Source: Chlorokybus atmophyticus (lineage: Eukaryota > Plantae > Mesostigma and Chlorokybus algae). From it: a DNA stretch of 64,000 nt. Below, piece after piece: positions 1 to 64,000 of the stretch. Every line of letters begins with the position of its first letter. The first letter of the stretch is position 1. A program made the translations under genes and the position numbers. Location of the stretch: NCBI GenBank assembly GCA_009103225.1, contig RHPI01000260.1, positions 258,203 to 322,202 of the forward strand, in the 5' to 3' direction. The notes beneath the pieces were generated by a model. That model saw only the letters and a program-made list of their open reading frames with translations. It searched no databases and was not told the origin of the DNA.

Positions 1-6
1 GCGGCG

Positions 7-1106
7 ATGGCACTGGCGGCGGCAGTGGCGGTGGTGGGAACAGCTGCGCGGCCGTTGTCGGTGGCCTCGTCTGGGCGCCCGCAGTCAGCCCGCCGGCCAG
101 CGCCAAGCGCTCGCTTGCAGCAGTCTAGCGGCAGCTTCACGCCGTCGTTGCGGCTGCCGCTACAGCGGCGGCGACAACAGCAGGAGAAGCGCAGCTGCAG
201 AGCAGTTGCGGCAGGCGAGCCTCAGCCTGGTAAGTTAGCGTGCTTGAATGCCACATGCAAGTAGACCGAGTTGCATGCTTTGCTGCGGTGTGCTCCATTG
301 GTGTACACAAGCGGCCTCCAGGGTTTATTTCTGTTTTGGAATCCATCGGAGCTTGCTTATCGCGATTCATCGCAGGGTTGACATCTGAGCTGAAAGAAGC
401 GCTAGATGACTTCATTGCCAAGAACAAGGTCGTTTTGTTCATGAAGGGCACGCGCGAGTTCCCGCAATGCGGATTCAGCAACACCTGCGTGCAGATATTA
501 AACATCATGGGTGCGCCCTATGAAACCGTGAACATCCTAGAAGACGAGACCCTGCGCCAGGTATGCTTCACGGGTTTATGTGCTGTGGGAGTTCTTTGTT
601 GCATCACAACAACAGCAGAGGCCTTTGCGTGGCCACTTGCACATGCATGCATCCGCTTGGTCGCTGCATGTTGCTCCAATGCTGGACAGACAGTCACCAA
701 GCAATTGACTTTGTCAATTGTCCAAAGGTCACGACAGCTTGTATACACTATGAGGAGTAGACTCTCTTGAGTAGCGGAACACGACCTCAATTAGCGACTG
801 CCAGCATGATGCGGCTGTGGGAGTGCTGATACATGCTGCATTGCTTGCGCACAGGGGATGAAAATGTACTCGAGTTGGCCCACTTTCCCCCAAGTTTACA
901 TTGATGGCGAGTTTATTGGTGGCTGTGACATCTTGATTGGTAAGTGTAACATGCATTCAATCAGCATGTGCGCGATATGTGTATGCTATGCCCAGGCCTG
1001 ATGGTTCAGGGCACTACGGTGTTTTCGCCCCACTGACAACCGGTATGCAGAGTCTTACCAAAGCGGTGAGCTCAAAGAGATGCTGGAAAGGGCGACAGTG
1101 TCATAG
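7..1106 (+). CDS. GRXS14: Plastid monothiol (CGFS) glutaredoxin, 4 exons (7-229, 376-560, 855-939, 1051-1106)
   Basis: Ala/Ser/Arg-rich transit peptide, then [39 protein letters not shown] and [16 protein letters not shown] introns keep the frame. Confidence 0.95.
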
Positions 1107-2062
1107 ATTGTTGGTATCTCATGTTATAGCACTCTTAACCTGGCAGGACAGCGCAAACTATCTACTGTATAGACGGCAACCTAGCTTGCAACCTCCACCT
1201 AGCTATCGATTTGTGCATGTGTATTTCGCTTGCAACAGGCATTGTATTGTCTTTGTTGGATGTTTTACACGCACCATCCACTCTTGTAAAGTCAGTGTTT
1301 GCTCGCATGCAATATGCTTGCAAGAATTACTCTACGAGCCATGGCCAGAGATTGAGCGTGTGGGCCAGGTACTGCACGTGTACATATAGGTACACATAGG
1401 GATCACATAAGGGCTGCGCTAGGCATGCTCAATGAGTATGTAGAAAATGTGCAATGTGATGCATGAGTGCAAGCACGCAAGGCAAACAACGTAACACCAA
1501 GCACATTATTAGGCGGGGGCCAAGACAGAGTTGTTTAAGCAACCCAGTTGCATGCAGACCCTAGGACTATAAGTGCACTACGCTCTCAGGCAGCAAGAGC
1601 ATCAGAGGATAGTAGCGTGACCACCTGCAGAGGGCACGGACGCAGCAGAGGAAGAGGTGAGGGGCGTGGTGCTTGAAGGATGTAGCATGCACGACTCTGA
1701 CTTGGACGACAACTGCTTGGCCCCCTCCCGCAAAAATGCCGCCGCCAGCCCTTAAGTCAGCTGTTCCGGTCCTACCAAAGCCACCTGCACGCAATCTCAC
1801 AAAGACCCAAGCAGGCACTGCAGCTGAAGCATGCATTTTAAGACAAGCATGCCGTTTATGACTGCTGGGCAACTAATAGAATAGACTCATAGTATGGTGG
1901 TCATGAGTGCCATGGCAGTTAGCCAGCAGGATATCACGTTACATCACCATCAATCCCAACACAACCACATAGCCCTGTGACATACATGCGAGCATGTGCT
2001 GCTGCTTCTCCCCACACTCATTCACCTCTCACTTACATGACTTACATGTTTGTTGTTAATGG

Positions 2063-3014
2063 CTATGCCCTCTCACGCACAGCATCACAATGTGAGCATA
2101 CCAAGTTGAACAGGTGCTGGTAGGTGGTGTCATACACGTCCTGGTCTATTGTACATCCATCATCGTAGTTTAGCAATGAGGGCGCTCTTGAGTACCCCTC
2201 GCGTTGCATTGCATTTAGCAATGCGGCCATATTACCCAAGGAAATGAGCTCTGTAAGCACTCAAGCGCAAAAAGCGTATTCACTGGGACACAACCACCCC
2301 CAACTAAGCCTAAGATGCAATGTTGGTTTTTTAAGTGCGGAGCATGTCTCCACGGGATACCCGCAAACGGGAGATTGATTAGCTTGGAGTAGACCCATGC
2401 CATCAGCTTGAGACAATGTCATGTGCAAGACATCAATGGAGCTACCAAGTGCTATATTAGCGTCACTTGTGGGCAAATGCCTCCACCTAAAGTGGTCCCC
2501 CCGCTCATACATGACATCAGCAGACTTAGGGCAGTCTATGACAAGGACATCATCCACATACCTCCATACCGACATGCACCACTTGGCTAGAAGTTCCGTG
2601 AGGCCTTGTGCCCTGGGAGCACGGACGAATGTAAGTCCTTTTGGCCCAGATAGAAATTTGCGAGATAAACCCCTGCGTTGTTGCCCATAAGAATCCATAT
2701 GGCTTGTTAATGCAACTGGTCTCCTGCAGTGCTGACATAGAGGTTACATAGCAAGTACTCCAAGAGAGTCGTGTTGCGTTTGCATTTCATGTTGGGAGAC
2801 TCGAGTAGGAGTTGTGTTACATGTACATGTCAGTTTTCTTATTGCCCGAATGTGTTGCACAGAATGGGCAGGTGACTGTTGGACAATAGTATGTCGAGTG
2901 TAACAATTGGGGCCCGACCACTAGGCTATGATAGTAAAAGACACTACCATAAGTGAGGTCTGTCACAATTTTATCCCAGTTCATGACATCGAGCGCACCA
3001 ATGCTTGTTGCCAA
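2063..3014 (-). mobile_element. Decayed Penelope-like retroelement reverse transcriptase/thumb fragment
   Basis: Across frameshifts and stops the minus strand reads EYLLCNLYVSTAGDQLH*QAIWILMGNNAGVYLANFY (cf. PLE GIPMGTNCAxxLANxxL), WRYVDDVLVID (YVDD at 2560-2549), GGICP (cf. GIYP) and GVVVSQ*IRFLRLS (cf. GVxxSQLxRF). No endonuclease seen; the element ends near a (TC)n run at about 3066. Confidence 0.8.
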
Positions 3015-4919
3015 TCAGGTTGCCATCCACACAATCTTGCAAATGATTTGAATGAGGTTAAAGGCCTCTCTCTCTCTCTCTCTCACTTGTGCGCACGCGC
3101 GCGTTATGGCTATACAACAGTATATTATTCATCATAATTATATTTCGCATGTTACCTATAGAATCCAATGCATTTACGACATACAAATAGTGGTAAATTA
3201 TAATCATCAACCCGCACCACTTGCTTGATTGTTTTTATGAAATACAAGTGTGTGCTAAGCAATTGTTATCTCCAATTACATGTTCAGCATGCGTGACCTG
3301 TTATAATAACAGCGCGTGCATACATAGTTGAATCTATACACAAAAGTGCGTATTCGGTTTGGTTATTTACGGCATTAGTAACTTAAACTATTGCTGATGG
3401 ATAAGCCATCTCGAATCGTTATGTGTATAATATTGTAACGTTTTTGCGGCTGACATTCGCAGCATATACCAAAAGTTGTGCAAGCATATGCCTATGTATG
3501 TGCATGCTCACTATTCAATTGCGCGATTATGCGCATAGCATGCCATAGTTTTTCATAAGTGAGATTTCAGAGCTTGCAATTGTCAAATTATTTTCGTATT
3601 GAAGTCTTCAATCATTGAAGTATTCTGACTTCAAATTGCTAGTTAAATCTCGCACTAAATATAAACGTATCAAATGTTGATATTATTAATTTATATATTA
3701 ACTTTTACTTCTACGCCACTTTATATAATACAGTGATAAATTGCAAACATCACCTATGCATGAAATACTTATGCTTCACATGTTGTGCACATTGTGATAT
3801 GAAGGGTCAAGTTTTAATACTCATTTAAGGGTGCAGATTTGCAAACCTATGTTGTAATAAATACCACGATAACACTGGTGATCAAAGTTCGACAAAAACC
3901 ATGTAGTGCCAAGATGGATAATAAATGCAAAAAACTGAAAATAATACTACTATCCAGCATGCTTATAAACCTCGCATTCCCCTCAAAATTGTTCGTCACA
4001 TATAATTGTCTACTATACGTTTACCGAGTTTAAAGTTGTGAGTGTTATTTGGTTGCTATCTACTTCACTTCCTTCGATTAACTTGCAATGCAAGCGCACA
4101 TTTTAACAAAATGAACTATATGGGTTAAATCTCTGCTGTTATACTGTTACCCCCCCCCACCCCCCCCCCACCCCCACTAAATTTACATAACAATAAAGCA
4201 TCAATTCTTTTTTATATCAGTATTAATATTATATATATAAAAATATATATAAATACGTATAGAAATATATATAGAAATATAGTTATGCATTGCCGTTGAA
4301 TTCTACGTAATTACATCACTATAGCAATCATTGATGCAAGTTGAGCCTCAAGTTGTAAGAAGTATTTCTTGGTTTCTTGGCGAGATGACTGTGTACACCA
4401 TGCGACACATGTCACCCATGTGACATCAGTTGTGCCCCACCACTTGAAACGTGGCATGCGTTTACAGGGCGAGCATGTGATTGGAGGGCCTAATTGTTCA
4501 ACCGTGCGATCATGCACGCGTCTTGACCGTTCTCGCTTGGACGGCGCACACTCAAGCAGGACTCATAACTGTCGCAATATCCCATCCCATATTTTCAAAA
4601 ACCTCAGCCGTTGACGTTAGCACATGTCGCAGGCTGTGACTCGCAGCACAGCAAACGACCCCACAGGCAAACAATGCTAGGTGGGACGCCTTAACGAACG
4701 CACGACACGGTAACGTTATCTCGGTCTTGGGGCTTTGTGATTGGATGATACGCGGTCAACTCCTAGGCTAGGTGAAGAAAACCTGCCTCGACAAAGTTTA
4801 TCAAAAACGGTGACAGGCGCAAACCGAGCACGAGAGCAGCGCTGTCGTCGCGGTTACAGCTTGACTACGTAGCGGGTTGGACTCTCGTGCGAAACGGTGT
4901 AAAACTGACCCAGAGGCTG

Positions 4920-4925
4920 TATAAA
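4920..4925 (+). promoter_or_regulatory. Candidate TATA box for the downstream surface-protein gene
   Basis: TATAAA about 420 nt upstream of the ATG at 5343, followed by GCC-rich 5'UTR-like exons and introns. Confidence 0.3.
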
Positions 4926-5342
4926 CCGGCCTTCACAGCCACCGTTGATCAGTCAGTGCACTAGCTTCAGAGTTACTACTGCCAAGGTTGACAACACAGT
5001 GGCCGCCGCCGCCGTCGTGTCCTCCGCTGAGGTGACAAGCATTGGGCTGCGAGCTTGACAGGAGAAGCCTGTACTGTGTGGTCCGTCTGTGGAGCGGAGC
5101 GTGTTGGACAGCAGGGCGCAGGTGGGTTAGTTGCTTGCATGGATATGGAGAAAAGGCCGCTTGGTTTGGGGCCACTCTTGTTGTGTTGCTACTCGTGTCA
5201 CGAAGTTGCTGGAAGCTTGCTGCTAAGCGTTGGCTTGAGGGTTGTGCTGTTGTCTGTGCATGCTGTTCGGGCTGTGTGCAATTGGGCTTCGATAGCGTCG
5301 GTAGCTGTGTCTTAGTGCTGCATGCTCACACGCTTGCTGCAG

Positions 5343-7500
5343 ATGGGGAGGCGCGCCAGTGGGCACTGCTGGCTGCTGCTGGCGGTGGTCGCCGTCACAG
5401 CTGCCGTTGCCGCCGCGCAGGTAATGACATAAACCAGCTTGTGTGCAAACGGACTGATTTGCCACCATCAGGGCTGGTACCTGTACCAATTATGTGTCCG
5501 CTTATACAGCGCAATGAGCGCTATGTACAGTATTCTGGAGTTGTTGTGGCCACCTGCATTGTTACTGATCATTGCAATTGGCAACTGCTACGCGTTTGAC
5601 TCGCTGTCTTCATCATGTCAAGCTCAGAGTTGAATGTGTCGCAGAATGTCACGACCCCGGTTGAGTCACCTGTTGTAGCTCCAGTGGTTGCACCAGTAGC
5701 AGCTCCACCACCGCCAAACCCAGCGTGCGATGTCCACCGCAAGTGCTTTGATTGGGCCGTGCCCAACTTCTACACTGGTGTTGGCTACTACTACTATGAC
5801 CCAACATGTGAAATAGGCGGCACCCAGCACTGCGTTGGGTACAATGCCAGTCTTGGGGAACCCGCGGACTGCCGTCTTTGCAAAACTCCCACAGCCAACC
5901 CCAATGGCACATTGCCGCTGTGGTACGATGACAGTGCTTGCTGCCTTTTGTACTTTGCACTGTGCGATAAGTAGCAACTTCAAGCCAATGCGTTGACGTT
6001 GTCCTGTCCTTGCAGCCCTGACTGCGTTTGCCAAAACTACGGTGGCGAGGTCTGCATTCCATACGGTAAACCTGGCACGATGCATGCTACTGCCACACGA
6101 GGTTGCATGTGGTGCTTGGTGTCTTTGTGGTTGTCAGGAGTCATTGTGCAAACACTGCAAGTCAACGACTTTTGTTGCAGACCAAGTGAACTCTACCACC
6201 TTCGACTACCTGAACAAGAACCCTCCCTTCAACGGCACCTTGAACGAGCCTCCGTCCCAGCCGGCACCGCCTGGCGCTGATGACGTCTGCTTCGCAGCCA
6301 CAACCGCTAACACTGCACTGGGTGTCAGCTACCTGGTATGTACTGCTTGCATGCCAGTCTCAAAGGCGTGGTTTGCTGTCACCTCATGACTTTCATTGCC
6401 CAATGCATGCGAGCAGCTTCATCATGCCAATAACTTTGCTCGCTGTTGTTGCAGTACTATGACAGCAACTGCTTGGATGGTGGTCTGTTCTGCACTGGCA
6501 ACAAGGGTTGCCGCCTCTGCAAGCTCAACTTGACGAGCGCCTCAACTACCAGCCGAAGACTGCTGCAGGCGACGGTGGAGTACAGCCAGCCAATCTGCCC
6601 TGGAATTGTCTGCTCTTACTGGCAGGTTGAAGGCTGCCTGCCCTTTGCACCAGGCCGCGCCCCACCCCCGCCAGGTAGGTTTGCAAAAGCCTGGAAGACT
6701 CCGAATTACTAAGCCTAACAAGGCTGCTGGGACCTCTTGATGAATGAGTAACCTGAATTCTGGTGTCTGCAGTGCCCGGCAGTGCTCCTCCGCCGTCAAC
6801 ACGCACCACAGTTCAAACCGTCCTGAGACTGACCGGCCCAGCTGGCAAGCTCATTCCTTTCGATGGAACCAAACAGGGACAATTTGCTGGTGCGGTTGCA
6901 AACATACTGCCTGCCGCTTCTGGTGTCACGTAAGTAGTGCTGTGTATGACAGCTCCTTCGCTCACAATTGGCCTGAGTCGCCTTTGCTGATCAAGCAGCA
7001 TTGGGTGGTTGCAGGCCTACCAACATCGTCGTGATGAATGCAAACACTGTCTCCACCAGCCCCAACGATGTAGTCGATGTGACATTCACAACTTCGGTCC
7101 TGAATGCTCGCGTGTCCACTGTGCAAACAATCCTTCAGCAGAACGGCAACGGCACCAGCGTTGATCTCAAGAACGCTCTCGTTGCAGCAGGCAAGTCCCG
7201 ACGCATTGGTCTTTGGAGCACGATGCTGTGGCTGCGGGACTAATGCATGTTGGCTTTTATTTGCAGGCTTGGATGTCAGCTCTGTGTCCCTGGTGTCAAC
7301 AACCATCGTTGTTCCTGCACCTGCACCAGCACGTGAGTAGCTTGCCGTGGGCTTTGCTGTTGACCTTGCGCATACAATGCATCCAACACCTATGCAATGC
7401 AGCTGGATCCAAGAACTACGCGGAGGCTCACTTTGTGTATGGCGGTGTCGTTTCAAGTTTTGTTGCTATGGTTGCCACTGCCCTGGCTCTTCTGCTATAA
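5343..7500 (+). CDS. Secreted/GPI-anchored cell-surface protein with two Cys-rich repeats, Pro/Ala linkers and a C-terminal SEA-like region (multi-exon)
   Basis: Signal peptide MGRRASGHCWLLLAVVAVTAAVAAAQ. AP-rich linker. Two modules of form YYD-x2-C-x2-GG-x2/3-C-xG-x(n)-CRLCK-x(n)-CP-x2-VC. RRLLQ motif. Ends with the hydrophobic tail ...GGVVSSFVAMVATALALLL*. Confidence 0.8.
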
Positions 7501-8344
7501 GTCAATTGCTTGATGGTAAGGAAATGTGCTTGCCTTCTTGAGGAGTTGTGGTGCACAGCTCATGGGCACTATTACTACTGCTACTCCAGCTGAACCGCTG
7601 CTTACTCGCGCCCGTTTGCAGGAATAGAATCGGAAGGCTGCACAACCATGTGTCAGCATTGTAGTACAACTCCCAACGTGGGATGACTTTGTAGCAGTAG
7701 TAAGTCCACTTCCCACATCTGGACTGTTGTGCATTTGCAGAGTAGCTCAGCATAAAAAGTAGTAGCTACGCTACTGTTAGTGGCTTTTGTAGGTAGCAGG
7801 ACAAGAACATTGTTAGCAATGTTCTTGTGCATCAGTGCCCTTTTAACAAGTGATGCCATCGTCGTGTTGATCATGGTCACTGCTTCACATGAAATGTGTG
7901 TCATGTCTGCACTGACAGATATCGTATTCACCAAGCAGAGTGTATATATTTTGGTCCGCTAGAGCACGACTTTGTTGCCGATGGATTTAAGGGCTAGTTC
8001 TCTGACGTCAAGTTCACGTCCTGCCTGACTGGTAGTAGGAGGCACTGAGACTGTTTCAGCACCACGTTGTGCATGACTTTGATGTAGCTTGCAAGGGTAA
8101 GTGATGGTGATGCATAGGCATTCCCATATGACAGATGCAGCAAAGCACTTGGACAAGCACACGCGCAAGCTCTGAGCACAGCACAGCAGAATGCGTGCAA
8201 CTACATGCAACGCGGGTGGGGAAGGAGGTGGTAGAGCCAGCACAGCAAGCAACCGACCTGGATTAGGGTAGCCACGGCACCACAGGCAGAAGTCAGGTAG
8301 GCGTGTAGTCTAGCAGGCCATGAAGCAAAGGCAGCAGGTGCAGC

Positions 8345-8668
8345 GAGGGAGGGAGGGAGGGAGGNNNNNNNNNNNNNNNNNNNNNNNNNNNNNNNNNNNN
8401 NNNNNNNNNNNNNNNNNNNNNNNNNNNNNNNNNNNNNNNNNNNNNNNNNNNNNNNNNNNNNNNNNNNNNNNNNNNNNNNNNNNNNNNNNNNNNNNNNNNN
8501 NNNNNNNNNNNNNNNNNNNNNNNNNNNNNNNNNNNNNNNNNNNNNNNNNNNNNNNNNNNNNNNNNNNNNNNNNNNNNNNNNNNNNNNNNNNNNNNNNNNN
8601 NNNNNNNNNNNNNNNNNNNNNNNNNNNNNNNNNNNGCAGGGAGGGAGGGAGGGAGGGAGGGAGGGAGG
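8345..8668. repeat. (GGGA)n microsatellite spanning an assembly gap (N 8365-8635)
   Basis: GGGA repeats on both sides of 271 Ns. Confidence 0.95.
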
Positions 8669-8916
8669 GCGAGCGGAGGGTGCTGTGCTGTGTGCTGTGC
8701 ATGTGTTGGAGAAAGCGACAACGGCGGTGTGCATAGCTCTGGGCTAGCCACCACCACGACACCTGCCCCCGTGACAACCTGTCAAATGTGGCGGAGCTCT
8801 TGGCGTGTGGGTGACATGGTGTTACGCAGCTGATGCATGTTAGCTTGGTTGAGTAGTTGTCATGCGTGTTGGTATTCTGGTTGAATCGTGTTGGGGTTGA
8901 TTAGTTATACGCTGAG

Positions 8917-9257
8917 ATTCATGCCATCAAGAGCGATGGTACAGTCATAACCAATGTGGAGGTGTTCCGTTCACTGTACGAGCTGGTGGGCCTTGGTTGG
9001 GTGTATGCCATCACCAGGGACAAAGTCGTTGGAGACCTTGCTGAGAGTGTGCACTCGCTGTGGGCCAAGTACCGCATGCAAACTACTGGCAAGGTTGATA
9101 CGATGTTCTGTTCATGACTGGCCATGACTGTGAAGTGACGCAATTGACATGGGTGTATGCATGTTGTGTCTGGCAGGCAGGGGGCTCCACGGATCAAGTG
9201 TTGGCGACGAGGCGGGCGAAGCTTGCTTGCTTGCTCTTTGCTCGACATTTGTCATGA
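8917..9257 (+). pseudogene. Orphan 3' fragment of a DCC-family thiol-disulfide oxidoreductase (At5g50100-like)
   Basis: IHAIKSDGTVITNVEVFRSLYELVGLGWVYAITRDKVVGDLAESVHSLWAKYRMQTTGK matches the C-terminal half of plant DCC proteins. The N-terminal YDGxCPLC exon was not found in flanking sequence. Confidence 0.7.
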
Positions 9258-9499
9258 TTGGTTATAGCCACACATTAAGCTGGCAAACCTGGTTGTACAG
9301 GAGGGAAGACCAATATGCACAAAGGTACGAGTGTTGCTACTGCAATTGCACACATGCCTAGATTCTGAAACGGACGGACCATAAGCAAGGCAGTAGGGTT
9401 GGTTGTGCATAAGTGCATGATATCCAGTACAAGCCAGTACAGTGCAGTGGTTGTAAGTGACACGGATGGTCAGTTGCCATGTCGCACACCTCTTTAGGC

Positions 9500-11570
9500 C
9501 TTGCCTTTCGCTCTTCATACTGCGCTCTCCCTCTGCCATAACAACGTTTTCAGCATTCATGCATATGTTAAATCGAGAGCAGCTGAAACAATGAGCGTCC
9601 ATCTCTGCAAATGCAACAATTATGTCACTGTGTGAACATAGTTGAGCATCAGATCTAACATCCGTATAAGAAACTGGCCTGATACCTGATAGGTAGACTG
9701 CAGGGGACTTGGCACGCAGTGCCGACGACACAATGGGCGATCTCGCTGTTGGGACGCGCATTTGTATGTGAGCGCTTGCTGGCCTTCGGTGGTTGGCTGC
9801 AGCATAAAAGACAGGTCATTGCACCGTTGACCACAGACAGACGCTCTAGGCAATGGTGCGCACCATCGAGTTGGGTGACCCGAGCGGTGAGGTCCTCAAA
9901 GCAGTCTTGGAAGATGTCCATGGGCTTCCTCTGCAGCTTCACCTCGCTCTGCACACCATCAATATCTCTGCGAAGCCTGCACAGTGCTTCAGTGTTAGGT
10001 TTCACAAGCGTCAACATTTCTACAATGGTGGGATCAATAACTCAGCTCCATCAACACTACAAGCTACCGTTAGCGGAAGCAAGTTACCTCTGCTCCAGCC
10101 CAGCAAGTGCGTCGCGGGACGAGACGAGTGCCAATGCCATCCGCACCATCTTTCCTTGAGTTTCAAACGACTTGACTCGACTCGAAAACTGCCACAGCAC
10201 CACACGTTACATAGATGCTCAGCCAGCAGGTGAGAGCGAATCCATACGACATAAGCATGTAACTGTGATGGCTAGGCGCACTGATGCATTCAGCAAGCCA
10301 GCAACGAGCAACCTTGCTGAAGCCGTTCGCTATCTGCTGGACCGCAGCTGCTTGTGAGCAGGATGTGTCCACATTAGACAAGAGCAAAGTAAGAAATTGG
10401 CTGGCAGTTACAGTCTATACGCGCCTGACTGACCAGCTGATTCTGCACGCGCTCCAACAGTCATGTTACAAGACGGTCTAGCTGCAATGATGGTGAGGCT
10501 TCTTGGCCCCTGCAGTTGCCACGCAGGTACTTAAGTAGACATATTATGTTGTGCAACCAAGGGTACTTGGCCAGTGTGAACAGGCTGCTTCAAAGTGTCC
10601 TATGTTGAGGGAGCGAGTCTGTTTTTGCTGCGCTGTCATTATCACCTCGCTCGGCCCTCTGGTATGCACACGCAGCTTGTCAGTTCACAGACAAGCGTCG
10701 CTGCCTGTCGTTGCAAGCGTGCGTTTGGTGCTACAAACATGGCTATGTGCATAAACGTACGTCATGCGAAGCGCTGCGCCTCTGTGCTCCATCCTGTTGG
10801 AACCTGCAGCGGTTGCACGTGAGGTGAGACATGCACGGACTCCTTGGATCACCTGTCTGCAACAACTACCATTGCCTTTGACTGTGCCTAGAAAGTGTGG
10901 TTGAAGCCTTCCTGCTTGTCACGCTGGTGGTGGTGATCTTTGCTGCTGTCAGTCACCCTTGCACGCAGCTCGCTTTGCTCCTTCAGGCACGATTGAGTTG
11001 AGCGTTGATGGCATTCCCGATGCTGTCTGGATTTCATACACGTGTACCTCTACAAGAGTCTGCAGCTATTGGACGGTCTACTCTTGCATCTGCTCAAGGA
11101 TGTGCAGGCACTCCACGCTGCGCTGCATCTGCTCGACAGCCCTTGCATCAACAAACCACCAACAAATCACTCGCAACCACAGCTCTAAACACACTTCCGC
11201 ACTGTGCCGCCGGACACTCTCAAGCGCCTCGTCCATCTGCTCCACACGCTCCTGAACGCCACACCCAGTATGCTTCAACAATTAGCAAACAGCGCATTCA
11301 CAAGACTCGACATTGCGGTTGTGTTGGGTCAAGCAGCCAGTGCATGAGTCCATGCAGGACCTACTACTCTGCTGCTGTTGGACGGCCTGGACGTGTTGTG
11401 GCAGCGAGTTACGAATGGCGTGCTCCACGAGAGCATGCAAAGGCCGCGACTGACTCGCCTTCTCGCCCTCCCTCGCGCTCGTCTCATCAGGCGTCCAATC
11501 CAAAGTTGCCGTCAGCGCGTCCTCCACGCGATGGTCGAACTCGTTCAGCTGCGCCGCGTCCAACTACACG
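9500..11570 (-). pseudogene. Degenerate multi-exon coiled-coil protein gene
   Basis: E/Q/L-rich helical segments (LDAAQLNEFDHRVEDAL; VQERVEQMDEALESVRR; LCRLRRDIDGVQSEVKLQ) are interrupted by in-frame TAGs at 11080-11078, 11068-11066 and 10890-10888. Boundaries are approximate. Confidence 0.5.
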
Positions 11571-12641
11571 AGCAAACCTGTGGGAATAGACATGGGTGAA
11601 GTGTCATGTTACATTATGTGTAATCTCATTACTGGATGATGATGCTTGGCAGGCTTGAAAGAGTTCACGCATGTGCACCTGGGAGATTGACTTGTTCTCA
11701 AGGTGTTTGATGCGTCGGAGTATGGATGCAAAGGCCTTGGATGCCTGCGGAGCCTGCGCTCAATGTTGTGTTGGCACTTGTGCTGACACCAGTTTCATTG
11801 AGTCTTAAGGATTGCTTGGCGCATGCATCGGAGTTGGTTGTGAGGTGAAGCTGGGTCAACACTCAGGATAGAGAGAGAGATGCATTGTCAAGCTGAACAT
11901 GTTGCGATGTGGAGCGAGAATCGTTGCACCTCGTTACAAACGCGTGTCATGTCTGTGCTCGTTCGGGTTCACGACTGTTGATCACGTGACAGGTATCATT
12001 AGTCACTTGTAGCACTGCCTAGTATAGTCATGACGCATGCAGCTAGCCATGTGCGTTTTGCTGCAAGTGACCACCATCAGAGATCTTCGTCCTTCCAGTT
12101 TACGCACAATGACAGCCACTACTAGCACAAAGTTGGGGACCAGACCACTCAAAGGACGTATCAGTACATGCTGTGTACGGCAAGCAACAGACTTTGGGTT
12201 GTGGAAAGTGGCGTGAGTACATGACTCAATGGTGTATGCTGCGTTGAGTGACATTGGTTACCTTGGTTTTCTTGCGTGTGTGCTCGAGAGTGTAAGAGTC
12301 CAGGTACGCCCCATGCAGCAACCCGTTCGTCATTCGCCTTGTAGCTCACTCAATTGCCCCAACTGCCGCTGACGCTCATTGCGGCACACATCACATGGGA
12401 GCGCAGTCCATTACCAGCAACGAAGTCATTACAAGTCTAGTCGTAAAGACTACTGGGATTCCGTTTTGTAGGCAGCAACAAGTTGACTTGACACGAGCAG
12501 GCTCTCCTTCACACCTATCCGCCGCCGCCGCCGCCGCTTGCTGGCGAGCTGAAACAAACACGTGCAGTGGGAAGTGCAACATAGCAGCGAAGCAGCAGTT
12601 TGCTCTGCAGCGCAGTCCAGGCGGCGGCGACGGCGACGGCG

Positions 12642-14171
12642 ATGGCCATGGCAAAGGTGTCGCCAATTGGGGCAGCTGTTTATTCCGTTGGGGTGAAACG
12701 CATGGGCACTTCAAGGCGTGGCTTTTGCAGCAGCGAAGTGGTTCTCAGTGCCTGTTGCAGCCTGCGGCTCCGCCAGGGTAGGTAGGTGAGGACTGCGCAA
12801 ACCTCCGCAGCAGTTGCTGGCGACTGACTGTGTTGAGTTTTCGTTGGTCCCATGTTTCCCACAACGTTGGGCGTTCAACCATCCATCCAACACTGCAGTG
12901 CACACTAGCGCCTGCATATGCTCGCTGGGTCGTTCACATCGCATTTTCTCAGCAGGCAATGCAATTCCTATGCTGTTGTTTCATCTACACCGCACTAGAC
13001 TCTCAGCCAGAAGCCGCTTGCCAAAAGGAAAGCATGGTCCTGCCCACAGCGTACGCGCCACTGCATGCGATCAGAATGAAAGCAATGTACCTGTACCTGC
13101 TGCGCACAGCAGTGGTGACGACTTGGTGGTGAGAAGTTGCATTTGGGTGCTCTTTGTACTGCAAAATCAGTTGGAAACCATAGTAATGTCAGGGTCACAT
13201 AATAGCTTTAGCTCTACTTGTGTTTTCGTGCTGTTGGTGGCTCACAATGCCCTGCTTGTTGGGAAGGTCGAGACGTTGACTATGCTTGAGACCAACCTGG
13301 ACGACTCGACGCCCCAGTGCATTGCGTATGTCTTAGAGCGTGCCTTGACACTGGGTGCCCTCGACGCGTGGAGCAGCCCGGTGAGTCGGAAAGTGCTCTC
13401 AGACCAAGCTGGTTGTAACTTGATCATGCTCGTGTTGATTGTCAATGCATGCTGTTTGCCATGTGTCGATGATTAGGGGTCCGTTGGCATCAGCATAACT
13501 CCACTGCCGCGCTGCCCTGCCGGACATGCCAACACACTAGTTGCTGACCGCAAGAAGAGTTACTGAAAGTGGTGCATTCTCAGATCACAATGAAAAAGGG
13601 GCGACCTGGGCTGACCCTGAGCGTGCTCTGCCGCCCTGAGAATGTATTGAGTTTGCAAACGCTGCTGTTCAAGGTGGGCTTTATGTTACTCGTCTGGGTG
13701 ACAGGTGCACAAGCATGCGCTGATGCACTCATATGCGCAGGAAACTACAACACTAGGTGTGCGGTGCACAGTTTGTGAGCGCGTGAGCTTGCCTCGCAAG
13801 TTCGTGACAGTTGTGACAAAGTGGGGGAGTATACCGGTCAAGGTGGCAACCCTGCATGGTGTGATTGTAAGCAAAGCTTTTACAGTTAGCACAGGCATCT
13901 ACCATTGATTGCACTGGCTAGTCTCAAATGCAATAAACTTGGCAGGTCAACGCGCATCCTGAGTATGAAGATTGCGCCAGAGTTGCCAGAGAGTGCAATG
14001 TTCCTCTTAAGGTGAGTCTGTCATGGTGGTTAGCGTTGCTCTGGTTTGTCAAAAGCCATTTGCCATGTCATTTCAATGCTAATGTTGCTGGTGCAGGCCG
14101 TCTTTGACGAGGCTAAACAGGCCTTTGCAGAACAAATTGCATCAACTATCAGTTATAATGCTAGCTGCTGA
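12642..14171 (+). CDS. larC: LarC C-terminal-domain (LarC2-like, NPN nickel-insertase family) protein with a predicted plastid transit peptide
   Basis: Spliced product: MAMAKVSPIG...SVRATACD (transit-peptide-like), then MLETNLDDSTPQ, GALDAW, ITMKKGRPG, LFKETTTLGVR, VNAHPEYEDCARVARECNVPLK. These are hallmark LarC C-terminal motifs. Confidence 0.88.
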
Positions 14172-14243
14172 ACTACAATGAGGCATCAGACCAGGACTAT
14201 TTCTTGCATGCATGCATATGCCCAGTCTCTTCACCATCGCTGC

Positions 14244-14652
14244 AAGTGGGGAATTATACCGGTCAAGGTGGCAACCCTACATGGTGTGATTGTAAGCAAA
14301 GCTTTTGCAATCAGCATTTGCTAAGATGCATAGACATCTGCAATGGACTGCACTCGCGATTCTCACATGCGCCAAGTTTGGCAGGTTGGGATGCGCATTG
14401 ATCAATGCGCATCTGGAGTATGAAGACCGTACGATAGTTGCCAGAGACTGTAATGTGCCTCACAAGGTGAGTCTGTCATGGTGGTCAGCATCAATTAAAC
14501 TGGCTTGTCAAGGGCCATTTTCTTGCCTGTTAATGCCAATGCTGCTGCTGGCCATGTCTGAGGCTGAGCAGTCCTTTGCAGAACATAACGCATGAACCAC
14601 CGGGTTGTAATGCTAGCTGCACAACTACGATGAGGCAGCAGCCCAGGACTTG
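14244..14652 (+). pseudogene. Degenerate tandem copy of the last larC exons, introns and 3'UTR (copy of about 13819-14200)
   Basis: Near-identical ataccggtcaaggtggcaaccct and gagtatgaaga...gttgccagaga...aaggtgagtctgtcatggtgg, with substitutions (HPEYEDC becomes HLEYEDR). Confidence 0.9.
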
Positions 14653-16805
14653 TTACTGCATCCGCGGGCCCGCCACCTTCTTTCATGGGGTCACACAAAT
14701 CACACGTCTTGTTTAGGCGTTGCCACCACTTTGTTTGATAGCTTACCAATATCGCTGTAGAGGTTGATAGCACTTGCATGCGTCTTGACAGCTTGTGTTA
14801 CACTTATTGCCATTCATGCAAGATGTCCATCATATTGGAATGAAGCTAACTTGAAGTATTATGGCGCCATGCGACTTCTTTTTGCCGTTGACATAAGCAC
14901 TTAACTGTTATCTTCAACCATCCATTGTGTCAGTTGTATTCACTGCAATTGTCGGTTACCAATTACGAGTTTGCTAGCCAGCAATCGCGCCAATCAACCA
15001 ATGGCAATGGATGCAAACATTCGGACCCGAACCTCACGCATCCACTCATGTTGTTTGCTGTATGGATAAGCTCTCCTTTCATTTATCTTCTCTCCGCTTC
15101 TACGATTGCGCAAATGGGCATCCACTACCATATGCATTGCACCTAGCGGGCCTTAATTGTATACTTGTATACACTTTACATGCTAAAGTTTGTTTCATTT
15201 ATTGCTACCCGCCGCTAGCTTGTGTGATTCAAATTATAAGATTGAGATAAGAACTGCAATCGATTCTCATGAAGATTATATATCATAGATTACTTTATAC
15301 TCTATTATACAATCATTCAATATTATTCAACCGATCGGCAACTTCCGTTGCAAATAACAATCTACAGTGTATTCTTATTCAAAGATTGCGCGACATCAGT
15401 GTATCATCGATTGCAAACAGCGAACTTTATTGCAATATTTCAAGTGACCAACTACACTTAGAACTGATTTAAATCAGATAGAGATGCAAAAAGTGTCTAG
15501 GGGTTGGATTGCACAAGTGATCTACCAAACTACCTTTTGGAACGATGGGCTCTTGCATACCTTATGCAACACATTACAACTGCACAAAGCAAAGACGAAT
15601 ATATATAAAACAAACCACGGTTGGAAACTATTAGCAACATCGCGGTTCAAAAACTAGCAGCATTGATGAGTTCTGTGTACAAAGATGCGAAAGGCAATGT
15701 GTGCTGCTGCCGTGTACAAATTTATCCCAAATCGTGACATTAAAGATCTCACTCATGGTAGCGTCTTTCGCTACCATAGCCTAGTGGTCGGAGCCCACTT
15801 GTTACATGCCCTATGCACAGTGCCGCTCGAATGACAGGGGTGTGCTTTTCACTACATACAATGTATGCTGTAATTTGCCACTTTATAAAGGGAGAGATTA
15901 AAGTTTCACACAATTGCAAGGTTATCAACTGCCAAATCCTGCAATGTCTAAAATGACGATGTCTATGGCGCTATGGCTTACACACTTGGAGGCGCGTACA
16001 TCATAACACACATACATATGGAGATATTTTTGGATGTGCGAATGGTACTTCATGATGATGATGTGATTGAGGTTGTGTGTGAACACTTGGTATGCACATA
16101 CTGCGCGCATGCTTTCGTTCCATGCACATAGATTGCTGTACCCACTATGCACATGGGTGCTTGCAGCGCGTTATGCTGCTCCTCCTCGCAATGCTCGTGT
16201 TTGCTAGCAAGAGACCAGGGTACAATACATTGGCAAAGAAGTGGCGAATGCGTCAGGACATCTTACCATGATGCATGAGATAGTCATGAGGTCCCAAGCA
16301 ACTTGATGGTCTGGAGACAGATCATGGACATGCACATATTTGCTTGCATGCGCGCTATGAATGTTGCATCATTTGAGTACAGTAGTGGTTTCTCTGTAAG
16401 AACTCTCAGCATCCAAACTACTCCCTGCCTGAATGTATGTTATCACAAGGGAAGCAGGCTCCAGCAGTACGACAATGCTGCTGGCGCTGGAGAGTACACC
16501 AACGCAGCGGCATTGCTCTCAATCTCCCTATCCTACATTCTATCATACTCATGCACTGATGGTCGAGGGGCTTGCCCAGCATACCTCACGAAAATTACTC
16601 GACAAGCCCAAACCTATGTATCTACTACTACCTTACAATCGCAGTGGCCGTTTCATTTCTTTCGTTGAACAGGTTATGGCCACATTCATTTCTTTTGTTG
16701 AACAGATTATGGCCACATTCGACTGAGCATGTGCCTAGGCACAAGTACACCCAGCGAGTATACACAGCAACCAACCATTGCCGCAGCAGTTGTTTGGCAG
16801 GCAAG

Positions 16806-18701
16806 TCAACTGTGCGACGTGCCTATGTTGTCTCTTTTCGCGTGGTATGTTCCTGGAAACAGTTCGGCCTTATGGTTTTTGAGGAACTTCAGGAAGTCAG
16901 CCAAGCGCATTTGCAAGCGATTCAGCGCCTCTTCCTCCATAGCTGTGTATGCCAGCAGTTCAGGCAGCTTGACAAAGAGCCGAAGCAAGTGCTCACCGCC
17001 ATACACGTCGCATGGTTGCTGGTCTGTGCCATGCGGCATCACCTTGTTGGGAAACATTTGTTGAGAAACTGCCAACTTACACCACAAATAGCAAGCCACG
17101 CTGCTATACTATACCGAGTGACTTACTGACAAAAAGCACAGTAACATGCATGCGCAAGGCATGACTCCAACAGTGCTGATTGGTGGCAATGGCAACGACA
17201 GGCTTACCTGCAAGTACTGTGCTTTCTCTTGTCTGTACAGTAGCAACGCCTTCAGCGCTCTGTCAAAGTAAGAGCGCAGTCCACTCACCACCTCTTCCAA
17301 AGCGTCTCCTCCTTTCTCCCGCCTGTTTTTGGAGTCCAGGTACTTGCGCAGAATGTCCTTGACATTCGGGGTTCTTGGCAGCTTGACCAGCTTGCCGTCC
17401 TGCACGCAACGCATGACATAAGCCCGAGCACTGGATATGCCTAACCCATGACTCAATGCAGGCCGCCTGTTAACATACTATCCAGCAGGAAACATCATCA
17501 ACAGCGGCAACAACAACAGTGACATGATCTGCCAAAGCTGTGCACCTTGCTGATTGCCGACCAGTCCTCCACCAGCTGCTTCTTCAACGATCGCGGCAAT
17601 TGTATTTTGAGCACGGGGTCATCATCGCGGTCGTCAATCGTGTTGTCAATCCTCCGTATTTTCTTGCGCCTGATGGACACCCTCTCAATCGCAGGAAGCT
17701 CTTCCGGCTCGTTCTTCCTCCTCTTCCCTGGCCTCTCCCCTTCCGCTTCTTCCTCTTCTTCCTCCACTCGCCTGGCCTTGGCCTTCCTCTTCTCTTCCTT
17801 GGCCTGGCAACCAGTCAATGTGATGCAAGACCCCAAACATGACATCAAACGAATAACTCCGGCCATGCACAAGTGACCTTGCCAACCCTAATCCTAACAT
17901 CCGCAAAGAATGCGCAAGCACAGCATCCTGCTTGCGGACACAACGTTGTCAACTATTCACTATTGAAAATGCACATTGTCTGGCGCTTAGGAAGAAGCTT
18001 GCATGAGAGAGCGAGTGATCGCATGACCTGACTCCAACACCATGTAACCCCCATTGAAAGTTGTGAAAGCTCAAGCTGTGATATAATTGTATTGTGCTTT
18101 GCCATACCTGCTTCGCAAGCTTCTTCATCTTTGCAACATTCGCGTCATTGTACTTCAGAAGCCTGTCAACAGGCACCCATTCGTCCCAAGACTTGCTCCA
18201 ACCCTGCACACGGAAAGCGCAAACATCAACACCAACCTCCGTGAGCGCAGATGTACCAATGTATACTTGCGCAACTTCAGGCAACAACCAGCAAAACATG
18301 CCATCATATCAATGCCATAGTCAATTGCTCACACAATGCACAGATCGTCATGTCTATGACAAGCATTCCACATCCACCATGACCCACACTTACTTGCGAT
18401 GACCCCACTAAGACTACATGCTGGTTCAGCAACAACTGCATTACGCTGGACGAAGAATTATAGTAGTACCTATCAATGCATAGTGAATGCAAGGACTCGC
18501 CTTGTAGTGCACGAAGTAGTACCAGTCTCCCCGCCTTCGCTCCGCGTTGACGACCTTGGCGTCGTACAGCATCGGGCCGTGGTAGGCCAGCACGCGGTCG
18601 CTCTCGGCGAAGGACGACTCCTTCATCGGGACGTGCGTGTCAGCGACGCCGACGCCGGCTTTGACGTCGTCGCCCTCCTCTCCGCCGCTGCTGCTTGTCA
18701 T
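16806..18701 (-). CDS. MRG1: MRG-family chromatin protein (chromo barrel + MRG domain), 5 exons
   Basis: VLAYHGPMLYDAKV, YFVHYKGWSKSWDEWVP, LKKQLVEDW, LRSYFDRAL..LLY, YGGEHLLRLFVKLPELL. Confidence 0.96.
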
Positions 18702-19321
18702 CCCTCCTGACGGACAAGCGCCAACAGCCTTGCCTTACAAACGCTAGCTGGTGTTCTAACCTACCCAGAGCTGCTTGAAGCCAAGTTGATTGCTAGAGTA
18801 ATATCGCACCAGAAACCACCATGTCTCGCCGCCAGCCTTACATAGCTGTTGGGCCGGATAGTCCCCGGCCTGACTCAACTTTGCATGCCCCTATCCTGGC
18901 CTGGCCTAGCCTGACCTAGGCGGATACCAGCTCACAGGCTGTTAAGGTCTGTGTCTTGTATGCCAGACCAAGCTTCTGGCACACACGACTTGGGTGTGGT
19001 CAAGCGTCCGTGACCTGCCCCTACGGCAACGCCGATGATGTCCACCCTTTGTACTCTGCAGCAGGTATTGATGCACACAGGCCAGCTCCGTGATTTGAGC
19101 AACACATGCAAGAAAGTAGCCCTTCGACGAATCACCCTTCCAGCCCAGAACGGCAACGACGACGACGACGACACCGCCGTTGACAACTACAAACAGCAGG
19201 CTTTTCCATCTGCCCGCCAAAGTAGGGTATCTGAAGCGATACGCCGTATCGTAAGCCCGCCCACGTATCGTCATTCAAGACACAGTGTACGAGGCTCAAG
19301 ATACCGTCTACCAATGGTCAC

Positions 19322-19331
19322 GTCACGTGAC
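19322..19331. promoter_or_regulatory. Palindromic G-box-like element GTCACGTGAC between the divergent MRG1 and CPLANE1-like genes
   Basis: Perfect 10-bp palindrome containing CACGTG in the divergent intergenic/5'UTR interval. Confidence 0.3.
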
Positions 19332-19514
19332 TGGACCGTTGTCCCGCTCGCTCAGGCGGCCGAGGGGGAGGAGCAGGAGGTGGAGGAGGAGGAGCAGGAG
19401 GAGGGGGATGAGGGTGATAAGGGAACAAGGAGCAGATACGTCAATCACATGGCTTGCTGGCGGTGACACCTAGCGGCTAGGAAGCAAAGACCAGGACAGG
19501 AGGTCAGCTGCAGG

Positions 19515-28473
<8,959 letters not shown>

Positions 28474-29269
28474 CTGTTGTTGTTGTAGTGTGTGGGAGGG
28501 TAGGCAGGGCTATCGAGTCGATAGGTCATGAATTGGAACAGACGTGCAGATGGCATTCCTCTGTATAAACGACCTCTGCTCTGTGTGTGTGTTGAGCATT
28601 GATGATCATCGCAACAGTAGTGAAGTGGTTCATCATCACACAGTGTGCAAAGAAGGTGTTGCTGCTATGCCACAGTCGACATGGACCCTACTTAGAGTTT
28701 GACACGGCGTCTGTACACATTGTGTGCGTAACAGCGTGCACTTCCAGTGCCTCAGGAAAACACAAAACAAAAGTACAAGCGCTTGCTATGCCAGGCTGCA
28801 GGCTAGTGCATCCACTTTACCTAATGAAGTCCTCTTGGCGTCAACCGCGTGTCATACAGCATAGGGTCTTCAAACTTCCCATACCCATACCCATACCTGC
28901 ATGTGCACACAACACCTCAGTCTCACGCACAAGATTAAGCTGGACTGATTGAACTGGCCAACAAGCTCATTGCGCGGACCAATTTCAGGCCCTCAGTGTA
29001 CTAATGCACTTGAACGAATGGTAACTGCGGGTCTATTCGTGGAAGCACCAGAAGCCCCATCAACAGCATGCATGCCACTCAGTGACAAGTAACAGTCTTC
29101 ATGCATGCTTTATTACTGGTTGGCGTGCTGCTGGCTGAGTGACAACGTTGTAAGTACAGGCTACCGATCACATGTCCCAGTAGTACCATGCTACAGTAAG
29201 TTATACACAGCTCCACTCACAGAGTGCATCATTTTGTCTTCTTGCATAGCTCGCGTCGCAAAGCTGTCA

Positions 29270-29858
29270 GGTGTTCATGCACGCACGGCACTCCGGAAGC
29301 GCAGTCTCGCCCCGACCGCGAACAGCGAGCTGGGGCTGCAGGGAACCACCACGATCTGCACGCTGGCTACATTTGCCACGACGTCGGCAAGCATGCCACC
29401 GCCTACCTGCCAGCTCGCAGCAGCACCAGCAGCAGCAGATCTGTGTATGACTGGCTGGGTACAGCTGTATGGCCAATAGTGGGTACATATCTTCAAACTG
29501 CACAGTGAACTGATCAAACTCACTTTGTTTCCCCCATAAGATCTCTGCTTAGGTGCTGGTTGTAGTGCACCATTGGCACCATTTGCAGCATTGGTTGGAC
29601 AACACACCTGAGCTTGCGGACCACAGCTTTGATGCCGAAGTGAAAACAACACGCAGCGACCCAGCTCTTGCACAACTGTGCAACAGACTGCACCTGGTAG
29701 TCATGGGAGTGAAGCCCGATGAAGTGCAAGTATCGTTGTCACTGTTGACCTCAGTTGAGAGCATTGACAGATGCACAGAGGAGCATGTTGCAATCGTAGA
29801 GAAACGCCAGAGGATCACAATGCACCAGCAAAGATTGCAACGTGAAGCAGGTGGCTGA
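29270..29858 (+). CDS. Possible small uncharacterised spliced ORF
   Basis: Open coding-like exon 29553-29858 (...PELADHSFDAEVKTTRSDPALAQLCNRLHL...QREAGG*) after an AG acceptor, plus a GC-rich upstream exon. No family recognised. Confidence 0.3.
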
Positions 29859-30212
29859 CTAACCGGAGTCAATGCAATCACGTTGCTAACAGGCTGTTGA
29901 ACACTACTCAGTGCAGCACAACAGCTCCGCAGCTGCGCATGACATGTCAACATGCCATACCCTTGACCCTCCAGTACAGATGACGCGCAACAGCTGGTAT
30001 CAATCGCTCAATCAATGAATACAGTATGCACAAGCCTGAGAGGGGGATTGTTAATGTACAGCTGACAGGCTTCTAGGAAGAAGGGTGGTGTTTAATAAAA
30101 CACCATTTTGTAGGCGGACTGGCAGAAGCGTAGTTCCACCTCTGCAAGGGCTGAGCAGCTGCTCAGACTTTGTTAGCTTCCTGTTGTGTATAGCAGCAGA
30201 TACACCGCAGCT

Positions 30213-30916
<704 letters not shown>

Positions 30917-32029
30917 GGCGACTGCTAAAACAACAAGACGACGACGACGACGACCAAAACCACAACCCAGCCGCCGCCCACGCCGCGAGGCACTGCAAAA
31001 CCCTAATTGATAAGCTGAGATAACTTTCAAATCGATTATATACACCGCTGAAAGAAGAACTTCAGTTGTCGATATCGGCGCTTCAACGGCGCGCGCGGTG
31101 ACGCGCGCTGAGGGTTTGCCACGGACAGGCGCGGCGGGGCATCAGCAGCCGCTGTTGAAATTTTGAAATTTGACGCGCGCGGCAAGTTTGGCCCCGTCGG
31201 CCTGCTGCTCATGAGATTGGCTGCGAACTGCAAACGCGGCTCGAGACGCACCCGTTGGAACAACGCGCAGTTGATGCAAGTTGCATGGGCATCATGCAGC
31301 ATGATTCATGGTTCATGCAACCCAGTTCATGATTTACGACAGAGTGTCACGACTGTCGCAAGTCATGAGTTACCGGTATGATTCATAACGGGTTCACGCT
31401 TGTGATTGACCATTCATAATCCATGCCACAAGCCCAGACTCCTGGCCCAAGACTTTTTGTTACCATACTGTTTACAGAAGCATACAACATACCTAAGAGG
31501 GTGTGGCCCGCGTAGTATGGCGACCACACAGTCAATCACCGTCGCATATACCTGCCTATTGGTGTTCACTTGTGATTATAAGTTTACCGCTATCAAAACA
31601 ATGACACGTTCGCTGAGCTTGGCGGGCTTAAGCTACTCCTTGCAAACATGCGCACAAGGTAGAAGACTGTTCATGTATAATGGACAATATCTATAATGAT
31701 GACTTGCAACCGCAAACGCAATGTACACATAATGCGAAACGTTAATGTGTGTATCACGACAAGTGTCGAGTTTTGCTGATCGTAGTGCATCAAATTTCAT
31801 TGGCGATCGTACAAAACTTTCGTCGCACAAGCCCCCCCCCCCCCCTCCTCTCCCTCTTTTTGAGGCCATGTTGGTGCGCTGAAACCCGACGAAACCTGTA
31901 ATACCATCAGTCTGCTGGATGGGCCACATCCCTCCCTGTTGATGTTGCATCACTATCAAACCAGTCACACACCCCTACTCAACACGTACATCTACATACA
32001 CTTGTACAACGCCAACCTGTACATCAACA

Positions 32030-32579
32030 ATAGCCTGCAGCAACTCCACTCCACTCAATAAGGAGGAGGAGGGGCAGGAGACGCAGCTTTCCGCATCATC
32101 ACCCCTCCCCCCAACCACCACCAAACTCTTCCTCTTTGACGTACACCATGTATTCCTGGGGATCACCTGACGGGCCCCAGTGGCTATGATACCCCACTTC
32201 CATAGGCGGTCCATCATCAAGAATATACCCAACCTTGGCCCCACATCCCCGGCAACTTAGGCGTGTGCGGGTGCGGTGTATTCCCCACGCATTGGCCGAC
32301 GCGTAGTGGGAACCCCACCGGGAGCAAGTGTCAACAATGAAGGCGGACTCGTCTATGTTGTGGAAGTTGAGGAACCCATTGTTGTTCCCGCCCCCGGCGA
32401 AATAAATGTCCTCGAGATACCTTTTATGTGTAATCGGTTTTTGCGTCTTGTTGGGTTTATCAGTTGTTTGCTGGTAGTGATGACTACGAGTACCTTTGCG
32501 AGTGGGTGAGGGGCTGCACTGCACCGCAATGCGCGCACGCGTAGTCGCCCGAGGGTGGGGACGGGGCTACTACTGACAT
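32030..32579 (-). pseudogene. At2g17705-like zinc-binding (CxxC...CxxC) protein, copy 1, frameshifted near 32175
   Basis: MSVVAPSPPSGDYACAHCGA..R|YLEDIYFAGGGNNNGFLNF..DES..AWGIHRTRTRLSCRGCGAKVGYILDDGPP..HWGPS. The conserved QVIPR..KRK.LV continues only in another frame (2-nt deletion relative to copy 2). Confidence 0.8.
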
Positions 32580-34763
32580 TATTGGTGTTGTTGGGTTAAG
32601 AATGAAAGGGTTGGTTGGACTTGCGGCAGGGCGATGATCGCGACTCCCGCCTGGTGGCGTGCAACCCCAGTATGCACAGCACTGCTACATGTACACTGTC
32701 ATGCGGTTGGATTGCCACACTTGCACTTGTTACAAGCAGTCGCTAATGAAGTGACAGAGCTGTGCTTCATGTGTCTGATACCAACAGCAGTATCTCATAT
32801 GTAATGGGAATAATACTGTGCAACTTGGAGCTGCAATGGCGATGCATGTGCCACAGCTACTACACCTGATGTCACCCATCTGTCGCTGGCAGCTCTCAGG
32901 GCAGGGTCATAGCTTGCCTCAAGACAGCTGGTTTTTGTGGCGGCCTCCAAAGTTGAAGGGAGAAACTGCAAACATGTAGGGACCATGCATGACAGCAATC
33001 AGCACCGCATCAACATGCAAGCATGCTTGGCAGCAAAGCCATCAGGGGTGATAGCTGTAGTGTGTGAACAGCAATTGGTATCGAATGCACACGCTCAGAT
33101 CACACAGCTAGTTGCAAAATGCCTACAAGGATTGGTTTTGACAGCATTTTTGGCATCGACACGAGCTCGGAATAACAACAAGCTCAGGGAGAGTGAGAAG
33201 CAAGCAGAAATGGGGCTTTTGGACATGTATGCAACACAAGGCACAAGGAATAACGCATGCATGTCAACACATGCGCACGCGCGCACGTGCAGAGTGTTGT
33301 AGGTTGATTGTGTTGCATTTGCACACAGCCCGGCGATTGTGTACTTGATAGCGCGTACGCTCTGAGTTGTAGCGATAGCATGTGCCATTCGGCTGCGCAT
33401 GTTGAACTGCAGTATAGTTCTCAGAAGAACAACCACTTCGCATCCGATACACGTGCACACTCACTCGCACACACCCAAAGACAAACCAACCGACTAACGG
33501 TCACACGCAAGCAGACGCACAGTAGTAGCGCAAGCATCCAACCCGAAGACAAGTTGTGTCTTGGTTACCTCCAACCTGATGCTGATCAGCAGGCAGAGAC
33601 CATGCATGCCCCCGTGCCCCCCACATCCCCAGGCCTCGCCGCACGGCACCCACCCTCCCGAGCGACAGATCAGCCAAGGGTCAGGCCAGCAGGCGTGGTT
33701 GGCACTCTTGGAGGAAGTCCGTGTGTCCGCTCTCACAGCAGACGGGGGGCCGCCTCCCTCAGTTGCTCAGTAAGCGCAGCAGCCAAGCCACATACAAAGC
33801 AAACACTAGACCCACACACCTTTTGCTTGTCTACCACAGCACCTTTGCTCCGCCCCCTCCGCGCCAAGCACTGCGGCTTGGCTGGTGTCATCCATTGGTG
33901 GGTTGAGACTGTGCGGGTGGAAGGCGGCGGGGCGGGGCGGGGCGGGGATGAGGTTGAGAAGCAGTGGAGCAGGCGGAGGAACAGTTGTTTACTATTATTT
34001 AATAGCATATTATAATAATCTCATCTAGAACAACAATCTGGGAGGCATACAAGTGAACTGAGTTACGTCGAGTCGGGTGGAGGCAAGCGGTCGAGCAGTC
34101 ACTGGCCAGTATGCTACGGCGCTGTCGTTGACGAAGGCGTTGAAAGGTAAGGTGCGTCACTGCATGTGTCTGCGGCCGTCTGTTCTGTTCGTCTTGTTTT
34201 GAATCGTTGAGGAATGCGGACGGTCATCATCCGTATCTGAAAGCATGCACGTGATGCGAAATGTGGCTCAAGCACCGCCTGCATGCGTTTGAGGCTCACA
34301 CTACTACTTGTCCCGTGTTAATAATTTACTGCTGGGCTGTACGCCTCGGCTTACTGGTCGTTGTGGTATTGACATTGCTGCAACCAACCTGGTTGCTTGC
34401 TGCTTCAAGTGCCTGACATAACTTTGGCGGCTGATGACATTATCGACCTGACAACTACAGTCACACTGATGCAGCATGAAAGCCCAGCCGTAATAGATTG
34501 AACAAATAGACAGAACCACCTCAGCACAGCACCACCGTATTGCTGCCAAACCTCTGTCCAACGTCACATCACCATGACGCTCGTGTGTTTCTGACATCTA
34601 TAGCATCCACGCAAGTCTTCCTTCATCGCATGCGTGCTCTTTCGCGCATTGTTCATTACCATAAGATGTGGTGTATCTCACACCAGCAGGATAATGAAGC
34701 AGCTCATGTGCGCACCAGCGGTGGCATCTGATCAGTGAGAAAAAAGCGCACACAACCCGCGCG

Positions 34764-35991
34764 GTGATGATGCTTCCGGAGTACTCCTCGTCCAAGGGTT
34801 TCCACACCTCGTTCAGGTCCGCGGCGAAGAAGCACCTGCGCGCTCACGCCTCCGGCGGCGGGACCAACCTCGCGCGCCTCGTTCGCCCCGCCATCGCATG
34901 CGCGGGAGGAGTGTACCTACTAGTGCTCGTGTACCTCATTGCAAGCGCCACACCGCACGTGCGTGTGCATGTACACAAGCTCGCTTAAGTATTCATGCGC
35001 CTGCACTCGCACACGCACGCACACGCACGCACACGCAATCGAGCGCGCACGCATGCACTCACATGCACACGCACGCCAGTGCGCTCGTGCGCGTGCACAC
35101 ATGTTGATGATGTCGGGCTGCTGTCGTCGTATTGACTTGACTATTGATGATTTCTTTATCGTAGGATTCGAGTGAGAAGACCCGAGGGCTGTATGAGGTT
35201 GGTGACGGGGGTGGGGGCGGCGGGGACCACATCGCGCAAGCGATGGCGCGATTGCACGAACGCAGGTGGGTAAACAGAACCATGTTTCATGAAACTTTGT
35301 ACTTTGGTTTTACAGTAACATGGCATCGTGAGCGTGTTTCATGGACGGTGTGCGCATGCATGTGTGTTGTGGGCCAGCAAGGGGGTTTGGGCCCACCCCT
35401 TGCTGATTGTCTTGGTGGCTTGCCTACCTGCCTGCCGTGCCTCACCCACATGACGGTGTGAGAACTGTGTGTACAAAAGAGGGTATGCTGCAATGTTTGT
35501 ATGTGCGTGTGCGTGTACCACACACTGCGTATGTGCGTGCGCAAGTGTGAGCATGGGTGGTTGAAGCACCGCATCCTTTCTGAGTGTTGTGTTTGTGTTG
35601 TGTACCTTGCATACTTACAGCTTTATGCATGCAGAGCTCAGGCTGCCACTGTCAACAGCGATGGCGTTGTTGACGTGACACAAGGAGACAAAGCACAACC
35701 AACAGATACCACTGCGACGCAAGCAAACGAGGCATTGCATAGCAAAGAACTTGAAGCCCGATGCAAGCATAAGGTTAGGGAAACCACGCCATGTTCACAT
35801 GAAGTCTTCGTGTTACAGCAACGTTGCACAGATTCGATCTCTCATCAACCCAACACACGTTTGTCAACATGCAGGTCATGAGTGCAAGAAGAACGGCCCG
35901 AGCCACCTCTTCAGGCTCAGAGCTCACGCCCGCGGAGACCAAAGCCGTCGCGGACTGCGTGGCAACATTGTCTCACACCCACACGTTATAA
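34764..35991 (+). CDS. Uncharacterised small type II membrane protein, 4 exons (about 34764-34958, 35165-35265, 35635-35772, 35876-35991)
   Basis: Phase-compatible GT-AG exons give MMLPEYSSSKG...AIACAGGVYLLVLVYLIASATPH|DSSEK...ERR|AQAATVNSDG...CKHK|VMSARR...HTL*. One hydrophobic helix follows a basic N-tail. Confidence 0.55.
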
Positions 35992-36011
35992 CAGTGTTTT
36001 GCATACTTCTG

Positions 36012-38391
36012 TCACGCGGGTGCTGGGATGTCTGCGTGTGGCGGTGTCGCGGCAACGTGGGGTGCGAGGTCGATGAGGTCGGCGGATTTGGCGGCGAGGT
36101 CGGCGATGGCGACGCGGCCGCGGGCGCGCACGTACTGAGCCACGCGCTCCATCTCCTCGAGGCTGATGTAGATGAACTTGCCGCGATCGTCGATCACACC
36201 CGTCAACCGCCCTGTTACAACGAACGTTTCTACTAGCTAGTCACGCCAACCACGCTTGCTTGCTGTGGAATATGTTGGCTGTGACAATGACAATGTCAAA
36301 CATCAAGCAAAGCGTTCCAAGCACTCACCTGTTTGCTCTAGCGCTTGCACTCTGCTTATGACGTCCTGGGATTGATGGGGGACACGCACGCCGTGAGTGA
36401 GAGACGCAGACGCAAGACTTACGGTTGTGTGTGCATGCGCATGTGTATGCAAATCCCAGTGCCTATGCTGAATTTCATGTGCGTGACATCACCTGCGTGC
36501 GTAGACCGAACTCGGCTGCAAGTTCTTCCAGCACAACCAGCTTTTGCCGCTGCACGCACACACGTACACACTAGTCTGAGTCTAGCAATATGGCATGCGT
36601 GTCACAGCCGCAAGGTCATATGAGAGCAGATGTGTATCACCGGAGCAAGATGTGCGTGTGCATGTGTGCGTGCGTACGCGCGCGTACATGTGTGTGTGCT
36701 CGTGCATACAAGCAAGTCTGTACCTTGATGTAGTCGATGAATTCCTGCAGCAGCCCCTGGCTCTCCTCCGCCACATCGCGCTCCACGGACCCCTCCCCCT
36801 CGACACTGTAAAATGAAGGTCTTATGTCCTGATCACACACCACGCACGCACGCGCACGCGCACGCACAAAACGCGATAGCACCCAACCACGAATGACAAC
36901 ACACACTCTGCCCACCTCATCGCGGATTTCCACTTCTCAAACTCCTCGGCCTCCTCGGCCTCCTTCTCCTTGCGCAGCCTCTCAAGCTCTGCCTCCTGCA
37001 TGACGACGACGACGACGACGATGATGTTGGCAATGTGACCAAGGTTGGAACCACACAAAACACAACTGCATACTTACAATCTGTCGCTCTTGCTCGTCGC
37101 GCTCCTCGTCTTTCCTGCGCTGCGCGGCGTCGCGGGCGGCGCGCTTCTCGCTCTTCGCCTCGTCCATCGCCACTTGGTACTGGGTTGATGTTGACGGGGG
37201 GGGGGGGGGGGNNNNNNNNNNNNNNNNNNNNNNNNNNNNNNNNNNNNNNNNNNGGGGGGGGGGGGGGGGGGGGGGGGGGAATGCCCACATGATGACGACG
37301 AGTCAGTAGCGCTGCACACACGCGCAAGCATGCGCCCACCAGCGCGCGTGCGCTGACACGAACACACACGCACACAAACTCACGCGCTTGGCTTCCTCCT
37401 TTCCCTGCTTCCTCGCTGCCTTCTTGGACACCTTTCCAGTCTCCCCGTCAACCTCCCCCCCCTTCTCCCTCTCCCCTTCTCCATACTCATCCTCATCATC
37501 CCGCTCACGCTCGCACTCGTCCGCAACTCCTCCAGCTGCGGCCTCCTCCTGTTGGCGTGTGGTAGTGACAGACTTGGACGCAGTTTGCGAGCGCGACGAT
37601 GCTGCGCGCATGCGGCTCGTGCCGCCCTTTCTGCTGCTTTTCAATATAGAGGTAGATGGCTTGGATGGAGGCTCAACCACCGCCTGATGGTAAACGACGG
37701 TGGCTATGATGTTGGTGTACTGGTGATGATGACAGCGATGTTGGGCTTTGCTACGGGTGCACAGCACAGGGAACGCTTGAAGGTGTGCGCGTGAGCGTAT
37801 GTGTGCGTGCACTTGTGCTCATGTAAGCGAATGGCTGGGTTGTAGCATCATAGCAATAGTGTATCACCCACTGTGCATGCCCTTGTCGTGTGCTATTGAT
37901 GCAAACACAACACGCTGCTCTCTTTTCCTTCTTTCCTCTTCTTCTTCTAGATCACTCATATCAGTGGGTGCGTTGTTGGTGTATGTAGTTCAGATGGAAG
38001 CGCAATGCGTAGGGACAGTAAACTTCTTGGACAGAATAAGCTAGGCTAAATTCAACATGAATAACAATTGATCAGATGACAACAGGTCAGGAGTACGAAT
38101 GAACCACCTTTGTACAAGCACAGCGGTTGCTTGTAGTTAAGTAAGTTACTTAGTGCTTCTTGAAACCATCACATATAACTTGACATAAATAGCAGCAGTA
38201 GTATTGTTCACCAGCATCAACAACACCTGCTGCTTCTCCTTCACCACTTCCGTAGCCTGCTTGCCGCCACTCCGCAGCAGGAACGCCGCCACCGCCGCCG
38301 CCAGCAGCACCAGCACGGCCGTCACGGCGGCGACCACCACCCCGCCGACCCCCATCATGCCGCCGCCGTCGCCAACGCCGCCGTCATCCAT
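36012..38391 (-). CDS. DDRGK1: DDRGK domain-containing protein 1 (UFBP1, UFMylation adaptor)
   Basis: N-terminal [24 protein letters not shown], a charged coiled region, [58 protein letters not shown]. Confidence 0.95.
37196..37279. repeat. Poly-G tract with internal assembly gap (N 37212-37253)
   Basis: Seen directly, inside a DDRGK1 intron. Confidence 0.9.
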
Positions 38392-39045
38392 GGCATGGAC
38401 AACGTCACCGTCACCACCATCAAGGACAGTGACCTCCTGCAGGTGGCGGCGGCGGCGGCGGCGGTCATGCGTGAGGTGGCCGCTATCGCCGCCGCCGTCG
38501 CTGTGGGCGCGCCTGCCTGCTGCTGGCGGAAGGCGCTCAGGTGTGGTGTTGTTGGCAGGAGAAGCCTGAAGAAGGCTGCTGTGCGGATGGAGGGCTCTAG
38601 CGGCGAAGGCAAGGTGAGAGGGTGGTTGGTGTGCTGATGGTGTTGATGTTGATGATGATGATGATGCTGTAATCGTGCATGTGTCTTGCTGCAGTATGAG
38701 CGCGGTAGTGTCTCTGTGACATGCAAAAGTGTTTGTCGGCGTGCAAGTGTACAGCTGCAGTAGTATGCAATGTGTCTCACACACGCGCGCGCACGCACAC
38801 ACACACACATAGCGCACACTGCGAGCGTACATGTGCGTGCATGCATGCATATACAATTGTTGCTTGCATTGTTGCATGCAGGCCTGTACGTGGACTGTGC
38901 ATGCGCATCTATCAGTATGTGTTCTACACTGCTGTCCCGCACAACCACGTGCAGACCTGCAAACATACGCTCCACACGCATACCACCTGACGCAGGACGT
39001 GCATAACCATCTGTAGCTGACTGCCATGTTTGCTCCGATACACGC

Positions 39046-40607
<1,562 letters not shown>

Positions 40608-42740
40608 TGAGTGAGTGTTGTGCAGGGTGTTGGTGCGTGTATGTGTGTCTGGGTGCAGCTGTGTATGTCGGTGTGCGCTGTTGTTTGGTTGAGTGGAGAT
40701 GCAGGGGTGAGTGTGTCTGCTGCAGCTGATGTGCCTGTATCAGTAACCAATGGTGACCATCTCCCCACCCGCACACACATTTCTTCTGCTTGCCCTCCAC
40801 ATTACAGCCAAGGCAGGTTGAACAGAAGGGTATTCTGCATGCCTGCTCTAGCTTCGTTCGCACCAGATGATGCTGTGCTGGTTTCACCTTCAACGCACAG
40901 GACATTTGCAACTGCAAGGCAAGGTAAGGGTTCATACAATTATGTGCGAGCGGATGCTTCGGCATGGTGCATCTGCATGTCCGCAAGGCGGACTTGAATA
41001 CAATATGTGCAATCTGTCACTGCTGTGAATTGATATCCACGTCGTATGCTGTGGTCAATACTGCACGGTCTTCAAATGCAAATGCAAGTGTCCTGCACGA
41101 CGCACGATTCAGTTTTTAAGCAAACATAGTCGCCAACTAGACACACACTACACACGTCACGCATGTCACAACTTTGTCTGTTTCGAATGTATTATACACT
41201 ATGCCACGTGGGCTGCTGAAGTTCGTTCATGCATCCAGAGCACCACGAACATGCCGGTAACAGCTGCCCTGCGTGTCCATCGCGACACTATGCATGCAGA
41301 GAACAATGTTCATAAAAACAGAACGGAAAGAACGTCCAAAATCCAACATAGGGCACATAGTTTGGGAAAATGGCATGCACGATCCGCATGACACCGCCCA
41401 GACAAGTAGTGCTTCCGCAAGCCGATATGTCCCCTTGCAATTGTGTTCAGGTACCTCAAACTCAATGGGTGGTTGTTGTGGCCCTACGCATGTGGTTTGT
41501 TTTTGATAGTCGTGTAGTGAGTTACGGGGCTTCTTGTGCTTTTGGTTATGTATTCGTGTTTGTGAGAGGTATCTACGTACCCGATCGACAAAAGCAACTG
41601 AGCTGTGCAGTGTTGAATATATATCGCGAGTTTTGCTTGCTGCTTGGAGCGGGGAGAGAGGGCGGAGCCAAAGTCGGTGTCCGTGTGGTGGGGTAAGGTA
41701 CGTTTTTGATTGTTACTTCCCTGCTGCTGAGCTGAGAGAGAGAGAGAGCAACCCCGCCGCCGCCGCCGCCGCCGCCGCCCCTGCCTGCTCTTGAGCGAGA
41801 GACTGACCTGCCACAGGTCAGCCTGACCCTTGCCTTCTTTGGGGGAGTTTGTGTGCACACCCGCATTCGTGTACAAGAAGCGGAGTACATCACATGCCAT
41901 ACGCCACGATACACATAGCCGCCAGGTTACAGCACAGTAAAAAAAACAAACGGGCACAAACGGCCAGGCTATGTGCAAGCGCAACACTACCAACCTACGA
42001 CACTCTGTGCGTGTGCACGCTTGTGTATCTCTGTCCAGGCGTGCGAGTGTGCGTGCGTGCGTCTTCAACTGTTGACTCAATGCATGCACCTCTTGTGGCT
42101 TGGATTGCATTCGCCTCCCTCCTTTGTTGTCGTCACGCGCATATGTCAATGCCATACACGTTGTCAAAAACCCACACTCGTGTCAGCGCACTACATTATA
42201 GAAAGCGAGTTGGTTGATCTGACCGAGTCCGCACGGTTTTGTTTAACACCAGATCCATCTCAATGCATCGGTTGGTTTGCTGCCAACTGCACCGTGTGCG
42301 ACGATTGTTTTGGCGCGGTTCCAATTTTGCAACTTAAGCCTTGACATTAATAGGCTGACAAAAGGCCAGCTGTGATGAGGCAAGCCATATATCTGCCGTG
42401 AGAGCTGCTGCCAGGTGGGTGACATCAGGTGGCAGTGTGGCACATGCATTAATACTCCAGTTGCTGCTTGCACTCGCGCATATTTCTGCGGCACTTGTAT
42501 TCATGATAATATTGAAAGTCACACTGGTGCATAACAGCTCATTGGTAACCAAACAGCACTTGCACGCAACAAGGATAAAACTCATTCCAACTGCGTGGCA
42601 CCGTGCGCGTAACAGTGCTTTGCATACACACTATCACGCACCAACCGAGCCTCATCATCACTGTTGCACCAGGGGCGGCAACCAATCCTCCCACCTCCAA
42701 CCCAACACTGCCCAGACCCAACAAACACTCCCCAGCACAC

Positions 42741-43234
42741 ATGACAGTAGCCCCGTCCCCACCTTCAGGCGACTGCGCATGCGCGCACTGCGGTGCATTG
42801 CAGCCCCTCACCCATTCACAAAGGTACAATCTATCATCATACAAGCCAAAAAAAAACAAACAAATAATCATCCACCAAATCCCAGGTACCCCGACGACAT
42901 CTTCTTCATGGGCGGCGGCAACAGCGACGGGTCCCTCAACTTCCACAGCGTAGACGAGTCCGCCTTCATCATTGACACTTACTCCCAGTGGGGTCCTCAC
43001 TTTGAATCAGTCAACGCGTGGGGTATACACCGCACCCGCACGCGTCTGTCGTGCCGGGGTTGCGGGGCCAAGCTCGGGTATATACTTCATGATGGACCAC
43101 CCTGAGAAGGGTATCACAGTCACTGGGGGCCGAGTCAGGTGATACCCAGGGGGAAGAGGTACCGGTTTAAGCGCAAGCACCTGGTGATGGTGGGGGATCG
43201 CGGGGAACCTCCTGCTCCTGCTCCTGCTCAATGA
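42741..43234 (+). pseudogene. At2g17705-like zinc-binding protein, copy 2, with in-frame TGA at 43103-43105 (intron 42824-42885)
   Basis: MTVAPSPPSGDCACAHCGA..R|YPDDIFF..GSLNF..DES..FESVNAWGIHRTRTRLSCRGCGAKLGYILHDGPP*EGYHSHWGPSQVIPRGKRYRFKRKHL. The conserved GPSQVIPR..RYRFK lies downstream of the stop, in frame. Confidence 0.8.
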
Positions 43235-43702
43235 GTGAGTGGAGACGACTTGTGTGTGCAGTGTTGTAAGTGGAGTAGTGTACAGGTTGGGTGTCGAAAG
43301 TTGGTAGCGTGAAGGTAACAGGGAGGTTTGGCGTATCCGGCTTCAAATGAAGTAGTTGGGTTAGCATTGCTTTGAAGGAAGATGAATTTGTTAGTATTGA
43401 GAGTCTAGAGTGTCAGCGCTGGCAAGGACCCCTGACCCCGAGATTGGTTGTCATATTGCTGTTGTGTTTGGTGTTGGGCGTGAGCACACTTTTGTATTCT
43501 TGAGCTTACGAACAGAGTCATGGTCTTTGGTGGATTCGGCTCACTAGATGATGCTGTGCTGGGTCTCTTTTAAAGCACAGGCCAAAGAATGCAAGGCAAA
43601 GTGTGCTTTCATGATTGCGGGCCAGATGTGCAAGACAGGGTTGTTGCCACTCGTGCAACCATCCCGACCTGCGTGACTGTGCCGCACGGTTGGCAACCAG
43701 TA

Positions 43703-43705
<3 letters not shown>

Positions 43706-43762
<57 letters not shown>

Positions 43763-43763
43763 N

Positions 43764-43840
<77 letters not shown>
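43706..43840. repeat. (TC)n microsatellite with an internal N
   Basis: Seen directly. Confidence 0.95.
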
Positions 43841-43844
<4 letters not shown>

Positions 43845-44126
43845 GGTCCCAGTGTCAAAGCCATAACGCTAACAACAACTCAAATTCCAAACAATCACAA
43901 CACGAAGACACATCACAATGCAACTATGCACGCTAGCGCGCATCAGCTGCGTAGGCCTCACGCCAAGAGCACTACCACGTCAGACAGGGGCGTCATAGGA
44001 GCAGGTCGTGGTGGCGGCCAACCCGGAGCTGCACACACGGCCACCGTAACCACATTGCATGTCAGTGTCCTTCAGAACACTCGCAGGCACTCCATTTACT
44101 AAAAACTCAGCTAACTGCAAGACTTG

Positions 44127-44276
44127 CCATACGGGTTGCGGTTTGCATGCACGATTTGCATGACACTGCACAAACAAGTACTGCTTTGCAAGCTGATATG
44201 TCCATACGGGTTGCAGTTGGCATGCACGATTTGCATGACACTGCACAAACAAGTACTGCTGTGCAAGCTGATGTGT
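44127..44276. repeat. 75-bp tandem repeat (2 copies) downstream of TPST
   Basis: ccatacgggttgc...catgcacgatttgcatgacactgcacaaacaagtactgct..gcaagctgat begins at 44127 and at 44202. Confidence 0.9.
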
Positions 44277-44378
44277 CCCCTGCAAGCTTATTGTGTCAAC
44301 CACGCACTACGAACAGTATTCATGTACACAAAATTGGCCGCCCAACCTGGCAATGCGGCCCCTACAATCTCTGTCTTG

Positions 44379-47035
44379 TCAGCTGGGATCCACCTTCACA
44401 GACGCATCTTTGTAAGACGTGTAGTTGTATTGATCATCCTTGTACAGGTCAACTACCGCCGTGTAGTTGTAAATAGTGTGCGCGTCATCCGCCTCAGGAA
44501 CAATCATGTCGGCGTTGTCAACACGTTGAATGTCAACCATGTCATCCAACCTCTTCTGCAGCAAAGCCCACGTGTTGGCACAATGGAACACCGGGTAAAC
44601 GTCCCGTTGTGTTTGTTATCATTACCTGATGTGTTAGCTCATCAAACAGGACCTGCCCTTTGGAGCGCTGCTCTTCACGTGCGTGCCTGGTTTCGTCAAA
44701 AAGCTTCATGTGCTCGCGCACAGACTCACCAGCTGGCAACTCTTCCAGCCCGTTTGCAATAGCCAAGTCCTGATGTCCAAACAGCACGCTGGTTCAGCTG
44801 TTGAACGATGAGTGCATATGACCCAAGGGCAATCCACAAACGCTTCAGATGCACAATGTATGCTTGCCGAGTGCAATCGACACATTGCCATTTGCTGCCT
44901 TACCAAGCGTTGTTGAAACAGCTCTGTGGCGAACTGGTGCAGTTCCAAGTCCAGAGCGCTGTGCTCCTTGATGTAGTCTATGATGTCTGGAGGGATAGAC
45001 TTGCGTGCCTGCAACAAGCTGCGGTCAAGGTCGAGTGATATACAGCTACGCCGGCAAGCTCACCTTTCAAACCAAGACTGGAAGTGCCAACGTCACACAT
45101 GAAACAGCACCACCGGACAGCTAGTGCCATGAACTTCAGCTAACCTCTTTTGAGAACGTGACATTCTGAGAGCGACCCCTAGCCAGGCTGACAAGACTTT
45201 CCCTGGGCGATCGCAGCTTGTTCATCTCTGTGCAAATGACGTATTCTAGGCCAAGGGTTCGATCTGTAACCTGCTTGCCAAGCAACATCAGCGCTGTCAA
45301 TGCTTCGGTGTGCACATAGTACACAACCAATACAACCAGCCAAGCACAACCACCAACACCACGAATCGAACATGATTACAGCATGTGGAGAGCCTACAAC
45401 GACCAATGCAGGTGTAGACCGTTGAAAACAACAAACGAGACAACATACCCTGGAAACTGCGGGAAAGACGGGCTTCTGAAATGCTCTGGACATGGTCTGA
45501 CTTGCCGCCTGCATATCCAATAAGTAAACACATGGAGACACCGTGTTGGCACAGCAACAGGGCTACTGCAACGCAGCACAGCAATACACGTAAGCTTAGC
45601 ATACCCACACGCACAACAGGAGCAGAAAGCTGCCACCCAAGCGTGTGTGCCAGAAGCCTTGCTGAGTTGGCGTGTTGTTCCGTCACGCCGACATACGTGA
45701 ACGACATAAGACGCTTCTTGGCTGCTGCCACCAGCTTTGCCCGCGTGCTCATGGATGCAAGTGGGACGCACTGGCGCAGCTCCGTCGCATCCGGATGCCA
45801 GGAGTTGTTTGTCAAGCCGAGCATTGACAACATGTTGCCATTGTGCAGAAGATCGTGTGCCATGGGATGTCGGACAAAGTCTTTCAGTGGCATTATGTCA
45901 GCATTGTCATAGGGGTTGACCGGCACCCTTTGCGACTCGCCGCGATAAAGAGCGCGGTCCACCTTGGCTCGCCTCTCCATGTCTGTCTTCATCAAGGGCA
46001 CCAAGTATGACCACGGCCAGATGCTGAGCGTGTTCGTGGTCGGTGTGACGGTCGCATTAAACCTTGAAAGTCTGTTGAATTGATGCCTTGCCATGGGATC
46101 TCTTCGCATTCCCGTCTGCTCACAATTCAGGTCAACAACTCACGATGTTTGTTATGCTGTGAGGCAAGCACTAACAAGTAATCTGCGCACAAAGCCTCGC
46201 TTTAGTTTACAACTGACCGTAATGGCGAACTCGTAAGCAGAGATCATGCGAGCAACGGGATCTCTGATATGTGTAACGACTGCGACATGCGGGACCTTTG
46301 CAAACGCGAAATCATTGAGGGCAACTGGCAAAAGTGAGTAGTCGTCATGGGAGGTTAGCAGCGTGCACGGCTTTGCGCCTCGCAGACGGAACCGGTGGTA
46401 TGCCACTGGACACGCCTTCTCAGTAGGCACAGCTGGCACCATCAAACAACGATGGAGGGCTCGACCGCCCGTGCGTGGCACATGCAGAAAGAACGCCAGC
46501 TCCCAACTCTATCAGCGCAACATGCAAACAGCAATTAGCTCAGGTCCATGCAACAAGGATGAGCTGGCCCCAGCTGTGCATAGTCAGTGACAACACTGCT
46601 TGTACAGCGACAGCATGTTACGTAGCTGATGTGTGGATGGTACTCTTGCACACGAGCATATCACAGGCTGTAAAATGTGATGAGCTGAACTCGCTGCACC
46701 TCTTTGTTGTTGTTCAACTGGAACTCTTCGGCAGCGGAAGGTAGCTTGTCCAGCCATGCGAGTAGCTTCTGGTCGCAAGGAGACACTGCCTCCCTTTCCT
46801 CCTCCTCCGCCTCATTGTGTTCAGCCTGCTGGGGGTCGATGCTTGTGGCATCTTCTCCGGCCGACTGGACTTCAGAAAGTCCAGTCAGAGACGCGGGCGT
46901 CTCCGTCCAGAGTGGCAGCAGCAGCGCCACGAAGGCGAGGCAGCTGAGCCCCAGCACCAACGCCCCCGCGACCCATCCCCCCCTCCGCCCAAGCAGCAGC
47001 GGCCCCCGCCGCCGCCGCTCACCCGCCCTCCGCAT
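44379..47035 (-). CDS. TPST: Plant-type tyrosylprotein sulfotransferase
   Basis: FFLHVPRTGGR (5'-PSB loop), LLTSHDDYS, IRDPVARMISAYEF (3'-PB), TLSIWPWSYLVP, HDLLHNG..GLTNNS, YVGVTEQH, ALDLELH. All are characteristic of Arabidopsis TPST. Confidence 0.93.
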
Positions 47036-47302
47036 GCTACAGGTGCACTGTACCAATATGGCAATGCACACTCCTCCTGCCTTTGGCAACGCCTGAGCAA
47101 CAGCGTTGCTGTAAGACTAGTCGACTTCCTACAACACCCACTGATTGCTGCTATATCGACGCCATTTCAGAGTGGTAAGTTGCACCATTTGGAGTCCTAC
47201 ATGTGCTGTGTGTTGTGAGTCTAAAAGTTGAGGGATTAGGGTTTGGCTGTGGTGGCGGTAGTGGTGGTGGTCGTGGTGGAGGCGGAGGCGGAGGCGGCCA
47301 AC

Positions 47303-48171
47303 ATGTCGGGCAATACGGCCGCGTGGTTCCGCTATGCCATGGTGCGGGAGCCGGCTGTTATGTGGTCCTGCATCATCGGTGGCGCCGGTAAGTTGGGGAA
47401 TAGGAGAGGAGCTGGTAATGTTGTTCAACAACGGCAACGCAGTGCGCTGCTTCGCAGCGCACTGCGTTGCCGTTGTTGAAATTGATAAGCTGACGCACAC
47501 CAAGCACCAAGGCAGCACACATCTAGCCTGCGTAGTCTTGTTTGCCGACATCCGCACCTTGCTTGTTTGTTCGCCGGTGCGTAGATCTACAAGTTCAGCA
47601 CAATCCAGACAGCATGTCGACTAGACTGACCCGCTTTGCAACTAGGCGGTCCCGTCAGCACTAGCAGTTATGCCACCGTTGTGCATAGCATTTGGCAACA
47701 ATACCGTAATCCTAGCGGCTGCAGCAAATCACACTTGTGTTAGATGCAGCAGGACGACTGATCAGGCTTGCACAGCAATCTGAACAGCTGGCTTCATCCT
47801 GTTTGCCAAACACACTCCATTCATCAATAACACAATTATGTGGTTTGCTGTGTAGGCCTACTCCTTCCGCTTGTTGGCATGCCTATCAGGGACATGTTTT
47901 CAAGCACAAAGCCCATTGCCCCTCCAACCCCGACTAAGGTACGGATAGTTGGTGCATTGACAGGTTTCTTTCTCTTAGTCACATCCCATAAACCAGATGC
48001 CTGCTGGTCTGCCTGCTGCCGGTTGCATGTACAGTTTGCTGCTTTCATCCTCAACCCTAAAATATCAACGCGGGTTAGCTCTGTTTCAACATCAGTACAG
48101 CAGCATGTAATGTACACGTCAACAATGCGCAGGTTGCAGCTGCCATGACGCAGAAAGTTACTGGCTCATGA
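47303..48171 (+). CDS. NDUFA3: Mitochondrial complex I subunit B9 (NDUFA3/NI9M-like), exons 47303-47387, 47856-47938, 48133-48171
   Basis: MSGNTAAWFRYAMVREPAVMWSCIIGGAGLLLPLVGMPIRDMFSSTKPIAPPTPTKVAAAMTQKVTGS*. Single TM with a P-x-x-x-W-S-x-I-I-G pattern and a Pro-rich tail. Confidence 0.75.
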
Positions 48172-48946
48172 CGTCGACGTGAGGTTTAGCAATGTACTAT
48201 AGTATCAGGGCGAGATTCCGACTAGCATTATCTATCGAAACACTTGCAAGCTGTGTATGCGATCAGCCTAGCGGGTTGTGACCATTGCCAACATTGGCGC
48301 AATGTGCTTGCCATGTAAGCGGTATGGCATGGTTGGAGACATTGCATGACGTGCGCATGGATGCATATTTTATATTCATTTCCCTGTTTCAAGAAGATCA
48401 AGTCCCTTTTGTGAGTATGGAGTAGTGTAGGCCAACCTGCACATGGAGCCTGCAGGTAATTGAAACGTGTGCATCAATGCAGCGTTGCAATGCAGGGGGC
48501 TATTTATCAATGATCTGCGAGCTGCAGCAAGGTGCTGTCCGGTATATGTTCATAAGCCCAAGATACGATCAGTAGTCGTTGTGACTGACTGACAGTCTCT
48601 TCTGCAGCAATTGTAGCTCACAGCATGTCAAGCTCCAGTCCACAAGCAACCGCAACAGATTGCATTCATTCTGTTGCCGCAGATTGAAGGCATGCAATAA
48701 ATATTGTGGCAAAGCTGCATATTCGTAGGCCATTGGTGGGTAAATGTCAGCAGGTCACCAGAGTGGTCATTTTGCTGCTTATGAATCTCATTGGCGATAC
48801 ATCATATGCTTCTTCACCTACAACTAATGGTATGCTTACCAAACATCAAAACACCAACAATCATCCAACCAATATCTGACCCTACCAAAACCATAGCATT
48901 CTAGTATACAAAATCGTTTGAGCTAGCAGCATGACGCGTAAGTAAC

Positions 48947-50357
48947 CTACTCCTCGTCGTCATCCCCCCACTTCTTGATGACGGCGCTTTCAGTCGCTCC
49001 CAACCCGTCATCGCCCCCGGCAGCTGCCGTCGCCGCTGCAGCGGGCACCTTTCGCTTTCGCCGCGCCTTTCCACCGCTCAAGATGAACAAAACCACGTTG
49101 AGGAGTAGCGCCACCACTTTCCGGCCCGATGTGAGCATCACCACCTGGAAAAGGTGCAAGCGCACGCCTTGGTTTCATAGTCACGAGGGAGAGTCCCTCT
49201 TGTAGTAAGCTCTTGTAAGTGATGACATACATGACATTGCTTGCAGTACCAAAAACGTACTATGTGCTTTTGTAATGTGAAACACATATGCAACGGGTTG
49301 TGAGAAGCAAAAAGCCCCACTCACAACCAAGTTCCACAATGCATGTAACCCATTGTACGGCAATAAATATCAAGTGCAACGTAGCTGCAAAGGAACACCT
49401 TGGGGAACTCAAGCGTCACACCACTGTATGTGTATAAAAGGGTATGCTGCAGTGCCCGCATGCATGGTGTGTATGCACCCAAACTCACTAGGAACAGGAA
49501 TCCGCCTAGCGCCAGCACTGTGTCTTTGCTCTCTCGCCAGAAGTTGCTCCAGTCTCCTCCCCCTCCTCCCCCTCCCCCGCCTCCACCGCTGCCCCCGCCA
49601 TCGCCACCGTCCCCGCCCGAGTTGTCAAACGCCGCCAGCACGTCCTTCTTGCCGCCCAAAGCCTCCTGCAGCGCCTTCCTCGCAGCATCCTGATCAAGTG
49701 AACACAGCGACAGACGCAATTAGCTGCTGTTTGCATGTTGAGATGACGGAGCTGCATGAATGTTTGGGTGTAGGTGGTTGAAAGATTGGAAATTACACTA
49801 TCTTCAATGCAAAGGTGTGGAGTGACAAGCCACTTCATATGTGCGTTGATAGCAGTGTGCATGAATCTGCGAGTTTGCATGCATTATGCGTGTGATGGAA
49901 AACCACGCGCATTCACAATACCTTGTCACATGCATAAGTCAGCAAGCATTGCATGCGGAAGCAATGTGACTATGGTATGCCACGTGAGTGCTTGCCCGAA
50001 TGCTGAGGTAACAACCACTGTGGTGGGGAGTCAATGTGTCGTTGCACAAACGCTGCCTGAACGCACCTGTTTGCCGGTGTTGGCAAAGAAGCGATTCCTG
50101 CGTGCCTTGACAACCTCCTTGCGGACGCTCTCTGGGTCATTAGGATCAGGATCGGCCGTCGCAGCCCTGATCACAAGCGGCCGCGACGGCGACGGCCTGG
50201 CGGCCGCAGCATGCGCTCGTTGCCTCTGTCTATGCAACGGCGACGCAAGCGCAATGCCTAGCGCAGCTCTCAGCTCAAGCGACGTCGTTGGTAGTGACGA
50301 AGTCGCCGTGGTGGATCTCGCCTCAACCGCCGCCCCGCACCCGCACACCCCCGCCAT
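48947..50357 (-). CDS. Plastid-targeted Gly-rich membrane protein of unknown function, 3 exons
   Basis: Transit peptide ending VIRAA, then KQDAARKALQEALGGKK, poly-Gly, WSNFWRESKDTVLALGGFLFLVVML..LLLNVVLFILSG, and VIKKWGDDDEE*. Resembles a conserved plant plastid family as remembered. Confidence 0.75.
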
Positions 50358-50828
50358 CGTCGCAGCTCCCGCCACCACCACCGCCGCCGCCGCCAGCAGC
50401 TCTTTTTCCGCCCCCCCAAGTCACACGGCTGGCGTCCAACTACGATCGACGCAACCACATCAGCTGATCGAGGTCATCTGCCACAGTTGCGGATCGGGTT
50501 CAGAGAAGCTGTAAAACTCACGTGATCGGCGTCGGCGGCGGCGTTAGCGTCCGCGCCGTTGATGATGATGGAGCGGATAGTCGTTGAACGCTAGTTTACC
50601 AAACTCTTACTACATGGCATCGTAAGGATCGGGTGTCTTGGTACCCAGCGTTTGCTTCTTGATCTTCGTGCGCATCACATGGCGTTGTGATCGGCTTGTG
50701 GAAGGTGGTTGTGTTGCTTGTGGTATCCAACCCTTTGGCTGTCTTTACCGCATGCTTCACGTCATCAAACACCAAAACAAGCTCGTACGCAGTGACAGGC
50801 AGTCACAGCGACCAAGCACACACGCACA

Positions 50829-52977
50829 ATGGACCCGCCCACCTCCCCCACCACCAGATCCATCACCACGTCATCATCATCATCAACCGTTGTCAACAAC
50901 AACAACAACAATAACGCCGAAGTCCGCCTCCGCCACGAGCCGCTTCTCTGCAAGGACGACAACCACAACCATGACGATGACCGTGATAGTAACACCTATG
51001 ACTATGACAATGACACCGTGAGTCTGATGAGGAAGCTAAGGCCGGTGCGCACATCCGCGGCAAGCGATGCTCAACAACCACAACAACAATTGCAACCACA
51101 ACAACAACAGCCACAGCAACAACATCATCACCGTCGGAAGTCTGGTGGGATGGGGAGGGCGTCCTTTGAGGTGCAGGGCGGAAAAGAGAGGGAGAAGAAG
51201 GAAAGCAGAGAGAATGAGAATGTGCAAAGAGGAAAGGAGGACAGCTGGACAAACGGGCATTACAGGCCTTCGGCTGCACCATCTTTTGGCACCAATTTTG
51301 ATTTCCGACAGGTGAGTGTGGGTGTTTGTATGGGTGTGCGTGCGGTGGGTTGGGTGTGGATAGGGCATGAGGGTGTTCGTGTTTTGTGCGCAGAGGAAGC
51401 CGACGCAATTGACGGAGCAGTTGTGGGGTGGGCCCATGTCAACGGAGTCGTCACCGAGCTCGCATGGCAGCTCTCCCACGTCTCCCCCTGCCCAGGTAAT
51501 GTGCGCATGTCAACACGCACTTGCGCACACACGCGTGAGCGCCCGTACGCACACATAGTTGGCGCAAACGCACACACACAACTACATGAACACACACTGC
51601 GTGCGCGCACGCACACGCAGACGCGCACGCATGCATGCACGCATACTTCTCAACTCGCTGTGCAGAAGAAGGTAAAGCCCAAACAGCGCAAGAAACACCC
51701 CATTGGCTTTGTTGAGGTAAAGCACCCGTGTTGACTGCATCAGGACAAGTTGTAGATGTTGTGTTTGCAAGGTGGTTGATGATGATGCCATTGCTGTTGT
51801 TGTTATTGTTGTTGTTGTTGCTGCTGGTGCCGGCGGCGTGACTAGTGCATATCTACATGCAGGCGCCACTGCAGCATCGCGTACGCAAGCTGCTCGAGGA
51901 GACCAACGCCGGCTTTGTGCTGGTAACACCAAACAAATTCAAGCACTCGACATCCACACATATGCATTTGACTGTGAGTCTGTTCAACAGGACCTGTTCT
52001 CTGCTGCGGTGGCGGTGACATCCGTGGTGGTGTACTTCATGGAGGCCCAGATGCGCATGGCAGGAAGCACACGGGCATTCTCCGAGTTCTGGTCCATCGA
52101 GGCACGCTCATGTGAATCTATCTTAGCTCATCACAACAACAAGAAGAACAACAACAACAACAGTTGTTAATCATCTATCCATGTTCCTCCACTCACAGGT
52201 CGTTTTTGCCTTCTTCTTTGTAGCCGAATATGCCGTCCGCCTGTACATCTCCGATTCCAGGTGAAACAACAACAACAACAACAACAACAGCATGGTCATT
52301 GTAGATGATTAACTTGTGACCACGCCCTGACTCAGGTACCATTTCTTCACGAGCTTCAGCAGCCTGCTGGACCTGTCCACCATACTCCCCCTGCTCGTCT
52401 ACGTGCTGGGAGTGCTCGCAGACCCCTCGATGGGCGGCATCCAACTGGTACACAAAGGAACACGCACGCACGCACGCACAATTGCTCACAACACAGCGCC
52501 CACCACGCACATTCACAGCCAGGCGCGCACGGGGTTTGGTGGGGGTGCGTATGTGCACGTGCGCATGCATGCTTACACGCGCATGCGCAGACACCAAACA
52601 GCCCACAAAACAGTGCACACCCACGCACGCGCACCCGCACCCGCACACTCACACGCACACGTCACCTCAACCATCTCATACTCACATCCCTCCCCCTCCC
52701 TCCCTCCAACAGCTCCTCGTCCTCCGCCTCTTCCGCATCCTCCGCCTCCACCGCCTCCTGCGCCACTCCGGCTCCGAGCTGTCGCGTCAGGCGTCCCTGG
52801 TCGCCTTCACCGCCGCGTCCACCGTCGTGTGCGCCGCGGGACTCGTGCAGACCGTCGAGGAGATGAGGGATGATAACGAGAGAGGAGGGGGATTGACGGT
52901 GTTCAATGCGTTCTATATGGTCGTGATTGTATCCTGGGGGAGAGATGGGGATGGTTGGTGTGAGGTTGTGGTTTGGT

Positions 52978-53010
<33 letters not shown>

Positions 53011-55740
53011 GGTGTGTGTGTCTTTGTCCTTGACTGGCTGGTGCTAAGACTATCATGACGGTGGGGTATGGCGACTACACGCCCAAGGTGTGCTTTTTAT
53101 GTTGCAACTACACGTAAAGCATCTTACAGGTGGTGTTGAAGTGGTAGTATTGATGTTGTTATTGCAGACGGACTGGGGCAAGGTGGTCATCATGTTGGCG
53201 CTCGTGTTCACCTTCTTCATCATACCGTACGAGACCACTGCGCTCGTGGACATCCTCAGCCGGAGCTCAGGTGCGGGTGCTTGATTACCAGCATTCCTGA
53301 GTAGTATTAACCAAATAGAAGCCCACATTCCTTTCAACACGATACAGTTCATGCGCGGAGGCGGTACGTGTCAAGGAGGCGCCAGCACCACGTAATCGTG
53401 TGCGGCGGGTTCACCACACAGGTACAAAACAGAGTGGCTGTATCCTCATCAGCAGCTGCCACTTCAGGGGTAATGAACTAACACACAAGTGCTTGTACCT
53501 GCATTGCAGCAAGCCGTAGCATTCGTGATGGAGTTCTTCCATGACGACCATGGCTTTGACGACCTGGACGTTGTGCTGATGCACCCGCAGGTGAGATGAC
53601 ACTCGTGCGCACGCGCATCTACAAAACGCATTCCGAATACAACACATCTGTGGACATAGATAAAAGGAGTGCTGGACAATGTCTCTCTGTTTGTATTATG
53701 ACAACCTGGCTGTAACACGGCGTGAACACATGCACACCTTTCGTGAACGTGATCCCTGTTGCTCTGTCACAGCCTCCATGTCCAACACTCCTCTCCTTCA
53801 TCCGCACCTCCCGTCACGTTCGGTACGCCACCTCATCAACACAAAACCCACACAAATTACACAACCACATGCCCACCATTCATCCCCACGCAGGCGCATC
53901 TGCTTCATTGAGGGGTCGCCCCTCCGCCCGGCGGACCTCACGCGCGCCGCCGCACGTGACGCGCACGCCTTCTTCATGCTCGCAGACCCTTCTTGCCAGG
54001 TTTACACCACCAACAACGATGACAACAACAACAACAACGTGAGGCTTTGTTATAGTGTGGCTTATCACGTTGCCACGCAGGACCCGCGAGAAGAGGACGC
54101 GTACAACATTACCATTGCGCTGTCTGTGCGCCAGTTCATCCATTCCTCTGCATCACCCACCAGGTTGTGTGCGTGCGTGCGTGCGTGCATGCCCGTGTGT
54201 GTGGGCGTTGTCCACCATCCTTTGTGTGCAGGCATCACTCACCGTGTGTTGGGTGTCGTGCAGGTGCCGTCTCTTTGTGCAGCTTGTTGGGTCGGGGAGC
54301 CGCGCGCAGCTGGAAGCGCTGATGCCTGAGCTGGGGGGCGGGAAGGATGGAGGGGAGGAGCAGGAGATGGTTGTGGGGATGCAGGAGCAGGGGAGAGAGG
54401 GGGGCGTCGTGTGCGTCCAGCAGCTGAGACTCAACCTCATCGCGCAGGTGGGGTTGGTGCAATGTGTGCGCGCTTGCGCCTGTATGCCTGACTGCAGCGC
54501 TGATACTCCCTGCGCAGGCGTGCATCTGCCCGGGGTTCTCAACACTCCTGATCAACCTTTGCCGATCAAGCAACAATGTAAGCCTTCAATCCATCAATTT
54601 GTCATTGTTGCCTCTTTCACCGCTGCCATCTTGGTCACAGACAATTTCCCATTCCGCCCACACCATTGTGTAACCCACCTCCGTGTCAGGCGCTGGCGCC
54701 GCTCACAAAGAAGCAAGAAGCATGCGTGGCCCCGTGGCAGCGCGAGTATGCCGAGGGCTGCGCCCACGAGATATACAAGACCCCCCTGTCCACCCACTTC
54801 CAGGGCTGGACTTTCCCGCAGGTGCGCAATGCCTGATGCCTCTATTGTTGGGTTGTTAGATCAAGAGCAAACGCATGCATGCATGCACGCACGCACACGC
54901 ACACGCACATGTACTCACCCTTCAGGTGGCGGAGGCTGTGTACAAGCACTGCGGGGCGGTGCTGTTTGCGCTGCAGTTGAGAGATCCCACGAGCAATTTT
55001 GGTGGTGCTGTTGCCGGCCAACCGGGTTGTCGGAAAGGTCGCATTATCATCAACCCTTGCGACTACGTCGTGGAGGACGTCACGGTCGCCGTGGGCTTTG
55101 TCATCGCGCAGGTCAGGAGGGGCACTGTTTGTTGTGGGTATGGTTGATGTGGGGAAGGTGGTGGTTGACACGCTGTTGTTGTGTTTCAGGACATACATGC
55201 ATGCGCAAAGGTGGCGAACTACAACGCAGGTGCCAATGAAGCCATCCGCGGGTATGCACTCAAACGCACACACAAACACACGCACGCACATGCGCGCGTG
55301 CACACGCGTGCACACGCACGCACTGGCATGCATCTCCTGTGTTCGCACACATGCCCACTTACTCCAACACACTTATGCAGGCGTTCAGACCAAACCCGTC
55401 GTGCTTTCCTCGCACTCGAGCTTCACGAGCAGCCCGGCACCGCCACATCACCACATCATCAACATCAAGTTGTTGATCCTCCGCCCGCATCCGATGCACA
55501 ATTCTCCAACATCAACCTGAAGAACGGGTTCAATAACTTGGCACAGCACGCGGGGACGGGAGCGGTCTGGCTGCAGAATATGTTGTGGGGGGATGTGGGT
55601 GGGAAGGGTGGGAACGGTGTGCATGTGAATGTTGCCATGAAGCGTGTACATGGCAGCCAGGCGTCACTCGTGCAAACAGATGAGCGACGGGAGGCGCTGG
55701 TGAGTGGGCAATTGTTGTTCTCCTCGTCGTTGTTGTTGTT

Positions 55741-55783
<43 letters not shown>

Positions 55784-57619
55784 GTGGTTTGTGAATCACT
55801 CGACAAGAGGCTTGAGACAGTTTGATGCGACATGCAGATGCACCGGGTGGAGACGTTGTGGGCTGTGCTGCGCCAATCAGTCAAGCAGGTACCCTCACAC
55901 TTGCAAAACCCAAATACTTGAACACTACGGGTATTTTTCACTCAATGTCTCACTTTACCCATCGCTATATTGAGCCCACGATCATACTCAGGGTGCCCAC
56001 TCCCCAAACCGCCGCATGGCCACGACGCGCGCCCACGCAGCCCGCAGCAGCAGCACCAGCGCCGCCTTCTCTTGTGTTGCGAGCAGCTTCACTGTGCTCA
56101 AACAAAACTACCACTTCAGACAGGTACAACCTTTTCTCACTGCCTTTGCGTGGTTTAGCAAAGCATTGATAACATACACACTTACAACTGTGTTGCAGCG
56201 GGCACTCACGCTGGAGGAGGCTACCATCAAGGATGCCCATGGCATGCATGGCCACATCATCGTGCTCGGAAGTGAAGACACCAATTTGTGCCATCTGGTT
56301 GCGCCGCTACGGCGCGCATCGCATGCTGTTGTGAGGCCGATTGTTGTGGTCTATGAGAGAAGAAGGCCACTTTTGCCCCAACAGCAACAACACTGGGACG
56401 CTGTCGGCATGTTTGTGGACGTGTTTGTGCTTGAGGTGGCTACCACCAGCGAGGTGGTGGAGCTGCAGAGACTCAACGTGCAACACGCGTACCGCGTGGT
56501 ATTGCTGTCGAGTCAGTCAACCCACAACAACAACAGCAACAAGCAGCAAAGTGCAGAGAGGCCTTACCAAGAGAGGTTGGCAGATGCGCAGACGCTGTTC
56601 TTGCAGCATCAGTTGCGCGCACTCGGATGCGGGCCGGAGCGCATTGTGTGCGAGCTGGCAAGTGAGGCATCCCTCGCATTCTTCTCCTCTGAGAAGCAAC
56701 AACAGCGTCATCAACAACAACAGCAGCTGTGCGATGAGTACTACCAAGCTCCCGCGTTTGCGGCCGGCCACGCCTGTCGGACCGGCCCACTCGCGGACTC
56801 CCTCACCTGCCAGGCCTTTTACAACAAGGACATCATCCCCATAGTGCAGTCGATGTTGGGTGGTGGTGCGGTAGCGTCCGGGAAGAAGGAATTGGAACAG
56901 CGTGACTGCGGTGTGGCTTCGGTTGTGCAGATTGTGGTGGACCCGCGCTTTGCCGGCGTCGCGTACGCACACTACTTCTGCCATCTGCTCTATGAACGCG
57001 GGATGGTGCGCTTGTGCTCTTGTGCTTGCAAATCCATGGCATGTGTGCGTGTATTGATGTGATACTGAGTGCTGCTGGCAGGTTTGTTTGGGGCTGTATC
57101 GCACCTCACTGATGGGCGGAAACCGACAGTCATATGTAAGTGCCACGCGTGTAATGTATTGCAGCTGACCTTACCTTCACCACACACTCCTCACGCGTAG
57201 GTTTACACCAACCCTGGCCCAGAAACAGTTATAGACGCAAGAGACCGGTACGTGGTCGCTCGTATAACTAACCGATTGTATCACTACATTTTGGACTTTG
57301 CATCCATACAACACCCGCTGACGCGTTTGCAGACTGCTGATAATCAACCAACCGTTCTTGTTGCAGAGCATTCGTGTTGAGTTCAAGCATTCCAAGTGAC
57401 GCCCCGCAGAGTCCAGCTCCAGCTGTTTCTTCCACTGTTTCTTCCACTCCCACCGCGCAGGGGGCCAAGGCCCCTGAAGTGCAGGCTATGCATGCTGAGA
57501 GCGTCATCAATAGCATTGATGTCGTCCACATGATGCGCACGATGCAATCTTCCATAGTGCGCCTTTCTAGCGAAGTCACAGGGTTGAGACATGACGTTGA
57601 AAGGCTACAGCGACCTTGA
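50829..57619 (+). CDS. BK/Slo-type (KCNMA1-like) K+ channel alpha subunit with S1-S6 and RCK1/RCK2, many exons
   Basis: S4 LLVLRLFRILRLHRLL. Filter TIMTVGYGDYTPK (53049-53087). HVIVCG, EFFHDDH, FIEGSPL..DLTRA, CPGFSTLLINL, EYAEGCAHEIY, HGHIIVLG, PAFAAG, VCLGLYR, VYTNP. Confidence 0.95.
55725..55781. repeat. (GTT)n microsatellite
   Basis: Seen directly. Confidence 0.9.
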
Positions 57620-57815
57620 TGCTGTTGTGGCGTTGGTGTACTCATCTTCTTGTATAGAATCCTGTAACTGGCTGCAAACCTGAGCGACATGCACACGCTA
57701 TGCACATGCATACAACCCTCTGGTTGGTCACTTCTCTTGAGTCACAGTGTGCACACTATCACAAGCACGGAGCCCCGTGTAGTCAAGAATGCAACTTCAA
57801 GTAAAAGGCAATGGG

Positions 57816-60471
57816 TTATCTGTCTCGCATGACATCGACAAGTTGCATAAATACATGGTACTTGGCATCCCAGGCTTGGCGAACTTCTGGGTCATCATCA
57901 GGCTCTATCACTCCGCCGCCCCCTGCCGACATGGCATCCATGGCAGCGCGGAGGTTGCTTTCAATGTTGTCACCATTGGCGGCCGCAGCGCCAAGGATGG
58001 CAGCGCCCACAGCGACGGCATCATCGGTGCGCGGAAGCCGCACGGGACACCCGCATGCATCCGCGAGGGCTCGAACAAAGAGCTTGTTGCTCACCAGCCC
58101 GCCGCATATGCACAACGTGTACGCAGTGATGTCCACACTCTCCCTCTCGCCCTTCCCTGCCACGGCCCTCGCTACCGTCTCCAGTATTGCCCGTATAGAC
58201 AATGCCAACGCATGCACATGCGCAGCATACAACCTGTATGTGCGCAAACGACAGTCAGTTGAGTGTCTGAAGCTTGTTCTGCTCCAAGGGAAGCATAACG
58301 AGACCAATGTCACCTGGCAAGGTTGTCAACGGAGTCCGGGTTAGATTCGAGCTCCAGCCCGATAATGGTTCCCCGCATCGCGGGACCAAAGAGCCGTGAG
58401 CCGTGGTGATAGGGGACCACGGTGAGACCCCAGCCTTGCCGGCGCGGGTCGTCCCCTATCACATCATCCACAAGATACCTGCCAACAATTGCGATGCATG
58501 TCATGAGGTTGATATAGGTTGGTAGCAAAAAGTTTGACACTCTTACCTATGCACATCCTTGCCAGCGCGGCCGGCACGGTCGATGAGCTCTCTGCTGGCA
58601 GGATGGGACTTCAACACGTAGTCCAGCAGCACGCCTGTGGCTGAGTCCCCACCCTCTAGAAGCCACAGCCCAGGAGCCATGGACTGAGCAGCAAGAGAAA
58701 TGCGTTGACAAGAGTGTTTCTGTACGCTTTCCATTACAGCATACATTCAATGTACTTATAACACAAACCCTGGTGAGGGTGTAAGCACACCCCATCTTGT
58801 AGAAGCACACCCACCTTGTAAAAGGGTCCCCACACACCCGGCGCAAAGACCTTTTCCCTGGTTGACACCATGACGCACGTGGAGCTCCCAGCGATTACCG
58901 CGACCCTTTTCTCCAGGTCAACTGCCTCCTCCCCGTCGCCCCCTCCGAGCACGCCCACACCGCCGCAGTGTGCATCAATCATGCCCGCGGACACTGCCAC
59001 GGACGAGGGGGAGGCCTCGAGCCCCATAGCCGCGCGGGCCTCCGCGGACAGCACCCCCGCGTGACGCCCGGGCTCAAGCACACTGCTCGCGGGAGGCAAC
59101 ACACCTGACCTTCCCAGCAGGTCCTCAAGACCAATCCCCTGTACATAGCTGGAGTTTGGGTATGTGGACATATGGCTGTAAATGCTGCACAGCAAGCATG
59201 TGCAGCCATACCCAAAGCTGGAAAAGCTTTGAAGTAATGGTTGTACACATGCATACAAAGGTATGTGTGTCTCAACATGCGGACCTACGAATGACGAGGT
59301 ATGGAACTATAATGAGCACGGTCATAGCTGCTTACCAACTGTCCCTAACATACATCAGCAAGCCCTACCTTCCAGACCTCTTCGGGCCATTGCATCGCAT
59401 GTGCGTCGTACATCCATTTGCACGCTAAGCAGCATGAGCTGCGTGTCGACTGCTCGCCTGCCCCAACCGCCTGCACGCAGTCACCAATGCATAAGCGTAC
59501 AATGCCAGTATTTACATGACGAGGGCTGAAGCTCACACACACCTTGTAGACGAGGAAGTCTGCGAGGTCCATGAGTTGGCCGTCATGCTGCAGAAGGCCG
59601 TTCTCTGACAGCCACCAAATCTTGGGCACTTCATTCTCAGGGTGGACTTCACCTCCTATGTGTCTTAGCGGCTCTGAACCTGCAGCCACATGCAACGTGA
59701 ATTCATGACAAAAGCAAACGAGGCATACACATAATCTAACAGAAACACCTACCGGACAGCATGTCATTGATTCGCCGTGCCTGACTCTCTGCCCGATGGC
59801 AGAACCACAACACCACGTTGCGCTCCGCGTCACGTGACAGCGATACTGTCGCCGGTGCACCCGAGCTGGATTAAAGCAGTATAGTTATGAGTATAGGAGC
59901 TGGAGCTATGTCTCAACCCAACTCAAGGCAAACTAGCCAGTCTCCATGCAGTGCAGTATGCCTCATGCAGTCAGCACGAACAATCACCTTTGCACAGACC
60001 GTCTGCATATGCACTTAAGCTCTTACTCTCTCGTGTACATACCTATCAAGTTGGACAAGGCTGCAGGTGGCGCAGAAGCCAATGCCGCGTACGCGTGCGG
60101 CAGCGCGGTCGGCCCCAGCATCAGCAATGGCGCGTCGCGTTGCTGCGCAGGCCGCCCCCCAAATGTCCTCCCCGCTCTGTTCATAGCACTCGTTGCCGCC
60201 GCACCTCTCATTCCACGTGCGGATCGGCACGCTGCACGCTGACTGCACAGCACCTGTGTTGGGTGCAATGCAGAGTCGCATGACTAGAGAGTCGCATTGC
60301 CTGTGAAAGTGTTAAGACTTTACATTTAGCGGGTGAGGCAAACAGTAGGACACACATACCATTTGCATTCACGACAACAGCGCGGACGGAGCCCGTGCCA
60401 CAGTCCACGCCAATGAAAAGTGGCGCAGACTCACTGCTCGTGCCAGCGGCGTCGCTTGCCTGTGCCTCCAT
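57816..60471 (-). CDS. FGGY: FGGY-family carbohydrate kinase (D-ribulokinase/YDR109C-like), copy A
   Basis: IGVDCGTGSVRA, YEQSGEDIW, GIGFCATCSLV, LMDLADFLVYK, GMIDAHCGG, IAGSSTCVM, PGVWGPF, LEGGDSATG, ICGGLVSNKLF..LADACG, AVGAAILGAAA. Confidence 0.93.
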
Positions 60472-62039
60472 TGCTGTTGCTTGCAACTGGTCTCTGTAAC
60501 AACGTGTGTATGTCAATTGTAGGAGCTTCGTGTAACGGTATGCTGCCATGATAAGCATCCCAGCTGCTGCTCGCTGCGCATCAACTGTTCACACATGTGC
60601 ATGCTCAAGCAGGCCAAATGCCGTGCCAGGAGCGTTCGTGACAGCAGCCAGTTAAGCAAAAATGGCAAACAGCTGCATTAAGCTGTCAGTACGTGTCAAG
60701 TACTGCACGAAAGCCTAGTTTCACAGCAAGGCACTACACTGCAAGGCAGGAGGCAGTTGTAGGCAGGGTATTCTTATACTTTAACAGTTGCATGACATCA
60801 ACAACCAAGACAGCAACCTTCTTGCAACCACATCTTGTCGTACACAACGCTACAAGCAACACAAGTGCAAGCGTTCCAGCATGGTAGTTGCAACAAGCAA
60901 CCCAACACACAAACCAGCCTCTTACCGTGTCTGACGGAGGCTCGCCAGTCATGCGTCCACTCGCATTCAGAACATGTGCAACCAGCTCGCCAGTCTTGCA
61001 GAAATAGCCCAGCTACCCCGCCGCCCACCTCACCACCGCCGCCGGCTGCGGCCACCCAACCTCCGGCGTTGCTCAATGCAGTTCAGATCAGTTCACAATC
61101 CAGACCGTATCTAGTTGTCAACGAAAGACCTTCCGTTACGTCATTGGCTCTGAAGAGCGAGATACGGCTTGCAATTACGTGTTACAAATAGTAGCTATGC
61201 TGTGAAACGCAGCTACGCGATAATTATGTGCTATGGTTGTTACAATGCTGAGCAAGCATGACTATACAACATGTTCACACACAACAACGCACACACATCG
61301 CAGAACGCAAGTATAATGGCACATTGTAAGCGTTGGACTCAACTACAACGATTTTGTCATTGGTGGTAGGTTAACTGCACATAACTTGGATACAAGCACA
61401 CCGTAAATGCCACACCATTTATGAACCATGGGTTGTGTGCATGTCACTTACACTTACGTGACCTACCCTGGTTTTATTGCTTCATCATGTAACAGATTTC
61501 AGCTATCACACGCTATGTGACGGCTTAAGCTTTGAACATGTCATGATAAGCATGATATTGCTACGTGCATATTGTTAACAAGCAACACTACAACATGTAT
61601 ATAGCCATGTGCGCACAGGTTTGCTTGCCCTGCCGCCTTAAACTTGCTTCCCCCACCCTCCCCTGCCTTGCTGCTCCTCACACCGCCTGTCACAGGCCAC
61701 TCGACCATAAAAGACTTGGTGCTTTTATGGTCGATTTGTGATTCAGTGTACCTTCCCGTTACACCCCTCTGCTCACCTTAAGCACATAGCTAGCACACGT
61801 AAGCTTGGTTTCAGCCAGTTTAATTTAATGCTCTTGCCCGTCTAACCGTTTGCCTGGCGGCTTGCTTGCATGCTCTGCTGATGTTTGAAAAGCCTATGTG
61901 TGTGGTATGAGATATGCAAATAATCAAATGATGGTGGTGGATGGAAATGGTGGCGAAGAAGGTGTGAGAGTGGAGTGACGCTCTGCAGAGTCCAGCTCTA
62001 GTTATCTCTTCTATACTGAACATGGTGGAGACCCTTAAG

Positions 62040-62330
62040 CGAAGGTTATGCGTGCTGAGAGCGTCAGCAACAATATAAATGTCGTCCACTTGATGCGCAA
62101 TAACACGTACAATACTGCTCCTTTTTTGCGTAGTTGTAGGGTTGAGACATGAGTTGACTCATGCACCATAGCAAGGTACATATTGTTATTGTGGCATTGA
62201 TGTACTCATATTCTTGTACAAGCCTGCAAGTAGCTGCACACCTGGTTGTGAGAGACATGCATACACTGTGCACATGCATAGTAGTGCTGCGGGTGTTTTA
62301 TTGTGCGCTTGGCATAGATTGTTGTCATGG
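62040..62330 (+). pseudogene. Degenerate duplicate of the BK-channel last exon and 3'UTR (copy of about 57490-57780)
   Basis: gctgagagcgtca..aa..a..atgtcgtccac.tgatgcgca, gggttgagacatga and gagacatgca.ac.ct.tgcacatgcata match the 57490-57710 sequence. Confidence 0.85.
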
Positions 62331-62468
62331 ACTCTTATACCCTATGAATACAAGCCACTAACTGGTCACTAGAGGCATAGCGTGCATAGCACAATGGCAA
62401 GGAGCCCCGTGCATTTTATCTCTCTCGGTTATCCTTTACATAGAAACATACAATACATATACAGCGCG

Positions 62469-64000
62469 TTACTGGTCTCGCATGATGTCAACAAGCCGCA
62501 TGAATAGGCGATACTTAGCGTCCCAGGCTTCGCGTACTTCTGGGTCAGTATTGGGCTCTATGACACCGCCGCCCTGCGCAGACATGGCATGCATGGCAGC
62601 AAGGAGGTTGCTGTCATTGTCATGCCCCTCGGCGGCAGCGGCGGCGCCGAGAATGGCAGCCCCCACGGCCACGCCATCATCGGTGCTCGGAAGCCGCACG
62701 GGGCACCCGCAAGCATCCGCAAGGGCTCGAACGAAGAGTTTGTTCTTCACCAGCCCGCCGCAAATACACAGCGTGTACGCGGTGATGTCCGCAAGCTCGT
62801 TCTCGCCCTTCCTTGCCTCAGTCCTCGCTACCGTCTCGATAATCGCCCTAATGGACAACGCCAACGCATGCACATGCGCAGCATACAACCTGCACATGTG
62901 CAAATGACAGTGAGTTGACAGTAAGAGTGCGAGAACATGTTCTGCTTCCTGTAAGCATGAAGTTCAAGACCAGTTGTCACCTGGCAAGGTTGTCAACGGA
63001 GTCCGGGGTGGGTTCAAGCTCCAAACCGATTACGGCACCTCGCATCTTGGTGCCAAAGAGCCGCGAGCCGTGGTGATACGGGACCACGGTGAGGCCCCAG
63101 CCTTGCCGGCGCGGGTCGTCCCCAATCACATCATCCACAAGGTATCTGCCCAAGCAGTGCGTATCATAACGTGTCTGAATACTGTGTACAGGATCCCACG
63201 CTCTTACTTCTGCACGTCCTTGCCGGCATGGCCGGCGCGGTTGCTGAGCTCCTTGTTGGCAGGGTGTGACTTCAACACGTAGTCCAGCAGCAGGCCGGTG
63301 GCTGATTCCCCACCCTCTAGAACCCATAATCCAGGAACCATGGACTGTGCAACCGCAACAAGGACAACATGAGAAAAGCACGCCATGTACAAGTGCACAA
63401 CGTAATCTCTATGTCTCTTGACGAACGAACTGCTGGTGAGGGCGTAACGCACACCCACCCACCTTGAAGCAGGGTCCCCACACTCCCGGTGCAAAGACCT
63501 CCTCCCTGGTTGATAGCATGACGCACGTGGAGCTCCCTGCAGTCACCGCAACCCGTTTTTCCATGGCCACTACCTCCTGGCCTCCTCCCCCTCCTAGCAC
63601 ACCCACGCCGCCGCAGTGCGCGTCCACCATGCCCGCCAATACAGCGACGGACGACGGCGAGGCCTCGAGCCCCATGGCCGCACGGGCCTCTGCGGACAGC
63701 ACCCCCGCTCGCTGCCCGGGCTCTAACACCCTGCTCGCGGGAGGCAACAATTCAGGCCTCCCCAACAGGTCCTCGAGACCCATCGCCTGTGCATAACGGA
63801 AAGTGTGGCCAGTATGTGGCTGCAGAATGCTGGCAGCATTTGGTGGCACAGCAAGAATTGTTGTTTTGGGTGATTGGACGTACACGAACTGCACGATGTC
63901 GCCATGCGGACCTACCTAGGAATGCATTCACGAGCATGTCCACCTAGCTGCCTACCAGATGTGTAATACCATACCGTATTACTATATGACGTAGTACGCC
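62469..64000 (-). CDS. FGGY: FGGY-family carbohydrate kinase, tandem paralog B (5' end beyond the window)
   Basis: Same exon structure as copy A with open frames: GMVDAHCGG, TAGSSTCVM, LEGGESATG, PYHHGSR, ICGGLVKNKLF; ends ...VDIMRDQ*. Confidence 0.9.

Follow-up and report, generated by a model that had tools for sequence, protein, structure and literature searches.

A nuclear gene of Chlorokybus that encodes the LarC2 domain alone lies on the plus strand of the 64,000-nt stretch of DNA analyzed here (the window), at 12953–14171 with the end of its 5′ exon at 12781. The gene is spliced and expressed, and its product consists of LarC2 preceded by a short leader that lacks structure. The nickel-pincer nucleotide (NPN) is a rare organometallic cofactor on which nearly all work has been done in bacteria, and Chlorokybus is among the earliest-branching streptophyte algae; an expressed, intron-bearing LarC2-only gene suggests NPN chemistry in the algal relatives of the plant lineage. 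In the literature, we found neither lar genes of green or streptophyte algae nor a free-standing LarC2 described, and to that extent the novelty for green algae claimed in an earlier, sequence-only reading of this DNA stands. The gene model itself is already in JGI/EukProt, and lar genes, widespread in bacteria and archaea, are known to be present in some unicellular eukaryotes, with one oomycete LarA homologue characterized (PMC11770544). The gluconate 2-epimerase LarAH15 of Phytophthora nicotianae demonstrates that some unicellular eukaryotes use NPN chemistry (PMC11770544); it is a user enzyme of an oomycete, whereas the gene described here encodes a biosynthetic half-enzyme of a streptophyte alga.

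The identity of the domain is supported by profiles, structure, and conserved residues alike. A word-index search returned a near-identical protein, the 209-aa JGI/EukProt model Chlat1/1425 from Chlorokybus (P0001 below), whose sequence is the translation of the window exons from ATG 12970 to the previously proposed stop codon, now confirmed as TGA 14169–14171. Against NCBIfam NF052512 (“nickel pincer cofactor biosynthesis protein LarC2”), an equivalog-domain model for NPN biosynthesis with a cut-off of 50 bits, P0001 scored 151.9 bits over model positions 2–118 of 118. Against PF01969 (Ni_insertion; cut-off 22.1 bits), the score was 164.9 bits, and the match covered only positions 239–374 of 375; the earlier claim of a LarC2-only protein is thus supported. 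Translated exon by exon, exons 3–6 correspond to PF01969 positions 243–279, 280–309, 310–346, and 351–372, respectively, the profile being continuous across every border of these four LarC2 exons, and the NCBIfam label for the same four exons is LarC2.

P0001 matched the LarC2 sequence of Lactiplantibacillus plantarum (6BWO) with an E value of 5.7e-29 (39% identity over 144 aligned columns), and its residues 55–193 aligned with residues 264–406 of the full-length LarC of Moorella thermoacetica (12BI). In an AlphaFold model built on 30 sequences, residues 53–208 had pLDDT values of 94–98, and the closest PDB structures to the model were 6BWO and 6BWQ (Foldseek, target TM 0.88–0.90, rmsd 1.8–2.1 Å). 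The predicted structure thus has the LarC2 fold, which is marked by a ferredoxin-like N-terminal part and a protruding C-terminal part and is that of the L. plantarum protein. In a 30-sequence LarC2 alignment, P0001 keeps all of the 16 invariant and all of the 16 near-invariant columns, and the conserved LarC2 motifs NLDD, MKKGRPG, ETTTLGVR, and PEYEDC are all present.

We resolved the exon structure with transcript contigs mapped onto 5,001 nt of the window (Table 1). The contigs of one transcriptome run (X1) are identical to the window and thus come from the same organism, and those of two others (X2 and X4) are 90–95% alike and come from related species. The X1 contig confirmed the introns at 13129–13266, 13381–13583, 13674–13740, 13867–13945, and 14012–14096, and the splice joints are common to X1 and X2, one of them being found also in X4. 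At the 5′ end, the X1 contig runs through 12261–12779 and continues at 12951, which is equivalent to the joint 12781|12953. The depth of the LarC2 contig, which is only a rough guide, equals that of the neighboring gene. Transcription of the LarC2 gene starts to the left of 12642, within 12262–12641; the start is placed only to this interval because the contig also carries exons of an overlapping minus-strand neighbor.

Table 1. Positions of the LarC2 gene, its surroundings, and the bacterial loci with LarC2 next to larE and larB (window coordinates except in the last row)
Feature	Position	Strand	Basis and remarks
Exon 1, 3′ part	12642–12781	+	X1 contig piece 12261–12779, 0 differences; ORF reconstruction
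Intron 1 as observed	12782–12952	+	GT..AG, 171 nt; X1 contig
Exon 2	12953–13128	+	Start ATG 12970; codes for the 53–54-residue non-LarC leader
Exon 3	13267–13380	+	LarC2 start, ETNLDD motif; joint 13128|13267 in X1, X2
Exon 4	13584–13673	+	MKKGRPG motif; joint 13380|13584 in X1, X2, X4
Exon 5	13741–13866	+	ETTTLGVR motif; joint 13673|13741 in X1, X2
Exon 6	13946–14011	+	PEYEDCAR motif; joint 13866|13946 in X1, X2
Exon 7	14097–14291	+	Last 24 codons, TGA, start of 3′ UTR; joint 14011|14097 in X1, X2
Divergent neighbor gene	10875–12640	−	CT..AC introns 10981–11047, 11252–11364, 11578–11678, 11754–12261
Decayed tandem copy of 13819–14209	14244–14661	+	75–92% identical; about 420–455 bp
larE–larB–larC2 loci	L085:3415–5477; L086/L087/L089; L088		Metagenome and MAG contigs

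The transcripts change the reading of the 5′ end. An exon beginning at ATG 12642 had been proposed to be spliced directly onto the LarC2 frame, with an intron ending at 13006; that intron end is not seen in the transcript contigs, and the observed intron 1 does not support the splice. The alternative join 12777|13007 is likewise ruled out by the intron of the transcript contig. Of the earlier proposal, the added N-terminal leader holds, and its MAMAKVS... sequence falls out of frame in the single transcript form observed. The ATGs at 12642, 12648, and 12702 share one frame in exon 1, and with the observed splice, ATG 12642 opens a 61-codon upstream ORF that ends at TAG 12996–12998 in exon 2. 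ATG 12970 is then the start codon of the LarC2 frame, exactly as in the JGI model. It stands in a weak context, C occupying both −3 and +4, and is preceded by four ATGs (12642, 12648, 12702, and 12959), one of which opens the overlapping upstream ORF. The weak start context, the overlapping upstream ORF, and two introns in the 3′ UTR, described below, together suggest low or regulated translation.

A different 5′ end could nevertheless be the productive one. Tandem GT donors lie 4 nt apart at 12778, 12782, and 12786, of which only 12782 is seen in the contigs. According to the ORF reconstruction, joining donor 12778 to the observed acceptor places ATG 12642 in frame and yields a 260-aa protein with the MAMAKVS... 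start. If this were the true protein, the 5′ end would be mis-modeled and the 209-aa model with its upstream ORF would represent a nonproductive splice variant. Several details are in keeping with the longer form: the context of ATG 12642 is good (G at −3 and +4), its N-terminal peptide is rich in Ala, Ser, and Arg with the first acidic residue at position 32, and donor 12778 (AGG|GTAGGT) equals the observed donor in quality and restores the frame exactly. Transcript contigs drop rare variants, and a minor form using donor 12778 is compatible with them. However, the sole assembled transcript of the same organism uses donor 12782, the first piece of a related species' contig also ends at 12781, and the upstream frame is not conserved in that species, as read from a 30-letter loose end at 12730. 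We therefore consider the 260-aa form a possible though unlikely main product. The question of the start codon is separate from that of function: the longer form would change the leader, and the LarC2-only nature of the protein is unaffected.

The supported leader has 54 residues, including 7 Arg or Lys and 5 His, with a net charge of +3 and the first acidic residue at position 34; that of the alternative form with donor 12778 would have 104–105 residues and a net charge of +9. Residues 1–52 were modeled at a pLDDT of about 45–58 and lack predicted secondary structure. We found no comparable leader in the alignment with bacterial LarC and LarC2-only proteins. In one related species, the transcript contigs do not align cleanly onto the window in the leader region, and this poor fit indicates that the leader evolves faster than the LarC2 exons. 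Its composition and predicted disorder would fit an organellar presequence without naming the compartment, and targeting to an organelle is plausible.

The LarC1 part of the protein is missing from the whole locus. A full-length LarC carries, in the same polypeptide or locus, an N-terminal LarC1 with a GxSGDM motif, a His cluster, and an acidic pocket, and none of this accompanies the algal LarC2. Tblastn searches with seven bacterial LarC proteins, N-terminal domain included, found no LarC1-like segment in the 64-kb window; every match fell either in the LarC2 exons or in a decayed copy downstream of them, and a LarC1 hidden within the window is thereby ruled out. The space upstream of exon 1 is occupied by a divergent gene on the minus strand, so there is no room for upstream LarC1 exons, in agreement with what the sequence-only reading had maintained. 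The same reading had named transcripts with upstream exons encoding LarC1 as what would overturn it, and the contigs contain none: their upstream exons belong to the minus-strand gene. This neighbor has a 508-nt intron (11754–12261) in its 5′ part, and the beginning of the LarC2 transcript overlaps with its 5′ exon. A 1714-nt contig with introns of both senses indicates that the two overlapping head-to-head transcripts were assembled as one. Read off this contig, the intron borders of the neighbor gave no clean ORF. A profile search with 19 bacterial LarC1 segments gave 7921 matches; the best 120 were bacterial in appearance, with no eukaryote label and no sequence of the alga among them.

GCC/GGC and GGCGAC triplet repeats lie at 12515–12641, immediately ahead of ATG 12642. 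At these repeats, unrelated contigs from every run attach, which accounts for loose ends at positions 12621 and 12652 as well as for a spike of depth in the bin 12604–12770.

Judged by its sequence, the gene is of bacterial type. In a word search covering proteins of 115–366 aa, the closest non-self matches were 52–54% identical, and P0001 was the only match with a eukaryote label. A search of prokaryotes, with one genome per species, gave among its best 80 loci mostly Acidobacteriota (50–58% identity), with some Myxococcota, Chloroflexota, Collinsella, and two cyanobacteria. Nearly all of these 80 loci encode fused LarC proteins of 390–560 aa. In a maximum-likelihood tree of 78 rows and 159 columns, the branch of the alga is long and does not fall within the Acidobacteriota clades; the best tree places it as sister to the two cyanobacteria sampled with weak support (76/50), a grouping that joins long branches, and the bacterial LarC2-only proteins share this weakly supported group. 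An Acidobacteriota donor, suggested by the top identity values, is not supported by the tree, and a tree that constrains the alga to the Acidobacteriaceae clade survives the AU test (P = 0.245). The phylogeny called for in the earlier reading to distinguish cyanobacterial ancestry from horizontal transfer thus upheld the bacterial type and did not separate a cyanobacterial from another bacterial origin; with this sample, endosymbiotic and later transfer appear indistinguishable.

The LarC2-only layout of the alga is unusual and not unique, as bacteria carry LarC2 alone too. Three short relatives (P0005, P0015, and P0021) are located in larE–larB–larC2 operons, in which the neighboring genes scored 294–304 bits as LarE (TIGR00268) and 246–248 bits as LarB (NF033503). 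Around these operons, the nearest 5 kb hold no LarC1-like sequence and the nearest 10 kb no further PF01969 gene, and we found no description in the literature of this arrangement with LarC2 alone. Two further settings lie outside lar clusters. In Collinsella (L050, L053, and L071), LarC2-only ORFs adjoin PHP, metallophosphoesterase, and MazG genes, and in one lineage recovered from two independent samples (L002 and L003), LarC2 is flanked by thiL, which it overlaps by 4 nt, and by uvrC. The bacterial proteins (L085–L089, Collinsella L050, and L002/L003) resemble the algal one in length (158–210 aa), in their scores on NF052512 (131–169 bits), and in having no LarC1 within 2.5–10 kb; they differ in being prokaryotic, without introns, and without a basic leader. 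We found no characterized member in the literature. The algal gene is thus a eukaryotic member of a LarC2-only architecture that also exists in bacteria. Two other loci, L001 and L004, were rejected as stand-alone LarC2, since LarC1 is encoded immediately upstream of it in a different frame, the arrangement also seen in L. plantarum.

Comparison with the known systems shows where the algal gene departs from them. In L. plantarum, LarC2 is also a separate reading frame, and the adjacent larC1 and larC2 frames are fused into one protein by programmed frameshifting (PMC13510736). The algal gene, in contrast, is nuclear, has six coding introns and an added N-terminal leader, and is accompanied by no LarC1 in 64 kb. 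The fused LarC proteins, among which those of Acidobacteriota have the highest identity to P0001, contain LarC1, a His-rich region, and a tethering linker needed for activity (PMC13510736), and the algal protein is without all three. The archaeal protein MK0293 of Methanopyrus kandleri (3C19), the third-best structural match of the P0001 model, is 177 aa long, stands alone, and folds like LarC2 (Foldseek E value 5e-11, TM 0.55–0.63), but its identity is only 24% and it is a structural-genomics entry with no assigned function.

In the current model, the hexameric core of LarC2 binds CTP at the subunit interfaces and CMPylates the dithiocarboxylated pyridinium mononucleotide, and the intermediate then goes to LarC1, the site of nickel insertion (PMC13510736). 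According to the cryo-EM model of 2026, the CMPylated intermediate moves from LarC2 to LarC1 along a flexible tether needed for activity, and deleting, shortening, or stiffening the LarC1–LarC2 linker of the M. thermoacetica LarC brought activity below 10% (PMC13510736). All defining features of LarC2 are retained in the algal gene, and none of LarC1. On the simplest interpretation, the gene provides the CTP-dependent half of a split, two-polypeptide LarC, a reading that we regard as evenly poised between right and wrong. A gene of bacterial ancestry, now intron-bearing, would encode a functional LarC2 behind the 54-residue leader (about 105 residues with donor 12778). Its product would perform the CTP-dependent activation step and would partner a separately encoded LarC1 in trans, probably in an organelle and together with LarB and a LarA-like user enzyme. 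By analogy, the bacterial larE–larB–larC2 operons without LarC1 nearby may be taken as a precedent for such a two-polypeptide enzyme. Given the drop in activity caused by linker changes in M. thermoacetica, an untethered pair of LarC1 and LarC2 might work poorly. If the pair is naturally untethered, it would show whether the tether is dispensable, and the same applies to the bacterial lar operons with LarC2 alone.

LarC2 could also have a job of its own that does not involve LarC1: it might bind CTP or transfer CMP as an enzyme, or sense nucleotides as a hexamer. The substrate would be the NPN precursor or another compound, and the bacterial LarC2-only proteins encoded outside lar clusters may work likewise. 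The recurrence of LarC2-only genes in bacteria without LarC1 nearby, in Collinsella and in the thiL–LarC2–uvrC lineage, is consistent with such a role, as are the high structural rank of the stand-alone archaeal MK0293 and the weak structural matches of the P0001 model to PII-like nucleotide-binding trimers. LarC2 alone, moreover, forms a hexamer (PMC13510736). Against this, the algal protein scores three times the cut-off of an equivalog-domain model specific to NPN biosynthesis, its nearest short relatives are found in larE–larB–larC2 operons, which points to NPN chemistry, and we found no report of LarC2 activity independent of LarC1. On balance, we think an independent role rather unlikely. 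More broadly, and with less than even confidence, we suggest either that NPN is synthesized in an organelle with LarC1 and LarC2 as unlinked nuclear genes that cooperate without a linker or that the alga, the larE–larB–larC2 operons, and Collinsella represent free-standing CTP-dependent activating enzymes that have gone unrecognized.

The 3′ end of the gene bears on whether a useful protein is made at all. A stretch running from the 3′ portion of exon 5 to exon 7 with its stop codon, introns 5 and 6 included, has been duplicated in tandem, and the decayed copy sits in the 3′ UTR (Table 1). Its inherited splice sites are used, producing introns at 14292–14384 and about 14467–14581, as seen from the joint 14291|14385 in X1 and X3 and from contig pieces 14385–14464 and 14580–14748. 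Spliced introns downstream of a stop codon typically trigger mRNA decay. One could thus regard the gene as a partial duplicate or leftover of a full-length larC that is still spliced and transcribed and yields little or no useful protein, a reading to which the decayed copy of exons 5–7 and the two spliced introns after the stop lend some weight, as do the weak main ATG and its position behind the overlapping 61-codon upstream ORF and other upstream ATGs. The coding part, however, argues against this. Its frame is uninterrupted, no invariant LarC2 residue has been lost, and the structure model is very confident; two related species share the coding exons, at 90–95% identity, and the splice joints, and 6 of the 10 substitutions listed in exons 3–6 are synonymous, the list being incomplete and not equivalent to a dN/dS test. 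The contig depth, as a rough guide, is that of the neighboring gene. A transcribed remnant is accordingly quite improbable, the least probable of the readings considered.

In the contig of a related species, the sequence jumps from 14142 to 14605, as if only a single copy were present. Directly downstream of the gene, at 14900–16000, the GC content is about 0.43 compared with 0.53 overall, and the window contains 317 N in total.
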